Below are positions 1 to 64,000 of a stretch of DNA of 64,000 nt, in pieces. The first letter of the stretch is position 1; the number at the start of each line of letters is the position of its first letter. The DNA is from a virus (lineage: Duplodnaviria; Caudoviricetes). A program made the position numbers and the translations under genes. The stretch spans positions 1 through 64,000 of IMG/VR virus record IMGVR_UViG_2898571807_000002, one strand, 5' to 3'. The notes below the pieces were generated by a model that did not search any database, was not told where the DNA came from, and saw only the letters and a program-made list of their open reading frames with translations.

Positions 1-351
1 ATGCCTGACGAGATCCCCGACGCCCCGGAGGGCTGGCCCAGCGCCGACCCCGACTCAATAGTTCGTGCCCGCAACGACGGTGGCGTGCGTGCCCTCATCG
101 CCCGCGCCATGTGGAAGCGGGACTACCAGCCGGGCGCCGAGGCGAACATCGGCGGGATGGTGTACGAGATCGCCGACCGCGTCGCCGAGCAGGCCGTCCC
201 GGAGATCGAGCGGCGCGCTCTCCGAAACGCAGCCGATGCACTGCTGGCGGCTGGTTTCCATGAGGACCGCTGCTCTTACGGCCCGCCCGGCACATGCGAC
301 TGCTCGCTCGGTGAGCACTATCGGTGGCTGATCGCCAGGGCCAGGGGCTGA
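1..351 (+). CDS. hypothetical phage protein
   Basis: ORF with GC3-biased codons; C-terminal Cys/His cluster. Confidence 0.6.
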   Translation: MPDEIPDAPEGWPSADPDSIVRARNDGGVRALIARAMWKRDYQPGAEANIGGMVYEIADRVAEQAVPEIERRALRNAADALLAAGFHEDRCSYGPPGTCDCSLGEHYRWLIARARG

Positions 352-355
352 CTCG

Positions 356-724
356 ATGGCGTCGCTGCTGATCGTCCGCCGCGGGGCCGACATTGTGGGC
401 CAGTGTGACGAGCTGTGCTACGACGCGAAACACCCAAAGTGCGTTTGCCGGGCGTGCGGAGGCCGCAATCACGGCGTCGGCCTGGAACAGGCAGCGCTCA
501 ACACGCGGACCCTCGTCACCGAATGGGACGCCCGCGAAGGCGCGTACGTGTGCGAGCTCGCCGACGCCGTTCAGAACCTCACGTTGTTCCCGCTTCCCCC
601 ACAAGGCCGCGGAACCGTGACCATCAGCTCGCCGCCGGGCGTCAACGTCAGCCCTGCCTCGATCCAGATGACTAGAGGCACGACGACCCAGGGCAGCGAA
701 GGCCGGAGAGGGGACTTGATCTAG
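356..724 (+). CDS. Cys-rich putative Zn-binding hypothetical protein
   Basis: CDELC...CVCRACGGRNHG motif; starts 4 nt after the previous stop. Confidence 0.6.
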   Translation: MASLLIVRRGADIVGQCDELCYDAKHPKCVCRACGGRNHGVGLEQAALNTRTLVTEWDAREGAYVCELADAVQNLTLFPLPPQGRGTVTISSPPGVNVSPASIQMTRGTTTQGSEGRRGDLI

Positions 725-786
725 ATGCCGTCCCCCGTGACCCGTTCAAACACCGGGTGGAACCGGTGGCCTGCGCCCGGCGGCAA

Positions 787-972
787 CTACTCGTCGGTGT
801 CGCCAACGGTTCGCTGCTGGCGGCGCTTGTATGCACGGACCTTCCGCGCCATGTGAGCGCGCAGGTCGTCGGACTTGGACGTGCCCTCTGCTTCGCAGGC
901 TTCTCCGTAGTCGCGCCATAGATCGTCGTCTACGCGGATGACTCGGTTGGGTGTCTTGGGCTTGTTGGGCAC
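787..972 (-). CDS. ribbon-helix-helix DNA-binding repressor
   Basis: (M)PNKPKTPNRVIRVDDDLWRDYGEACEAEGTSKSDDLRAHM fits an RHH pattern; GTG start with TAAGAT -10 just upstream (leaderless). Confidence 0.7.
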   Translation of the reverse strand: MPNKPKTPNRVIRVDDDLWRDYGEACEAEGTSKSDDLRAHMARKVRAYKRRQQRTVGDTDE

Positions 973-988
973 CCGCAGGATCTTAGCG

Positions 989-1060
989 GGTGCATTTGCA
1001 GAAACTTCACTCTCGGAGTTGTGGTGCATATGCACCATGCTACAGTGGTGCATATGCACC
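989..1060. promoter_or_regulatory. divergent promoter with three GGTGCATATGCACC-type palindromic operators
   Basis: Perfect palindromes at 1022-1037 and 1047-1060 flank TGnTACAGT (1038-1046); partial copy GGTGCATTTGCAGA at 989-1002. Confidence 0.75.
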
Positions 1061-1094
1061 GAGCAACGCCGAGCGCACCGGACAGGGAGAAGAG

Positions 1095-1387
1095 ATGACG
1101 GTCATGGCCACCGAACCCGATCGACCTTCGAGGCCGCGACCTATGTCGCCGCCCAGATCGCCAGCGCGTACGCGGACCCCCGTTACGCCTTGGTCCACAC
1201 GAGTGACGGTCGGATCGGACGCGACCTCGCGAAGCTGCTGGCCGCCCTCATGGTCGAGCGCGGCATCAGGTTCGGCGCGGCGCTCACGCTCGTGCTTGAG
1301 GACGAGCGTGTGAGCCAATACGACCGGGCCGACGATGTTCGTGACGAGGCCGTACATGGCTTCCTCAGCTTGCAGGAGATGGCCTGA
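1095..1387 (+). pseudogene. probably frameshifted hypothetical gene
   Basis: RBS and ATG near 1095 (MTVMATEPD) are out of frame with the protein-like frame TFEAATYVAAQIASAY...QEMA ending at 1387. Confidence 0.4.
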
Positions 1388-1676
1388 CGCCGCGCCTTCC
1401 GGGACTGACGCTGCGTCCGGGCGGCCCACCCCGCGGGCCGTCCCACGAGTGCAGCGAGGAAGACCTGAAGTGGGCGGGCGTCCGGTGACCGCGGAGAGCG
1501 CCAATGGCGGGGATCGCTTCGCGGCGATGTCCCCAGGGCAGCTCGACTACTGGGTCCGGGAGATCGCGCCCATCCTGGTCGCCATGCGTGAGCGTTCCGT
1601 GGACCGGGCCCGGCAGCGGGCCTTGGAGATGATCCGCCGCCCACTGCGGCGAGACGAGACCACCGAGGAGTGAACC

Positions 1677-2057
1677 ATGGCCGACGCCAGCATCATCGAT
1701 ATTGTCGGGCCCGTGGCGGCCCAGGAATTCGACAGCGCCCAGGACCACTACAAGCCCGGCTTGATCGCTTGGGCGCGCAAGCTACCGGAACTCACCGACG
1801 AGCAGTTCCTCACCCAGTGCACTCACGCGATCTACGAATCCGCGCTCGTCAGCAGGTTCCGCGGGAACTGGGACCACGAGCACTTCAAGGCCACGGCGTG
1901 CTTCTACGACGCCAAACGCCGGCACGTCGCCGCCGGGCACTCGTCCGACTGCCGGGGCGGCACCCTCTACGCGCAGGGACACGCCGCGGCGATGCGGTCC
2001 GCCGGGTATACCCCGTCCCCTCTGAGCGCGTGCACATGCGGAGTCGAGGAGGCGTGA
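1677..2057 (+). CDS. hypothetical protein
   Basis: GAGGAG RBS; GC3 bias; part of an operon. Confidence 0.65.
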   Translation: MADASIIDIVGPVAAQEFDSAQDHYKPGLIAWARKLPELTDEQFLTQCTHAIYESALVSRFRGNWDHEHFKATACFYDAKRRHVAAGHSSDCRGGTLYAQGHAAAMRSAGYTPSPLSACTCGVEEA

Positions 2058-2059
2058 GC

Positions 2060-2344
2060 ATGCCCGTCGTGTCTGTGCTCGCCGCCCCCAGTGGCGTTGA
2101 ACTGCCCGGCGTCCCGTTCGGGGACCTCGGCTCCTTCAGCCAATGGTTGGACACGGTCCTTCCGGTCAGCCGGTGGGTCGCTGGTGTCCAGGGGGCCGGG
2201 ATCACCGTTCATGTGTGCGGCCAGGACACCCGGATCCCGGAGGGGTGTCGCCACCTGGACGTGCCGCTGACCGATAGTGAGTACGCCCGATTTGAGCAGG
2301 CATTCGTGGACGCCATCGACAGGAGTAGCCATGGCCAAGCCTGA
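2060..2344 (+). CDS. hypothetical protein
   Basis: GGAGG RBS; operonic spacing. Confidence 0.55.
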   Translation: MPVVSVLAAPSGVELPGVPFGDLGSFSQWLDTVLPVSRWVAGVQGAGITVHVCGQDTRIPEGCRHLDVPLTDSEYARFEQAFVDAIDRSSHGQA

Positions 2345-2582
2345 TCCGCTCGACGTTCGCGCCTACAACGTCGCGCTCAAGCGGCACCGGGATGGCGCCG
2401 TCCGCGAGGCCGCCGACCTGGAACGGACCGTCCGCCGGATACTCGACGACCTCCGTCGCGGAGGCCGCTCCACCACAAGCGACGGACGCAGCGCCCTCCA
2501 CACCGCGGGCATGCTCATGGAGAAGCTGGTCGCGTTGGAGACGCTCCAGCAGGACGCCGAACACTTCACCGTCGAGACATGA
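2331..2582 (+). CDS. hypothetical helical protein
   Basis: AGGAG RBS before MAKPDPL. Confidence 0.6.
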   Translation: MAKPDPLDVRAYNVALKRHRDGAVREAADLERTVRRILDDLRRGGRSTTSDGRSALHTAGMLMEKLVALETLQQDAEHFTVET

Positions 2583-2678
2583 ACACGCGCTACCCGGACT
2601 GCACCTGCTGGGCACCCGACGACGCCGAGCCCGAAGACCACGACACCGACTGCGCAGAGAACCCCGGCGCCAGGAGGA

Positions 2679-2999
2679 GTGACCATGCCTGAGAGCACTA
2701 TCGCGCTCAGCGAGCGCCTCGCCATCCGTGACCGTCTCAAGGCCACCCTCACCGGAGCGCAGCGGCAGCGTGATCGGCGACCGGACATCATCGACACGCC
2801 GCACGGCCCCGAATGCGAGTGGGTGCGGTACGAGCGGAACGTGATGCTCGACGCGGTAAACGCGGAACGGGCCGAGCTCGGAAAGCCCCCTGCGCTGATC
2901 AACGAGGTCGAGTCCATGGACAGGATGGCGGCTGGGCACGTGGACTACACCGACAAGTTCAGCCTGTACTGCACCGAACTCGTGGTCGACCGGCCATGA
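2679..2999 (+). CDS. hypothetical protein
   Basis: GGAGGAG RBS; GC3 bias. Confidence 0.65.
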   Translation: MTMPESTIALSERLAIRDRLKATLTGAQRQRDRRPDIIDTPHGPECEWVRYERNVMLDAVNAERAELGKPPALINEVESMDRMAAGHVDYTDKFSLYCTELVVDRP

Positions 3000-3007
3000 A
3001 CCCTGCG

Positions 3008-3259
3008 CTACCCTGCGGCTCCGCCGCTCTCAGCGGCGTCGTCCGGGCCGTGCAGCAGACGGAGGTCCACCAGTTCGGCGACCTCCTCAATGTCCCGGCA
3101 GTACCCGAGCAGGCGCCCGTGGCGGGTCACTAGGAAAAACACGTCCCCTGGCTTGGCATCGCGGTGGCGGCGCCGCGCGTACGCCACATCGACGGGCTGG
3201 AGCTCGACGGGTTCGACCCGGACACCGTCCGGGCCCACCAGGAAGCCGCTCCCCGCCAT
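3008..3259 (-). CDS. small actinomycete hypothetical protein
   Basis: MAGSGFLVGPDGVRVEPV...LLGYCRDIEEVAELVDL is protein-like. Confidence 0.5.
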   Translation of the reverse strand: MAGSGFLVGPDGVRVEPVELQPVDVAYARRRHRDAKPGDVFFLVTRHGRLLGYCRDIEEVAELVDLRLLHGPDDAAESGGAAG

Positions 3260-3440
3260 CCGCCAAGTGTGCACCGGGCAGGCACAGAAGGCACAAGGGG
3301 GGCGTCGCATTGCAACTATTGCCTGCCCAATTACCAAGAGCCGACATTGCCGCAGGTCAGGACCGTCCAACCTAACGATCTTGGCAGGCAATACCAAGCT
3401 AAGCAAACCTGTGAGTGTGTAGCGGCCTACACTCGACACC

Positions 3441-3728
3441 ATGAGCGCGCAGCCCATCCACGAGGAGCCGGACGACCGGGATCCGCAGGTCATCCACGAC
3501 CGGCTCCCCGAAAGCGTGCGCGCCAAGTTCCTCACCGAGTACCACGCCGCGGTTGATCGTTCACATGACCTGAGCGGGTACCGGGAACTCCGCGAGCTGC
3601 TGAAGACGTGGAGCGTCCTCGCCGCCGCTTACGCGAAGCCGGACTTTCATCAGCGTTATCAGGACGTCCGCGACGGTGTTGGAGAGTATGTCTCCATGGA
3701 TGAGGTCTTCTCCCGCCACGAAGCGTGA
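3441..3728 (+). CDS. DUF6247-like putative antitoxin
   Basis: MSAQPIH...LPESVRAKFLTEYHAAV...ELLKTW pattern; GTGA overlap with a RelE-like gene. Confidence 0.6.
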   Translation: MSAQPIHEEPDDRDPQVIHDRLPESVRAKFLTEYHAAVDRSHDLSGYRELRELLKTWSVLAAAYAKPDFHQRYQDVRDGVGEYVSMDEVFSRHEA

Positions 3729-3982
3729 GCGCCTACCGGACGGTCTTCACCGCCGAGGCCGACGTGGAAGTGCGGGGTCTGCCGAAGCGGCCCTCGGTAG
3801 CGCTGTACAACACACTCGTTGAGATCAGCCGCGACCCGTGGCAGAAGACCCACGTCGACCCTCTGAAAGAGGATGAGTCGTTCCGGTTCGAGTTGTTCGA
3901 CGGCGGCGACGGAGTCGTGCACCTGCAGATCAACGAGGAAGACCGCATCGTCATCGTGCAAGGGATCACCTGGGTCGGCTAG
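3725..3982 (+). CDS. RelE/ParE-like toxin
   Basis: 85 aa; YRTVFTAEA..V.GLP start and INEEDRIVIVQGITW end. Confidence 0.6.
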   Translation: MSAYRTVFTAEADVEVRGLPKRPSVALYNTLVEISRDPWQKTHVDPLKEDESFRFELFDGGDGVVHLQINEEDRIVIVQGITWVG

Positions 3983-4415
3983 CCGTACACCTTGTGGTGC
4001 TTCTTACGGTTCCGCCAGTTCCTCCACGACTGCCACGACCGGACCGTCACCCACCAGCACACGTAGAAGATCCCCCACATCCCGCACGTGAAGATCGTCA
4101 ACGTCCAATGGAGTCCGTGCCCGGTCCAGGACATGCCGCGCTTCGCCCGCACCGGCGAAGGCGGCGCTTGCACGTACACGACCTGAGGCTGCTGTTGCGG
4201 CATGGGCGGCGGTGGCATCTGCCCGGGGTACTGCGCCTGCGCCGGCGGCTGGTACGGGTCGTTCGGGTCACGAGGAAGCGGCGGCAAGCCCAAGACGGTG
4301 CTCTTTCCAGTGAGGGGAAGACCGCCATTCTGAAGCGCGCAGGCTCGGCCTGGTTCCGTAACCAGGAGGAACGGCCGCACCCGGACGCGGCGACAACCAA
4401 CCAGTGAGCAGCGCG

Positions 4416-4772
4416 TCACTCGGCGGGGACCCAGCCGACCGCGTCGCACTCCCCGCACCGGGACAGCCCCCGCCCGGCCGCACGCTCCCGGACAACGTGC
4501 ACCCGCGCACGCTCCTTGCCGGCCTCCGTGCATGCCGCGCCCGGCGCCGCATCGCACACCGTGCAGGGAGCCTTATCCGCGGCGAGAGAACTCCCGTCTG
4601 ACGGCGCCCACGCCGACCCCTCACACACCGGGCAGCGGCGCAGCACCAACGCGGTAGCCAAGGCACGGAGACGGTGCGGAACCTCACGCGGCAGATCGCT
4701 ACTCGTGGCGATACAAGCCTCACCCGGGGCCGCGAGACACGCGGCACAGCGGACCGACAGCGGGTTCGTCAC
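4416..4772 (-). CDS. zinc-finger repeat protein
   Basis: Repeated CxxC motifs (CAACLAAPGEAC, CTVCDAAPGAAC, CPVC, CGEC). Confidence 0.6.
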   Translation of the reverse strand: MTNPLSVRCAACLAAPGEACIATSSDLPREVPHRLRALATALVLRRCPVCEGSAWAPSDGSSLAADKAPCTVCDAAPGAACTEAGKERARVHVVRERAAGRGLSRCGECDAVGWVPAE

Positions 4773-4855
4773 ACACTAATCGTCCCAGATCAGACCGCTG
4801 TACGCCCGTTGATCAAGGCCCGCCCCCGCCGGGGGCACGTCCATGCTGCCCGCCG

Positions 4856-5305
4856 CTACAGTCTCACGACCGCGACCGACCGGCCCGTAATCGCTGTTGC
4901 TGCCTTACACAGTGGCGGGATATGCGAACCATCGGAACTCGCGACCTTCGCCGCCACCTCGGCGAACGACGCCGTAGCGACCACGAACGCGTCAATCAGG
5001 TTCTCGTGCCCATCCAACGAGGTCTCGGCCAGCAGTTGAGCGGCTCGTTCCGCCACCGCACGGGTCGCATCCACCACCGTCACCACAGACAACGCGTAGT
5101 CGAACGCTGGACTGCTCGCGGAGTAGTGCTGTTCCGCCAACGTCAGCACACTGATCACCGGAACGAACCCATCCTCGGCCGCAGCCACCAGAACCGCGCG
5201 CATCATTCGGTTACGGGCCGCGAGCAGAGCGAGCCCTTGGGCGTCCAGAACGAACGCGTGAGACGGCAACACCGGTGGTCGGCGCTCTACTCCTGCCCGC
5301 GCCAC
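4856..5305 (-). CDS. PIN-domain (VapC-like) toxin
   Basis: FVLDAQGL, SVLTLAE, IDAFVVATA and SSD acidic PIN motifs. Confidence 0.8.
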   Translation of the reverse strand: MARAGVERRPPVLPSHAFVLDAQGLALLAARNRMMRAVLVAAAEDGFVPVISVLTLAEQHYSASSPAFDYALSVVTVVDATRAVAERAAQLLAETSLDGHENLIDAFVVATASFAEVAAKVASSDGSHIPPLCKAATAITGRSVAVVRL

Positions 5306-5802
5306 ACCTGCCGTCCCTTCTCCAACTCGTCCTCAGTCAGCGGGCCAGCCTTTTCATCTGCGGCTTCCAGGAAGTCACCGACTCGCTGCCGGGCCAACCA
5401 GTCACGCAGCAATCGCTCGACCAAGCTGCCCAAGGGTTCGTCACCCGACTGTTCCTCAGCCTCAGCGGCGAGATCATCGTCAACCAGCACTGTCCGCATT
5501 GAGACAGCATCCCCGCCCGGTCGAACTTCACCTTCGGCCGGCTCACTCCTCGTCCAGTGCAGAACCAGATTTTGCAGCGCCGCCTCGGTCGGCGTGGGTC
5601 CTTCCCGAGCCCACTGGATCAGCGCCTCGTAAGCCGATGCTGAAGGAGCAGCGGCGGCTGCAGCGACGAGCCGCGCGAGAGCCTCCATCTTTCCGCTCCC
5701 GGGAGGCCCCAGACGAACAAGATCATCAGACTCGGCTTGTTCACTTAGCAGTGGGTCGTCCGCAGCCATCGCGGACTCTCTCGACTGTGACGGCTTGCTC
5801 AT
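5287..5802 (-). CDS. cognate antitoxin (VapB-like)
   Basis: Overlaps upstream of the PIN gene; C-terminal GPLTEDELEKGRQVW; start uncertain. Confidence 0.6.
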   Translation of the reverse strand: MSKPSQSRESAMAADDPLLSEQAESDDLVRLGPPGSGKMEALARLVAAAAAAPSASAYEALIQWAREGPTPTEAALQNLVLHWTRSEPAEGEVRPGGDAVSMRTVLVDDDLAAEAEEQSGDEPLGSLVERLLRDWLARQRVGDFLEAADEKAGPLTEDELEKGRQVWRGQE

Positions 5803-5964
5803 AGCACCTCCTCCCTGTCTCGCATCTCGCGCTAAGGCTACGGGCCGGATCGCCTGTCGCGTACGAGGTATCGGCCGTCAATTCCTGCGCTGGCTAGTCC
5901 TGGCTAGCCTGCCGCAACCGGCCCCAGCCGTGAACCGATCACCACACACGGGCACGAACCAGGC

Positions 5965-6249
5965 ATGGCCTCGGATGACGAGATCATCACCAGCGCTCAA
6001 CTGAAACGCGACCTCCTCAAACAAGCCCGTCGCCTTGGACAACACATCAAGCACATCCGCGAAGGCGAACATCGGCAGCTTGATGCACTCGTCGACCAAC
6101 TCGCAGAACTGCACAGCGACGATGATGCGTGTCTCAAAGCCCGCCGACGCTGGAGAGATCTACCGGAACGGCCTTGGGGCGCCCAGTACGCGCCATGGTG
6201 GGAACGCCTCTGGTGGTGGATCAGACACAAGCTCCCATCACAGCGCTAG
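5965..6249 (+). CDS. hypothetical protein
   Basis: ORF with Trp-rich C-terminus. Confidence 0.5.
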   Translation: MASDDEIITSAQLKRDLLKQARRLGQHIKHIREGEHRQLDALVDQLAELHSDDDACLKARRRWRDLPERPWGAQYAPWWERLWWWIRHKLPSQR

Positions 6250-6276
6250 CGGTGCAGCCTAGCTGCCACCAGCGGC

Positions 6277-6861
6277 TCAGTCCTCAGTGTCGAGGATGAC
6301 CCGAACCCGCCGTTCCCAGTGCGCCGGCCCCTCCATAGTCTCCCCGCCAGGTCGTCCACACCCGCAACTCCAGACCTCCCCATGGTCGACCCCCTCGACC
6401 GGCGGCCAGAACTTGAACAGGATCTCCTTGATGCTCGGCTCACCGCCAGTTCGTAGCGCACTCGTCCAAGGTTCGATCACGAACTGCAACGGCTCTCCCG
6501 CAGGCACGATGCTCGGGAGGGACAACGGAGTCAAGGACTCCCCGGCCCGCCCGTAGGCCCGGACTCTGTACGACCTGCGCACCCTGATCGTTCCGTAGAG
6601 AGCGCCCATGCCCAGTTGCCAAGCACCCCCGACCACCGCCTCGATCTCGGGTGGCAACTCGGGAGCGAGTTCCTCGTGGCGGCGCTGCTTCTCGTCGGTG
6701 CGCCGGTCAGACTCGATCTCACGGAGCCGACGCGCCTCATCCGCCGAGTCCCTCGAAGCTGCCGCCGACCGTCGCGAGTAGACAATCGCCCACACCGACA
6801 CACCGAACCCAGCAGCAGCGACCACCAGAGCCGCCAACGCGATCAAATCCGACGTGTCCAT
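6277..6861 (-). CDS. N-terminally membrane-anchored hypothetical protein
   Basis: MDTSDLIALAALVVAAAGFGVSVWAIVY transmembrane helix followed by a coiled coil. Confidence 0.6.
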   Translation of the reverse strand: MDTSDLIALAALVVAAAGFGVSVWAIVYSRRSAAASRDSADEARRLREIESDRRTDEKQRRHEELAPELPPEIEAVVGGAWQLGMGALYGTIRVRRSYRVRAYGRAGESLTPLSLPSIVPAGEPLQFVIEPWTSALRTGGEPSIKEILFKFWPPVEGVDHGEVWSCGCGRPGGETMEGPAHWERRVRVILDTED

Positions 6862-7052
6862 GCCGCCCCTCTGCGTCAACGGATCGGGGCGACAACTGCC
6901 GCCCCAAGGCCCCCGCCGCCGGATGCTAGCCACAAAGCAACCCCACCCACAGCGAACCCGCCGATCACGTACAAACGGAGCCGTCCGTCAACTAGCCAGG
7001 CGCCACCGTGGAGCGATCACCGTCGCCGGGCACCCCACTCCGACCGACGAAT

Positions 7053-7463
7053 TCACCCAGCCGACCGATGCTGCTTCTGCCTGACATCGTTGAGAGCGAG
7101 CCAGAGACGCTCGGCAGAGTCTTCAAAATCCGTGTCTTGGCGCACGACCCTCATGATGGCGATCATGGTCTCCCGCTCAGCCACGCTCATGTCTGGCGTG
7201 ACCCAAATATGACGTTCCCACGCCGCGAGGTCTCGTAGATCGACCGAAGCCGGGATCTCGACGTGCTCGTGCACAGCAGGTGCGATCTCCACCGAGAACG
7301 AATCCTCCGGGACCTCAAGGTCAAGAGCGATGAAGTCTCGTGCCGTCTCCTCAGCCTCAGACAGGTCATCGACCTGGGTGACACCCAGACCTTCGATGTG
7401 CAGCTCATACCCATGGTCCCACCGCTTGGGTCGGACTGTGTAAGTCGTCGTCACTGCAACCAT
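7053..7463 (-). CDS. hicB: HicB-like antitoxin
   Basis: YELHIEGLGVTQVDDLSEAEETARDFI; overlaps hicA. Confidence 0.75.
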   Translation of the reverse strand: MVAVTTTYTVRPKRWDHGYELHIEGLGVTQVDDLSEAEETARDFIALDLEVPEDSFSVEIAPAVHEHVEIPASVDLRDLAAWERHIWVTPDMSVAERETMIAIMRVVRQDTDFEDSAERLWLALNDVRQKQHRSAG

Positions 7464-7660
7464 CCCTCCGGAAGGCAGGCCATGCGGTCGATGGTGCCCC
7501 TCACCACGCCCGCCGAGACCACTCGATGCCTCGGGACGTTGGCCGAGTGCTCACCGCACGGGCAGATCCACTTGGTATGCCTTCCCCTGTCCGATTTGAT
7601 CTCGCAGTCGTGCCGCTGGAGCGCCCGGTTCAGGTCCCATAACCTCATCGCCTTCGGCAT
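7451..7660 (-). CDS. hicA: HicA mRNA interferase toxin
   Basis: 69 aa; GRHTKW...VPRH...GVVRGTI. Confidence 0.85.
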   Translation of the reverse strand: MPKAMRLWDLNRALQRHDCEIKSDRGRHTKWICPCGEHSANVPRHRVVSAGVVRGTIDRMACLPEGWLQ

Positions 7661-8002
7661 GAGGCTAAAGCTAGGCGAACCGAGTGGGCAAGCACTGCTG
7701 AACTGGGCAAGTGCAACCGGCCGTGACCGTACACGGTCGGGCCGCTAGGGCATCCATGCCCGTGTGTCGCCCTGCGTGCAGCCGACTGGCGAACGGCGGT
7801 CATCCTGCTAAAATGACAAGCAGTGACCAGCCAAAGTCCTCCCACACGGGAGGCGGCCTCTCCGGAGGTGGCAGCGGTTATCCATAGCCACTGCAGCGTG
7901 GCCCCCTTGGGGAAGGGACGCCACGCGCAGATTGGACTCCCTCCGCCGCTGTGGCGTCAGACTGCGGGATGAGCAGGCTGAAGGTTCGAGGGGCTCACCC
8001 CG

Positions 8003-8242
8003 GTGCCCGACAATGACTGGCGCAGCACACGCGCCCGACTCGCCGCCCTGAAGCGGTACTACCCGAACGACCTTGAACTCGTAGCTGACCTTCGGCGCGA
8101 TCTGAAGCTGAAGCACGCCCGCTCCTACATCGCACGGCTGCACTCGGAACAGCCAACGCTGGATGCAGAGGACCTTCAGGAACTCGCGGATCTCCTGCTC
8201 TCCCCTCCCTTCAAGGGAGGTGAACATGCCACCGCCGGATAG
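8003..8242 (+). CDS. small phage hypothetical protein
   Basis: Helical ORF RARLAALKRYYPND...LQELADLL. Confidence 0.55.
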   Translation: MPDNDWRSTRARLAALKRYYPNDLELVADLRRDLKLKHARSYIARLHSEQPTLDAEDLQELADLLLSPPFKGGEHATAG

Positions 8243-8364
8243 AAGCAACGGCCCCCAGGACAAGCCTGAGAGCCGTAAGCGCTTCGGTCGCCTCCACAGC
8301 AACCAGCACCGCCAGAATAGCCCAAGAAGCGTCTCGGGTCCGTCATCGACGCTCGGTTCCGGCG

Positions 8365-8856
8365 GTGGTCGTGCACCGTTGTGACCTCGACGCCGAAGAC
8401 TGCCTGACGGACCACATCTGCGCCAACCTGGACGGCGCGCGCAGGACCGCGGAAGGCAAACGACAGTGGTCCGCGCGCTGTCCGGTCTGCGCTCGCCCAG
8501 ACGAGAACAAGCGGACGCTGAGCCTCACGGCTGGCGGATCGCAGCGCATCATCTGGATGTGCCATCGAGGCTGCGCTCCCGCCGACGTGAAGCGCGCGAT
8601 GACCGCTCGCGGCATCTCTCTGCGCTGCGTCTCCTGGATCCCTGGCGCGCGGGCGGCTGAGAGCCCAGCGGAGCGATCGGCCCGCGAGGAACTCGAAGAA
8701 CTTAAGGGCTGGCTTGAAGGGTTGATCGCCGGGACCACCGCAGGTGGCGAACTTCGACTGGCGATCGGGATGCGCATCTGGGAGTCCGACGCGAAGACCG
8801 CCGCGACCAAGCTCGGGATCTCCCGCCGAACCTACTACCGCAGGAGACCACAATGA
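8365..8856 (+). CDS. primase-type Zn-binding domain plus C-terminal HTH (replication/regulatory)
   Basis: WSARCPVC...LSL...CHRGC..ADV resembles a primase zinc-binding domain; TAATKLGISRRTYYR HTH. Confidence 0.6.
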   Translation: MVVHRCDLDAEDCLTDHICANLDGARRTAEGKRQWSARCPVCARPDENKRTLSLTAGGSQRIIWMCHRGCAPADVKRAMTARGISLRCVSWIPGARAAESPAERSAREELEELKGWLEGLIAGTTAGGELRLAIGMRIWESDAKTAATKLGISRRTYYRRRPQ

Positions 8857-8940
8857 TCTTGTGCCAGAAATGGCACACCTCAAGCCTGGCGGCTGCGCCA
8901 AAAGTGGCACTGAACCGCGATCTTGTGCCAAAAATGGCAC
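8855..8940. repeat. three GTGCCA-N4-TGGCAC palindromic repeats
   Basis: GATCTTGTGCCAGAAATGGCAC 8855-8876, GCGCCAAAAGTGGCAC 8895-8910, GATCTTGTGCCAAAAATGGCAC 8919-8940. Confidence 0.8.
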
Positions 8941-9031
8941 GGCGAAACCTCGGGCTGACCTGCACTACTTGACGACCGAGCGACCGAGGAGTACACCACA
9001 TGTCGTCAGACCACCCCATAGGTTGGCTCTC

Positions 9032-9406
9032 ATGCGCGACCTAGGGGCAGACCCCCCGTTCGAGACGACCGGTGACGGCTTCAGCCTCGCGGCGGGCTCC
9101 AAGATGGTCACGCCAGCCGAGTTCCCCACCCCGTCGCCGCTGGAACTGGTGATGCCGGTGGTCGCGGAGGCGCTTCGGCTCGCGGCGGCCGACGACGGTT
9201 CGCTTCTCGACTTCAACGTCCGCGTGTTCTACGACGCGCACGTCACGCGGGCGATGGAACGCGAGCCCGATGATCCGCCGCTGCGGTACGACGCGTTCAC
9301 GTTCATGACGCTGATGGACGCGTTCCACTGGCTGGAAGCGAAGGGGTACCTCGCGCACCGCGGGAACGGCGACAGCTACGACTACTGGCTAGCGTCGCCG
9401 ACGTAG
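9032..9406 (+). CDS. hypothetical protein
   Basis: GC3-biased 3' part of ORF 8744..9406. Confidence 0.5.
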   Translation: MRDLGADPPFETTGDGFSLAAGSKMVTPAEFPTPSPLELVMPVVAEALRLAAADDGSLLDFNVRVFYDAHVTRAMEREPDDPPLRYDAFTFMTLMDAFHWLEAKGYLAHRGNGDSYDYWLASPT

Positions 9407-9411
9407 GCGCC

Positions 9412-9873
9412 CTAGATGAGCGCGCTTCCGTCGTGGGCGCGGATGAAAGGGCCGTCCTCACGCAGTGCGTCGGACACCCTGACAGCTCTTGCCTCCGGCA
9501 TGATCGCCTCCGCCTCCGAGGGAAGAAGCCATGCCACCGATGATGCTTCATCCGTGGGCCGCGGCTCCCCGCCGATCGGGCGGCAGAGGATCGCCAGGGA
9601 GACGACACCAAGCTTCATGTTCTTGTAGACACCGGTCAGCCGTTCAGGCTCGACCTTGACTCCGGTCTCCTCAAGGACCTCGCGCACGACACCGTCCTGG
9701 GGCGTTTCCCCGAGTTCCAGCACTCCCCCAGGGGGGACCCACCGGCCATCGTCGCTTCGCTTGATGGCCAGGATGCGACCGTCTTCGCGGCGAACAATGC
9801 CCGTCACGCTGACCGAATGCAGCGGTAGCTCAGAGGTCACTCTTCGGCCGTCCATTCGTACGCCAGCTTCCAC
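9412..9873 (-). CDS. NUDIX hydrolase (Pif-like)
   Basis: Nudix box GGVLELGETPQDGVVREVLEETG; downstream of a KorSA-like GntR as in pSAM2. Confidence 0.9.
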   Translation of the reverse strand: MEAGVRMDGRRVTSELPLHSVSVTGIVRREDGRILAIKRSDDGRWVPPGGVLELGETPQDGVVREVLEETGVKVEPERLTGVYKNMKLGVVSLAILCRPIGGEPRPTDEASSVAWLLPSEAEAIMPEARAVRVSDALREDGPFIRAHDGSALI

Positions 9874-10595
9874 ATCTGACTGGGGAAAACGTTGATCACT
9901 ACTTCGAGGGGTTGGGCTGCCCGGTCGAGGGCGAACCGGGTCACTTCCAGCACGTACTGGGCGCTGCTCAAGCGAAGGAATTCGGCCTCTTCGTCCGTCG
10001 GGCGCCGCGACTCAATCTCTTCCATGAAGCGCACGACACGGTGGCCGCGCTCGGCCAGCCGCTCATAGAACCCTGAAGGTCCAGTGTCAGGGAAGGCCGT
10101 GTCGACGCTGCCTGCGACTGACATTGGGGTGTACGAGGCAGCCCACTGCACCGGGCGGTCGTCTGCGAACATGTGCCTCTTCCGGATCAGCGTCTTCTCG
10201 CCGGCAGGAAGCTCAAGTCGTTTCGCCACGTCCGCCGGGGGCTCGATCTCCTCCGCTTGGACGAGTTCGGTGCGAGGAACGAGACCGGCCTTCTGGAGTC
10301 CCTCGGCGAAGCTGCTCCCTGACCCACGCCCGCGCGGCGGCACGCGGCGGACACGCTTCACCGTAGGCGGGACCTCGATGACGAAGGACCCAACGCCCTT
10401 CTCGATGCGGATCAGTCCCTCTCCTTCCAGGACCTGCATCGCTCGGCTGATCGAAGTCTGGTTGAGCCCGTACTTGCGCGCGAGTTCAGGCTGACTCGGC
10501 AGGGCTGCTCCGGGGCCGTACGACCCACGAAAGATCGCTTCTCGGAGATCATCGGCGACCTGCCGGTAGCGCGATCTTGGCCGCTGCACGGGCAC
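9837..10595 (-). CDS. GntR/UTRA regulator (KorSA-like)
   Basis: YRQVADDLREAI...LPSQPELARKYG winged HTH plus UTRA domain. Confidence 0.9.
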   Translation of the reverse strand: MPVQRPRSRYRQVADDLREAIFRGSYGPGAALPSQPELARKYGLNQTSISRAMQVLEGEGLIRIEKGVGSFVIEVPPTVKRVRRVPPRGRGSGSSFAEGLQKAGLVPRTELVQAEEIEPPADVAKRLELPAGEKTLIRKRHMFADDRPVQWAASYTPMSVAGSVDTAFPDTGPSGFYERLAERGHRVVRFMEEIESRRPTDEEAEFLRLSSAQYVLEVTRFALDRAAQPLEVVINVFPSQMWKLAYEWTAEE

Positions 10596-10617
10596 GAACT
10601 CCCCCTTAGTCAGGTGG

Positions 10618-10722
10618 CTATGACATGGACCCTAGCGCGCCAACGGCACAAATCGCTGTTTTCGCAGGTCATGCGCCAAGAAACACGTTGCCGTTGTGTA
10701 CCTATGACATATGTGTTAAGTT
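10618..10722. promoter_or_regulatory. divergent korSA/xis promoter region with two CTATGACAT boxes
   Basis: CTATGACAT at 10618-10626 and 10702-10710; TAAGTT -10 just before ATG 10729. Confidence 0.5.
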
Positions 10723-10728
10723 CCTCGC

Positions 10729-11040
10729 ATGGAGACCGCACCGAGCATCCCGACCGCTGAGCCCGTGGAGCCCATGTCCGCCGAACCGGCGTTCATGGAT
10801 GTCCCGGACGTGGTCGTGATCCTCGGCCGGTCGAAGGAGTACCTCTACGCCGGACTCCGCGAGGGCCGATTCCCTGGCGTGAAGTTCGGCCGCACGTGGG
10901 GCATCCCCCGAGCCTTCATCCGCAGCTTCATCGCCGACGTGGTGGAACTCGGCCTCACGACAAGCTTCGAGGACTACGCCGCCAAGTGGATCGCCCAGGC
11001 CCGAGAGGGAGTGGCCACGGTGACCGAGGTGGCGGCATGA
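10729..11040 (+). CDS. excisionase-like HTH_17 protein
   Basis: MDVPDVVVILGRSKEYLYAGLREGRFPGVKFGRTWGIPR. Confidence 0.8.
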   Translation: METAPSIPTAEPVEPMSAEPAFMDVPDVVVILGRSKEYLYAGLREGRFPGVKFGRTWGIPRAFIRSFIADVVELGLTTSFEDYAAKWIAQAREGVATVTEVAA

Positions 11041-11234
11041 GCGCCGAGCGACCCACCTACAACGTCCGGCTCATCCCGTGGGAGCACGGCTACGAGGTGC
11101 ACGTCGACTGTGTGGGCGTCACCCAGGCCAGCGACCGGAACGACATCGAGGAGATGGCCCGCGACTTCGTCGCCACCGAGTTCGACGTGCCAGCCGATTC
11201 CTTCGACCTTGCCATCTCGGACGGCGCGGCATGA
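11037..11234 (+). CDS. orphan HicB-like N-terminal domain
   Basis: GYEVHVDCVGVTQASDRNDIEEMARDFVATEFDVPADSF closely parallels the HicB at 7053-7463. Confidence 0.7.
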   Translation: MSAERPTYNVRLIPWEHGYEVHVDCVGVTQASDRNDIEEMARDFVATEFDVPADSFDLAISDGAA

Positions 11235-11803
11235 ACCCCTACCGGAAGGACCACCGCATGTTCGGTCGGAGAAGCGACCGCACCACCGACCACGACCTCA
11301 ACGCCCACGACGTGTTCTACGGCCCCGTCGGGTCCGGGAAAACCAGCCTCGCCCGCACCTACATGGAAGAGGACGACCTCGAACGCGACGGCGTGGAGAC
11401 CTGGGTGATCGACCCGTTCCTCGCCATGGCCGAGTGCCGCCACAAGGTCGACCGGTACGTCCGCGAATTCGGCGAAATCGACGAGACCCTGGCATTCCTG
11501 CTCGCGGAGACGTACTCCCGCGCGGAGTTGATCGCCGGTCTCGGGATCAAGGGGTTCGCGGTCGGCGACCAGCGCCACGACCTGCCGCTGATCTCGGTGA
11601 CCATCGCGGACGCCGACGCGGTCCTGCGTGACCTCCGGCGTGGCCGCGCGGTCGAGCAGGTGATGCGGATGTCGCGCCGCGCCGGGATCAAGTTCCGGCT
11701 CGTGGTCCTGGACCTGTCGCTTCTGTCGTTCGGCAGCTCGGAAGTGATCCGGTCCTCGGCCGTCAACGGCAACGTGCTCGCTTGCGAGAAGGCGTCCGCC
11801 TGA
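11231..11803 (+). CDS. truncated or degenerate FtsK/TraB-like P-loop protein
   Basis: GPVGSGKT Walker A, WVIDP; Walker B degenerate (TIADAD). Confidence 0.6.
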   Translation: MNPYRKDHRMFGRRSDRTTDHDLNAHDVFYGPVGSGKTSLARTYMEEDDLERDGVETWVIDPFLAMAECRHKVDRYVREFGEIDETLAFLLAETYSRAELIAGLGIKGFAVGDQRHDLPLISVTIADADAVLRDLRRGRAVEQVMRMSRRAGIKFRLVVLDLSLLSFGSSEVIRSSAVNGNVLACEKASA

Positions 11804-11954
11804 TGAGCGCCAACGACACGGCCGAGCAGCCCGCCGCGGAGGCGACCGACGAGCGCAGTCCCTTTGAGAAGTGGGTGGAGCGTGTCGGGGCGTACTGGGG
11901 CCAGTCCCTGGTCGACGCCTTCCGAACGGTCTTCCCACCGCGAGAGGACAACCG

Positions 11955-12353
11955 ATGACATCCGCCACCAACACCACCGTTGCTGACATCGCGGCCTGCC
12001 AGTTCCCCGACGGCACCGTCGTGACCGTCACCGCGACCGCGAACTGGTTCGCCTTCCACGAGGCGCACCGTGGCGGGTACGAGGCGTCGTTCCAACTGAT
12101 CGATGGAACGTCCGTCCCCGCGCGCCTCACCGCCCGCGAGTACCGGGTCCTCGGCGCCGACATGGGGCCGACCATCAAGGACTGCCGCCCGCAGCGCCTC
12201 ACGGTCACCGGCCGGGTGGCATGGGTGGATGACGCGCCCACCGTCGTGGTGACCGACGTGGAGCGGCTCGCCTCGGAGCCGTGCGAATCGCTGGAGACCC
12301 TGCGGCTGCAGGGACTTCGCTCTGCCGCGACCCTCCGGGACCGCGCGTCGTGA
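11955..12353 (+). CDS. hypothetical beta-rich protein
   Basis: GAGGA RBS; GC3 bias. Confidence 0.55.
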   Translation: MTSATNTTVADIAACQFPDGTVVTVTATANWFAFHEAHRGGYEASFQLIDGTSVPARLTAREYRVLGADMGPTIKDCRPQRLTVTGRVAWVDDAPTVVVTDVERLASEPCESLETLRLQGLRSAATLRDRAS

Positions 12354-12709
12354 ACTCCTCCGTCGCCCTGCCGGGCCCTGTGCCAGCCCCGTGCGGCGGG
12401 GCGGCGGAGGTCTACCCCGAAAGGAGCGCAGCCCATGTGGCACGAGTGCCCGACGTGCGGTTCGTCGTTCGACGAGGCCGCGGACGCGCAGACCTGCTGC
12501 CCGTCCTGAACAGCAGTGAGCCCCGCCCGGTGATGCAACACCGGGACGGGGCCGACGAGACCGCCACCAACCCCACGCAAATGAAGAAGGAGAACTGGCC
12601 TCATGGCCGAGGATACCAAGAACGGCAACGGCAGACCGACCGCGCCGACCTCCAGCATGTGGGGGAAGAAGGGCCGCGGGTACCCGGAGCTGGCAAGGGG
12701 CGGGAAGAA

Positions 12710-12982
12710 ATGACCGCCCTCGACCCGGGAGTCCGTGAGTTGCTCGCGGCCATCCGAGACATGCTCGCCCTGCCGTACCCCTCGGACGCGGACCCGGCCG
12801 ACCGGGTCAAGCGGAATGACCTGTTGGACATGCGCCGGAGCCTGGTCGTCGGCACGCTGAACGCGCTGGTCGACAGGGACGCCGACAGTCACATGGTCGA
12901 GGCGGCTGCGCAGACCCTCCGCGAGGACCTGGACCAGCGGCCCCCCACCTACGTCACCGAGGACGGGGAGGCGGACCGATGA
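12710..12982 (+). CDS. hypothetical protein
   Basis: ATGA-coupled operon; GC3 bias. Confidence 0.6.
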   Translation: MTALDPGVRELLAAIRDMLALPYPSDADPADRVKRNDLLDMRRSLVVGTLNALVDRDADSHMVEAAAQTLREDLDQRPPTYVTEDGEADR

Positions 12983-13233
12983 CCGTCCCCGGACCGGCCG
13001 TAGATCTCCGCGCGGTCGAGCAGGACATCGCCGCAGTCCTCCTCGCGTACGGTCTCGGCGGACATAACACCGTCCAGGTCGCCGCCTCCGAGATCGAGCA
13101 GGGCGGCCACATCGCCGGGCTCACCGTCAGCGCCCTCGCCTACACCCGCCCGCCGGGCCTGCCCACCGAGGAGCCCGAACGCGACCCGTTCGGCCCCCTC
13201 GCCGACCAGCTCACGGCGGAGGCGACGTCATGA
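12979..13233 (+). CDS. hypothetical protein
   Basis: ATGA overlaps at both ends. Confidence 0.55.
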   Translation: MTVPGPAVDLRAVEQDIAAVLLAYGLGGHNTVQVAASEIEQGGHIAGLTVSALAYTRPPGLPTEEPERDPFGPLADQLTAEATS

Positions 13234-13412
13234 TCCCCAGCGTCTCCACCCTGGTCGAGCGGAACATGACCGGCTCCCGACTCTTGTCGACCCGGCCGAA
13301 GCCGCTGTGCCCGGACCACCGCTGCGAGCTGGAGGGCGGTCACGTCCAGTACCGGTGCCCGCGCGGGCACCGTGTGCAGGCCGCGGACCTGAACCGGGAG
13401 GTGACCCGGTGA
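13230..13412 (+). CDS. small Zn-ribbon protein
   Basis: CPDHRC...YRCPRGH. Confidence 0.55.
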   Translation: MIPSVSTLVERNMTGSRLLSTRPKPLCPDHRCELEGGHVQYRCPRGHRVQAADLNREVTR

Positions 13413-13660
13413 ACATCCTCCGCCGCCTCATCCACGCCCTCACCGGCCGCCACCCCTGGCAGATCCAGCCCGCCGACCGCGACATCACCGGGCGGGTCCT
13501 CGGACCGTGGCGGTACTGCCCGATCTGCGGCACCACCGTCGTGCTGCTGAACGAGCCGCCCGCCGACCACCCCGAGTCGATGACCGCCGAACTCCCGCCC
13601 GAGCAGGAGGAGTGGCTCGCCGCGGTCGACCGGGAGCTGTGGGCGAAGGAGGCGGTCTAG
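13409..13660 (+). CDS. hypothetical protein
   Basis: GGAGG RBS; CPICG motif. Confidence 0.55.
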   Translation: MNILRRLIHALTGRHPWQIQPADRDITGRVLGPWRYCPICGTTVVLLNEPPADHPESMTAELPPEQEEWLAAVDRELWAKEAV

Positions 13661-13662
13661 CC

Positions 13663-13929
13663 ATGGAAGCTTTCCTGCTGCCCGCGGGCACCAGCCCGAC
13701 CGACAAGCAGATCGTCGTGAACGGGCGCTTTCTCGACAACCTCGGCCCGGTCGGCGACGGCCACCACGCCGAGACCGGCGACTGGTACCTCTTCCTCGGC
13801 GCCGACAACTACTGGAAAAGCGCCCAGGTCGTGCAGGTCCGCGACCACGGCCACCAGGTCCGCTTCATGGGCGCCCGCCAGTGGATGCCAGTGCGCGGCA
13901 TGACCGCACTGCGGGAGCCGCCGCGATGA
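13663..13929 (+). CDS. hypothetical protein
   Basis: GGAGG RBS before MEAFLL. Confidence 0.55.
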   Translation: MEAFLLPAGTSPTDKQIVVNGRFLDNLGPVGDGHHAETGDWYLFLGADNYWKSAQVVQVRDHGHQVRFMGARQWMPVRGMTALREPPR

Positions 13930-14032
13930 GCCGGCAGACACAGAAGCCGAAGCCGCTTCCCCGCAAGCCAGATCCGACTACCGATCGCCGGACCCCGTCC
14001 GGTCGTCCCCTCCCCTACTAGGAGACCTAGTC

Positions 14033-14503
14033 ATGACCGCCCGCCAGCTCCGCCGCGTGACCCCGGTCGCCTCCGGACCGCCGATGACGCCGACCTACCC
14101 GGCGCCCGCACAGCGGCCGGTCAACCCATGCCGCCGCGACCCGGACCTGTTCTTCTCCGACGACCCCGACGACATCGAAGCCGCCAAGAACATCTGCGGC
14201 GGATGCCCCTCCAGGTTGGCGTGCCTCACCTACGCCAACGACCACGAGCTCTACCACGGCGTGTGGGGCGGGCTCACCGGCGACGAGCGGCTCCACCAGA
14301 TCAGCGGCGGGTCGAAGCAGTGCCACGGCTGCCAGATGGTGCGGCCCCTTGGCCTGTTCCACCGGAACGCCAGGGACGGCTACAGCAGCCAGTGCAAGAC
14401 GTGCGAGAAGCGGAGAGACGCCGAGCGCAACGCGCTCCGCAAGCCGCAGCTCGACGCCTACAAGCGTGCAGCGCGCCAGAGGAAGCGGGAGGCCGCGGCA
14501 TGA
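14033..14503 (+). CDS. WhiB-family Fe-S regulator with an extra C-terminal Zn finger
   Basis: C..DPDLFF..AKNICGGCPSRLAC...GVWGGLT; additional CHGC...CKTC. Confidence 0.9.
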   Translation: MTARQLRRVTPVASGPPMTPTYPAPAQRPVNPCRRDPDLFFSDDPDDIEAAKNICGGCPSRLACLTYANDHELYHGVWGGLTGDERLHQISGGSKQCHGCQMVRPLGLFHRNARDGYSSQCKTCEKRRDAERNALRKPQLDAYKRAARQRKREAAA

Positions 14504-15849
14504 ACATCCCCACCCCCGCCGAGATCTCCGCCGCGGCGACCGGCGCGTGGCCGTACCTGGTGTCGGGCGGCATCGTCCTCGCCGGTGCGCTCGGCTGGAC
14601 CGCGTACCTGGCGCGCCGGCCCGAGCGCACCGGCGAGAAGATGACCTTGGAAAACAAGCTCACCTTCCTCGTCGCGATCATCATCGCCGGGGTCTGCGCC
14701 CAGGGCATGGGCCGGTTCTTCCTCGACAAGCTCGGGTTCCCGCTCACCCTCGTCATCGTTGTCGGTGGGGTCCTGGAACTGACCGCGTTCACCTGCGCGT
14801 TGCGGGCCCGCCGCAACGTCCGCGAGTCCGCCGACCACCGCGCCGGCGTCGACGGCGTCGCTGTGTGGGTCGTGACTGCCCTGTCCGGGGCGTTCTCCGC
14901 GATGGACGCCGATGGCCCCGAGGTCGCGGTGTTCCGGCTCATCATGCCGCTGCTGGCGGCGTGGCTGTGGGAACGGGGCATGTCGATCGAGCGCCGCAAG
15001 GCCCGCGGCGGCTCCAACATCCACCTGCGCCTCACCCCAGAGCGGGTGCTGGTGTGGCTCCGGATCGCAGAGCCGTCCGGGCGGACCGCGTCCGAGGTCG
15101 ACGCCCACCGGCGCCTCACCCGGGTTGCAAAGGCCGCGGCGAAGGTCCGGGCGCTCCGCCGCGACGGCGCGCGGGACTGGCGCATCGAGGTCGCGCAGCA
15201 CCGCCTCGACCGCGCTGTCCGGTCCGCCGTCGCGCACGCCGGACTCGCCGCGGACCCGGCGCGGCAGCAGGCGCTGATCGCTCAACTCGGCTCGATGTTC
15301 AACGCGGACGCGCTCGCGGACCTGTCCCCTGCCGCACCGTGGGAGGGGTTCACGTCGCTGGTTCAACGGACCGGGTTCACGGTTCAAGGCCACCAGTTCA
15401 CGCCGGTCAGGTTCACGGCGCCGACGCGGGTTGTTCACGCGGAGGTTCAAGAGCCCGTCCACTCGGAGGTCCAAGCCCAGGTTCACGCCGACGTTCAGAA
15501 CCACGGCGAGGAGGTCCACGAGCAGCGTCGTGAACTTGAACCGGGCTCCGGTCCTGAACCCGACCCGACCGCGTCCACTGAACCCGATGAAACCCAGGTT
15601 CATGAACCGCGCCCTACACAGACCACGAAGGTTCAGCGGCCCACGTTGAACCTTGGTGACCGCGCTGCGAAGAAGGCGCGCGAGGTTCAGGCCGTCGTGG
15701 ACCTGATCCACGACCGCGGCTACGACGCCGTGACCCTGACCGTGGTTCAAAACGAGCTCGGGTTCAAGAAAGGCACCGCCTACAACCGGCTGACCGAGGC
15801 CCGTGAACTGGTGAACCAAGCCGTGAACCAGAAGGCGGTGAACCAGTGA
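14500..15849 (+). CDS. Spd-like (spread) multi-TM membrane protein with C-terminal HTH
   Basis: Several TM helices, Pro/Glu-rich linker, ELGFKKGTAYNRL HTH; lies upstream of TraB. Confidence 0.6.
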   Translation: MNIPTPAEISAAATGAWPYLVSGGIVLAGALGWTAYLARRPERTGEKMTLENKLTFLVAIIIAGVCAQGMGRFFLDKLGFPLTLVIVVGGVLELTAFTCALRARRNVRESADHRAGVDGVAVWVVTALSGAFSAMDADGPEVAVFRLIMPLLAAWLWERGMSIERRKARGGSNIHLRLTPERVLVWLRIAEPSGRTASEVDAHRRLTRVAKAAAKVRALRRDGARDWRIEVAQHRLDRAVRSAVAHAGLAADPARQQALIAQLGSMFNADALADLSPAAPWEGFTSLVQRTGFTVQGHQFTPVRFTAPTRVVHAEVQEPVHSEVQAQVHADVQNHGEEVHEQRRELEPGSGPEPDPTASTEPDETQVHEPRPTQTTKVQRPTLNLGDRAAKKAREVQAVVDLIHDRGYDAVTLTVVQNELGFKKGTAYNRLTEARELVNQAVNQKAVNQ

Positions 15850-16049
15850 GAGTCGAGACGATTCCGTCGAAGACCGGGCTGAAGACCGCTGCGGCATGGT
15901 CCCTGTGTGGCGTCGCCGTGAGCTTCTTCGCGGTGGTCACCCTGACGATCCCCGCCGAAGTGTGCGTGGCAGCTGCCTTAGCTGTTGCTGCGGCCACCGC
16001 CTTGTACATGGCGGGCTGGGTGGCGAGGGGGCGCACCGATGGCCGGTAA
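15846..16049 (+). CDS. small two-TM membrane protein
   Basis: Hydrophobic; GTGA-coupled. Confidence 0.55.
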   Translation: MRVETIPSKTGLKTAAAWSLCGVAVSFFAVVTLTIPAEVCVAAALAVAAATALYMAGWVARGRTDGR

Positions 16050-16302
16050 GCGCCGCGCAGACGGCAAGCCCACCCGCCGCGTCAACCGGGTCCACCGCCG
16101 CATGGAGCGCCTCAACCAGGCGCTCGCCGCGACCACCGACCCGCGAGAGCGGGTGGTGATCGCCGCCGACCACTACCGATCCGCGCTCGCCGCTCACCAC
16201 GACCAGGCGAGCGCCGAGCGAGTCGTGACGTTCCTCGTGGAGGCCGGGAACCGGCTCTTCATCCAGTCGATCGGAGCCGACAAGTATGTCGACGCAGAGT
16301 GA
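16039..16302 (+). CDS. hypothetical protein
   Basis: Operonic; GC3 bias. Confidence 0.55.
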   Translation: MAGKRRADGKPTRRVNRVHRRMERLNQALAATTDPRERVVIAADHYRSALAAHHDQASAERVVTFLVEAGNRLFIQSIGADKYVDAE

Positions 16303-16762
16303 CACCGGGCGGGGGACCGCACAGTCCGCACAGTGCGGCCCGCACAGTGGAGACGAGCCGGTTGCCGGGGCCCAACGCGCAGGGCGCGCGGGCGCGCGCG
16401 AGAGTACCGCCGAAACCGCACAGTCACAACCCGACAGTGCGGAACCCGCGAAAGTCACGGCGAGTGACTACGCCGCCGAGGTCGGGTCGTGGATCAGGAC
16501 CACCTTCACCCCGCCCGACTTCTGGTCGACCGACCGTCCCGCCCTGGAAAAGGTGTGGGCCTACGCCACCCGCGGCGAGTGGACCACCGAAGGCGGCGTG
16601 TTCCGCGCCGCCGGTCAGGTGTACGCCCTTGGCGTCGCGCTCCCGATCATCTTTGTCGCCCGGGCCGTGGACTTCGTCGTGGAGCGGCCCTCACGTCTCG
16701 CCGCCACCGCGGTCCTGCTGTGGCTGCTGTCCCGAGTTCCGCCGCTGGCGTGGCTCATCTGA
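16286..16762 (+). CDS. membrane protein of the transfer operon
   Basis: C-terminal TM segments. Confidence 0.6.
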   Translation: MSTQSDTGRGTAQSAQCGPHSGDEPVAGAQRAGRAGARESTAETAQSQPDSAEPAKVTASDYAAEVGSWIRTTFTPPDFWSTDRPALEKVWAYATRGEWTTEGGVFRAAGQVYALGVALPIIFVARAVDFVVERPSRLAATAVLLWLLSRVPPLAWLI

Positions 16763-16781
16763 AACCGAAAGGAGAGACCCG

Positions 16782-17234
16782 ATGGGATGGGTCGTGCTAC
16801 TGCCCACCGCCGCCGTGTGGTGGGTCATCAACCGGAAGGTCAGCCCCAAGCGCCCTGGCCTGGCGACCATGGTTTCGATCGCCACGATGGCCCTGGCATG
16901 GATCGCCGGGTGTGGGCTCGCGTACACGTTCGCTGGACGGTGGATCGCCACGATCGTGTCTTCCTGGGCTGGCGGCGGTCTCGCGAGGATCACCGGGGAG
17001 CCGGGCATCCGCGCTGGGTTCGTGATCGCGGTGACGTTGCTGGCGGTGCTGATCGCCGTCGTCGACATCGCGCAGGACAGGCGCGCGGACGGCGGCGCTC
17101 AGTTCTCAGCGTTCTTCATGCCGACGCTGCTGGCGTTGGTTGTGGGCGGAACGCTCGGTGAGACCGGCGGCGGTGCCGTCCAGTCCGTCACTAGCCAGGT
17201 CGCGATGCTCGTCAGTCAGATCGGCGGCGCGTGA
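16782..17234 (+). CDS. multi-TM membrane protein of the transfer operon
   Basis: AAAGGAG RBS; four hydrophobic segments. Confidence 0.65.
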   Translation: MGWVVLLPTAAVWWVINRKVSPKRPGLATMVSIATMALAWIAGCGLAYTFAGRWIATIVSSWAGGGLARITGEPGIRAGFVIAVTLLAVLIAVVDIAQDRRADGGAQFSAFFMPTLLALVVGGTLGETGGGAVQSVTSQVAMLVSQIGGA

Positions 17235-18361
17235 TGGACCCGTTCTTCGCGCTGATCATCGCGCTGTACATCGCGGGGAAGTTCACCAAGAACGTCGCCC
17301 AGGATGTGGCGTGGAAGGCGCGCGGGGAGGACCCGCCTTCGTACCGGCGCGAGCAGGAGCGGTGGAAGCGCAAGCAGGCCAAACGCGCCAAGGGCGACGG
17401 GCCGGGCCGACGCCTGCTGTTGAACGCCTGGGCGGACGCCTGCGCCGCGGGGGACGAGCGCCGGGCGCGGCTCGCGCAACGTGCTGCGGAACGCCGCCGC
17501 GCCCAGTGGGCTGAGGCCGACGCCGACGCTGTGGAGGCCGAGGCGCGGGAGATCAACGACCGCGTCGCCAGCCCGGCGACCGAACCGGTCTTCACGTGCG
17601 GTGGCTGCCAGCGCGAGATCGGGCAGTCCGAGGTCGCCGGGTACGCGCTGTCCGGTGACCCGCTCTGCCGGACCTGCCGTACCGCCCCCGCCGAGCCCAC
17701 CGCAGACAAGGCCGCGGATGATGCGGAGACCTCCAAGGACACTCGGCGGCGCTGCCACGCCTGCGGATTCCTGAAAGACCCGGCCGACCTCCGCAACGCC
17801 GCCTGCTTCAGCTGTCCCGGCGACGAAGGCGCCAACGTCAACGCCTGCACCGACTGTCTCCAAGCCACCCGCGACCAGCAGGAGACCGCGGATCGGGCCT
17901 TCGAGAGCGACACGCACGTCGTCCGTGCCCGGGCCTCCACACAGCCCGCACCCGAGACCGAGGTCCCCTCGGCTCCAGACCACCCCGACGGCGCCACCGG
18001 CACTGTCACCAGTCTCGCCGAGTGGCGCAGCAAGGGTGCCACTCCACCACTCACCAGGGAGGACATCGTGTCCGAGTCCGGAGAAACCACCAACCTCGCC
18101 GCCGCCCTTCAATACGCGCAGAGCATGGCCCAGCAGTGCGCCGCGGGTGCGGTGTCATGCGAGACGAGCCGCGCGACCCTCACCGGGGGCGGGGTTTCGG
18201 GTGAAGCGATCACCCGTCTGCACCACGCAGAGGAGTCGCTGCAGAGGGCGCAGGCCGACTTCCTCGGCATGCACTCCGCGCTGATGCGTCAGGTCAACGT
18301 CAAGGACGCCTACCAGGCCGCGCCCGAAGCTGGCGACAAGAGCTTCCAAATGCAGGAGTAG
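17231..18361 (+). CDS. hypothetical protein with Zn-finger motifs
   Basis: N-terminal TM; CGGC, CRTC, CHAC, CFSC, CTDC. Confidence 0.65.
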   Translation: MMDPFFALIIALYIAGKFTKNVAQDVAWKARGEDPPSYRREQERWKRKQAKRAKGDGPGRRLLLNAWADACAAGDERRARLAQRAAERRRAQWAEADADAVEAEAREINDRVASPATEPVFTCGGCQREIGQSEVAGYALSGDPLCRTCRTAPAEPTADKAADDAETSKDTRRRCHACGFLKDPADLRNAACFSCPGDEGANVNACTDCLQATRDQQETADRAFESDTHVVRARASTQPAPETEVPSAPDHPDGATGTVTSLAEWRSKGATPPLTREDIVSESGETTNLAAALQYAQSMAQQCAAGAVSCETSRATLTGGGVSGEAITRLHHAEESLQRAQADFLGMHSALMRQVNVKDAYQAAPEAGDKSFQMQE

Positions 18362-18465
18362 CGCGGGATTGACGTCGAGTCCGGGCGCCCGTCTCGTACG
18401 GGCGCCTCACCCGACGCCACATCCCCGGAGACCCCGCACCCAAGACTCAGCCGAGGAGCAAGGCG

Positions 18466-20547
18466 ATGTTCGTCAAGGTGGACCCGCCCAAGCGCGAGAC
18501 TCCCGACACCGTCCCCCAGGTCGACGATGTCGTCGACGACGCGGAGGACGGTGCCGACCAGGAGCACGGGGACTGGGCGCCCGAGAGCGTCGGCGCCCGC
18601 CTCCAACGCAGCCTCCACGCCACCGCGTGGCGCTGCCGCCGCCCTCTCCTACCTCACCTCATCGCCGGAGGCGTAGCAGGCGGAGGTTTCGCCTCACAGG
18701 CCATCACAGCCGCCGGCGCGGTCAGCGCCCCCGGTATGGCCACCATCCTCGCCGGGCTCGCGTTCCCATCCGCCTTCGCAGCGGTGAAAGCCACCAAGCG
18801 GCATCGTCGCCGCCTCGGCCACCGCGTCCTGCTCGGCGGCCTGTTCGCCGCGGGCTGGCTCACCCTCGCCCCGTACGGCATCGGCGCCGGCGACCTCGCC
18901 GTGCTCGGCACCGTCGAGGTCGCGCTCGCCGCGCGGTGGTGGCAGCACGTCCGCCTCGGCTACCCCGCCCCCCAGGAACCGAACGTGGAGGAACCCGAAG
19001 TGGAACCGGTCAATAGAGCCACCCAGATCATCAGCGACTGGGCTGCGTACATCGGCGGACAAGGCTGTGCGCTGCCCGGGTCCGCGCTCACGCTGCCGAT
19101 GCCGACCGAGCACGGCTACGCCTTCACAGCGCAGCTCGCCCGCGGTAAGCAATCCCTGCGGAGCGTCGTCGCCGCGCTCCCGATGATCTCCACCGGGCTG
19201 GAGGAACCGCTAGAGCACCTCATCGCCGAGTCCGCGCCACCCGACCCTGTGACCGGCAAGTCCTTTCCGTCGCGCTGCCGATTTCAGGTGGTCACACGAT
19301 CGCCGGTCACCGGCAACGTGGACTTCGACGGGCCCCGCCGTGACGGCGGGCTGATCGGACTTGGCCCGTGGGCGGACGGATCTGGTGAGGCACAGACCCG
19401 GCTGTACACCGAAGGGTCGATGTGGTCCACCGTCATCATCGGTGAAACGGGCAGCGGTAAGTCCCGCGTCGCGGAGAACAAGGTCATCTCCGCGCTGTCT
19501 GGCGGTGACACCGTCTACTGGTATCTCGACCCGCAGGGCGGCGCCTCATCCCCGGCCCTGGCCAAGCACGCCGACTGGTTCGGCACCCTGCGAGACGCCG
19601 GAGACATGGCGAACGCAGCCGTCGCAATCTTGGACGCCCGCGGCGAGGAGAACTCGATCGAGGGATGGACCGGGTTCACCCCCTCACCGGATCGCCCCGG
19701 CCTGCTGATCGTGGTGGAGGAATGCCACGACCCGTTCGATCAGCCAACGTGGACGCCGCTGTGGACCCGGATAGCCCGGGAAGGCCGCAAGGTTGGGGTC
19801 GCTCTGCTCTGCCTGTCGCAGTACCCCGGGGTGAAGACGTTCGGGAGCGAGGAAGCCCTCCGTATGAACGTGATGGCGGGGAACACCATCGTCCTGCACA
19901 CCACGTCCAACTCCGCAGGGCAGCTCATGCCGGGCTTGGACGTCGACCCGCAGACTCTCCCGAACATCCCGGGTTACTGCTACGTGCAAGGCAGCCCCCA
20001 GACCGGTACCCGTACCGCCCCGTTCCGGAACCGCAACACCACGCCAGAAGGCCGGAAGGATCTCGCGGAGCAGTGGCTTGCGCGGCAGCCTCAGCCGCGG
20101 CTGGACACTCTCGCGGTCACCGCGACGCTCGCTGCTGGGACGGCGTACCGGGACCGGCACACCTCCACCTCGTCGGGCCGTGCAGCGTCAGCCACGCGGG
20201 TGGAGGCGCTGCGGTCCGGGGCCCTGCCCGAGGACCTGCGCGCCCCGCAGCCAACGCCCGCGCGGGCGTCCGTGGGGGAGATGGGCAAACTCATCGAGTT
20301 CCCGCGCGCGCTCGTCCCTGCAGACCTGGAGTCCACGGCACCGCTCGCCCCGCGCGGCCCCCTGTCCGAGCTCACCGGGTCCCGTCTCGCGGTCGTCCAG
20401 GCCGTCGCCGCCGGCGCCACCCGCCCCAAAGAGATCGAGGCCGCGACCGGACTCAAGCACCGCCAGTGCGCGGACCTCCTCAAGGAACTCGTCGCCTCCG
20501 GACATCTGACCCAACCCCGGTACGGCCGCTACCAGGCCGCCGCCTGA
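18466..20547 (+). CDS. TraB-like FtsK/SpoIIIE conjugative DNA translocase
   Basis: TM region, GETGSGKS Walker A, YLDPQGG, LIVVEE Walker B, REGRKVGV, C-terminal winged HTH. Confidence 0.85.
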   Translation: MFVKVDPPKRETPDTVPQVDDVVDDAEDGADQEHGDWAPESVGARLQRSLHATAWRCRRPLLPHLIAGGVAGGGFASQAITAAGAVSAPGMATILAGLAFPSAFAAVKATKRHRRRLGHRVLLGGLFAAGWLTLAPYGIGAGDLAVLGTVEVALAARWWQHVRLGYPAPQEPNVEEPEVEPVNRATQIISDWAAYIGGQGCALPGSALTLPMPTEHGYAFTAQLARGKQSLRSVVAALPMISTGLEEPLEHLIAESAPPDPVTGKSFPSRCRFQVVTRSPVTGNVDFDGPRRDGGLIGLGPWADGSGEAQTRLYTEGSMWSTVIIGETGSGKSRVAENKVISALSGGDTVYWYLDPQGGASSPALAKHADWFGTLRDAGDMANAAVAILDARGEENSIEGWTGFTPSPDRPGLLIVVEECHDPFDQPTWTPLWTRIAREGRKVGVALLCLSQYPGVKTFGSEEALRMNVMAGNTIVLHTTSNSAGQLMPGLDVDPQTLPNIPGYCYVQGSPQTGTRTAPFRNRNTTPEGRKDLAEQWLARQPQPRLDTLAVTATLAAGTAYRDRHTSTSSGRAASATRVEALRSGALPEDLRAPQPTPARASVGEMGKLIEFPRALVPADLESTAPLAPRGPLSELTGSRLAVVQAVAAGATRPKEIEAATGLKHRQCADLLKELVASGHLTQPRYGRYQAAA

Positions 20548-20563
20548 CTAGGAAGGACCCCTC

Positions 20564-20839
20564 ATGCCCTCTCCCACCGCCAGCCCTGGCTCCTGGGACG
20601 CCGTCGACCGCGGCATCCTCCGCGCCGCCCAGGTCTCAGCCACATGCCGTCAGATCGCCGACGCGACTGGACTGACCGCTGACCTGGTGAAGAACCAGAT
20701 CGAGGTCCACGTCCGGAACGGGTTGCTCGCACAGATCGTGAACGGCGGTGTCCGCTACCAACTCACCGTCGCGGGCTACAAGCGGCTGTTCGACCTCACC
20801 GACACCAACACCCGGCCCGGCCACCGAGCCGCGGCCTGA
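20564..20839 (+). CDS. winged-helix protein
   Basis: TCRQIADATGLTADLVK...YQLTVAG. Confidence 0.65.
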   Translation: MPSPTASPGSWDAVDRGILRAAQVSATCRQIADATGLTADLVKNQIEVHVRNGLLAQIVNGGVRYQLTVAGYKRLFDLTDTNTRPGHRAAA

Positions 20840-21124
20840 ACCAGAAGGAGAACGTCTTGTCCCGTGACCGCCTGCTCGCCGACCTGGGAACCGCCGTCCG
20901 CCTACGCGACGACGCCCGCGCCCGCGCCCTGTTCCAGCAGTTGGAGCGCGAGCACCCGAACACTGCGGCGGAACTTCTCGCCCGGCTCGCGCTGCCTGCT
21001 GACCAGGTCGCGGCGATCACCGCCGCCTGACCGCGCCTGGTACTGCGTCCTGGCGCTCGACCACTGGGTGGTCGAGCGCCTCACGGACCACCAGACCTAG
21101 ATCACCGAGACGAAAGCCAACCCG

Positions 21125-21514
21125 ATGACCGACATCTCCACCTACACCCGCAGCACCGCCCCGCCATGGGCTGAGACCGTCGTCCACGCCATCCGGGCAG
21201 ACGACCCGGGCAAGGCCCGCAAACTGTGGATGGACGCCGCCGCGAAGGCCGGCGCAGACCACGCCATCTACGCCGTAGCCGAACCCGGCCCCGGTCAGAT
21301 CACGGTGGGAGAGGCGCCGCTCGTGTTCGGGAACCCGCTCCGTCATGGGTTCGCCTGGCGGTGCGGCGAATGCCTGGACACCTTCCGCCGCGGCGGCCCC
21401 GACCCGCACGCCGGCGTCAACTACACGACGCTGCATGCCGCGTCGAACGCCGCACGCAAACACTCGGCCGAGGGCCACACCGGGAGCGTGCCAGTACACG
21501 AGGTGACTCGGTGA
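21125..21514 (+). CDS. hypothetical protein
   Basis: WRCGEC...ARKH Zn-like motif. Confidence 0.55.
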   Translation: MTDISTYTRSTAPPWAETVVHAIRADDPGKARKLWMDAAAKAGADHAIYAVAEPGPGQITVGEAPLVFGNPLRHGFAWRCGECLDTFRRGGPDPHAGVNYTTLHAASNAARKHSAEGHTGSVPVHEVTR

Positions 21515-21939
21515 CCCTCGGACGCCTCGGCGGCGTGTACGCGGCTCTCCACGCAGGCCACATGGTGGGCGACTACTGGGCTCAAACGGCAAGGGCTGCG
21601 GAGGTGAAGGGTAAGCCTGGCCGTGACGGGCGACGTGCCTGCGCCACCCACGTAGCCACGCTCACTGCCACGCAGGCCGCGTTCCTCGCCGGCGCCAGCC
21701 TCGCCACCGGGGAGCAGCTCAACGTCCGCCGTGCCGTGCTCGGCCTCGCGGTGAACGCCGTGTCCCACTACGCCATCGACCGCCGCGACAACGGCGTCAT
21801 GCCCGTCCTCTGCCGCGCCCTCCGCCGGTTCGGCAAGGACGACTACATGCGCACCGCCACCGGCGCGGCGCACCTTGACCAGGCTTGGCACATCGCATGG
21901 TGCGCCATCACCGCAGCCATCATCGCCGGAAAGGACTGA
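21511..21939 (+). CDS. DUF3307-like membrane protein
   Basis: GHMVGDYWAQT..K...H...SHYAID...DQAWH. Confidence 0.75.
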   Translation: MTLGRLGGVYAALHAGHMVGDYWAQTARAAEVKGKPGRDGRRACATHVATLTATQAAFLAGASLATGEQLNVRRAVLGLAVNAVSHYAIDRRDNGVMPVLCRALRRFGKDDYMRTATGAAHLDQAWHIAWCAITAAIIAGKD

Positions 21940-22019
21940 CCCGGTGGACGGCGCATGACTGGCTGTTACACCGTACTCACCGAAGCACGCGCCGCCAGAA
22001 AACCGGCCGAGGAGGAACC

Positions 22020-22433
22020 ATGGTCGTACTCGTATGGATCACGATTGCCGTCCTGGTGGTGGCGTTCCTCGTCCTCGTCGCGTTCACGGTCTGGGCATCG
22101 CAGCAGCTCTCCCGCCAGGCCGCCCAGGCAGAAGCGAAAGCTACCCGCCGCCTACACCCGGAAGCCGGCACTCAGACCCCCGGGTCTGGCGCGCCCCAAG
22201 GTGAGCAGCAGAACGGCCAATCCCAACCCGAGCACGAGGTCCCTGCGCAACTCCGCAAGGAGATCGACCACGCCCTCCACCTCGCAGAGATCGAGCACAA
22301 CGCCCGCCAGTTCGCGATCATCTGGCGTTCCTACCGGCGCCTGGCCGCGATGTTCCCGGACGCAATGGATGACATCGTCAAGGACGAGATCGCACGGGCC
22401 GAGGAGCGTGACCGTGGCACCGACGAAACTTAG
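22020..22433 (+). CDS. membrane-anchored hypothetical protein
   Basis: GGAGGA RBS; N-terminal TM. Confidence 0.6.
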   Translation: MVVLVWITIAVLVVAFLVLVAFTVWASQQLSRQAAQAEAKATRRLHPEAGTQTPGSGAPQGEQQNGQSQPEHEVPAQLRKEIDHALHLAEIEHNARQFAIIWRSYRRLAAMFPDAMDDIVKDEIARAEERDRGTDET

Positions 22434-22495
22434 GGATTGGGAATTCACGGCAGCACTTTTCCTGCATCTGACCTGCGAAAATGAGAGAATAGAGC

Positions 22496-23377
22496 ATGAG
22501 CGATCGCTTCACGCAGAACCAACTCAGCGAGAGGACGATCTACTCGATTGCGCCACCTGAGAACCGTCTCATCGCTCATAACGACCGCGTCTACCGGGTG
22601 GTGTCCGTGAGCCCGCCCGGCAACGAAGACGGTCAGGGCCTCTGGCATTGGACGCTCCGCCCCGAGCACCGCACCGGCCCAGACGAGCACTTCGAGGGCG
22701 ACGAGCAGCGCTCCTGGCGAGTCCTGCCCGCCCACCACGCCGTCTGCGCGGAATGCGGTGAACCTGTGCCCTGCCGACGGCTCCGCGAGCAGTGGGCCGC
22801 GGTCCACGCTTCACGCCGCGCCAGAGACCTCATGTCCATTCCCGAGGGCGCTTGCTGGTCCTGCCGGGAGATGACCACCAACCGGCAGAGCGTCATCCTG
22901 TTCCCAGGGGAAAATCTGTTCCTGCCTGCGGGGCCGCCCGTCACGTTCCACACAGGCCGCCAAGCATGCCGACACTCCGCGATGGAGTACCAGGAGAAGT
23001 GGATCGCCGCCGACGTCACCCGCAAGCCATTGATCGACTGGGTCGATCCCTTCTCGGGGCACCCCAATCCGACGCAGCGGCGCCTCCTGGCGATGGCAGC
23101 CGCAGGCGAACTCCACTGTCACGGCACCCTCGTCTACCACGCCGGACCTGACACCGACCTATCCGCGATCTTGCGAGGGGAGGCGCGAGACACCGCCGAG
23201 TACCAGTGGTACCCGTCCAACCTGACCGCAGTTCAAGTGCGCTACTTGGATCCGCTGATCGCCTCGGGCCTCATCGTTAAACCTGTCCGGGGAGACCGCG
23301 GAGGGAGAGAAGGTGTCTACCGCCTCTCAGATGAGGGCTGGCGTACGCATCGCCAGTACCCGCCGAAGTCCAGCTAG
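22496..23377 (+). CDS. hypothetical Zn-binding protein with C-terminal winged HTH
   Basis: CAECGEPVPC, CWSC; YRLSDEG. Confidence 0.65.
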   Translation: MSDRFTQNQLSERTIYSIAPPENRLIAHNDRVYRVVSVSPPGNEDGQGLWHWTLRPEHRTGPDEHFEGDEQRSWRVLPAHHAVCAECGEPVPCRRLREQWAAVHASRRARDLMSIPEGACWSCREMTTNRQSVILFPGENLFLPAGPPVTFHTGRQACRHSAMEYQEKWIAADVTRKPLIDWVDPFSGHPNPTQRRLLAMAAAGELHCHGTLVYHAGPDTDLSAILRGEARDTAEYQWYPSNLTAVQVRYLDPLIASGLIVKPVRGDRGGREGVYRLSDEGWRTHRQYPPKSS

Positions 23378-23449
23378 GACGGCGGCAGGTATGGGCTCAC
23401 AGAATGCGGATTCCGGGAACTTGACGATAGAAATCGAGGTCGCCGAATC

Positions 23450-24502
23450 GTGACCGAACTTGTCCCCCACGGCACCGAAGGTCTTCCGGTGGCCCGCCTA
23501 CTCACGATCACCGGGCCTCCGAAGGGAACCGCCGACCCCTACGTGGCTTACAAAGACTCGCTCGACAGTCCCGAGTCCAAGACCACCATGACGAGGTGCC
23601 TCGACCGGATCGCATTAATGATTCTTGAGGCGGAGATCGGCGGGCCGCTCCCCCGAGACCACCCACCGGTGACCGGCGCAGGGCGTTCCTGGTGGCTCCT
23701 GCGATATGAGCACACCTCACGTATCCGCGCCCTACTGGTAGCAAGGGGCTGGTCACCCAGCAACGTCAATAAGCACCTGTCGGCGCTTCGCCGGGTCCTT
23801 GAAGAGTGCAAGTTCCTCGGCCTGATGACAGCAGACGAGTACGACGCGGCTGCCCGAATCAAGAACGTAGAGGCTAAGCGGGAGAAAGCTGGCCGGAGTC
23901 TCGACTCGGACGAACTGTTCTCGATGCTGCGCGTGTGCGCGAACGTTGATGGAGCGTCAGGGGTTCGCGATGCCGCTCTGATCTCTGTCCTTTGGTGCAC
24001 GGGCGCGCGACGCGAAGAGGTCGCGAACATCCTGCTTGAGCGCTACGACGCTGGCGCCCGGGCGCTCCGCATCATCGGCAAGGGCAACAAAGAACGCACC
24101 GTGTACATCCATCCGCAGGTACTCCCCCACCTCAACGCCTGGCTGGCGTTGCTCGGGGCGCGCCGCGGTCCGATGTTCCGCCCGGTCGACCGGTGGGGCC
24201 ATGTGCGTTCGGACTCAATGTCCAAGCGCGCGATCGGAATGGTGGTCGCCCGAGTTCGCGCCCGCGCAGGGCTACCGCCACTGTCCACCCACGACTTCCG
24301 CCACACCTTCATCGGTGACCTACTCGACAAGGGCGTGGACCTGGCTACGGTGCAGGCGCTCGTCGGGCACGCCTCTCCTGTCACTACCGCGTCCTACGAT
24401 CGGCGACCAGAGCGCGTCAAACGCGAAGCCGTGGACAGCCTGGACTTCCCTGGGCCGCAGGCTGCTACCCCGCCCCTGGCGGATGACGACACCGAGGAGT
24501 GA
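23450..24502 (+). CDS. tyrosine recombinase (XerC/D-like integrase or resolvase)
   Basis: TGARREE, GKGNK, HDFRH, LVGH, TASY catalytic motifs. Confidence 0.95.
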   Translation: MTELVPHGTEGLPVARLLTITGPPKGTADPYVAYKDSLDSPESKTTMTRCLDRIALMILEAEIGGPLPRDHPPVTGAGRSWWLLRYEHTSRIRALLVARGWSPSNVNKHLSALRRVLEECKFLGLMTADEYDAAARIKNVEAKREKAGRSLDSDELFSMLRVCANVDGASGVRDAALISVLWCTGARREEVANILLERYDAGARALRIIGKGNKERTVYIHPQVLPHLNAWLALLGARRGPMFRPVDRWGHVRSDSMSKRAIGMVVARVRARAGLPPLSTHDFRHTFIGDLLDKGVDLATVQALVGHASPVTTASYDRRPERVKREAVDSLDFPGPQAATPPLADDDTEE

Positions 24503-24506
24503 CCGC

Positions 24507-25958
24507 GTGGCAAACGAGGCGACTGGAACCGTCTACGCGCTCGTCGACCCGCGGACCAACGCCGTCCGCTACATCGGGGCCACCACCAGGCCGCTGAAAA
24601 CCCGCTTGCAAGGGCATCTGAAGAGCCGCGTCCCGCGGGTGAAGGCATGGGTCGATGAACTCTCCGCATCGGATGTTATACCTCGAATCGAGGCCATCAC
24701 CGAAGGAGTCGCCGCACGCGATCTCCAGGAGGCTGAACGAGCTGAGATCACTCGGCGCCTGATCGCGGGCGAAAAGCTCCTGAACGAGTCCGCCACCGCC
24801 ACCGCCAGGAAGCACATCGAGCATCAGCGTCAGCTCGCTCGGCAGGAGCGCCACCGCGCGGCTTGGGAGCACGCCGCGCACCAAGTCCGCAACGCCGTGG
24901 GCGGGCCTCTCCCCCCAGGCGATATCACGCCGATCCCACTCAACGAGGCGGCTCGGACGGCCTACGGCTCCATGCTGCAGATCATGAACGCTCCAGATGA
25001 GGCGTTCGATTCTTCATGCGGCGACCGCAAGCTCAGCAGGAGCACCCACCTGATGCTGATGCGCGAAACCGCAGGCGAAGAACTCTGGCGATCCACTCAG
25101 GCAAGGTGGGGACGTCTACGGTCCGCGGCCGATAAGAGCTTTGACACGGTGCTCGCTGGGCGTGTGCACTCTGTATTCGCCAACCGCTGGACCGACCTGA
25201 ACGTGGCTCCCCGCTATCTCGCGCTGGTGCCGTGGGGAATGGTGGCGGTCGGTCCGTGGGCAGCGCTTGCTGAACGCGCTGGCATGGATGCGTCGGGGCA
25301 GGACTTTATCGACTGGGTTTCCGATGATCCTTCAGTGCGCGAAGCGCTCACCGTTCTCCTGCTCCGGTCCGATGGTCGCATGGGGCCGCTCTCGGTGCTG
25401 GACGACTACGACCGCGTCATGCGGCCATCGACCGGTTTGGTCGCGCTGACCGCGGCTCACCACCCTGGCTTCGAAATGCCCGATGTCCTGGGCGCAGAGG
25501 TTAGGGGGTTTATCGAGGTGTTGCAGCGAGGCGACCTGCTAACCCCTGGGATCGTCGAGCTTCTCCTGAAGCTGGCCCCCGAAGCCCTCGACAACATCCT
25601 CGGCCCCGACCTCGCTGCCTCCATCGACAGTCAACTGGGGCTTCCGGCCGGTACCTCATGTGACGTGCTGACGGCTCTGCTGAAGAGGAGGAGTGCTTGG
25701 CAGCTTCGCGACCTCGACCGCGTCGTTGCGCGGGCGCAGGGGGCGTTCCCAACCATTACCACCCCAGATTTCACGCGGTGGACAGGCTCGACCGCTCCGA
25801 TGTTTCAGGCGATCGTGGCGGCGCTGGTCGCCTCTGAACACCTCCCAGCGCCGATCGGAACAGCACCCGACGATCTTGTAGATCGGGTTCGCGCTCTTTG
25901 GCGCGGCGGTCTGGAGCCCGATGATTACCCATTTATACCGGCGTCTAGGTTCGTCTAG
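24507..25958 (+). CDS. GIY-YIG-domain protein with a long helical C-terminus
   Basis: TVYALVDPRTNAVRYIGATTRPLKTRLQGH...AERAEI...LLN. Confidence 0.7.
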   Translation: MANEATGTVYALVDPRTNAVRYIGATTRPLKTRLQGHLKSRVPRVKAWVDELSASDVIPRIEAITEGVAARDLQEAERAEITRRLIAGEKLLNESATATARKHIEHQRQLARQERHRAAWEHAAHQVRNAVGGPLPPGDITPIPLNEAARTAYGSMLQIMNAPDEAFDSSCGDRKLSRSTHLMLMRETAGEELWRSTQARWGRLRSAADKSFDTVLAGRVHSVFANRWTDLNVAPRYLALVPWGMVAVGPWAALAERAGMDASGQDFIDWVSDDPSVREALTVLLLRSDGRMGPLSVLDDYDRVMRPSTGLVALTAAHHPGFEMPDVLGAEVRGFIEVLQRGDLLTPGIVELLLKLAPEALDNILGPDLAASIDSQLGLPAGTSCDVLTALLKRRSAWQLRDLDRVVARAQGAFPTITTPDFTRWTGSTAPMFQAIVAALVASEHLPAPIGTAPDDLVDRVRALWRGGLEPDDYPFIPASRFV

Positions 25959-26009
25959 CCCCCGACCCCTGCTGACCTGCAGCTGGTTGCCTAGTGGCAT
26001 GATCGTTCC

Positions 26010-26285
26010 GTGGCTGACTACACGTTCCCCGACGACCTGCTCCAACTCCAGCGCGACTTCGACCGGGCTGAGCGGCGCTGCCAGGAGATCTCAGCGTCGA
26101 TCCCCTCCGGTGTCGAGATCGTGGAGGGGAACGTGGACGCCATCGCCGAGCAGCAGGCCGCGTTGAACGAGGCGCGTGCGAAGCGCCTGGAGGTCGTCGT
26201 CGCGTTGCAGGGGCATCCGTTCTGGGAGACGGTGGAGAACCGGTTCGACGCGAAGGAAGCACTGCGGAAAGCCGCACGGCAGTAG
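26010..26285 (+). CDS. small helical hypothetical protein
   Basis: FPDDLLQLQ...HPFWETV...ALRKAAR. Confidence 0.6.
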   Translation: MADYTFPDDLLQLQRDFDRAERRCQEISASIPSGVEIVEGNVDAIAEQQAALNEARAKRLEVVVALQGHPFWETVENRFDAKEALRKAARQ

Positions 26286-26340
26286 GCCCCCGCCAATATC
26301 AAGATGCGTACTTGCCGGGGATGGGTTACCTTCCGAGCTA

Positions 26341-26421
26341 GTACCTCCCGGTGCGAAGGCCACGGGTTACTTCTTTCACCCAGAAACCCAACCCGAGGCT
26401 GTCTCTGATCTCGGGAGGCAC
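26341..26421 (+). ncRNA. Y RNA-like unit 1 (short, no tRNA domain)
   Basis: GTACCTCCCG-GTGCG ... GATCT-CGGGAGGCAC terminal stem; upstream of the TROVE gene. Confidence 0.75.
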
Positions 26422-26427
26422 GACAAC

Positions 26428-26584
26428 TTCAGAGCGCGCCCGGTGCGATAGGTGAGGGCTACTTCCTCTGCAAAAGGAGAGACGCGGGTTCGAATCCCGC
26501 CGCCAGCTCACGCTGGTGTGGACGAGTGGCCTAAGTCGCTTACGTTTCCTTCGCCGACCTTTGATCTCGGGCGCGTCCTCTGAA
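26428..26584 (+). ncRNA. Y RNA-like unit 2 (YrlA-like; permuted tRNA-Cys domain)
   Basis: CGCGCCCG-GTGCG / GATCT-CGGGCGCG stem; anticodon arm TTCCT-CTGCAAA-AGGAG, T arm GCGGG-TTCGAAT-CCCGC, closed acceptor CGCCAGC-TCAC-GCTGGTG, D arm GAC-GAGTGGCCTAA-GTC. Confidence 0.85.
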
Positions 26585-26597
26585 CACAACTGAATAC

Positions 26598-26728
26598 GCA
26601 CCTCCCGGTGCGTAGGCGATAACGGGTACTTCGCAGGTTCGATTCCTGTCGCGGGCCGCCGTCAGGCTTCCGCTCGCGACGCCCATGTTGGGGGCATCCC
26701 CGTACGCCGACTTGATCTCGGGAGGAGC
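26598..26728 (+). ncRNA. Y RNA-like unit 3 (degenerate tRNA-like domain)
   Basis: CCTCCCG-GTGCG / GATCT-CGGGAGG stem; T arm GCAGG-TTCGATT-CCTGT; acceptor-like CGCGGGC/GCTCGCG. Confidence 0.75.
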
Positions 26729-26736
26729 ACATACAT

Positions 26737-26890
26737 CGCGGGTGCCCGGTGCGAAGGCAACGGCTCCTTCCTTGTTAATTCATGGGTCGTGGGTTCAAAT
26801 CCCACCACCGTCTTCGGGCGGTGTAGCTCAGTTCGGCAGAGCAATGAACGTGTCGACCGTCGCCGACTTCTGATCTCGGGCGCCACCGCG
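26737..26890 (+). ncRNA. Y RNA-like unit 4 (YrlA-like; permuted tRNA-Asn-like domain)
   Basis: GGTGCCCG-GTGCG / GATCT-CGGGCGCC stem; TGTTAA-TTCAT, T arm GTGGG-TTCAAAT-CCCAC, acceptor CACCGTC-TTCG-GGCGGTG, D arm GCTC-AGTTCGGCA-GAGC, then ATGAA. Confidence 0.85.
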
Positions 26891-26896
26891 AACAGT

Positions 26897-26930
26897 GAGG
26901 CTCCTCTCCCCCCTGCGAGAGGAGCTTTTC
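26897..26930 (+). terminator. hairpin plus T tract overlapping the Ro60 RBS
   Basis: 9-bp perfect stem GCTCCTCTC/GAGAGGAGC followed by TTTT; GGAG lies in the 3' arm, 10 nt from ATG 26935. Confidence 0.6.
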
Positions 26931-26934
26931 GCAT

Positions 26935-28539
26935 ATGGCCAAGTTCAACCAGACCGGCACCCGTCCCGCGGCATTCAGCCCTGTGAAGACCGAGCAGGTC
27001 CCGTCCGGACGGACGTACGAGGGTGCACCCGGCTACGCCCGCTCTGACGCCCGCTCGGAACTCTTCCTCCTCGCGGTCGCGAACATGGTCGGCGAGGACA
27101 ACTTCTACGAGAAGGCCGTCGACCGGGACGCCCGTTTCCGTGACCTCGTCCACCAGGTCGCCGTCGACGACGTCGAGTGGATGTCCGAGTTCCTGCCGTG
27201 GCTGCGGAGCGAGGCGAACATGCGCTCGGCGCCCGTCGTCGCGGCGCTGGAGGCCGTCCGGGCGCGGCTGGCCGCGGGCCTGTCCGGTGGTAACCGGCAG
27301 CTCGTCGCGAACGTGCTGCAGCGCGCCGACGAGCCTGGCGAGGCGCTCGCCTACTGGACCTCGACCTACGGTCGCGCGGTGCCGAAGCCGGTGAAGCGCG
27401 GCATCGCGGACGCTGTGCAGCGGCTCTACAACGAGCGGTCCCTGCTGAAGTACGACACAGCCACCAAGGGATTCCGGTTCGGTGACGTGATCGACCTCGT
27501 CCACCCGGCGCCGGCGGCGGACAAGCCGTGGCAGGGTGCCCTGTTCGAGCACGCGCTCGACCGGCGTCACGGCCGCGACAGCGAGCCTGCGCTGCCGATG
27601 CTGCTGGCCCGCGAGACGCTCATGGCGGTGCCCGTCGCCGAGCGCCGCGGCGTGCTGCTCGCCGCGGACGGCCCGGAGCGGCTGCGCGCGGCGGGCATCA
27701 CCTGGGAGGCCCTCGCGGGCTGGCTCCAGGGGCCGATGGACTCCGCGGCGTGGGAGGCGGTCATCCCGTCCATGGGGTACATGGCGCTGCTGCGGAACCT
27801 GAGGAACTTCGACGAGGCGGGGGTCTCCGACGAGGTCGCGGAGCGTGTCGCGGCGAGGCTGGCGGATCCGGATGAGGTCGCGCGGTCGCGGCAGTTCCCG
27901 TTCCGGTTCTTCTCCGCGTACCTGGCGGCGCCGTCGCTGCGCTGGGGCCACGCCCTCGACAAGGCGCTCACGGCGGCCACGGCGAACGTCCCGGCGTTCC
28001 TGGGCCGCACCCTCGTCCTGGTCGACACCTCGGCGTCGATGAGTTCCGTGGGCGTCTCGGAGCGGTCGAAGATGACGTACGCGCAGATGGCCGCCCTGTT
28101 CGGCGTCGCCCTCGCCGCTCGCGGCAACGACGTCGACCTCCACGGCTTCGCCACCGGCACCTTCCGTCACGCCGTCCGACGCAGCGCGTCCGTGCTGAAG
28201 GAGGTCGATCGGTTCTGTGGGCGGATCGGCGAGGTCGGGCATGGCACGCAGATCGCCGAGTCGGTCCGAGCGACCTACACCGGGCACGACCGGGTGATCA
28301 TCCTGTCCGACATGCAGACTTTCGGCGGAGGCTGGGCCGGGCCCGTCACCTCTGCGGCCCCGAAGCACGTGCCCATGTACGCCTTTAACCTCGCCGGTTA
28401 CAAGCACGGCGCGATCCCGTCCGGCTCAGACAACCGCCATGAGCTGGGCGGCATGACCGACGCGACGTTCCGGCTTATCCCGCTCCTGGAGGCTGGGCGG
28501 AACGCTGCTTGGCCGTGGGAGGAGCAGGCTGCGGCGTGA
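26935..28539 (+). CDS. Ro60/TROVE-domain RNA-binding protein (Rsr-like) with vWA domain
   Basis: DNFYE, KY..., ITWE, MGYMALLRNLRN, SRQFPFRFFSAY, vWA LVDTSASM, GHGT, IILSDMQ. Confidence 0.93.
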   Translation: MAKFNQTGTRPAAFSPVKTEQVPSGRTYEGAPGYARSDARSELFLLAVANMVGEDNFYEKAVDRDARFRDLVHQVAVDDVEWMSEFLPWLRSEANMRSAPVVAALEAVRARLAAGLSGGNRQLVANVLQRADEPGEALAYWTSTYGRAVPKPVKRGIADAVQRLYNERSLLKYDTATKGFRFGDVIDLVHPAPAADKPWQGALFEHALDRRHGRDSEPALPMLLARETLMAVPVAERRGVLLAADGPERLRAAGITWEALAGWLQGPMDSAAWEAVIPSMGYMALLRNLRNFDEAGVSDEVAERVAARLADPDEVARSRQFPFRFFSAYLAAPSLRWGHALDKALTAATANVPAFLGRTLVLVDTSASMSSVGVSERSKMTYAQMAALFGVALAARGNDVDLHGFATGTFRHAVRRSASVLKEVDRFCGRIGEVGHGTQIAESVRATYTGHDRVIILSDMQTFGGGWAGPVTSAAPKHVPMYAFNLAGYKHGAIPSGSDNRHELGGMTDATFRLIPLLEAGRNAAWPWEEQAAA

Positions 28540-28644
28540 GGAGGTGGGGCCTCGGAGACTTTCTCTGGGGCACCGCTCTTGGCCGTTCGACCTGCCATGA
28601 CCGCATAAGGTCATTGATCGGGCACTCTGCGGCATGTCACGATC

Positions 28645-29460
28645 GTGTGCATGCCCGACGCCACCCCACCCCCCGGAGTCGACACCACCCGCCCCTCCCC
28701 CGCCCGCCTGTACGACTGGGCTCTCGGTGGACGCGACAACTACCAGGTCGACCGAGAAGCGGGCGCCGCCGCGCTCGCAGTCGTGCCGGGGCTCAGGGAG
28801 ACCGCCGTCTACAACCGGGCGTGGTTGAAGCGCGTCGTCCGCTACATGTGCGAGCAGGGCATCCGGCAGTTCATCGACATCGGTTCGGGCCTACCGACTG
28901 CGGAGAACGTCCACCAGGTCGCGCAGCGGCACCACCCGGACGCGCGCGTGGTGTACGTCGACAATGATCCGAGTGTCCACGTGCACGCCAGGGCGCTCCT
29001 GGACGACACGGACCAGGCCGGGCAGACGGCGTTCGTCCTGGCCGATGTCCGCGCCCCGAACACGATCATGGCCACGGCCGAGGTCGACCGGCTGATCGAC
29101 CTGTCCCAACCTGTTGGGCTGATCATCGCGGCCGTGCTGCATTTCGTCGGCGGCAACGATGACCCCGCCGACCTGGTCGCGCGGTTGACCGGGCCGCTCA
29201 GCCCAGGCGGGTACGTCGCAATCTCCCACGCCACCACGGAAGGCGCGTCACCGGAGGCCCTCGCCGCGGTGGATGCGGTGTTCCGGAACGCTTCGGAGTA
29301 CCAGTACGTACGGTCGCGTGACGAGATCGAGCGGATCCTGAACGCCGTGCCCCGCGGGTTGATGATGGACCCGGGGCTCGTCCCGGTGCATGAATGGCGC
29401 CCTGACGAGCGCGTCCCGGAGCCGCCGATGGCGCTGCTCGGTGCCGTGCTGCGCCTCTAG
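28645..29460 (+). CDS. actinobacterial SAM-dependent methyltransferase (Methyltransf_19)
   Basis: PSPARLYDWALGGRDNYQVDR, GIRQFIDIGSGLPT, VVYVDNDP. Confidence 0.9.
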   Translation: MCMPDATPPPGVDTTRPSPARLYDWALGGRDNYQVDREAGAAALAVVPGLRETAVYNRAWLKRVVRYMCEQGIRQFIDIGSGLPTAENVHQVAQRHHPDARVVYVDNDPSVHVHARALLDDTDQAGQTAFVLADVRAPNTIMATAEVDRLIDLSQPVGLIIAAVLHFVGGNDDPADLVARLTGPLSPGGYVAISHATTEGASPEALAAVDAVFRNASEYQYVRSRDEIERILNAVPRGLMMDPGLVPVHEWRPDERVPEPPMALLGAVLRL

Positions 29461-30299
29461 TGGGCCTTTGCCGCGATCTCGGCGAGGCGGCGCCGGGACT
29501 CTTTGACCGGCAACGCTGATGGCAGGATCGCCTCCCACAGGTTGACGAAGGGCGTCACCTGGTTGGGGTCCTCTCTCCAGGTCTCGCCGCCGGCGGAGGG
29601 GATGTAGACGACCTCGGGGTCGATCACGTTCTCGAAACTGAGGTGAGCGAACCCCGGCGGGAGGGGCCTGCGGGCCTCGAACGGGTAAATCGACAGGCGC
29701 ACATTCGGTGAGGAGGCGAGTTTGGCTAGGTGGTCGAGTTGCGCGGCGTGTACGTCGGGGCCGCCGACCTGCTGCCACAGCACTCCCTCTCCGACGACCG
29801 CCCACATGGTGAGCGGGTCTGGCTCTTGGAGGAGCCGCTGCCGCTCGGTCCCCATCGCCGCTGCGGCCTCGCCCCGCGCGGGGTCTTGGTGCAGCGCCCG
29901 CGCGTAGTCGGGTGCCTGGAGAAGCGCCGGGATCTGCACGGGCGCCACGATCCGGATCAGGGACGCCTCCTGCTCAAGGCCGATGTAGATCGATTCGGCT
30001 TCGCTCAGCTTTAGCTTGTGCCTCTCCCACCACCCCCGGTTCCTACCCTCCTCTGCGTAGGTGAGGAGTTCGGCGCGGCGCTGGGGTTCGGCGTCTTCGG
30101 TGACGCCGTACGCGTCGAGGAGCTGCTCGACCAGGTGAAGCTTGGGGAGCTTCCAGTCGTTGCGCTCGATGTGCGTCAAGCTGGACGGCGTCCACCCGAG
30201 TGCGCGGGCGACCTGGTCGGCGGTCTGGCCTGTGCTCTCGCGGAGTCGTAGGAGCTCACGGCTTAGGTGGCGGCGTCGTCCGACGGGGCTGGTTCTCAT
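29457..30299 (-). CDS. XRE HTH plus DUF5753 regulator
   Basis: RRRHLSRELLRLRE..GQTADQVA; IPALLQAPDYA; AVVGEGVL..QVGG. Confidence 0.85.
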   Translation of the reverse strand: MRTSPVGRRRHLSRELLRLRESTGQTADQVARALGWTPSSLTHIERNDWKLPKLHLVEQLLDAYGVTEDAEPQRRAELLTYAEEGRNRGWWERHKLKLSEAESIYIGLEQEASLIRIVAPVQIPALLQAPDYARALHQDPARGEAAAAMGTERQRLLQEPDPLTMWAVVGEGVLWQQVGGPDVHAAQLDHLAKLASSPNVRLSIYPFEARRPLPPGFAHLSFENVIDPEVVYIPSAGGETWREDPNQVTPFVNLWEAILPSALPVKESRRRLAEIAAKAH

Positions 30300-30538
30300 G
30301 GCGGGGCCCCGAATCGTAGGTCTTTTCCTGCTGCGATCTTCAGTCTGGTGCAGGTTATAACCCCACACAAGACCGGGTTTTGAGTCTTGCAAAAAGTCAA
30401 TCGGAGTGGGAGCGTGTCCTGCACGTGCACGGATGTTGCTTGACTCGTCAATAGTGGACAGCAGGTCGCGCTACCAGGCGGCCCTTGACTCAGTCGGACT
30501 CCTCGTGCACATAAGGAGCCCGACCGGAGAGCCAGGCG

Positions 30539-30970
30539 TCACTCCTCGCCTGGAACCTCCCCCTCGACCTCATCGGCAGGGAACACCCGATCCGGGTCCC
30601 CCTCATGGGACACCACCAACAGGAGGGTCCCCTCCAGGTAGCCGTACCGCTCTTGGTCGTCCTTGCTTGCCGACCTAGCGCGAATTCTGTCGCCTGCTTT
30701 GAGCTTCACCACGATCGCCTCCCCGCGCTCGCGGACCCTCCACGGCATGCCCCGCACGGATTCGACGTGGCCCTCAATGCGGAGTACCGCCAGAGCACGG
30801 CGGACGGTGGCCAGGCTGGTCTCGTACTCGTGGCCAAGGTCGGCTTCACTGGGTAGATTCCGGCCAGGCTCCCACTCCCCCGCGACGATCCGCCCTCGGA
30901 GAATGTCAGCAAGTTGCCGATATCTGGCCCGGTCAGATGTGAAGTCGATGCTCCGTTGCATGTGGGGCAC
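30539..30970 (-). CDS. small GntR winged-HTH regulator
   Basis: YRQLADILRGRI...LPSEADLGHEY..SLATVRRAL; CCTAGGATCCTAGG palindrome upstream at 31013-31026. Confidence 0.85.
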   Translation of the reverse strand: MPHMQRSIDFTSDRARYRQLADILRGRIVAGEWEPGRNLPSEADLGHEYETSLATVRRALAVLRIEGHVESVRGMPWRVRERGEAIVVKLKAGDRIRARSASKDDQERYGYLEGTLLLVVSHEGDPDRVFPADEVEGEVPGEE

Positions 30971-31064
30971 CGTATGGAGGCCCAGACACCTCTCAGCCTA
31001 GAGTCCTCACCGCCTAGGATCCTAGGTACAGCGTGCCCTCCTTGGACTGGACAGGGCACAGAGA

Positions 31065-31094
31065 GGCCCCCGGCCATCACCGTGGTCGGGGGCC
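31065..31094. terminator. GC hairpin downstream of the DUF397 gene
   Basis: GGCCCCCGGCCA...TGGTCGGGGGCC. Confidence 0.55.
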
Positions 31095-31107
31095 CCTCCT
31101 CTTCAGA

Positions 31108-31296
31108 TCAGCGCGCGGCGTCGAGGAAGGCTCGCCACTCTGCCGGAGTGAACACCAGCGCCGAGCCTGCGGGGTCTTCCGAGTCCCGGACCGCGACGAC
31201 GCCGGGAAGGTTACGGGCGACTTCGACGCACGTGTCGGCGTCCTTGCTGTGGATGCTCTTGCGCCATTGAGCGTGGGACAAGTCTGGACTGGACAT
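31108..31296 (-). CDS. DUF397 protein
   Basis: WRKSIHS...CVEVA...VAVRDS. Confidence 0.92.
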   Translation of the reverse strand: MSSPDLSHAQWRKSIHSKDADTCVEVARNLPGVVAVRDSEDPAGSALVFTPAEWRAFLDAAR

Positions 31297-31306
31297 GGAC
31301 TGGACC

Positions 31307-32149
31307 TCACATGGATCGAGCGACCGCCTTGATCAGCTCAGCGGACGCATCGCTGTCGAGTGCCTGCTTATGCAGGGACTCGAACCTCACATTACAGTCC
31401 GCGACTGTTTGGGGACTTTCCAGATAAACCACGCCGTGGACACCCTCCACGTAGGCAACGTCCGGGTCAGGGGCGGGGAATTTCAACACGATGAACATGC
31501 CTTCGAGCCCGGCGTGCGCACCGGACGCGGTCTCCAGGATCTGAAGTGTCACGTTCGGGCGGTGTGCCTCGCTGACGAGCCGGTACAACTGGTCACGCAT
31601 CACATCCGGGCCGCCGACAGGGTTGTGGAGGATCTGCTCGCTGAGCACGACGTGCAGACTCGCTGGGCTGCTCGGACGAGTCAGGAGCAACTGGCGTTGG
31701 ACCCGCGCGCGCACCCGGCGTTCGACATCCTCATCATCGGTGTGCGCGATCCGCATGATCTCAGTCGCATACTCCGGGGTCTGGAGCAGGCCAGGAACGA
31801 CCTGCGGCGCCCAGCCGAGCACGGTGTGGGCGGCATCTTCGAGCGCGACGTAAGGGCCGTGAAGGACGTCGGTGTAGTCGTTCCACCAGCCGCGCCGGTC
31901 GACCTCGCGTGCGAGTGCGAGGAGTTCGTCGCGCTGCGGGCGCCGAACCCCGTAGAGGTCGAGGAGCAATTCGACGTCGCGCTCGGAGGGGCGATTGCGG
32001 CCGGATTCGATGTGGGAGACCTTGCCTTGGCTCCAGCCGAGGCTGGCTGCGGCGGCGCCGACTCGGATGTCAGCGGCCTCGCGGGCTTCTCGGAGTCGGC
32101 GTCCAAGGCTGCGGGCTCTGACGGACGGGATGTATGGCGGGGATGTCAT
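31307..32149 (-). CDS. XRE HTH plus DUF5753 regulator (DUF397 partner)
   Basis: LGRRLREARE; VPGLLQTPEYA; VAYVEG. Confidence 0.9.
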   Translation of the reverse strand: MTSPPYIPSVRARSLGRRLREAREAADIRVGAAAASLGWSQGKVSHIESGRNRPSERDVELLLDLYGVRRPQRDELLALAREVDRRGWWNDYTDVLHGPYVALEDAAHTVLGWAPQVVPGLLQTPEYATEIMRIAHTDDEDVERRVRARVQRQLLLTRPSSPASLHVVLSEQILHNPVGGPDVMRDQLYRLVSEAHRPNVTLQILETASGAHAGLEGMFIVLKFPAPDPDVAYVEGVHGVVYLESPQTVADCNVRFESLHKQALDSDASAELIKAVARSM

Positions 32150-32281
32150 GGTTCCAGTGTTCCTGTGCTGGTCGTTACTGCGGAGATAGATGGCCGTAAT
32201 CAGCCAAGGTCATCGCTAATGATTCCTTGCATTCCGTAATGATTACGGTAGAGACTGCTTGCACGACACGTCCACTCACAG

Positions 32282-32728
32282 GTGGTGATCCTCGGTGGTT
32301 ACGGACCGGGCTTCGACGGCACACCGCGACGACCACCCGTCGACGTGACCACCACCATGGACCTCGCGATCGCTCCCCTACAGATCACCTCGGCCGCGAA
32401 GGTCCCCGCCGCCCGCCGCAAGATCCGGAACTTCGCCGCCTCCGTCGTCAGCGCCGACGCAGCAGACGACGTCGAGCTGATGGTGTCCGAGGCGATGGCC
32501 AACGCGCTCATCCATGGTCTCGGCGGCGCCCTCGTCACGGTCATCGTGACCGAAAAGGCCCTGCGAGTGGAGGTCCGTGACCACGGCCCAGGATTCATCA
32601 TCGCTGGCCGTGTCGATCACGGGCGCGGGCTCGCGATCATCAATGCGCTCGCCCCGCGGTGGAAATCCGACGCCGACGAGCGTGGAACGTGCCTGTGGTT
32701 CGAGGTCGACCGGGAGGTTGGCCTGTGA
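32282..32728 (+). CDS. HATPase_c anti-sigma-like ATP-binding protein
   Basis: ELMVSEAMANALIHG, VEVRDHG, GRGL, CLWFE. Confidence 0.85.
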   Translation: MVILGGYGPGFDGTPRRPPVDVTTTMDLAIAPLQITSAAKVPAARRKIRNFAASVVSADAADDVELMVSEAMANALIHGLGGALVTVIVTEKALRVEVRDHGPGFIIAGRVDHGRGLAIINALAPRWKSDADERGTCLWFEVDREVGL

Positions 32729-32993
32729 GCGTGGACGCGCCTCACACCCCGTGCAGCACCCTGCTCGGGGCGCGTCCACCCCTGGGGGGGAGGGTGCGTG
32801 GCCGGGCGCGAAGCCGCCCTGCAGCCCGGTCACGCATCCCCTCAGCACAAAGTGTGGGGGCGTCCCCGCGCCCTCCGTGGGACCGGAACGGTCCCGTGGT
32901 AACGCCCCGGCCGGGTCACGGCAGTGCCAGCTTCGACCCGGCCGGGGCCCACATCTTCAGCCAGCGCCGCGCCAATGACAAGAGGCGATCTGC

Positions 32994-33404
32994 TCAGGGC
33001 CAGTGCCTAGGTGAGGCGACGAACCCGATCGACTCGGCCCGACTAAACGCGGGCCCGCCACCTTCCCGCCGCTCCCGACCAACCGGGATCCACTGCTGCA
33101 CCACGTCCTCGTCCGCACCTGCCTCGCGGAGAAGGTCCGCAGCGATCAGGTGATGCTCGGGGTGCGAGTCAGGCGCAAACCCGATCAGGATCCCGGCGAC
33201 CTCACCGAGCAGATCGACCCGGAACTCCTCGGCCGGAGGATGCAGCGAGCCACGCCGTGGCTTTGCCCGGACGGTCGCGATCTCCCGCAGCTCCGCGACC
33301 CTCTTCTTCCGCTCGTCTTCGGTGGGCGTCCGCCCTCCGTGCCGAGTCGCTACAGCGAACAGACTCGCCGTGATTAGCCGGTCCGGGTCTTGGTGATGCG
33401 CCAT
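32994..33404 (-). CDS. hypothetical protein
   Basis: DLLGEVAGILIG...LLREAGAD...WIPVGRER; start uncertain. Confidence 0.55.
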   Translation of the reverse strand: MAHHQDPDRLITASLFAVATRHGGRTPTEDERKKRVAELREIATVRAKPRRGSLHPPAEEFRVDLLGEVAGILIGFAPDSHPEHHLIAADLLREAGADEDVVQQWIPVGRERREGGGPAFSRAESIGFVASPRHWP

Positions 33405-33610
33405 AGACCGCGAGGCTAGAACAGACATTCGAGATAATCCAGCAAGAGTGCGGCTGAGCAGGGCAAGAGGCGCGAAGATGTCCATGACTGGCACGGTAGA
33501 CGGCGACCTGTGCTCAGCACGGCCGAGCGCCAACCTGTGGATAACACGGTGAAAGACTGCCGCCGCTATGAAGACGTGGGGCTGCCGAGTGGACGCGAGA
33601 TCCTCTTCCA

Positions 33611-33823
33611 GGTCTCCTCGTCCCTGCAGGGGTTCGCAACTGCGAGAACGCTAGGCATGACCCCGGTGCCATCCTCTCCTGCGAGGGTTCGTAACAGGTT
33701 GTGCCCGTGGTCGGGCCACCGCGCTACCTCGTCCTCATCGCCCCTACGAGGGTTCGCAACTCACCGCCCGGCTTGCCCCGCCGTCCCAGAGCAGATCCTC
33801 ATCGGCTCTACAGGGTTCACAAC
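33611..33823 (+). CRISPR. degenerate mini-CRISPR array, 4 repeats and 3 spacers, no cas genes
   Basis: GTCCTCATCGCCCCTACGAGGGTTCGCAAC at 33731-33760; variants at 33611-33640, 33666-33695 and 33795-33823; spacers of 25, 35 and 34 nt. Confidence 0.75.
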
Positions 33824-33940
33824 GACCAGAGCGGGAGCAGCAGCGGGGCGACACCCGTGGTTCCGCAAACACGACAAAAACGCCCTGCCTCCATTCGCCG
33901 AAGCGAAGGAGACAGGGCGTTCGCATGCCGGTCGGGCCTA

Positions 33941-34291
33941 CTACGACGAGCCCGCTTTCACCGCCGGAGCGGGCGTCACGTTCTGCCGCAGCAGCAGCGC
34001 CAGCACGATGCTCGCGAACGCGACACTCTGACCGATCTGCTCAGGAGAGAAATCCAGCTTGAACGCGGCGAGCGCGGCCATCACCGAAGCCAGCGCCCCG
34101 GTCAGCGTGGACACCACGATCGGGCGAGTCATCACCGCAGTCACTGCCGCTGCGAGCGCCGTAGTGATCACGGTGACGGCGTCGACCTGCCCGTCAGAGA
34201 ACGGCAGCCCGAACGACACGAGAAGAGCGACAGCAGCGTTGACCACGTAGGCAATCACGGCAGGCTCGGCTCGGAACCCGAGGATCTTCAT
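33941..34291 (-). CDS. holin
   Basis: MKILGFRAEPAVI..., four TM segments, RQNVTP end; at the end of the lysis region. Confidence 0.75.
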   Translation of the reverse strand: MKILGFRAEPAVIAYVVNAAVALLVSFGLPFSDGQVDAVTVITTALAAAVTAVMTRPIVVSTLTGALASVMAALAAFKLDFSPEQIGQSVAFASIVLALLLRQNVTPAPAVKAGSS

Positions 34292-34361
34292 GGGGCATAC
34301 CTCCCGGCATGCTGAAAGGGGCCCGCCGGGCGGCAGGCCGCGCTGGTTAGAGGACCCGCGG

Positions 34362-35231
34362 TTAGAGATCCCGGGTCTGGAGCCACTGCCTCATCGAGCG
34401 AGCCAGCGCCACATCTGCTTCATCAGGGCGAGGAGCCGGTCCAGGAGGGACGGGCCCCGAGTCGGGGTCGGGTCGAAAGGGATTGGCATCACCGGTGAGC
34501 GCGCTCATCGCCTCACCGAGCCCGTATAGGTCCACCCCGAGCGGCGACAGGTTGGTCGTGTCGTTGATCCATTCGGGGACGACGGCGATCCACGCCTCGT
34601 CCACGGCCCGGCGCCACACTGCCCAGGACATGCGGATGACCTGGCCCCACGTCACAACGTCCAGGCCGTCCGCGTCGTAGCCGACCGCGACGACCGCGTG
34701 CCCGCCGAGGGACCGCCCGCCGGTGCGGGTCCAGCCGAGCCCGGCGTTGAAGTCGTCCATGAGTCGCTCGGTCACGGTCATCCCGACGCCGACCGCGCCG
34801 AACGTGTGGATAGCGGTCTTCACCTCGGCGACGTCAGACGGCTCAACCTCGGCGAACGCGAGCGCCTTGTGCCCAGCGATGCCGGTCTTGCGCCAGTCGG
34901 CGTACACGTCCTGGAGGACCGCGCCGCGGTCCGTGTCCGGACGGCCGGGGCGGTAGCCCGACACCCGCGAGTACGCCGCGAGGACGTCGTCGTCCGTCAC
35001 GGTCACGGTCTCGCCGTCGCCGTACGTGCTCGTGTTCTGGATGTTGTGGCTGACCATCGCGGCGGTGCAGTCGCCGATCTCGTCGTTCAAGAACATCGGC
35101 CAGCCGGTGACCTTGGAATACCAGTCCACCGACGCCAGCGGCGCGGGCGCCGCAGTGAGGAACGGACGCAGCTTCAGCCGCGGCTTGGTGCGGACCGGCG
35201 CGAGCCGACCACCCTGAAACGTGACGGGCAA
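34362..35231 (-). CDS. papain-like (C1) cysteine peptidase
   Basis: NDEIGDCTAA, GGHAVVAVGYD, VTWG; TTG start after GGGGG. Confidence 0.75.
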   Translation of the reverse strand: MPVTFQGGRLAPVRTKPRLKLRPFLTAAPAPLASVDWYSKVTGWPMFLNDEIGDCTAAMVSHNIQNTSTYGDGETVTVTDDDVLAAYSRVSGYRPGRPDTDRGAVLQDVYADWRKTGIAGHKALAFAEVEPSDVAEVKTAIHTFGAVGVGMTVTERLMDDFNAGLGWTRTGGRSLGGHAVVAVGYDADGLDVVTWGQVIRMSWAVWRRAVDEAWIAVVPEWINDTTNLSPLGVDLYGLGEAMSALTGDANPFRPDPDSGPVPPGPAPRPDEADVALARSMRQWLQTRDL

Positions 35232-35246
35232 CGTGGCCCCCAAAAC

Positions 35247-35318
35247 GTGAAAGCCCGGCCTGAAGGCCGGGCACTTGAGATCTTGATGGCCGACTTCAAG
35301 TCAGGAGCCGGTTTGTTT
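35247..35318 (-). mobile_element. short IS200/IS605-end-like hairpin element (non-autonomous remnant)
   Basis: Minus strand ends GCCCGGCC-TTCA-GGCCGGGC-TT-TCAC, preceded by a CTTGA...TCAAG hairpin; no transposase nearby. Confidence 0.35.
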
Positions 35319-35386
35319 AGAACCGCAGGTCAGCGCATTTGACGGCCAATTGATAGGCCGCTACTTGTTGCGCCGTGTCATACGGG

Positions 35387-35656
35387 TCAGTCGACGGCGA
35401 GGTCGTACGCCGCGCACGCCAACTCCGCGGCCTCAGCAAGGCGTTCCAACGCGGCGTCTTTCGCCTTACCGGCTGGTAGGCGAACCACCCACTCCATTCC
35501 GATCGCGAGACACGTCCCTCGCACATGCGCGTGCTCGGCAGGCTGCTCCATGTCGGACAGGGCAGCGAACCGGTGCATGACATCGTCGAGGGTGATCGGA
35601 GGGGCCTTCCAAAGAGCGGCCCGTGCGCGGGCCGTGGGAGCTTTCGAGGGGATCAT
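35387..35656 (-). CDS. diverged Acb2/Tad1-like small helical protein
   Basis: DVMHRF...QPAEHAHVR..L...LPAGKAKDAALERLAEA..LA.AA resembles the Acb2-family pattern from memory. Confidence 0.45.
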   Translation of the reverse strand: MIPSKAPTARARAALWKAPPITLDDVMHRFAALSDMEQPAEHAHVRGTCLAIGMEWVVRLPAGKAKDAALERLAEAAELACAAYDLAVD

Positions 35657-35701
35657 CCCAAGATACCGGGCGACACCGACAATCCCCCGCGACCAGCGAG
35701 G

Positions 35702-36661
35702 CTACTCGGCGAGGCGGCCCTGGATCTCGTCCACGACCTGCCGCGCGAGGTCCGCGGGCAGCGCCGTCACAACCGCTGCAGCGATCGCCGCCGGCGCCAG
35801 ACCCGCGAGCACTCCACGCACGATCGCGTCCTCATCCACGTCCGGCACCTGCTTGCCCAGCGCCGCGACCATCAGCGCCACGTTCCGGATCTGCTGGTTG
35901 GTGTCAGTCAGCAGCCACGCCGCGCGCACCTTCGGATTCGTCTTGTCGCCCGTCGGGTTGTCGAGGATCCCATCGGTCTGCCAGACCACCTCAGCGTCGG
36001 TCTTGGTGAGCGCCATGTCTTCCTCCCCGAGGGCCAGCGCCCTCAACTGATCGAGCGTGCCGCGGTAGGCGTTGACGTCGCACTGCCCGGAGATGCCGGA
36101 CACGGTGCCGCTGGATGAGAACTGCAGGATGCTGATCGGCTCACCGCCGAACGTCGACCACCACGTCGAGGGCGCCTTGCCGTACAGCGCCGCTGGTGAG
36201 CCGGAGCCGGTGACGTAGTGGGACTGCCAGATCGTGTCGAAGAAGCTCAGATCGGGGCGTCCGGTCTGTTCCCAGTACCAGCGCGGGTAGTAGCCGATCA
36301 CCGGGTGCCCACCGGTCCTGGCCTTGAACTCCTTCACCCACTCCCGCGCCGTCGCGGCGTCCGCGCCGGACGCTTCCACATCCAACGCGACGGCGAACCT
36401 CGACACATCCCCTGCCTTGGACAAGAAGAACCGGGCCTGCGCCGCGCCGTTCCCGCCGTGCAGGAAGTGGTACGCGCCCGGGAGGAAACCGTCGCCGAGC
36501 GCGAGCATCCCCGCCCGGTTATGGGCCCACGTCGGGTTGGTGTAGTTCGTGGACTGTGTGACCTTGGAGAACGCGAATCGGATCCCGGCGTGGAACACCG
36601 ACGCCCAGTTCGGGTTGCCCTGATACGACGCGACGTCGACACCGTAGATGGGACCGGCCAC
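35702..36661 (-). CDS. GH25 muramidase endolysin
   Basis: YGVDVASYQG, GAYHF, ALDVE, LQFSS, DVN. Confidence 0.92.
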   Translation of the reverse strand: MAGPIYGVDVASYQGNPNWASVFHAGIRFAFSKVTQSTNYTNPTWAHNRAGMLALGDGFLPGAYHFLHGGNGAAQARFFLSKAGDVSRFAVALDVEASGADAATAREWVKEFKARTGGHPVIGYYPRWYWEQTGRPDLSFFDTIWQSHYVTGSGSPAALYGKAPSTWWSTFGGEPISILQFSSSGTVSGISGQCDVNAYRGTLDQLRALALGEEDMALTKTDAEVVWQTDGILDNPTGDKTNPKVRAAWLLTDTNQQIRNVALMVAALGKQVPDVDEDAIVRGVLAGLAPAAIAAAVVTALPADLARQVVDEIQGRLAE

Positions 36662-36687
36662 TGCTGCTCCTCTCGCGACGAGTGGCA

Positions 36688-36933
36688 TCAGACGCAGCCC
36701 AGATCAACACGGAGCTCATGGATCTGCGCTTGGATCACGCGACCCCGCTCCGTCGTCGCCGGCGCCTGCGGCTGATCCAGCGAAGCCAGCAGCGCGCACC
36801 ACCGCTGGTCTGACTGCCGCTGCTCGCGGTTGGTGTAGAACACGCTGCTGCCCGCGATGAACACCGCCACGACCAACACGATCACTAGTGACCACCACGC
36901 CCGGAACGCGCCCGTCTGCGTCAGCACGCTCAT
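36688..36933 (-). CDS. single-TM lysis-region membrane protein
   Basis: TM helix followed by a Cys pair. Confidence 0.6.
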   Translation of the reverse strand: MSVLTQTGAFRAWWSLVIVLVVAVFIAGSSVFYTNREQRQSDQRWCALLASLDQPQAPATTERGRVIQAQIHELRVDLGCV

Positions 36934-36937
36934 CCCT

Positions 36938-37204
36938 TCACGACGCAGTGGACGATGATGAAGGCGGCAGCGGAGAAGGTGGCTGCTCCGGAGGCGGCGG
37001 TGGCAGTGACCCGGTGCCGCCACCGCCATGCCTGGCCAAGAACCACGCGCCGCTGAGTCCGGGGAATGAGATCAGGGCCATGTAGAGCAGCAGCAGCTCC
37101 ACGGACGGCTTGTCCTTCAGCGCCTCCCACACAAACGCGGTGCTGGGCAGCACGATCAACGCCAGGTCTCGCACGACCTTCACCCAGTCCCGGCCACGCC
37201 ACAC
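36938..37204 (-). CDS. two-TM membrane protein (holin-like)
   Basis: Two hydrophobic helices; Pro/Ser tail. Confidence 0.55.
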   Translation of the reverse strand: MWRGRDWVKVVRDLALIVLPSTAFVWEALKDKPSVELLLLYMALISFPGLSGAWFLARHGGGGTGSLPPPPPEQPPSPLPPSSSSTAS

Positions 37205-37291
37205 GCGCTCACCTCGTTCTCTCTCGGATCGGAGCGGCGGCGAACCGCTGGACATCAACATCGGTTAGCGGTGTCCCGTTCAAGACCTCGC

Positions 37292-38203
37292 CTACACCTC
37301 TCCCTGTGTGGCGACGGACAGGCCGGCCTCCTGCAGCACACCGTCGGACAACACCTTGATCCCTGTCGGAGGGCGCTGCCCTGGCGCCGCCGGTACCTCC
37401 AGCGACACCTGTGCAATGCGCACCGCGCCGACCGTCGCCGCTGGTACCTCGAAGGCGACCTGCGAGATCCTGACCAGAGGCGCGTCGCTTGGGTTCGGCA
37501 CCTCGAACGACACCTGCGAGATCCGCACCGCTGGCGGACCGGACGGCGTGTACTTGTAGGTCGCGACCGCCGCCGCGTACGTGCTGGCTGAGGACAGGCC
37601 GAGCGTGCCCTCCTGCGTCCCGGTCGCGGAGACATAGCGGTGAGCGACGAGCAGCGCCCGGTCGCCGCTGCCTGCGGTCGTCTCGACCTTCGGACCGGCG
37701 GCCCATCCGCTCGGGACAGTGACGGTCCGGCCGCTGCCGAAAGCGAAGACGGCGACCACCAGTTCGTTCGCCTGGGTGGTCGCAGCCGTGACGCCCGTCG
37801 ACAGGCTGGCCGAGGAGCCAGGCGCGTTGCTGGCCGTCTTATCCAACGGCGTGGTGTTGACCTCGCTGTGCGCGTCGGCCTGCGCCGCCCACCGGCCGCG
37901 GGCGGCGCCGGAGATCGTGACGGTGATCGTGTCGCCGGTCAGCAGCGCCGTCGTGACCCGCGCACGCAGGCCGCCGACGGCAACCGTCGTGCCCGCAGCG
38001 ACCGACATGTCCGGCGTGGTGCTCCAGGAGTTGCCGCGCGAGTCCGTCACCGACGCGATCGTGGGCACACCGCCCGCCGCCGCGTCCCAGGCGATGCCGA
38101 GCAGGACCGTCGAGCCGACGGGCGCGCCCGCCGACAGCGTGATGGTGATGCTGCTGCTCGTGGTGGACAGCGTCGCAGTGCCGATGGTGCCGAGGTGCGC
38201 CAT
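37292..38203 (-). CDS. minor tail / fibre protein
   Basis: Thr/Ser/Gly-rich beta protein; three VRISQVxFEVP repeats. Confidence 0.65.
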   Translation of the reverse strand: MAHLGTIGTATLSTTSSSITITLSAGAPVGSTVLLGIAWDAAAGGVPTIASVTDSRGNSWSTTPDMSVAAGTTVAVGGLRARVTTALLTGDTITVTISGAARGRWAAQADAHSEVNTTPLDKTASNAPGSSASLSTGVTAATTQANELVVAVFAFGSGRTVTVPSGWAAGPKVETTAGSGDRALLVAHRYVSATGTQEGTLGLSSASTYAAAVATYKYTPSGPPAVRISQVSFEVPNPSDAPLVRISQVAFEVPAATVGAVRIAQVSLEVPAAPGQRPPTGIKVLSDGVLQEAGLSVATQGEV

Positions 38204-38207
38204 CGGA

Positions 38208-39254
38208 TCAGCTCACCGTCGGGGTGAACCGCACCCGCAGGTCGGTGTAATCGACGATCGAATTCGCCTGCGTGCTCGTCAGCGTGTGCGAGAACGCGGT
38301 GAAGGTGCCCGAGAGGGTGTCCGTCCAGGACGCGCGGACGGTGCCGCCCTCGCGAACCTCGACCAGGACCGTGGCGGCAGTGGCACCGGCGACAAACTGC
38401 TGCCGGTAGCGGATCGTGTGGCCGGAGCTCGACAGCGGGTCGACGAGCGCGGAGAACTTCTCCTCGGTGTAGCCGCCGTTCTGGACCTCAACGCACGAGG
38501 TGTCCGCGTTCGCGGCGAGCCGGGTGGCGAGGCTCTCACCCGCACCCAGGGCGGGGATGGCCGTGGCGAGGCTGGAGGAGACATCGGACGCAGGCCGAGC
38601 AGTCTGCGTGCTGCTCGCCGGGGTGATCGCCAGCGTCCACGTCACGGCCTTGACGGAGGCGGCCCCGGCGACGAGGGACTCTCCACCGTAGCTGCCTACT
38701 GTGGGCGCGGGCTTGTCCTGGATCGTGACGGTGACGTGGCCGCTGGTGTTGACGTTGTCGATCACGTCTAGCTGCTTGGTGTACCCGGACGGGGTGTTCC
38801 AGGACTGCACGGCCGAGTCGGACTGGACACCGATGATGACGATCTGCCGGTTGGTGCCGGTCGTGTCGACAGCCGGGGTCGCGTGCGAGGCGGCGCTGAC
38901 GTTCTCGACGCGGACGTCCCAGTCGTCGACCGAGGCGGACGGGTCGCCGCCTGACCAGGAGGCGAAGCCGACACCGCTCTTGCCGAGCGCCGAGGTGGGG
39001 AGCGTGACGGTGGATCCCTGATCCCCTGGCTGTGCGACGCGCAGGTAAAGGGCGGCGTAGAGGTTGCTGACGTCGCGGCCGTCCTTGAGGGTCCAGCCAG
39101 ACGGCGTCGTCCAGTCTTTGGCGGGGTCGCCGCCGTTGTTCAAGCCGCCTGCGATGCACATGAGGTCCCCGGCCTGGATGGATCCGGGGATCGTGATCGT
39201 TGCCGATCCGGAGGTAGGGGTGGTGGACGTGGCCGCCCGGAAAGCGATCGTCAA
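38208..39254 (-). CDS. minor tail / receptor-binding protein
   Basis: MTIAFRAA..., TTPSGW repeats. Confidence 0.65.
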   Translation of the reverse strand: MTIAFRAATSTTPTSGSATITIPGSIQAGDLMCIAGGLNNGGDPAKDWTTPSGWTLKDGRDVSNLYAALYLRVAQPGDQGSTVTLPTSALGKSGVGFASWSGGDPSASVDDWDVRVENVSAASHATPAVDTTGTNRQIVIIGVQSDSAVQSWNTPSGYTKQLDVIDNVNTSGHVTVTIQDKPAPTVGSYGGESLVAGAASVKAVTWTLAITPASSTQTARPASDVSSSLATAIPALGAGESLATRLAANADTSCVEVQNGGYTEEKFSALVDPLSSSGHTIRYRQQFVAGATAATVLVEVREGGTVRASWTDTLSGTFTAFSHTLTSTQANSIVDYTDLRVRFTPTVS

Positions 39255-39295
39255 GGGACAGGCTCCTTTCAGGGCAGGGGCGCATACTGGACGGC

Positions 39296-39550
39296 ATGGA
39301 TGCCACGCCGGGAACCGCTTGGGTCGACACAGGGCTGCCGCACGTTCGGGTCTTCGCGTCCGCCGATTCCGAGTCGGCGCTGACCTGCAACGAGTGCGGG
39401 CGGCCCGTGGGCGGGGAGGCGTTCGTCACGGACCACAACAGCGGCACCGTGACCGCCACACACGAGCGCTGCTTGCCCGAAGAGGAGCACCAGGAGGCGG
39501 TGATGGCGCACCACTTGAGCCGCCTGGAGAAGCGGCTCAGCGACTCATAG
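39296..39550 (+). CDS. small antisense-oriented accessory gene (Zn-ribbon-like)
   Basis: CNECG...HERC; fills the gap between two minus-strand tail genes. Confidence 0.45.
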   Translation: MDATPGTAWVDTGLPHVRVFASADSESALTCNECGRPVGGEAFVTDHNSGTVTATHERCLPEEEHQEAVMAHHLSRLEKRLSDS

Positions 39551-40492
39551 CAGGTAGGCGTTGACGTCGGTGAAGTACGCCTGCGAAATCGTCTTCGCCT
39601 TCGCCTGCATCGACGGGTCGCTCCCCGGCGTAGGGAGCACGCCGCCCGTGGAGTTGGAGAACCAGCAGAAATAGGCCGCCCTGCTGCGCCCGCCGCCCGC
39701 CGACGTCGCCCCTGCGTAATCCGCCTGAGCCTGCATCCAGGCAGTGTCCGCTGTCGTTGCACACCCGACCTCAGCGATCCCCCACGGGATGCCCTTGCTC
39801 GTCGCGAAGTCGACGGCCGGTTTCCACAGCGTGGAGCCGCTGCCGGTGTTGGAGTAGCCGTCCACACCGTAGCAGTCCACATAGCCCGCGCCCGGCCAGA
39901 GGTCGGAGTAGGTACTGCCCGCCTTCGGCTGCTGCCCGGACCACGCCTCCAGGATCTGCGTGGTGTAGACGTGCGCCTTGCCCACCGACTTCACGACCTG
40001 GCAGAAACGCCGGAACGCCGGAAGGTATTGCGCGAGGGTGAACTGGCTCTTACGAATCTTGCCGTCCGGCTCATGCCAGCAGGTCAACCAGCACACGTGT
40101 GTGTCCGGGATCGACTGCACGAACGCGCGGATCGCAGAGTCCAGCGTCCCGGCGGCGAGCTGCCCGAGGTCCGGCTTGCAGCTCCACACGGATGCCCGCT
40201 TGTTGACGTCAATGCCTGCGACGCTCGCAGCAAATGTTGCCGGGAGCGCGGTGTCGTAAGACCGGCGGACGGTGAAAGGCCCGGCAGCCTGGTCGAGAGC
40301 AGGGAAGTCGCTGCCGGACAGGCTCGTCCCGGCCGCGCCAACGAGCATCGCGTTCCGGTTGCCCGTGCCTGGGTCGCCGCCTCCGGGGGTGCCGCCGTTG
40401 CCGCTGCCCGCGGTCGGCGGGATGATCGCTGGGCCACCCGCGAGCGGCAGCAGCCGACCGCCCGACAGCACATACACCTTCGCTGCGGGCAT
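39545..40492 (-). CDS. GH26-like glycoside hydrolase (tail-associated)
   Basis: WHEPD, YGVDGY, WGIAEVG clan GH-A motifs. Confidence 0.7.
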   Translation of the reverse strand: MPAAKVYVLSGGRLLPLAGGPAIIPPTAGSGNGGTPGGGDPGTGNRNAMLVGAAGTSLSGSDFPALDQAAGPFTVRRSYDTALPATFAASVAGIDVNKRASVWSCKPDLGQLAAGTLDSAIRAFVQSIPDTHVCWLTCWHEPDGKIRKSQFTLAQYLPAFRRFCQVVKSVGKAHVYTTQILEAWSGQQPKAGSTYSDLWPGAGYVDCYGVDGYSNTGSGSTLWKPAVDFATSKGIPWGIAEVGCATTADTAWMQAQADYAGATSAGGGRSRAAYFCWFSNSTGGVLPTPGSDPSMQAKAKTISQAYFTDVNAYLL

Positions 40493-40502
40493 CAGGCGCC
40501 CA

Positions 40503-41039
40503 TCACGCGGCCGAGGTGTTGACCCACAGGTCACCCTCCTCCATATACGGGGTGCCTGCTGTCGGCACCGACGGGCCGACCCACTGGAACAGGCGCGAGT
40601 CCCCGGCCGGGCGCTGTGGCCACGACGACGTCGCCGCGTTATAGACGACCATGCCGCCCGAGTTCTGCACCATCGTGGTCAGTGCCGTCACCGTTGTGGT
40701 GAGGTCTGCGACCGCCGACTGCAACTCGACGACATCACCGCCCAGATCCGTCGGGGTCAGCCGGTAGCGGATCCCGCCGCCCGCGTCCGCCCACAGCTCG
40801 CCGATGCCGTCCGGGCCCTGAAACTGCGGGATCGTCCCCTTGGGGAGGGTGCTGCCGTCGCCCGTGACGACCTCGGTGATCGGTGTCCCGGCCGCGTCCA
40901 ACAGGTCGGTGTACTGCGTCCCGCCAGCCGCCGCATTCCAGAGCGTGACGGTCACGCTTCCCGCGAGGACAACCCCGTCCCCCGCATCGACGGAGAACGT
41001 CCAGTCGCTGGGGCTCTGCCCGAACCAGTGCCGCGCCAT
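40503..41039 (-). CDS. minor tail protein
   Basis: WNAAAGGTQYTDL, FQGPDG..ELWADAG. Confidence 0.75.
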   Translation of the reverse strand: MARHWFGQSPSDWTFSVDAGDGVVLAGSVTVTLWNAAAGGTQYTDLLDAAGTPITEVVTGDGSTLPKGTIPQFQGPDGIGELWADAGGGIRYRLTPTDLGGDVVELQSAVADLTTTVTALTTMVQNSGGMVVYNAATSSWPQRPAGDSRLFQWVGPSVPTAGTPYMEEGDLWVNTSAA

Positions 41040-41989
41040 CAGTCGCCTCCGCGCAGATAGGTGAAGGTGAACCGGATGTACTCACCGGTGCCGACGCCCT
41101 GCCACAGGTGCCGCAGATTGACCGTGCCGTTGGTCTCGAAATCCATGCGACCGTTGTTGTCGCCGGTGACGTGGACGAAGCAGTACTTGTGCTGATCGAC
41201 AGGCCGCAGAGAAGTAGGCAACGTCGTGATCACTGTCGAGCCGCCCTCAGGGACCGCACTGCCGGTCCGGCGAAGATTCATGGTGATCTCCACCCAGCCG
41301 TTCAAGCAGCGCCCAGAGTTCGCTCCGTCCGCCGCCCACCCCGACGTCAAGGACAGGGCAACCGTGCCGGAGTTGGAGTACAGGGTGCGGCGGGCAGTGC
41401 CGTCCCACCCGAACCAGCCACGCGCAGTGGCGTCGAAGCCGATCTCGCCGAGCTTCGGGTAGAGCATGTCCGCGGCTTTCAGCCATGCCCGCACCCGGGA
41501 CCCCACCCGATGCCCGTCGGTGTACACGTCCCCGGCGTTGATCGTCGCGGCGCCGCTGCCCACGGTGACCACCGAGCTGGGCATCTGCCACACCCCGGTC
41601 GTGCCCTCGTCGCGGGTCACCGGCGGGACGCCCGCGCCCGGAGACCCCTCGACGATGGCGGCGCGTACCTCCCACGTCGAGCGGTCCAGTTCCAGGACCA
41701 CTCGGTCATAGCGGGTAGCGCCCGACGAGTTCGGGGTGATCGACAGGCTGACGTCGGTTCCGCCGCTGTGGTACGCGAACCCGCGTACGGATGCGTACTT
41801 GTCGGCGCGGACCTTTACTGTCATGCCTGAACTGTCGGCGTAGACGGGGCCGCCAGCGGTGTCGAGGTAGACCCCGTTGGGGTCCATGTACCAGCCGTCC
41901 TCGGTAAAGTGTGCGGCCTCCTGCTCGAACTCGGCCTCAGTGACCGCGCCGCCGTTGTAGGTCGATACGGGCCAGGATGCTTCGGCCAC
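41039..41989 (-). CDS. minor tail / baseplate protein
   Basis: NSSGATRYDRVVLELD; position in the tail operon. Confidence 0.75.
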   Translation of the reverse strand: MAEASWPVSTYNGGAVTEAEFEQEAAHFTEDGWYMDPNGVYLDTAGGPVYADSSGMTVKVRADKYASVRGFAYHSGGTDVSLSITPNSSGATRYDRVVLELDRSTWEVRAAIVEGSPGAGVPPVTRDEGTTGVWQMPSSVVTVGSGAATINAGDVYTDGHRVGSRVRAWLKAADMLYPKLGEIGFDATARGWFGWDGTARRTLYSNSGTVALSLTSGWAADGANSGRCLNGWVEITMNLRRTGSAVPEGGSTVITTLPTSLRPVDQHKYCFVHVTGDNNGRMDFETNGTVNLRHLWQGVGTGEYIRFTFTYLRGGD

Positions 41990-42020
41990 ACGTCCTCCCG
42001 TCGAGGGGCACAATGGTGGA

Positions 42021-42338
42021 ATGGATCTGGTGGAGTTCCTGCGGCAGCGGCTAAGGGAGGACGAGGCGGCAGCCAAGTCGTGGCTGCCGTTCGGCAATCC
42101 GGACACGGCAGCACGCGCCCACCCGGCCCGCCACAACCCCGGGCGGGTGCTGCGCGAGGTCGAGGCAAAGCGACGGTTGATCGAGCGATATGAGCGCGCG
42201 GCGACCATTCCTGCGTCAATCTCCGGCTTCGTGCGCGGCCAGGACGACGGATACCGGCAAGGTTGTCTCGACGCGATCCACGACGCCGCAGCGGTGTACG
42301 CCGAACACCCCGACTATCAGGCGGAGTGGAAGCCCTAG
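42021..42338 (+). CDS. DUF6221-like protein inserted antisense in the tail operon
   Basis: LVEFLRQRLREDE...RVLREVEAKRRLI...YAEHPDYQAEW. Confidence 0.75.
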   Translation: MDLVEFLRQRLREDEAAAKSWLPFGNPDTAARAHPARHNPGRVLREVEAKRRLIERYERAATIPASISGFVRGQDDGYRQGCLDAIHDAAAVYAEHPDYQAEWKP

Positions 42339-42345
42339 CCCGCGC

Positions 42346-43536
42346 TTACCGTGCCGCGAGGCGGCCGAGGCGGCGGCCCAACTCCCTGACGAGCTTGACC
42401 GTCTGCAGGTCAGTCGTCGCCTCCGACGACCCGATCAACGACGTCACGTACTCGCCGCCCTTCGGAGTCGCCTGCAAATGGATGCTGCGTACCAGGTCCG
42501 CGACTTCCAACCCCGTAGGCAGCGCCACCGTCACCCTGTCGCCAAGGTCAAAGTCACGGCCCGCGATCATCCCCGGCTGACCGGGCCGATCCGGGACGTC
42601 GACCGTTACCGTCGCCAACTCGACCGGAGCCGCACCGCCTGCGATCTCCTCGTTCCCGGCCTGGGTCAGTTCCCCGTTGGTGTCGTTGGCGGCCGAACCG
42701 TCCACGAACTTCTCCACCCGGTACCAGTTGCTCGCCGCCGCGGAGTCGGCCACCTCCACGAACGTCCGCGCGCCCGTTGTGTCGTCCTCGGTCCCGGCGA
42801 TGAGCGCGTGTGTCACTGTCGGCGCGGAGATCTTCGCTCGCAGGTAACGGAGGTTGCCGAGGCCGAAGGAGAACCTGGCCGTCGCAGTGAGGTCGGATGG
42901 CCCGTACACCTCGAAGACGATCTGGTCTGCGTCCTCACGGGTGCGGAAGCCGAGCCCGTCGCCGTCGATCGCGACGCGGCGGCACACATCCAGGAGCCCT
43001 TCGAACCGCGTCTGCACGCTCGTCGTCGTCCCAACACTCGCGAGCGCCCCGAGGCCAAAGCTTGGGATCCGCCGGGCCGCCAACGCTGACGGCCCGCACG
43101 ACTCGTCCACCAACGTCCGGATGATGACCTCGGCGTTCGTTGCGGTAATCTGCCGCCACGTCGAGATCGGCTGCAACGTCCACGCCACCGCCGGGTTCGG
43201 CCATGTGAAGTAACCAGCGATACGGCCGAGGTCATCAGTGAAGTTGATCGTCACCTTGCCAGGCTGCGGCTCGGCGCTGCCTTCCCCGCCGCCGTAGCCC
43301 ATTTCGATCTCCCGCGGAACCTCCATCGGGCCCGCGCACCAGACCTGACCGTCACGGATCACCCGCAACCGGTTGCCCTCCACAATCTGCGCGAGCACTT
43401 CCGGCCGCGCGGGGAGCACCACCGTCCCAGATGCAGGCTCGTTGAATTTCCGCGTCACGTCCAGGGACGTCCACCCGTCGATGGGATAGCCCTGAACGTT
43501 GAGGTTCTGGTCCGTGATGAGCACTGTGACTGCCAT
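42346..43536 (-). CDS. siphovirus Gp37-like minor tail (Tal/hub) protein
   Basis: W.SLDVTRKFN; GRDFDLGDRVTV; follows the distal tail gene. Confidence 0.85.
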   Translation of the reverse strand: MAVTVLITDQNLNVQGYPIDGWTSLDVTRKFNEPASGTVVLPARPEVLAQIVEGNRLRVIRDGQVWCAGPMEVPREIEMGYGGGEGSAEPQPGKVTINFTDDLGRIAGYFTWPNPAVAWTLQPISTWRQITATNAEVIIRTLVDESCGPSALAARRIPSFGLGALASVGTTTSVQTRFEGLLDVCRRVAIDGDGLGFRTREDADQIVFEVYGPSDLTATARFSFGLGNLRYLRAKISAPTVTHALIAGTEDDTTGARTFVEVADSAAASNWYRVEKFVDGSAANDTNGELTQAGNEEIAGGAAPVELATVTVDVPDRPGQPGMIAGRDFDLGDRVTVALPTGLEVADLVRSIHLQATPKGGEYVTSLIGSSEATTDLQTVKLVRELGRRLGRLAAR

Positions 43537-44480
43537 CAGGCTGTCTCATACCGGGCGTTGTACGACAGGTCGACACGGCTCCCAGGGCCTGCGCCATCAA
43601 GCTGGAAAGTGATCGCTGACTCACCGGGCGGCAAGGCCCACAGAACCGCGCCCGGCCAGTCCAGCCCTCCGATCCAGTTGGATCCATCCTGGAAGGTCAC
43701 ACGCGGCGGGTTCGTTGTGATCGTGACCTTCTCCCCCGCCAACAGGTCACCGTGGCCGATCGCCGTGGCATCAGGGTTGAAGGCGAACGACTCACCGGTG
43801 TCCTCGTTCGTGAACGTCACCAGCGACGCCGGGCCTGTGACCACCCACGTCGGCCACGCCTCCACGCCGCCAGGATTGGTCAGAGTGGTCGCGCCGAGTA
43901 CCTGCCCCGACGAAACGGTGGGGAATGGGTTCAGAAACGGGACGCCAACGCTGTACGCGCGGTATCCGGTGACCGGAACGGGGTCAATCCAGTACGGGTC
44001 CTCGCAGTACAGCGACAGGATCACCGAGTCAGATGCGACGCCGGTGCCTTGCCTGCCCTGCCCCTCGAACCCATCCTCGTAGTAGCAGGCAATGCGGCGC
44101 CGGGAGCCGTCCGGGCGAGTGATCTCTAGCCAGCCCGCCCCAATCCGAAGTGTCCGCGTAAATGCCTCAGCGAGCGCCCGCCACCTCGCAACGAACTGGA
44201 GATGATCCTTACCGAAGACGTGCATCGGCCAGACGATCGTCTTGTCGTTCGGCCGGGAACTGCGGAGTCGGGAGCCGCCGCGGGGATGGTCGTCCTTCGC
44301 CAACTCGTATGGTGCCGCGCCGAGCCCCGACACCCCCTCCGAAAGGGTAAACCACCCGGAGGTTGGGGAGGTCAACGGCCAGATCGTGCCATTCGCCTCG
44401 ACGAATCGCGCGGTCGCGAATCCGACGCCGGGAATCTGGACGGGCGGCTGGACGGTCCCCGGTTGTGCGAGCAGCGGCAT
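43536..44480 (-). CDS. distal tail protein (Dit)
   Basis: CEDPYW, NPGGVEAWPTW, LPPGES; follows the tape measure gene. Confidence 0.85.
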   Translation of the reverse strand: MPLLAQPGTVQPPVQIPGVGFATARFVEANGTIWPLTSPTSGWFTLSEGVSGLGAAPYELAKDDHPRGGSRLRSSRPNDKTIVWPMHVFGKDHLQFVARWRALAEAFTRTLRIGAGWLEITRPDGSRRRIACYYEDGFEGQGRQGTGVASDSVILSLYCEDPYWIDPVPVTGYRAYSVGVPFLNPFPTVSSGQVLGATTLTNPGGVEAWPTWVVTGPASLVTFTNEDTGESFAFNPDATAIGHGDLLAGEKVTITTNPPRVTFQDGSNWIGGLDWPGAVLWALPPGESAITFQLDGAGPGSRVDLSYNARYETA

Positions 44481-44497
44481 TTACAGGCCCCCGTCCC

Positions 44498-47400
44498 TCA
44501 CCGGGGCCTGCCGACCCGTGCCCGTGCTTCCTGCTTGCGCTGCAGAACCTCTAGGTCCTGCACCGTCAAGTCCAACGTCCGCGGATAGAAGTTGTAGGTG
44601 TCTCCGCCGCGGGAGGAACCGTCAGCCAGCGCGGCGAACTGCGCATTGGTGAGCACCGGCTCCGGTCGGCCGGTGCCGTTGTAGACCAGCGACGGTCCTG
44701 GTGGGAGGAACCCGCCGTTGTCGTACCAGCCGGTCCGCTGCGAATGCGCCCACGCGCCCGCGGGGTTGCCGTAGCGGCCCTTGATGTAGCCGAGGCCCCA
44801 CCTCACCTGGGTGATGGCGTTGGTGAGGTAGTCGGCGCCCGCCGAGCGCATCTTCGACGCGGGCAGCGCCTGCGGGATCCCGTACGCGCCGCTGCCCGGG
44901 TTGCGGGCGTTCCACCGCCAGCCCGACTCGCGGATCCACAGCTTGTTCAGCGGGTCGTACTGGGACCCGGACCAGCCGAACTCGCCCATCTGCGAGCGGG
45001 CGTACGCGCGTGCCGCGGCAGCGGACTGCGCGGACCTGCCCGCCGCGTTCGATGCGATCAGGCGGATCTTGCCGCCGCCGCGGAACGGGGCGTAGCGGAC
45101 GACGTCGCCGGTGTGCGGGGCGTGGATCATCTCCTGCCCGCTCCCGGACCCGGGTTTGACGAACATCATCACGTGCCCCGGGTCAGGGAAATGCAGGTCG
45201 CCGGGCCTCGCCGACCCGCGAGATCCGGCACGGCCAGCCTTCACCTGGTCGTAGGTGGTGCGGCCGATCTCCTTCCCGGCTGCCTGCCACGCCCGCATCG
45301 TCAGACCGGAGCAGTCGAACGTGGCCGGGCCTGTCGCGCCCCACACGTACGGTTTGCCGAGCTGCTTGATCGCGAACGCGACTGCTTTCGCGCCGTCGCC
45401 GGAGCCGAGGAGTTTCGGGTCGATGGTGTTCTTCAACCAGCCGAGGAACGAGTCGATCATCTTCTTCGGCAGCCGCGCCATCGCCTCGGTCCACGGCGAC
45501 GTGCCCGCGGGAATCCGGTTGAGGATCGGGTCGAGGATCTTCTTCGCCGCGAACGACGCGCCGTTCGCCAGCAGCGACGACGCGCCGTGCACGACGAGGT
45601 TCTTGGCGCCCTTGAGGATCCCGCCGATCTTGCCGATGATGCCGCCGCCGGCGAACGCCTGGCCGATCGTGCCGGCGGCGAAGCCGGCGGCGCCGGACAC
45701 TCCCCCGCGCATCGCGGCGGCGTTGATGCCGTACACCCACGCCGGGCCGAGTGCCCGCGTGGCCTCCGGGCGGATGACACCTTCCCCGCCGGAGAACGCC
45801 GCCATCGGCATCACATGCGGGTCACGGCCCGGCGTGTACCCGGGGAACACGCCGCCGGTCGCGAACTTCAAGTCCGGGAGCTTGGGCAGCTTGACCAGCC
45901 CAGCTACGGTGTCCCAGGCTTTCTTGATGCCGTGCTGGTAAACCGTGTTCACCACGAACGCGACGGGCCCGCGGGTCTTGGCTTTGAGCCCGTCCCAGAT
46001 CTTCCCGATCGCGGTGACCGCAGTGTGGAAGGCGTCGCGGACCTTACCGACCGCCGCCTTCAATGCGTCAAACGTCGGGCGGATCGTGGAGGTCCATACC
46101 GAGTGGATGATCGACCCGACCGTGTTCCACACGGGGCGGATCACGCTGTCGCGCAGCCACCGGAAGATTGGACCGAGCGTCACCCGCAGGTAGGTGACGA
46201 TCAGGTTGAAGACCGCCCGGATGAGGCCCCACGCGAAGCTGATCGCCGTCTTGATGCCGTTCCAGACCGGAACGACGATGTTGCGGTACAGCCACGTGAA
46301 CCACGAGCCGACCGTGCGGAGCGCGGAGCGGATCGCGGCGAACACCGGCTGCAGCAGCGCCCACGCCCGCGTGGCGGCCCACACGATCCCGTGCCACACG
46401 GGAACGAACACGTACTGCCACAGGAACATCGCCGCGGCTTGGAGCAGTTTGAAGGCGAGGAGCAGCGGCGCGACGACGACCACGAAGATCACTGCGGCGA
46501 GGATCTTGCCGGCGAGGACGATTCCCGCGAACGCGATCTTGATGATGTTCCAGAGGAACTGGGCTGCGGCGCCGATGCCGCGGATCAGCCAGCCGAGGAA
46601 CTGGAACACCGGGGTGAGGATCTGAGCGACCCAGGTGATCACGGTGACCATCAGCCGGAACACCGGGATCAGCAGTGAGAAGATCGTCGTCCAGTACTTG
46701 ACCACGATGATGATCGCGATGCGGAGCACCGGGACCAGCGCCTGCAGGATCACCGCAGCGAGCTGGATCAGCACCGGCAGCAGCGGCGCGATCGCTGTGA
46801 ACCACTGGCCCCACAGCGGTACCAGCGGCACCAGTTCCGGGAGCAGCCCTGCGATCGCGAGGATCATCTGCTGCAGCGCTGGCGCCGACTGCGTCAGTGC
46901 CTTGATCAGCACGCCGGAGATCTGCTGCGCGACCTGCGCGATGACGTTGACGATCGGGGTCAGCGCGGGCATCAGTCCCGCGACGAGGCTCGCGATGAAC
47001 CGGCCGACCAGCGGCAGGACCGGCGCGACCGCTTGGAAGATCTTCGCGAGCGCCCCGACGAGCAGCCCCACCACCGGCACCAGCGACGCGATCGCCGGTT
47101 GCAGCCCCGACAGCAGCGCGGAGATCACGGGTGCGAGCCCGGCGATGATCTGTCCGAGGACCGGGACGAGAGAGATCAGGATCGGGCGAAGCCCGTTGAT
47201 CAGTTGGTTCAGCAGCGGAGCGAGCGCCTGCACGAGCTGCGTCACGACTGGTGCGAGCGACACGATGACCGCCGACAGGCTGGTGCCGAGGGTGGACAGC
47301 ACCGACTGCAGCGCGGGCCCGACGCTGCGCAGGACCCCGGCGAGCGCGGACGCCAACGTGTTGATCAGCCCGAGCGCCGGTTGCAGCGCGGGAGCGAGCG

Positions 47401-50101
47401 CGGCGAACACGCTTCCGAGCAGCCGCCCCAGGCTCAGGAACGTCTGCGCCATCAGCGGCGCCAACGCGATGAACTGAGCTGTGAACTGCTTGAACGCGGG
47501 GTTGCTCGCCAGGCCCGTCATGAACGCCGCGAAGCGCTGCGCGACCGTGTTCAGCACCTGCAGGAACGCGAACCCGATCGGCGCGAACGCTTGAGCGAGC
47601 CCGGCAAGGCCGGTGAGAAGGTTGCCGAGCAGGTGCCCGAAACCGAGGATCGCCGGGCCCGCCGCCGCGCCGAGGAACTGAGAGAACTGTGTCCAGAACG
47701 GCGACTTCGCCGCGGCGGTCGCCTCGGTAAGGAGCTGCCCGACCGCGCCGGCGGCGCCGTGCACGATCGGCGTGAGCAGCGGCAGGCTCGTGCGGAGCAG
47801 CCCGATCCCGCGGATCAACACGGGGATCACGTCGGGCTGCAGCGAACGCGCCCATTCGGTGAACGCGCCGGTCAGGCCCTTCCACGCGGTTGCGAGTTGC
47901 TGTTCGAGGGGCGTGAGTTTGGCCATGGACGCGCCGAGCGCAGCGTTCGCGGACGCTCCCTGCAGCGCAGCCTGCGCCATCGCACGCCGCGCCGACGCGA
48001 CCTGGTCCGCAGACTGCTGATCGCTACGAGCGACGTTCTGCCTCGCCCGCTGCAACGCCAGCTCGGAGTTCGCGACCTGCTGGTTGGCCTGCGCAAGGCG
48101 TTCCCTCGCGGCGCGGACTTGGTCGGAGCCCTCCACTCCGGCCTTGGCGGCGTTGCCCTCGTCCTGCCCCAGCCGCCGGAGTTGAAGCTGCTGCTCTTTG
48201 AGTCGCTGTACCGACTGCCGGTAGTTGATCTCCGCTTGTTTCGCGGCGAGGTCGGCGGCCTTCTGCTGGTCCTCGGCGCCCTTGACCGCTGACTTCGCAG
48301 CGTCCACCGATGCTTGCGCCTGCTGCTTCGCCGCGTCGGTCGATCCCGGGTCGGCGAGCACCTTCGCCTGCGCCGCCTGCGCCTGCGCGAGCGCCGTCTG
48401 CGCGGCGGCGACCTTCCCCGCCGCCGCTTGCGCCGCAGCGGCGGCCTGGTCCCACGTCGCCTTCGACTGCTCGATGGTGAGCCGCTGCTCCTCCACCGCC
48501 AGCTGGGCGTCGATGACCTGGTTCTTCAGGTCTTCGATGGACCGGCGTGCCTGGAGCCGCGCCGACGCGAGCGCACGTTGCGCGTCCGCCTCGGCCTGCA
48601 GGCTCGCCTGGTACTGCTGTTCGGCCTGCCGGACCTGGTCCAGGGCCTGCTGGTGGGCGTACGCGGCGTTCCGGATCGCAGACGCGAGTTGCTGCCGGGC
48701 GCTGGCCTCCGCGAACGCCCTCGACGCGGCCTGGCCCGACGCGGCCGATGACTGCTGTGACGCGGTCTTCTCCGCCTGCAACGCCTTGGACACGTTGCTG
48801 ATCGCAGGCAGAGCAACGGCCGCGAGACCGCCGAACCCGGCACCCGCCGCGGCGAGGGGCCCGGCAAGCCCGATCACGCCCGCGCCAACACCGACCAGCG
48901 CCGGCGCGGCCGCGGCACCGAGCCCGATCAGCGCGAGACGCAGCGACGCCAACGACGCCAACGCGGCACCGACGTCCGCGACGACGTTGATGTTCGCGCG
49001 GCGCCCGTCCAGCCGTGACACCTCGGCGTTCGTCGCCGCCAACTGAGCGTTCGCGCGTCCGGTGTCCGCCTCGACCTGCACGTCAGCGCGTTCGGCTTCG
49101 AGGCGGTCGACCTCACCCTGAATGGTCTGGAGTTGCGCCAGCGCCGCAGAGACGTTCGCGCGGACTTCGGCTTCCGGGGTCTCGCCGTCGATCCGTGCGA
49201 GCTCGGTCTGGAGTTCGGCGAGCTGCGCGAGGGCCCGCGCGGTATCGGCCTGGACCTGTACGCTCGGCGACTCGGCGCCCAGCGCCAACAACTGGGCGTG
49301 GAGCGTGCGGATCTTCTCCTCGGCCGACGCGACATCCGCGTGGACCTGCACATCCGACGACTGCGACCTGATGCGCTGCAGCTCGGTGTTCAGTTGCGCG
49401 AGGCGTTCCCGAGCCGCGGCCACGTCGACCTCGACACGGATCTCGGCGCGTTCCCGCTCCAGGCGCTGCACCTGCGACTGGACCGCCTGCATCTGCGCGA
49501 GCGCACCGGCGATGTCGGCCTGGATCTGGATGTTCGGTGACTCTGCGCGGAGCCGCTCCAGCTCGGTCTGGATCGCGGCCATCTGCGCCAGGGCCTCGGC
49601 GTCGGAGATGTCGACGCCGATCTCCTTGCCGGAGAGTTCCGCGAGCCTGGCGCGGAGCTCGACCATCTTCCGGTCCGCGTCGGTGGAGTCCGCGCCGAGC
49701 TCGATCTCCGGCAGGCTCTGCATCGCGACTTCGAGACGCCGTTTGAACCCGCGGGCGAACCCGCCGGCGACGTCGTCACCGTCGCGGGGGGCGCGGCGCC
49801 GCTGCTGTTGCTGTTGCTCCCGGAACGGGCGAAACACGTCCTCGTCGCCGAGACCACGCCGGATCCCACGGCCGATCTCCTGACCGACCTGCTGTCCGAG
49901 GCGCTCGACCTGCGCCTGGTCCATCTCGACGCGGATGTTGTTGACGTGCTGGTTGATCGCGCCGGCGAGGCGTTCCCCGACCTGGTTCCCGATGCGGGTC
50001 GCCGCAGGTAGCAGCGTTTCGCGGAGCTGCCGGACGAAGTCGCGGGTCGAGGGGACGACGGGGACAACGACACTACCTGCGACGAACTCGGGCACGCCCA
50101 C
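44498..50101 (-). CDS. tape measure protein with NlpC/P60 and lytic transglycosylase domains
   Basis: 1867 aa coiled/amphipathic protein; PYVWGATGP..FDCSGL; RESGW..A.N..SGAYGIPQALP. Confidence 0.93.
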   Translation of the reverse strand: MGVPEFVAGSVVVPVVPSTRDFVRQLRETLLPAATRIGNQVGERLAGAINQHVNNIRVEMDQAQVERLGQQVGQEIGRGIRRGLGDEDVFRPFREQQQQQRRRAPRDGDDVAGGFARGFKRRLEVAMQSLPEIELGADSTDADRKMVELRARLAELSGKEIGVDISDAEALAQMAAIQTELERLRAESPNIQIQADIAGALAQMQAVQSQVQRLERERAEIRVEVDVAAARERLAQLNTELQRIRSQSSDVQVHADVASAEEKIRTLHAQLLALGAESPSVQVQADTARALAQLAELQTELARIDGETPEAEVRANVSAALAQLQTIQGEVDRLEAERADVQVEADTGRANAQLAATNAEVSRLDGRRANINVVADVGAALASLASLRLALIGLGAAAAPALVGVGAGVIGLAGPLAAAGAGFGGLAAVALPAISNVSKALQAEKTASQQSSAASGQAASRAFAEASARQQLASAIRNAAYAHQQALDQVRQAEQQYQASLQAEADAQRALASARLQARRSIEDLKNQVIDAQLAVEEQRLTIEQSKATWDQAAAAAQAAAGKVAAAQTALAQAQAAQAKVLADPGSTDAAKQQAQASVDAAKSAVKGAEDQQKAADLAAKQAEINYRQSVQRLKEQQLQLRRLGQDEGNAAKAGVEGSDQVRAARERLAQANQQVANSELALQRARQNVARSDQQSADQVASARRAMAQAALQGASANAALGASMAKLTPLEQQLATAWKGLTGAFTEWARSLQPDVIPVLIRGIGLLRTSLPLLTPIVHGAAGAVGQLLTEATAAAKSPFWTQFSQFLGAAAGPAILGFGHLLGNLLTGLAGLAQAFAPIGFAFLQVLNTVAQRFAAFMTGLASNPAFKQFTAQFIALAPLMAQTFLSLGRLLGSVFAALAPALQPALGLINTLASALAGVLRSVGPALQSVLSTLGTSLSAVIVSLAPVVTQLVQALAPLLNQLINGLRPILISLVPVLGQIIAGLAPVISALLSGLQPAIASLVPVVGLLVGALAKIFQAVAPVLPLVGRFIASLVAGLMPALTPIVNVIAQVAQQISGVLIKALTQSAPALQQMILAIAGLLPELVPLVPLWGQWFTAIAPLLPVLIQLAAVILQALVPVLRIAIIIVVKYWTTIFSLLIPVFRLMVTVITWVAQILTPVFQFLGWLIRGIGAAAQFLWNIIKIAFAGIVLAGKILAAVIFVVVVAPLLLAFKLLQAAAMFLWQYVFVPVWHGIVWAATRAWALLQPVFAAIRSALRTVGSWFTWLYRNIVVPVWNGIKTAISFAWGLIRAVFNLIVTYLRVTLGPIFRWLRDSVIRPVWNTVGSIIHSVWTSTIRPTFDALKAAVGKVRDAFHTAVTAIGKIWDGLKAKTRGPVAFVVNTVYQHGIKKAWDTVAGLVKLPKLPDLKFATGGVFPGYTPGRDPHVMPMAAFSGGEGVIRPEATRALGPAWVYGINAAAMRGGVSGAAGFAAGTIGQAFAGGGIIGKIGGILKGAKNLVVHGASSLLANGASFAAKKILDPILNRIPAGTSPWTEAMARLPKKMIDSFLGWLKNTIDPKLLGSGDGAKAVAFAIKQLGKPYVWGATGPATFDCSGLTMRAWQAAGKEIGRTTYDQVKAGRAGSRGSARPGDLHFPDPGHVMMFVKPGSGSGQEMIHAPHTGDVVRYAPFRGGGKIRLIASNAAGRSAQSAAAARAYARSQMGEFGWSGSQYDPLNKLWIRESGWRWNARNPGSGAYGIPQALPASKMRSAGADYLTNAITQVRWGLGYIKGRYGNPAGAWAHSQRTGWYDNGGFLPPGPSLVYNGTGRPEPVLTNAQFAALADGSSRGGDTYNFYPRTLDLTVQDLEVLQRKQEARARVGRPR

Positions 50102-50140
50102 CCTCCTCCGCGATCCAGAAGGGTGGGGCGGCGTAGGCGG

Positions 50141-51000
50141 CTAGTTCAGGCCGTTGATGTGCCGGAACAGCCAGTCGGCTTGGTCGAGCGTCAGCGGCGC
50201 GCGGGGGCGGCCCTTGCTGTTCTTGGCCTTGTCGTCGCCCGGCATCCGCAGCAGTTCCGGTTCGTCCGGCTTCTTCTGCCCCTTGGGGAGGTTGCGGAGT
50301 GTCTGCTCGTACCGCCACAGCCGGTGCTCGTTGACGAGGGTGCCGATGAGCACTTCCAGCGCCGACCAGGGCGCCTTCGCCAAGTCCCCGGGCTTCGGGA
50401 GGGCGGGGGCCGCGTTGCGGATCGCGGTCATCGTCGCCGACTCCGGCGGCAGACGCTCCAGCAGCACCCGCAACCTGCGGAACGACATTTCGCCTCGCCA
50501 GAACGCGTCGATCTGGTCGGCGTCCCGCGGGTACTGGTGGGCGAAGTCGCCCTCTACCGCCTCCGCATGCGCCTCGACGACCTGGAGCGTCCACGAGATT
50601 TCCCCATGTCATCACCCGACGCCTTCGCCGCGGCGAGGGAGAAGTCCTGGAACTCGTCGACGGTGAGGTCCAGGTCGAGGAATGCGTCGAGGTCGTCTTC
50701 GTGGATGACGCACTCGGCCCAGCCGTCGAGGTCGCCGGTGTTGAGGAGCCGCATGTGCGACATCCGCCACTGGCCCTGCGGAAGGATCCGAACGGCGACA
50801 CCGGTGTCGCCGACCGGGACGGTCACGTACTCGCCGACCGCTTCGGCCTCCTGCGCCTCTGCGGGCGTCAGCCCCTCGGCGGGGTAGCCGTTCGCCGGGG
50901 ACGGGTGACCGGCGCTGATCGCGGCCTGGTGCGGTGCCTGCCCGGTCCCGTCGTGGGACGGGGCGGGCGCGCCGGGGATCTGGTCGTGGGTGACCGTCAT
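50141..51000 (-). CDS. tail assembly chaperone G/GT with programmed -1 frameshift
   Basis: G spans 51000..50554; slippery G GGG AAA at 50599-50605; the -1 frame is open (ISWTLQVVEAH...MSFRRLRVLL) to 50141. Confidence 0.85.
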
Positions 51001-51587
51001 CAGGAACCACCACCGCCGATCGCGACCGCGGGCTTGAACAGCCGGTACATCGTGATGCCGGCATCGTCGGGGTAGGTGGAGATCGTGACGCCGTACCCGG
51101 ACATTTCGTCCTGCTTGAACGTGACGTCGTCGCGGTCGGTGACCTCGCCCTGCGGGATGTAGAACCGCTGCAGGGTGTTCCCGTCGTACACGTCGAACAG
51201 GTAGGCCCTCCGGTCGGGGGCGGGCGACGAGGACTCGGAGAAGGAGTAGACGCCGTTGCTGTCGGCGACGAGGTCGGCGACGGGCACCCGGTACATGATC
51301 GACACGACCGCGGGGCGGAGCGTCTCCCACAGCGTCAGCTGGAAGGTCCGCACGGACTTGGTGATCACGGTGCGGAACGGGGTGGTCAGACCCCACGGCG
51401 TGAACTCCTGCGAGTCCTCGTCGAACCCGAGCTTCAGACCGTCGTCGGAGATGGCGCCCATCGGGTCCCAGGGGGACGTGGGCGCGGTCATCAGGTCGGT
51501 GGGCTGCGCCGTACCGGCCGGGCCGACCCAGCCGCCGCCGTTCGCGCCGACCGCGACAAGGTCGGCGCTGCGCTCAATGGTGGCCAT
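51000..51587 (-). CDS. major tail tube protein
   Basis: GAISDDG, TPW, ETL, YPD motifs; position. Confidence 0.85.
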   Translation of the reverse strand: MATIERSADLVAVGANGGGWVGPAGTAQPTDLMTAPTSPWDPMGAISDDGLKLGFDEDSQEFTPWGLTTPFRTVITKSVRTFQLTLWETLRPAVVSIMYRVPVADLVADSNGVYSFSESSSPAPDRRAYLFDVYDGNTLQRFYIPQGEVTDRDDVTFKQDEMSGYGVTISTYPDDAGITMYRLFKPAVAIGGGGS

Positions 51588-51679
51588 GAAAGGCTCCCCT
51601 TCACATGCGAAAACCCCGCCCAGCAGGACGGGGTCGGAGGTTCAGTGCTTGTCGTTGCGGGCCTGACGGCCGCGGCGGG

Positions 51680-52072
51680 CTATTGGGGGTGGAGGGTGAA
51701 CTGGTAGGTCGCGGTGTACCGGCGCAGCGCAGGGTTGTCGTGCGGCACCTGATGGGGACCGGTGATCGTGTCGACTGCGGTGACGACGGCGCCGCCGGTC
51801 GCGGTGCGGGCCAGCCCGTCGTGGAGGGCCTGCTGGATCCGCAGCGCCAGCGCGGCGGCGGCGACACCGTCCGCGGCGTAGGCGTCCACGTCGATCTCGG
51901 GGCGGTCGAGTCTGAACCCGTCGTAGCCGCCGCCGATACGGACCACCTGGATCCACGGCAGTTGCGTCTCGAACCCGGCGGGTGTCTCGGTGGAGACGGT
52001 GCCGGGTTGCTCTTCGCCCTCCAGCCAGGACGACAACCACCCGACCAGCAGGGTCTCGGCGTCGACCATCAA
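51680..52072 (-). CDS. tail terminator / completion protein
   Basis: LPWIQVVRIGG...VDAYA. Confidence 0.8.
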   Translation of the reverse strand: MMVDAETLLVGWLSSWLEGEEQPGTVSTETPAGFETQLPWIQVVRIGGGYDGFRLDRPEIDVDAYAADGVAAAALALRIQQALHDGLARTATGGAVVTAVDTITGPHQVPHDNPALRRYTATYQFTLHPQ

Positions 52073-52392
52073 CGGCCCCGCTCAGCGGCTGCAGCGCGGC
52101 CGAGCGGCCGATACCGGGGTGTGCGGCTCGCGCCCCACTCCACGGCCGTCGAGTGATCGGAGGTGTTGATGACCTTCGCCCAGGCGCGGCGTCCGTCGCC
52201 GGGCCCACGGGACTGTCCCGACTTCACCCGAAAGGAGCGGGCGTAGTCGCCGGTGCGGCGCGGCGCGAATCCTTCAGCTCGCTGTTGGATTCGCTCGGCG
52301 CGGACCACCATCGCCGCTTTCATTTCCTTGGACCGCAGCATCTTCCCGATGCCGCCGTACCTGGGCCGGAACTTCGGACGCTCCACGACCAC
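52069..52392 (-). CDS. HK97 gp10-like neck protein
   Basis: APRRTGDY...VEWG. Confidence 0.8.
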   Translation of the reverse strand: MVVERPKFRPRYGGIGKMLRSKEMKAAMVVRAERIQQRAEGFAPRRTGDYARSFRVKSGQSRGPGDGRRAWAKVINTSDHSTAVEWGASRTPRYRPLGRAAAAERGR

Positions 52393-52404
52393 GCCCCCTC
52401 TCGG

Positions 52405-52746
52405 TCAGCCGGTGACGCGCGTCAGGGCGACCTGCACGCCCATCCGCGAACCGGTCAGCGGGGACTCGTGCACGCCGGGCTCACCGTCGATCTCGTAGAT
52501 CACGCCTGCGACCTTGATCCGGTCGGTGGCGCGGACGTCGGTGCCGTGCGGCATCACCACGCTCAGCCCGATGGTCACCTGGTCACGGGCGTCGGTGTTC
52601 TCCTGGGATCCGCGCGCCCACACCGCGCAGCCCTCCACCGGGGTGGGCACGTCGGGGCCGGGGACCTTGTTGCCGTGCGCGTCGCGGGACGGCGGTCCGG
52701 GCCGCAGGATCGTGACCGTCTTCCCCAGCGGGTATGGGGGCGGCAT
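52405..52746 (-). CDS. head-closure (stopper) protein
   Basis: DAHGN, DRI, YEIDGEP. Confidence 0.75.
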   Translation of the reverse strand: MPPPYPLGKTVTILRPGPPSRDAHGNKVPGPDVPTPVEGCAVWARGSQENTDARDQVTIGLSVVMPHGTDVRATDRIKVAGVIYEIDGEPGVHESPLTGSRMGVQVALTRVTG

Positions 52747-52747
52747 G

Positions 52748-53170
52748 TCAGTACCACCCGTCGCCGGGGCCGAGGTCTTCCCACACTCCGCGCGGGTCGG
52801 GTTCGTCGCCCCACGTGACCGGCCACGTCACCGTCGGGTCCGCGTCCGCAGGTGTCGGGTCGACGGTGAATGCTCCACCGCGTCCGGCGAGGCGCTGGAG
52901 GGTGCGGCGTTCGTCGCGGGTCATGTACAGGCCCGCCTGGGGCCTTTGCACACTGATCGGGCCGACGGTCTCGTAGGCGATGCCCTGCGGGTTGGCGTAG
53001 GCGCGGCCGGCGACCGCCAGCACCACCGCTGACGCCGCGTCCGGTAGCGGCTTGACGATCGACTCGGCCAGCAGCACCGCCTGTTCGATCATCAGGTTGG
53101 CGCGGGCCTGGTCGATCTCGGACATGTTGAGGTAGACGCGGAGCTGCTCCGCGTCCACGGCTAGGGCCAC
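52748..53170 (-). CDS. head-tail adaptor
   Basis: RAYANPQG...ETVGP...GLYMT. Confidence 0.8.
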   Translation of the reverse strand: MALAVDAEQLRVYLNMSEIDQARANLMIEQAVLLAESIVKPLPDAASAVVLAVAGRAYANPQGIAYETVGPISVQRPQAGLYMTRDERRTLQRLAGRGGAFTVDPTPADADPTVTWPVTWGDEPDPRGVWEDLGPGDGWY

Positions 53171-53190
53171 GGCGATGCACCTCGCTCAGG

Positions 53191-54327
53191 TCAGAGGGCT
53201 TCGACCGCCTCGCACCAGGCGGCAAGGTCCGCGGCCGGGTCCAGGGCCTTTGACCGGGCGAGGCACCGGTCGGAGGCTTCCGCCCACTGGACCGGGTCCT
53301 GCAGCGCCGTGACCGCCGACACCCACGCCTGCAGGTCGCCGCGCTCGGCGAAGATGCCCGCTTCGGCCAGCGACTCCGACAGGCCCGGGGTGCCGTTCGC
53401 GACCACCGGGATGCCCGATGCCATCGCCTCGACAGCGACACGGCCCCATGATTCGCTCGCCGAGGGCATCAGCAGGATCCGGGTGCGGGCGTACACCTGC
53501 TCCCGCATCTGGTCGCCGGGGAGATGGTCGATGACCTCCACGTTCGGGAGTCCGCCGCGGCGCTCGACCTGGGTGCCGTAGGCGCCCTTCACGCCGAGGA
53601 ACTCAAGGTCGGGAAGACGCTCGGCGAGCTGCCAGAACACCTCGCCGCCCTTGTCGGCGTTCAGGTTGACCAGGGTGATCCGATCGCCCGGGGTGGTGGC
53701 GTAGTCGCTGGTGAACACCGGCGGGCGCACCACGATGCTGCTGGTGGGGCGGAGACTTTCGGTGTACTCGCAGAAGTAGCCTTCCGCCTCGGCCTGCATG
53801 TGCAGCGAGTTGTACACCGCCAGCGCCGTCGACCCGCGGCCGACGTTCCGGAAGATCGTCGGGTGGGTGTTGTGGCACACCGCGACGAACGGCCGTCCGA
53901 GCCCGCGGGCGAGCGCACCAGCCGCCGGGACGTTCTCGTGGTGCGCCACGATCACGTCGCTGGCCTTCGCTGCAGCGGCGAAGTCGAGGCTCGCCGCGAA
54001 CGGCACCACCTTCACCCCGTCGACGTCGTAAGCCTCGTGGTCGGGCGAGTACCGGGACAGCCACACCGTCACCTCGTGGCCGCGGGCCACCAGGGCCCGC
54101 AGCATCGAGTGCAGCATCCACTCCGAACCGGCGTTGTGCCGCGGCGGGTAAGCGTGGACACGAGCGACGACCCGCAGTGGCTTCGCCGCGGTGCCGAGCC
54201 CCCGGAAATGCGAAACCGCCGGGTCCAGGATCTCGTCCTGACCGGCGGTCGACTTTCCCGAGGGCCTCCCGGGCGGCTTGGCTCTGGGCTTGCGGGGTCG
54301 GCTGGCGCGGCGGGGCGCCTCGGTCAC
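53191..54327 (-). CDS. GT4-family glycosyltransferase
   Basis: AGSE, KGG, ESWGRVAVEAMASGIPVV. Confidence 0.88.
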   Translation of the reverse strand: MTEAPRRASRPRKPRAKPPGRPSGKSTAGQDEILDPAVSHFRGLGTAAKPLRVVARVHAYPPRHNAGSEWMLHSMLRALVARGHEVTVWLSRYSPDHEAYDVDGVKVVPFAASLDFAAAAKASDVIVAHHENVPAAGALARGLGRPFVAVCHNTHPTIFRNVGRGSTALAVYNSLHMQAEAEGYFCEYTESLRPTSSIVVRPPVFTSDYATTPGDRITLVNLNADKGGEVFWQLAERLPDLEFLGVKGAYGTQVERRGGLPNVEVIDHLPGDQMREQVYARTRILLMPSASESWGRVAVEAMASGIPVVANGTPGLSESLAEAGIFAERGDLQAWVSAVTALQDPVQWAEASDRCLARSKALDPAADLAAWCEAVEAL

Positions 54328-55280
54328 GAGGTGACGCCCGCGCTGGTGTACTTCACGAACGCCTGCGCGTCACCCATCACGAAGCCGTAGAACGCCTCCG
54401 CGAGCAGCAGCACCAGGTTCTCCTGGAAGGCACTGTGCACGCCGCCTTCCTCATCGATGTACGTCGCCTCCGCGGAGATCCGGATGGTGATGTCCATGCC
54501 CACGCCGTACGCGGCCTGCGACCAGTCACCGCCCAGGGCCCGCAGACCCGAGTCCGTGGAGGTGGACTGTCGGCGCTGCTTGCCGGACACGCCACGCGAG
54601 TACGCCAGCGGCTCACCGATGAGGGTGCCGGCGTTCGCCATGTTCGTGCCGGGCGTGGTGGTGTCGACCAGGATCGGCCGGCCCGTGGTGTCGGTGGCGA
54701 GCAGCAGCTTCGGCTTCAGCCGCGGGTCCGCGACGGTGCCGGTGAAGTCCCAGTCGTCGTCGACGACCAGGTCCATGCCGTTCACCAGGTCCGCCCACAG
54801 ACCGCCGTTGGCCTGGGAGGCGGTGCCGAGCTCGATCGCGTTGGTGGTCGCGGTGAGGTGCTCGGCGAACGGGCCCGCAGCGCCCTTCATCGACTTGCCG
54901 TGGATCGCGGCGTGGTCGAACGCCCGCGCGAACGCCGTCGGCAGGTCCCGCTGCAACTGCGTCCACAGGCCACCGGCGTTGGTCTTCACGACCTCTTCCG
55001 ACACCGGAATCAGCACGGCGATCTTCTTCGGCGACATCTGCTTGACGTCGATACCGCCCGAGGACAGCGGCTTGCGGGCACCCGACCCGACCCAGTCTGC
55101 GGTCGGGACGTCCAGCGGGATCGGGATGGAGGTGTTCGCGTCGATCGACAGCGGCGCACGCTGCGCCAGCGACATGATCGCGCTCTGTTCCACCGACTTT
55201 TCGAAGATCGGGCCCGCGAGCGTCCGCGGGAGGAGATTGTCGTTGACATCCGACAGGAGGATCGGGTCGGTGGTGGCCAC
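54324..55280 (-). CDS. major capsid protein (HK97 fold)
   Basis: PKKIAVLIPVSEE, GDWSQ, AFQENLV. Confidence 0.92.
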   Translation of the reverse strand: MATTDPILLSDVNDNLLPRTLAGPIFEKSVEQSAIMSLAQRAPLSIDANTSIPIPLDVPTADWVGSGARKPLSSGGIDVKQMSPKKIAVLIPVSEEVVKTNAGGLWTQLQRDLPTAFARAFDHAAIHGKSMKGAAGPFAEHLTATTNAIELGTASQANGGLWADLVNGMDLVVDDDWDFTGTVADPRLKPKLLLATDTTGRPILVDTTTPGTNMANAGTLIGEPLAYSRGVSGKQRRQSTSTDSGLRALGGDWSQAAYGVGMDITIRISAEATYIDEEGGVHSAFQENLVLLLAEAFYGFVMGDAQAFVKYTSAGVTS

Positions 55281-55292
55281 CTCAACCCCTTT

Positions 55293-55976
55293 CTAGCGGC
55301 GTCCCTTCAGGAGCCGCGAATTCACGAACCCCGCGAATTCGCTCGCGGGGTCCTTAGCTCTCGGTTGGTTGGCGCCCGACGCCTGCGTCCGGTCCGGTGC
55401 GGGTTTGCGCCGCTGCGGGGTGTCCGGCTTCGGCTTCGCCAGGTGCGGCTTGCGGTCGAGGAGGTCCTCCAGGTCCGCCTTGATCCGGTCGGTAGCGATC
55501 TCGCCGTCGTCGCCGATGTAGGCGTCCAGGTCGAGAAGCGCTTCCGGGTCGGTTTTGTCGGCGAACCCGTCCGCGGCCATCGCACGGACCTCGGACTTCA
55601 CAGCCCGCTGCCGGATCCGGTGGATCTCCTGCTCGCGCTCGGTCAGCCGCGCCTGCAAACGCTGCGCCTCGGTCTGGTCGGCCTCGGCCGCCTCGCGGGC
55701 ACGCTTGGCCAGCGGCTCCAGTTCCTGGTTCTTTCGCTCCAGCTCACGCAGACGCTTCCGCAGGTTCGCGGCCTCGGAGTTCTTCTTGCGGAGCTCAGCC
55801 TTGGCGGCCTTCTCGTCGAACGCGCCGCCCGCCTGGGGCTTGTCGTCCTCGGTGTCGTCGGCGCCGGTGTCGGTGACCTCGCTGGTCTCCTGCTCCTGCT
55901 CCTCGGTCGCCGTGTCGTCGCCGGTGCTGTCGTCCTGCGCGGTCGTCTGCTCGGTGTCCGCGGTGTCGTCGGGCAT
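55293..55976 (-). CDS. capsid scaffolding protein
   Basis: Own GGAGG RBS and ATG; acidic N-terminus, coiled coil, KPHLA. Confidence 0.8.
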   Translation of the reverse strand: MPDDTADTEQTTAQDDSTGDDTATEEQEQETSEVTDTGADDTEDDKPQAGGAFDEKAAKAELRKKNSEAANLRKRLRELERKNQELEPLAKRAREAAEADQTEAQRLQARLTEREQEIHRIRQRAVKSEVRAMAADGFADKTDPEALLDLDAYIGDDGEIATDRIKADLEDLLDRKPHLAKPKPDTPQRRKPAPDRTQASGANQPRAKDPASEFAGFVNSRLLKGRR

Positions 55977-56444
55977 GATCGGGTAACCCTCCAGGGGTTC
56001 GGATAGGGACAACTCCCGCTCCAGGCGGGAAGAATCTGGGCGGTACAGCGACCACCAGCGGTCGATCGCGCGGCCCGTCCAATCGGGCCGGTTGTCGGCG
56101 GCGGCGCGGGCCCGCGCCTGCTCAGCCGATGCCGCGATCACAACCGTCTCGGTCGCGCGCAGCGACCGGGCGAGGCTCCTGCGCTGCTGCGGATCCGGCG
56201 CGGAACGGATCACCCACGCCGTCCCCGACTCCATCGCCGAGACCTGCCGCTCCAGCGCGGACCGCAGCACATGCGCCCGGTCCGCCACCTCGCGGGCGTG
56301 GTCGTGATGAGCGGTGGACCCGAGCTCTCGGCAGAGCCGGTCGAAGTCGATGACGGTGTCGCCGTCAGATGCCTGTTTGGCGACCCAGGTCGACTTTCCG
56401 GAAGCGGGCGGGCCGCACACCAACACGACCCGACGCACGATCAC
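55293..56444 (-). CDS. AAA_33-like P-loop domain read in frame into the scaffold
   Basis: LVCGPPASGKSTWV, IDFD; no stop codon before the scaffold ATG. Confidence 0.65.
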   Translation of the reverse strand: MIVRRVVLVCGPPASGKSTWVAKQASDGDTVIDFDRLCRELGSTAHHDHAREVADRAHVLRSALERQVSAMESGTAWVIRSAPDPQQRRSLARSLRATETVVIAASAEQARARAAADNRPDWTGRAIDRWWSLYRPDSSRLERELSLSEPLEGYPIMPDDTADTEQTTAQDDSTGDDTATEEQEQETSEVTDTGADDTEDDKPQAGGAFDEKAAKAELRKKNSEAANLRKRLRELERKNQELEPLAKRAREAAEADQTEAQRLQARLTEREQEIHRIRQRAVKSEVRAMAADGFADKTDPEALLDLDAYIGDDGEIATDRIKADLEDLLDRKPHLAKPKPDTPQRRKPAPDRTQASGANQPRAKDPASEFAGFVNSRLLKGRR

Positions 56445-58285
56445 CCCCGGGCGTCAAATGCCTTCCGCCACGCATGCATCTTGTCGCCCACATGGGCCGT
56501 GGCCTGCTCGTACAGCTGCTCCCAGTCCTGCACATGGGATGGCGGGACCCACAGCTTTCCTTCGAACACGGGCGCGACGGTGCAGGAGCAATTAGATACA
56601 ATTACTCCATTAGCTCGGTACCAGCCCGACTCCGTCTGAAAGTTGAAAACTTGGCCACGAAACTCACGGTGAGAGAGATCGACGATGCGGTCGCTCTCTA
56701 CACGTCCGGAAAGACGTTCCAACAGGTCGCGGCCATACTTGGCGTAAACGCCAGCACCGCCTACGTCGCCATAACCCGTCGCGGGGTCAAAGCGCGACAT
56801 GCTACCGCTGATAGGGCCATGCTTGACCAAGCGGTCAGTCTGTACGTCAGCGGCATGACCGGACCCGAGGTCCGGGACGCCATCGGCATATCCACCAGCA
56901 CGCTCCACCGGGAGTTGCGTAAACGTGGGATTCCTGCCCGCAGCCGCAGAACAAACATCCCATCTGCCGACGTGGTCTCCGCATACCTCGCCGGTGAAAG
57001 CCAACTCTCGCTCGCTACCCGGTACGGAACCTCGCGACCAGTGATCCGGCGGATCTTGGTCGAGCAAGGGGTTCAACCGCGCGATCGGAGTGCGGCCAGT
57101 ACGCTCGCGATGGCTGCGCTCACCGACGAACAGCGCGCCGACATGGTCAAAAATGCTCACGCGGCAGTCCGCGGGCGCGACGTCTCCATGGAAGAACGCA
57201 TCTTGCGCTCGCAGAAGCGGGAACGGACCCAATCCCATGCGACTGGCCGTGAACGACAGTTCGGTCGCCACATCAGCTTCCCTGATGTGATCCCGCAGAA
57301 AGCGATCGGCCCCTACAACGTCGACTTTGCTGTCGGTTCCGTCGCCGTGGAAATCCTCGGGGGTACCTGGCACGCTTACAAGGCCGAGCATGCCCATCGC
57401 ACGCCATACATCCTGAACCAGGGCTGGAACATGCTCTTCATCTGGGACAGACAGCAAGCTCCCCTGTGCATTGAGGCTGCTGAGTACGTCGTCGCCTTCG
57501 CGGAGGAGTCCAGCAGGCAGCCAACCCTGCACCGTGAGTACCGGGTGATTAGGGGTGATGCGAAGCTCGTGGCCTGCGGCGGTGCGCAGGACGACCAGTT
57601 CCCCCTCATAATCCCGTCGATAGCCAACTTCCGCGGCAGGGCCATCAACTAGCGTCCCGGCGGGCACACAGTGGTCGTGGAACTTGTACTGGCCTTCGCC
57701 CTCGAAGTTCCGGTTCGCTCGTCGGCCGGCGGTCTGCCGCGACTTGAAGACCGCGCCGCGGAGCGCCATCAAAGCGCAGAAGTAGCAGGGGTCAGAGTCT
57801 GTGATCCTCGCCCACGCAATCGCGCGGCGATCCTTCAGGACGCCCTGATGGATGGTGTCGCGTGCGGTGTCCGCGACCGCTTTCTGCGCGGCGCCGATCA
57901 CCTTGGTCTCGGCGTCTGCGAGGCGCCGCTCGATCGGCGGCGGGCTGTCACGTTGCGGGATCCACAGGTCCTTCGTCGCCCACCGCAGCGACGTGTCGAT
58001 CTTCGTCTCCGGCACATCCGGCACGTCGATGTGGAAGGTCCCCGGCACGCGGGCGAGTTCGCGTTCGCTCTCGAAGTAGTCGGCGGCGAGCGACCCTGCC
58101 ATGTCAGCGTGCTTGGTGATCGCCGCGTCCGCCGCGCGCAGCCACGCAGGCACCGTCGACCCGAATGACCCGAGCCTCACCAGCCGAAACGACGCAGCGA
58201 TCTGCTTAGCGATCTCCTGCAGGATCTTGAGCTGCTGGCGGTGGTATTCAGCCGCCCGCGACTGCAGGCTCACCAGCCACCCCAC
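56441..58285 (-). CDS. MuF-like head morphogenesis protein containing an intein
   Basis: WAR...PCYFC..A.RG...FHDH|C.C motif split by the intein; lies between portal and scaffold. Confidence 0.85.
   Translation of the reverse strand: MGWLVSLQSRAAEYHRQQLKILQEIAKQIAASFRLVRLGSFGSTVPAWLRAADAAITKHADMAGSLAADYFESERELARVPGTFHIDVPDVPETKIDTSLRWATKDLWIPQRDSPPPIERRLADAETKVIGAAQKAVADTARDTIHQGVLKDRRAIAWARITDSDPCYFCALMALRGAVFKSRQTAGRRANRNFEGEGQYKFHDHCVPAGTLVDGPAAEVGYRRDYEGELVVLRTAAGHELRITPNHPVLTVQGWLPAGLLREGDDVLSSLNAQGSLLSVPDEEHVPALVQDVWRAMGMLGLVSVPGTPEDFHGDGTDSKVDVVGADRFLRDHIREADVATELSFTASRMGLGPFPLLRAQDAFFHGDVAPADCRVSIFDHVGALFVGERSHRERTGRTPIARLNPLLDQDPPDHWSRGSVPGSERELAFTGEVCGDHVGRWDVCSAAAGRNPTFTQLPVERAGGYADGVPDLGSGHAADVQTDRLVKHGPISGSMSRFDPATGYGDVGGAGVYAKYGRDLLERLSGRVESDRIVDLSHREFRGQVFNFQTESGWYRANGVIVSNCSCTVAPVFEGKLWVPPSHVQDWEQLYEQATAHVGDKMHAWRKAFDARG
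56591..57670 (-). mobile_element. intein (Hint), 360 aa
   Basis: Block A CVPAGTLV, block B ITPNHPV, block F VFNFQT, C-terminal IVSN followed by Cys+1. Confidence 0.88.
56651..57652 (+). CDS. antisense nested HTH x3 + DUF559/Vsr-like putative homing endonuclease
   Basis: Three HTH repeats, then PQKAIGPYNVDFAV..VAVEILGGTWH...GWNMLFIW; TTG start at 56651 inferred. Confidence 0.75.
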   Translation: MATKLTVREIDDAVALYTSGKTFQQVAAILGVNASTAYVAITRRGVKARHATADRAMLDQAVSLYVSGMTGPEVRDAIGISTSTLHRELRKRGIPARSRRTNIPSADVVSAYLAGESQLSLATRYGTSRPVIRRILVEQGVQPRDRSAASTLAMAALTDEQRADMVKNAHAAVRGRDVSMEERILRSQKRERTQSHATGRERQFGRHISFPDVIPQKAIGPYNVDFAVGSVAVEILGGTWHAYKAEHAHRTPYILNQGWNMLFIWDRQQAPLCIEAAEYVVAFAEESSRQPTLHREYRVIRGDAKLVACGGAQDDQFPLIIPSIANFRGRAIN

Positions 58286-59681
58286 TCGATCCCTGCGGCG
58301 GCGTGGACTGCTCGGGGCCGTTCACGATCGTGTCCAACAGCGTCGCACCGCGGGCGCGCCGCCGATCAGACTGGACCCGCTGCCTCTGCGACTCGGTGAG
58401 ACCCACCATCTCCAACGTCACATCGCTGTCGGCCGGGAGAATCCCCGTCTGCACCAGCTTCACAGCCGCGTCGGTCTGGGATGCGATGGTCGGGGTTGCG
58501 GCGTTCCGCCATACCGTTTCGATCCGCCGCGCACGGTCCGGTACCTCGCCGTTCGCGACGAGCAGCGCCAGGCGTAGGACGTTTCCCCACACTGCGGACA
58601 AGACCGTCTGCTTCCGCTCGGCGCGCTTCACGAGCTGTGCCTCCGTCGAGCGGATCGCGTCCGCCGAGGCCGGGTTGTCGGTCGTGTAACCGAGATAGTG
58701 CGGCGGCAGACCAAGCTGGGTCGCCATGATCCGCGCATACAGGTCAACGATCTTCGTGTACGCGGACGGGTCGTACGCGGCGAACGTCCCGACCGTGGGG
58801 ATCTCACCGTCCTCGTCCCGCTCCAACGCAAGGACCCGGCCGATGTAGGTCTCCCACGCGCTCTTCGGGTTCCCCTCAGCATCCTGAAAGGCGCTCTCGG
58901 ACGTGCCGAGGATGTACCGCTGCGGCGCCCCGTAGAACTCCCGCGCGACCTCCATCCCCAGCAACGTGCGGCACGCCGCGTCCGTGATCGACATGACCGC
59001 CGGGGTGATCTCCGACCGGCCCGACCGGTCCGCGACCCGCTGCCGGTTCGCAATCCGCACCACCGTGACGACACCCAGGCCGTGCAAGTCGCGGTCGACG
59101 ACAATCCAGCCGCCGTCCGTGGACTCCTCCAGGTGGACTGTCTGCTCCGGCAGATACAGCACCGCCGCCTGCCGGTCGGCGTCCTTGTACAGCCGCAGCG
59201 CCGACGTCACCGCCCGTTTCCGCGCGTCATAGAACAGGGTCATGTCCAGCGGCGACTCGACCGTGATCACCGGCGGGTCGCCGTCCTCGTCCGCCGACCC
59301 CACCGCCACATACGACCGGCGGTAAATGAACGAGTCCAGGTGCGCGAGCTGCGACTCGGCGATCAGCTCGTTCGGCTCCCACAGGTCCTCAAGCTCGCCC
59401 GACTCCTCCGGATCGTCGGCGTACCGCCACGCCTCGATGTCGAGGCGCTGCTCCAGCGCGTCCACACCGATCTGCGGCCACCCGATCACCGTGTGAAGGC
59501 CCTTGAGCTGCGGGGGGATCGAAATCCCCAGGTCCCGGATGAGCTGCTCGCCGTTGTAGTAGCAGTCCCGCAGCTCCATCTGCCACCGGCACGCCATCAG
59601 GTCCGTGCGGAGCGCGTCGAGCAGGTTCGACTCGTCGTCCGACAGGTTCAGCAGCGGCAGGTCCGGGATCGTGACGGTCAC
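58248..59681 (-). CDS. portal protein (SPP1 gp6-like)
   Basis: YYNGEQ, GRSEI, PQRY, NPASADAI. Confidence 0.92.
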   Translation of the reverse strand: MTVTIPDLPLLNLSDDESNLLDALRTDLMACRWQMELRDCYYNGEQLIRDLGISIPPQLKGLHTVIGWPQIGVDALEQRLDIEAWRYADDPEESGELEDLWEPNELIAESQLAHLDSFIYRRSYVAVGSADEDGDPPVITVESPLDMTLFYDARKRAVTSALRLYKDADRQAAVLYLPEQTVHLEESTDGGWIVVDRDLHGLGVVTVVRIANRQRVADRSGRSEITPAVMSITDAACRTLLGMEVAREFYGAPQRYILGTSESAFQDAEGNPKSAWETYIGRVLALERDEDGEIPTVGTFAAYDPSAYTKIVDLYARIMATQLGLPPHYLGYTTDNPASADAIRSTEAQLVKRAERKQTVLSAVWGNVLRLALLVANGEVPDRARRIETVWRNAATPTIASQTDAAVKLVQTGILPADSDVTLEMVGLTESQRQRVQSDRRRARGATLLDTIVNGPEQSTPPQGSSGVAGEPAVAGG

Positions 59682-61363
59682 GCCAGCACCACCGCCCTGC
59701 CCTTGCCGCGCCGGCCGATGCCCTTGCTCACCGCGTCGATACGCGCCTGCCACGCGAGTGTCGCCGCGACCGCAGCGTCGATCTTCCGCCGCGAATCCGG
59801 GTGCTCCTTGGCGATCTGCAAACCGGCGCGGGACGGGCGCCGGCGCGCATTCAGCACATGCCGCGTCAACGTGAACGACCCGTCATGGGTGAGCTCACCG
59901 TTGATCACCGCCGCGTGGAACTGCTCCAACGCCCGCACGACCGCCTGCGGACGGTTCATCCACCACTCGATCGGGTGCGCCTGCGAAGACCGGACCCGCA
60001 TCCGACGCCCGTAGGCGTACTCCCACTCCGCCACGAACGACCGCCAGTCCGCGGCAGGATCCGCGTAGAACCCGACGACCTTGTACCTCTGGAACGCCGA
60101 CCGGACCGCCGCCTCGACCTCCGCGGTCGGCACCCACCAGTCCTTGCCCGCCGGACCGTTCGGCTGCTCCCACACCGCGACCTCGAACAGAAACCCGTCC
60201 GACACCCGGCACCCGATCAGCGCGGTCGCATCAGCCACGCCCCGGTTGCGGTGCTTGGACCCGTCGAACCCCAGCGTGATCCGATCCCCCGGCGCCACCG
60301 TCTTCGACGGGTCCGCGCAACCCGCCCACTCGTGCGGCGCCAGCCAAGCATCCGTCGCGCCGGTCTGCGCGTTCAGGAAATAGCGCCGCGAATCCACCGG
60401 GTTCTTGCGGGTGTCGTAGAACTCGTCGACGATCCCGTCGAAGTCGTTCCACTCGATCGCCTCACCGAACGCCTCAAGAATCGCCGCCCGCAACTGATCC
60501 TCAGCCGACAAGTCCTCGCACTCACCCCACCGGTGGTCATACAGCAGCCGGGCCCGCCGCGACCGTCCCTCCTGAATGTGCTCGGCCAGTTGGAACGTCG
60601 CCTCCGCGGTCGACTCCTCACCGGCGGCGAACATCGTGGTGGTCTCCAAGAACCACGTGCCCGCGCCCTTCTTCCGCTTCCGCAGGTTCCGGGTGACCGT
60701 GTCGTACATCCGCCGCAACTCCGGCTGGTTGTACAGGTGCGTCTCGTCGAACACCACGAACGTCTCCAGGCCGCCGTCCTTCGACGCCGACGACGCCGTC
60801 GACGGACGAATCTCCCCGCCCCCCGGCAGATAGATCCGCGTCAAGCCCGCGTCCATGCCCGGGATGTGCGACAGCAGCGCGTCTCCGTCGGTGAGGTTGA
60901 AGAACACCGTGTCGTAGACGTTGCCGGTCTGGCCCTCCTCAGTGGCCATGCACCGGATGAACGGGGACGTGACATGGCGACCCATCGGCTCACCCGGCTC
61001 GTACACATACCGGAACCCCAACCCCCACGGGTCCTCGTACACCTCACCGCCGGACGCCCAGCCCGCGAACCGGCACGGCCCCAACGCCTCGAACACAGCG
61101 AGCCGACCACCGAGCCCCGACTTGTCGCAGCCCTTCGGCCGCGAGAAAAACGCCGAGTCATACAACCGCTGCGTGTTCTCCGGCTCGTCGCCAATCGCGT
61201 AGCAGTCGACGATGAAGCCCGTGAGCTCATCACCGTGGCTGACCGGCTGGCCCTGCACGTCGCCCCGGCCGTGGACGACGAAGTACTCCATCCACACCGT
61301 CGCCAGCCACCCCAACGACCGGTGACGGTCATGCCCGGGGGCCCGGACCAGCGTGCGCGGCAT
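59678..61363 (-). CDS. terminase large subunit
   Basis: RPKGCDKS, VVFDETH, LGFDGS, KIDAAVA. Confidence 0.95.
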   Translation of the reverse strand: MPRTLVRAPGHDRHRSLGWLATVWMEYFVVHGRGDVQGQPVSHGDELTGFIVDCYAIGDEPENTQRLYDSAFFSRPKGCDKSGLGGRLAVFEALGPCRFAGWASGGEVYEDPWGLGFRYVYEPGEPMGRHVTSPFIRCMATEEGQTGNVYDTVFFNLTDGDALLSHIPGMDAGLTRIYLPGGGEIRPSTASSASKDGGLETFVVFDETHLYNQPELRRMYDTVTRNLRKRKKGAGTWFLETTTMFAAGEESTAEATFQLAEHIQEGRSRRARLLYDHRWGECEDLSAEDQLRAAILEAFGEAIEWNDFDGIVDEFYDTRKNPVDSRRYFLNAQTGATDAWLAPHEWAGCADPSKTVAPGDRITLGFDGSKHRNRGVADATALIGCRVSDGFLFEVAVWEQPNGPAGKDWWVPTAEVEAAVRSAFQRYKVVGFYADPAADWRSFVAEWEYAYGRRMRVRSSQAHPIEWWMNRPQAVVRALEQFHAAVINGELTHDGSFTLTRHVLNARRRPSRAGLQIAKEHPDSRRKIDAAVAATLAWQARIDAVSKGIGRRGKGRAVVLA

Positions 61364-61815
61364 CAGCCCGACAGCCGAGCCCGCCGCGACGAAATGTCGG
61401 TCACCGACCCGCCATCAACTGGCGCATCCGGCCCCGGCTCCGCCGGCGTAGGCAGCACCTCCATCCGCAAGCGCAGCCGATCCTCCGGCGTCGCCCCGAA
61501 CTTCGCCGCCCGCAACCTCAACTCCGACGCGAACTCCCACCGGCCCTTCGTCCACATCACGTGATGCATCAGCGCCGTATCAACCAGAAAGTCCCAGTCA
61601 GTCGCCGTGAACGTCTGCGCCTGCGGCGACCGCCGCCACGTCTCCCACCACATCACCGTCCGCGGATGCCACGACTCCCCATCGGGCAGCACACCCTCCG
61701 GCAGGTCAGCACCGCGAACCACACCATCGACCGCGAGCTCCGTCATCGGCTTCGGGTCCGCGTTGCGCCGCCGGCGCTTCGCCGGGTCCTTCGGAGCAGG
61801 CCCGTGTCCAGCCAC
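61363..61815 (-). CDS. terminase small subunit
   Basis: GPAPK..RRRRN; WWETWRRSPQA; ELRLRAAKFGATPEDRLRL. Confidence 0.88.
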   Translation of the reverse strand: MAGHGPAPKDPAKRRRRNADPKPMTELAVDGVVRGADLPEGVLPDGESWHPRTVMWWETWRRSPQAQTFTATDWDFLVDTALMHHVMWTKGRWEFASELRLRAAKFGATPEDRLRLRMEVLPTPAEPGPDAPVDGGSVTDISSRRARLSG

Positions 61816-61854
61816 AGAGAGTCACCACCCCTCGGGCAACGCAAGATCATCAAG

Positions 61855-61935
61855 GGGCCCCAGACCTGTACGCACAGGCTGCGGCTACATGGGGCCGGGC
61901 GGGGTTCCGGCGGGGAGGGGGCTACCGCCCCAGGG
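61855..61935 (-). other. probable cos/packaging-site region
   Basis: Non-coding stretch with G/C runs immediately upstream of terS in an HNH-terS-terL layout. Confidence 0.35.
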
Positions 61936-62235
61936 TGTCAAGGCTCTGACCTGCCGTTATGCGGGCTTTGGCGCTCTGACCTGCAATAACTGGTCGTGTG
62001 ACTCTGTGTGACCGACTCTGGATCATGGTCGATGCTGCTGATCAGCGATCTTGAGCGTCGAAGATCGATCATGCTTTGCGGTCAGTCGATCAGGTGTCGA
62101 TCACGGTCGTCGATGGGCGTCGAGGCGACCTGTGCCCTGCGTGGCAGGCACACCGTGCCCTGGCTGGGGTGGAGGTACGGGTGGGGGTGGGGCTGGGGCT
62201 GGGGTGCGGTTGGCCTCACGGTCCGAGGTGGCACG

Positions 62236-62420
62236 TCAGGCCTTCTTCCTCATGCCCTTGCGGGTTGGGAGCCTTCGGTATCGGACACCCTTGCCGCCTG
62301 GCGTGGCGTGTGCATGCTTCCTAGCCCAAGACTTGTGAGTGGCGAAGGCCCATCTCCACTGGATAACTGAGCCTTGCTGCGGAAGCCGTGATACTTGCCG
62401 CCGCGCTTGGCCACTGTCAT
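62236..62420 (-). pseudogene. small basic phage gene disrupted by an 8-nt insertion
   Basis: GGAGG RBS; removing 62359-62366 gives MTVAKRGGKYHGFRSKAQWRWAFATHKSWARKHAH...KKA*. Confidence 0.6.
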
Positions 62421-62432
62421 CACCTCCTGTGG

Positions 62433-62687
62433 TCAGCAGGCTGGGAGCGCCTGCACCAGGACACCTGCGATGCCTGTGGCGATGACGAACTCCACGCCTG
62501 GGAACGAGTCGCGTAGCCCTGCGAGCATCGCCTTGCGGTCGTCGTCGGATGGTTCATCGGCGATGGCGAGGAGGACACGGTCTCCGGGGCGGAGCACGAT
62601 CATCGGGGGCTGGGTGTCGGAGCGGAGGACCTGCTCGGGCTCGAAAACCCCGAACGTGACGTCGTCGGGGTTGGGGGGTTCGGTCAC
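62433..62687 (-). CDS. hypothetical protein
   Basis: IVLRPGDRVLL...FPGVEF; coupled overlap with the upstream gene. Confidence 0.6.
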   Translation of the reverse strand: MTEPPNPDDVTFGVFEPEQVLRSDTQPPMIVLRPGDRVLLAIADEPSDDDRKAMLAGLRDSFPGVEFVIATGIAGVLVQALPAC

Positions 62688-62935
62688 TTCCGCTTGCCGT
62701 TGCCCTTGCGCTTCCGGCCGGCCGCGGACATGGCGCCCATCTTCTTCGCCCCGTACTTCTTGCGGCCCACGCTCGCGGCGACGGCGTTCGGGTCGCGGGC
62801 ACCGGACTTGGCGGCCGAGGCGGCGACCTGCTTGAACCGCTTCCCGGAGCCGAGCTTGGGGGCCTTGCCCTTCGTACCGCCGCTCTTGGACTTGCCGCTG
62901 CTGGACTTCTTCGCTGCCACCGTGGTCACCTCCAA
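62684..62935 (-). CDS. small Lys-rich basic protein
   Basis: GARDPNAVAASVGRKKYG. Confidence 0.65.
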   Translation of the reverse strand: MEVTTVAAKKSSSGKSKSGGTKGKAPKLGSGKRFKQVAASAAKSGARDPNAVAASVGRKKYGAKKMGAMSAAGRKRKGNGKRK

Positions 62936-62972
62936 CTTCAGCGCTGGTCTGGCGGCCGGTTGGCCCCTGCGG

Positions 62973-63557
62973 TCAGGCGCTCTTGAGCCAGGCCCAAACC
63001 TTGCCGTTGCGAATTTGTCTTATCAGAGACTCGCTAACCCCGTACCGATCGGCCAGGAGGGCATGTGGTGCCGATGATGCGCGGATCTCAAGGACATCGG
63101 CCTCCTGGAGCTTCGCGCCAGGGTTGTCGGATCCGAGGTCTGTCCGCGACTCAAAGCGGCGGGAGTTACATCGAAGGCACGTCGGAACGAGGTTCGTTGG
63201 TGTGTTGTTACTTCGATCCCAATCCAGGTGATCGGCCGTCAGGGTGCCGTCTTCCCACGACACCATCCGCTCACACCAATGACAGGCGTGCGTCCCGGGA
63301 CCAATGGCGTCGTACAGAACCGCTCGGTGAACATAGACGTAACCCCGCTTGTTGCTGAGCGGGTGGTTCACGACCATCTTCCTGATGTAGCCGTCTGGAC
63401 GGAGATTGCCCTGCCCGTTCGGCCTGTGCCGGAGTTCCAACCCGCCAGGGTCTCCGTGCTTCTTCCAACGCCTCACATGAAGGGAGCACCATCCATGCGA
63501 ATCGTGAGGGCGAACGCAGCCCTCAACGCCACAGACACGTTTAGGCTTGTTTGGCAC
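62973..63557 (-). CDS. free-standing HNH homing endonuclease
   Basis: CGVEGC...CSLH, YVHR, DHLD..RSNN..TNL..C..CN, C-terminal HTH. Confidence 0.85.
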   Translation of the reverse strand: MPNKPKRVCGVEGCVRPHDSHGWCSLHVRRWKKHGDPGGLELRHRPNGQGNLRPDGYIRKMVVNHPLSNKRGYVYVHRAVLYDAIGPGTHACHWCERMVSWEDGTLTADHLDWDRSNNTPTNLVPTCLRCNSRRFESRTDLGSDNPGAKLQEADVLEIRASSAPHALLADRYGVSESLIRQIRNGKVWAWLKSA

Positions 63558-63592
63558 ATTCTAATTATGGCAGACAAATTGCCTATCGTTGG

Positions 63593-63895
63593 CTATCTGA
63601 CAATGCCTGGGTGAGCTTCCGCTGGTCTAGTGCGCTTCGGCTTGCGGGCCTGGGCTGCGCGTCCGCCCTCGGCCGATGATTTGGTCTGGTGGCAGTCGAA
63701 GCAGATCGCTGCGAGGTTGGCGTCACTGTCGTCGCCGCCTGCTGCGCTGTTGGCGACGTGGTCGACGTGTGTGGCGTGGTTGCCGCACTTGTAGCAGGTG
63801 TGGTTGTCGCGGGTGAGGATCCGGCGTCGGATCTTGTCCCATCCAGTGGGCAGTGTCGCTTTCCGGGTGCTGGTCTTCCACTGCCCGTTCGGCAT
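63593..63895 (-). CDS. packaging-associated HNH endonuclease
   Basis: RILTRD..C..C..ATHVDH...NL..IC..CH..KS..EG. Confidence 0.88.
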   Translation of the reverse strand: MPNGQWKTSTRKATLPTGWDKIRRRILTRDNHTCYKCGNHATHVDHVANSAAGGDDSDANLAAICFDCHQTKSSAEGGRAAQARKPKRTRPAEAHPGIVR

Positions 63896-64000
63896 CAGGC
63901 ACCACCCGCCAAGATCGCCGTTACCCGCGGGTGGCGACTGCTGACTTGTCGCAGGTCACAGGCTCGGAGGTCAGGGCACGGATCGTGTCGACATCGCCCG

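What the first reader, a model, noticed from the sequence alone, without database searches (positions are those of the whole stretch)
56591..57670. Intein with its putative homing endonuclease encoded on the opposite strand
Seen: a 360-aa intein (CVPAGTLV...TPNH...IVSN/C) splits the HDH|CxC motif of the MuF-like gene. Its central region shows no LAGLIDADG or HNH motif and reads like antisense sequence. The opposite strand is open over 56651-57652, covering nearly the whole intein including splicing blocks and stopping 18 nt from the intein's start. It encodes three HTH repeats and a DUF559/Vsr-like nuclease domain (YNVDF...VEILGGTWH...GWNMLFIW). Known: intein endonucleases are normally in frame; Vsr-like endonuclease genes have been described free-standing between split-intein halves. 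I do not know of a fully nested antisense version in a contiguous intein. Inference: a dual-coding selfish element that decouples nuclease expression from the late operon. The usual Asp after the Glu is Leu here, so activity is uncertain.
Basis: partly seen in the sequence, partly recalled or inferred. Interest (0 to 1): 0.88.

Follow-up and report, generated by a model that had tools for sequence, protein, structure and literature searches.

The report
Intein with antisense-encoded homing endonuclease
A self-splicing intein in a prophage head-assembly (MuF) gene carries a real Vsr-like homing endonuclease gene on the opposite strand; a 2025 preprint already described this layout in actinophages, and here it also turns up in phages of Salmonella, E. 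coli, Vibrio and others.

Summary
A 360-codon class-1 intein (56591-57670, minus strand) splits the FHDH|CSC site of a VG15/MuF minor-capsid gene. A 333-codon gene (TTG 56651 to stop 57652, plus strand) lies inside it on the other strand.

Substitutions against a 91%-identical relative fall at antisense third positions in the centre (62:8:14). At the splicing ends they fall at sense third positions.

The same nested gene is open in MuF inteins of Gordonia, Salmonella, E. coli, Klebsiella, Vibrio, Aggregatibacter and Pseudomonas phages, some with only 42% GC. A free-standing copy lies beside an intein-less MuF gene in an Acinetobacter phage. Intein-less alleles reading FHDHCSC exist.

The kind is not new. 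bioRxiv 10.1101/2025.01.02.630785 reports anti-sense VSR-like endonucleases in actinophage inteins. Possibly new here are the cross-phylum spread, the codon register, the split in which frame is selected, and promoter-like sites inside the splicing blocks. No expression, splicing or cleavage was shown.

The parts
56441..58285 (-). VG15/MuF-like minor capsid (head morphogenesis) precursor gene, 614 codons plus stop, including the intein
   Evidence: ORF. Pfam VG15 E 3e-42 and PHROG 193/15127 'head' families. It lies between the portal gene (58248-59753) and the scaffold and capsid genes.
57671..58285 (-). N-extein (residues 1-205), ending ...YKFHDH
   Evidence: Intein-less alleles P0244 and P0245 read ...YKFHDHCSCTV... 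without interruption.
56591..57670 (-). Class-1 intein, 360 codons: Cys1, block B TPNH, block F/G ...VFNFQTESGWYRANGVIVSN, followed by +1 Cys
57305..57670 (-). N-terminal HINT lobe (intein residues 1-122). Residues 1-66 have pLDDT above 90 and the sense frame is under selection there.
   Evidence: for pLDDT. All conserved sense columns lie within residues 1-125 and 293-360. In codons 1-60 substitutions are mostly at sense position 3.
56795..57304 (-). Central in-frame stretch of the intein (residues 123-292). It is a stop-free passenger translation of the antisense gene and is predicted disordered.
   Evidence: pLDDT below 50 over residues 123-134 and 136-290. No conserved column lies between residues 126 and 292 in 63 homologues. 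There are 64 sense against 22 antisense amino-acid differences versus L010 in codons 61-300.
56591..56794 (-). C-terminal HINT lobe (intein residues 293-360, blocks F and G)
   Evidence: pLDDT 74-97. HINT structural matches span residues 1-360.
56444..56590 (-). C-extein (49 residues), starting CSCTVAPVFEG...
56651..57652 (+). Antisense homing-endonuclease gene, 333 codons plus stop, TTG start. Each of its codons is the reverse complement of an intein codon.
   Evidence: Relative P0004 is 91% identical, and its upstream frame is closed 7 codons before the same start. Mean pLDDT 91.8.
56651..57070 (+). Three helix-turn-helix DNA-binding modules (about residues 7-43, 55-91, 105-138)
57233..57583 (+). 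Vsr-like nuclease domain (residues 195-311). Motifs: YNVDF (D225), VAVEILGGTWH (E234, H241), HAHRT (R250), GWNMLFIWD.
56597..56602 (+). TACAAT, a -10-like hexamer made by the rare Ile-Val codons (ATT GTA) of intein block G, 48 nt before the antisense start. Candidate promoter of the nuclease gene.
   Evidence: Invariant in four diverged Streptomyces-type copies although it includes sense third positions. TACAAT or TATAAT lies at the same place in Gordonia phage Malisha and in Salmonella phages. The consensus scan found nothing in the window itself.

Best explanation
This is a composite selfish element in a prophage head-assembly gene.

On the minus strand, a class-1 intein sits in the conserved CxxC...H...CxC site of the MuF/VG15 minor capsid protein, between FHDH and CSC. 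It should splice out to give a mature protein of about 254 aa.

On the plus strand, inside the intein, a separate gene encodes a 333-aa homing endonuclease with three HTH DNA-binding modules and a Vsr-like nuclease domain. It probably has its own promoter and start site, formed by the reverse complement of intein blocks G and F.

The inferred cycle is as follows. The nuclease cuts intein-less MuF alleles of related phages or prophages at or near the FHDH|CSC codons. Recombinational repair then copies the intein and the nuclease gene into the cut allele.

The two frames are in exact codon register. Sense stop codons therefore correspond only to antisense TTA, CTA (Leu) and TCA (Ser). By avoiding those three codons, the nuclease gene leaves the intein frame open, and its reverse translation becomes a disordered linker of about 170 residues that the HINT fold tolerates.

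Selection is divided along the element: the antisense frame is selected in the centre and the sense frame at the splicing ends.

Shown here: both open frames, both folds, homology, the pattern of selection, and the existence of empty alleles. Inferred: transcription, splicing, cleavage and homing.
For: (1) Anatomy and register.

(4) Selection, window against L010, 360 ungapped codons. In the centre, substitutions at sense positions 1:2:3 are 62:8:14 (binomial P 4e-14), with 64 sense and 22 antisense amino-acid changes. At the ends the counts are 7:1:14, with 5 sense and 16 antisense changes. Fisher P is 5e-5. The same switch appears in Streptomyces prophages L011/L012, in Salmonella phages and in Gordonia phages; a Klebsiella phage pair shows the same bias overall from few differences.

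(5) Both frames are open in every MuF intein examined, including 42% GC phages Aaphi23 (340 antisense codons) and a Vibrio phage (319 codons). No TTA, CTA or TCA occurs in any nested copy, where up to 15 are expected. The free-standing Acinetobacter phage copy has 12.

(6) Intein-less alleles at 76-82% N-extein identity read ...YKFHDHCSCTV....

(7) Promoter-like sites lie just upstream of the antisense start. They score 11/12, 11/12 and 10/12 sigma-70 matches, each ending 29 nt before the ATG, in Vibrio, E. coli and Aggregatibacter phages. A conserved TACAAT or TATAAT occurs in block G codons elsewhere.
Against: There are no transcript, protein, splicing or cleavage data.

In the window itself the start is TTG with no GGAGG before it, whereas relatives have GGAGG-N-ATG. 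The consensus promoter scan found nothing in the window, so expression here may be weak.

The Asp of the DUF559 'ExDG' motif is absent across the family, and the window's penultimate intein residue is Ser rather than His. Full activity of either part is therefore unproven.

Selection tests on overlapping frames are confounded by each other, and they rest on a few pairs.
Confidence: 0.85

Rival explanations
1. The plus-strand frame is a chance 'shadow' ORF of GC-rich coding DNA, and its HTH and nuclease resemblances are spurious.
For: In this register only three codons block the opposite frame. At 67% GC only about 2.3 of them are expected across the gene, P(0) about 0.1. Several other long antisense ORFs occur in the same window.
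Against: The frame is open over 272-351 codons in 42-53% GC phages. Mean pLDDT is 91.8 with Vsr-family fold matches. A free-standing homologue exists with no intein opposite it. Substitutions show the antisense third-position signature.
Confidence: 0.02
2. The nested gene is real but no longer serves homing. It would be a domesticated or decaying HTH protein, for example a regulator or nickase, or an antisense-RNA source that tunes MuF expression, and the intein would now be inherited only vertically.
For: The window has a TTG start with a weak ribosome-binding site. The Asp after Glu is missing. His241 is not conserved in the proteobacterial phage copies. The preprint reports that several VSR-like intein groups look vertically inherited.
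Against: Purifying selection covers the whole protein, including the nuclease core. D225 and E234 are invariant from Actinobacteria to Gammaproteobacteria. Intein-less alleles are closer in extein sequence (82%) than intein-bearing relatives are, which fits mobility or recent loss. A free-standing copy sits next to an empty target gene.
Confidence: 0.1
3. The centre of the intein encodes an in-frame functional domain on the minus strand, and the plus-strand frame is secondary.
For: The sense motif DFHGD...VDVV (intein residues about 106-120) is conserved in all homologues.
Against: That motif is the reverse-complement image of the nuclease strand VAVE... and lies in the HINT N-lobe region. Sense residues 126-292 have no conserved column and pLDDT below 50. 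No non-HINT structural match was found. Three times more sense than antisense amino-acid changes occur there.
Confidence: 0.03

Closest known systems
Inteins with 'anti-sense VSR-like HEN' in actinobacteriophages (Gosselin, Arsenault and Gogarten, bioRxiv 10.1101/2025.01.02.630785, version of Oct 2025)
   Different: This copy is in a Streptomyces-type provirus rather than an isolated actinophage. The preprint text I read does not mention codon register, promoters, selection by frame, or non-actinobacterial phages. [quoted passage not shown] Here the ORF runs from block F to block A and overlaps both HINT lobes.
EDxHD / Vsr-like homing endonucleases: I-Bth0305I (Taylor et al. 2011, PMC3239194) and the free-standing ORFs in 'fractured genes' with split inteins (Dassa et al. 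2009, PMC2677866)
   Different: Those enzymes are encoded in a group I intron or as free-standing genes between split-intein halves, not opposite an unbroken intein frame. Dassa et al. state that Vsr-like endonucleases were not known inside inteins. Here the intein stays contiguous and the acidic residue next to the Glu is replaced by Leu.
Anti-sense LAGLIDADG endonucleases in inteins (Synechocystis DnaX, Chloroflexus SpoVR-like; Gorbalenya 1998 and Gogarten 2002, as cited)
   Same: In both, the endonuclease is encoded on the strand opposite a functional intein.
   Different: The nuclease family differs (LAGLIDADG against Vsr-like). I did not examine those sequences.
Out-of-frame 'hidden' HNH endonuclease in the ShiLan insertion of a phage methylase (Arsenault et al. 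2025, PMC11855218)
   Same: A homing endonuclease is hidden in an alternative frame of an insertion that stays stop-free in the host frame.
   Different: That element is on the same strand in another frame, has no splicing domain, and uses an HNH nuclease.
Intein in Mu F of the Methylococcus capsulatus Mu-like prophage (PMC517821)
   Same: It is an intein in a MuF-type head-assembly protein, described as lacking a recognisable endonuclease.
   Different: Its opposite strand was not examined, either in that paper or here.

Membership tests
Intein (class 1, HINT domain) | N-terminal Cys/Ser nucleophile, and a Cys/Ser/Thr at +1 after a C-terminal Asn | tested here: met
   Cys1 (CVPAGT...) and ...IVSN followed by CSC. 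C1 and N360 are invariant in 63 homologues.
Intein (class 1, HINT domain) | Block B TxxH motif | tested here: met
   TPNH. T39 and H42 are invariant.
Intein (class 1, HINT domain) | HINT fold formed by the N- and C-terminal parts | tested here: met
Intein (class 1, HINT domain) | In-frame insertion into a host protein whose uninterrupted alleles exist | tested here: met
   P0244, P0245 and P0251 (250-257 aa) read ...KFHDHCSC.... 614 - 360 = 254 aa.
Intein (class 1, HINT domain) | Protein splicing activity | not testable with these tools
   The penultimate residue is Ser rather than the common His. Relatives have Ser, His or Lys there.
Vsr-like nuclease superfamily (Vsr / DUF559 / EDxHD) | Vsr-type alpha/beta nuclease fold | tested here: met
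Vsr-like nuclease superfamily (Vsr / DUF559 / EDxHD) | Metal-binding Asp on the first core strand (Vsr Asp51; I-Bth0305I Asp196) | tested here: met
   D225 in YNVDF is invariant in 73 actinobacterial-type sequences and in all 9 cross-phylum sequences. The equivalence to Asp51 comes from the HMMER alignment to 3hrl and my own reading of the Vsr sequence.
EDxHD homing endonucleases / DUF559 (strict motif) | Acidic pair E-x-D (DUF559 'VE.DGG.H') and the full EDxHD residue set | tested here: not met
   Glu234 is present, but the Asp position is Leu (VAVEILGGTWH). Leu or another hydrophobic residue is the family consensus. His241 is conserved only in the actinobacterial group. I therefore file it as a distinct Vsr-like subfamily, not as a strict EDxHD or DUF559 member. 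Pfam DUF559 scores 14.5 bits, below its 20.6 cut-off.
Homing endonuclease (functional class) | Site-specific cleavage of the element-free allele, leading to copying of the element | not testable with these tools
   Indirect evidence only: empty alleles exist, a free-standing homologue abuts an empty MuF gene, and the ORF is under purifying selection.
Intein with anti-sense VSR-like HEN (Gosselin et al. 2025 preprint) | A contiguous intein with a Vsr-like endonuclease ORF on the opposite strand within the intein | tested here: met
   Homologous antisense ORFs occur in actinophage MuF genes.

The most novel reading that the evidence does not exclude
This MuF intein and its antisense nuclease may form one ancient, cross-phylum phage element, from Actinobacteria to Gammaproteobacteria, always in the same codon register. 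In that reading the splicing blocks have a second job on the other strand. Block G Ile-Val or Ile-Ile codons would spell the -10 box. Block F 'NL' codons would spell the Shine-Dalgarno sequence. The block F His codon CAT would be the nuclease's ATG. The HINT A/B blocks would be co-encoded with a folded C-terminal hairpin of the nuclease. That would make this a rare natural case of two structured protein domains plus expression signals written on opposite strands of the same roughly 1 kb.
Probability: 0.5. Interest if true: 0.62.

Novelty: new member of a known kind. Interest (0 to 1): 0.45.

Why it matters
The element shows how a free-standing homing endonuclease gene can lodge in an intein without breaking it. 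Written in the codon-aligned antisense frame, the nuclease gene only has to avoid three codons to keep the host frame open. The cost is a disordered loop inside the intein.

This offers a concrete intermediate between mini-inteins, split 'fractured' genes and canonical nuclease-bearing inteins.

It also has a practical side. Gene callers pick one strand or the other: NCBI's annotation of a Streptomyces prophage lists the nuclease and leaves the MuF-intein gene uncalled, while most phage records list only the MuF gene. The nuclease has therefore been overlooked in well-studied phages such as the Jersey-like Salmonella phages and Aaphi23. Those phages would make tractable systems for testing antisense-encoded homing.

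Tried and rejected
- Scans of IMG/VR viral contigs gave nothing usable.
- No RNA holder was listed among public runs. Only two soil-metagenome DNA runs hold a small share of the words, so expression could not be examined and read laying was not used.
- The sigma-70 consensus scan found no promoter or terminator in window 56200-58000.
- Foldseek with the whole multi-domain antisense model gave only weak rows (best E 8.8e-3; 3r3p E 0.08). The exhaustive VIA-align search was needed.
- Blastn of the intein DNA against phages found only short patches, 50-330 nt, centred on the nuclease core.
- Literature searches for intein plus opposite strand, antisense, MuF, MupF or Jerseyvirus returned nothing on this arrangement. 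The preprint surfaced only with 'actinobacteriophage inteins minor capsid'.
- I asked whether the free-standing Acinetobacter copy is a relic of a nested one. Its opposite strand has 12 stops in register and no HINT blocks, so the direction of evolution, free-standing to nested or the reverse, stays open.
- No complex-prediction job was sent, because no binding claim is made.

Full report
WHAT IS THERE

The window comes from an IMG/VR provirus record of 101 kb. Its closest protein relatives are in Streptomyces and Nonomuraea.

On the minus strand, 56441-58285 encodes a 614-aa VG15/MuF-like minor capsid protein (Pfam VG15, E 3e-42). It lies between the portal gene and the scaffold and capsid genes. 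After residue 205 (...YKFHDH) the Pfam match breaks. A 360-residue insert follows, and the host sequence then resumes with CSCTVAPVF...

The insert has the intein hallmarks: Cys1, TPNH (block B)...GWYRANGVIVSN and a +1 Cys. Natural intein-less alleles of 250-257 aa read ...YKFHDHCSCTV... straight through.

THE OPPOSITE STRAND

The plus strand is stop-free from 56369 to 57652. The start shared with all homologues is TTG at 56651. In the 91%-identical relative L010 the frame is closed seven codons upstream of that same start. The stop at 57650-57652 is 18 nt from the first intein codon.

The two frames are in exact codon register: every intein codon is the reverse complement of a nuclease codon. 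For example, sense DFHGD mirrors antisense VAVEI, and sense TPNHPVLT mirrors antisense EYRVIRGD.

IS THE ANTISENSE FRAME A REAL GENE?

Four independent lines say it is.

(ii) Homology. The antisense protein has 199 relatives in the large protein database, many labelled 'very-short-patch-repair endonuclease'. tblastn finds it in 117 phage records.

In every MuF locus examined, the match lies antisense to an intein-bearing head-morphogenesis gene, and both frames are open. These loci are Gordonia phages Malisha, Vivi2 and Fosterous; Salmonella Jersey-like phages; E. coli Kagunavirus KMB36; Klebsiella phages; a Vibrio phage; Aaphi23 and S1249; and a Pseudomonas phage. The open antisense frames include 340 and 319 codons at 42% GC.

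In Acinetobacter phage P1068 the homologue is free-standing. It is convergent with an intein-less MuF gene ending ...PMCKCRAKL... and abuts its 3' end. The strand opposite it carries 12 stops.

(iii) Selection. Against L010 (360 ungapped codons), the 84 substitutions in sense codons 61-300 fall 62:8:14 on sense positions 1:2:3. Those are antisense positions 3:2:1 (P 4e-14). They cause 64 sense but only 22 antisense amino-acid changes.

In codons 1-60 and 301-360 the pattern flips to 7:1:14, with 5 sense and 16 antisense changes (Fisher P 5e-5). The same switch of the selected frame is seen in Streptomyces prophages L011/L012, Salmonella phages and Gordonia phages. A Klebsiella phage pair has too few differences to resolve the switch but shows the same antisense third-position bias overall.

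(iv) Codon avoidance. In this register the sense stops correspond to antisense TTA, CTA and TCA. All nested copies have none of these, where up to 15 are expected from neighbouring genes. The free-standing copy has 12.

For the GC-rich window alone this last test is weak: 2.3 are expected, P about 0.1. The open frame in the window would therefore not by itself have been evidence.

HOW IT PROBABLY WORKS

The nuclease is most likely made from its own transcript. In three proteobacterial phages the best sigma-70-like site in the scanned 1.4 kb lies on the nuclease strand and ends 29 nt before its ATG:
- TTGACA-18-CATAAT in the Vibrio phage;
- TTGACT-16-TATAAT in E. coli phage KMB36;
- CTTACA-16-TATAAT with an upstream TG in Aaphi23.

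In the Streptomyces-type copies and in Malisha, a TACAAT occurs at the end of the intein, and Salmonella phages have TGcTATAAT there. These hexamers are built from rare A/T-ending Ile-Val or Ile-Ile codons of block G. The hexamer is invariant across diverged copies.

In most copies the ATG is the reverse complement of the block F His codon, and GGAGG is the reverse complement of the block F Asn-Leu codons. The window and L010 have TTG and no GGAGG, which suggests weaker translation.

The rest of the cycle is inferred from the behaviour of homing endonucleases, including the Vsr-like enzyme I-Bth0305I (PMC3239194). The steps are cleavage of empty FHDH|CSC alleles, repair from the intein-bearing copy, and protein splicing that restores MuF. 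None of these was shown here.

Empty alleles at 76-82% N-extein identity exist. The extein sequences of the intein-bearing relatives L011 and L012 look more diverged by eye; I did not compute their identity. This fits gain by transfer or recent loss.

CATALYTIC SITE

D225 (YNVDF) and E234 (VAVE) are invariant from Actinobacteria to Gammaproteobacteria. G237, G238, H241 and R250 are invariant within the actinobacterial group.

The Asp of the DUF559 'VE.DGG.H' motif is Leu in the whole group. It also means the protein does not meet the strict EDxHD/DUF559 motif. I file it as a Vsr-like subfamily.

WHAT IS KNOWN

Dassa et al. 2009 found Vsr-like endonuclease genes free-standing between split-intein halves. 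They stated that such nucleases were not known inside inteins.

The arrangement is therefore already described, and this locus is a new member in a provirus.

The preprint text I read does not mention several things seen here:
- the spread to phages of Proteobacteria;
- the fixed codon register and the three-codon rule;
- the division of selection between the frames;
- the promoter, SD and start signals inside blocks G and F;
- the fact that the ORF spans block F to block A, whereas the preprint says such ORFs typically lie outside the splicing domain.

These are leads, not established facts.

VERDICT

The finding is real and neat but not categorically new.

Noticed in passing
L005:1474-2367 (+) and L005:2361-3137 (-), Acinetobacter phage P1068 (OQ689089.1): A free-standing homologue of the nuclease (annotated hypothetical, WHB31326.1) is convergent with an intein-less MuF gene and touches its 3' end, about 45 nt from that gene's CKC site. 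It uses 12 TTA/CTA/TCA codons, and its opposite strand has 12 stops and no HINT relic.
   Followed up: partly
L011:2291-4189 (Streptomyces phaeochromogenes GCA_026343615.1); also L010 and L012: Gene callers listed the antisense nuclease ORF (OOK29_09890, 'hypothetical protein') and left the 633-codon MuF-intein frame on the other strand uncalled. Most phage records do the reverse. Salmonella phage PK2 lists both.
   Followed up: partly
L018 and L019 (Gordonia phages Vivi2 gp14, Fosterous gp12); hits H44 and H47 (Affeca, Angelicage): These MuF-like genes are very long, more than 1,100 codons open in the fetched stretch, and carry the antisense Vsr-like ORF. The preprint names Angelicage and Affeca in a cluster with endonuclease VII-like HENs, so these genes may hold more than one intein, or the clusters may refer to another gene.
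   Followed up: no
window 56588-56650: The last intein codons (GGA GTA ATT GTA TCT AAT) are rare A/T-ending codons in about 69% GC DNA. They are identical in four diverged copies, which points to conservation at the nucleotide level beyond the protein. This is the candidate -10 region for the antisense gene.
   Followed up: partly
window 55293-56444 (-): The gene after MuF (383 aa) joins an N-terminal P-loop kinase-like part (AAA_33 in the L010 homologue) to an acidic coiled-coil, scaffold-like C-terminal part. This is an unusual fusion at the scaffold position.
   Followed up: no
MuF exteins, window 57671-58285 and 56444-56590: The intein sits inside a probable metal-binding motif of MuF: CxxC at residues 175-178, then FHDH, then CSC. 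These residues are nearly invariant in 63 homologues. The +1 Cys of the intein is the first Cys of the CxC pair.
   Followed up: no
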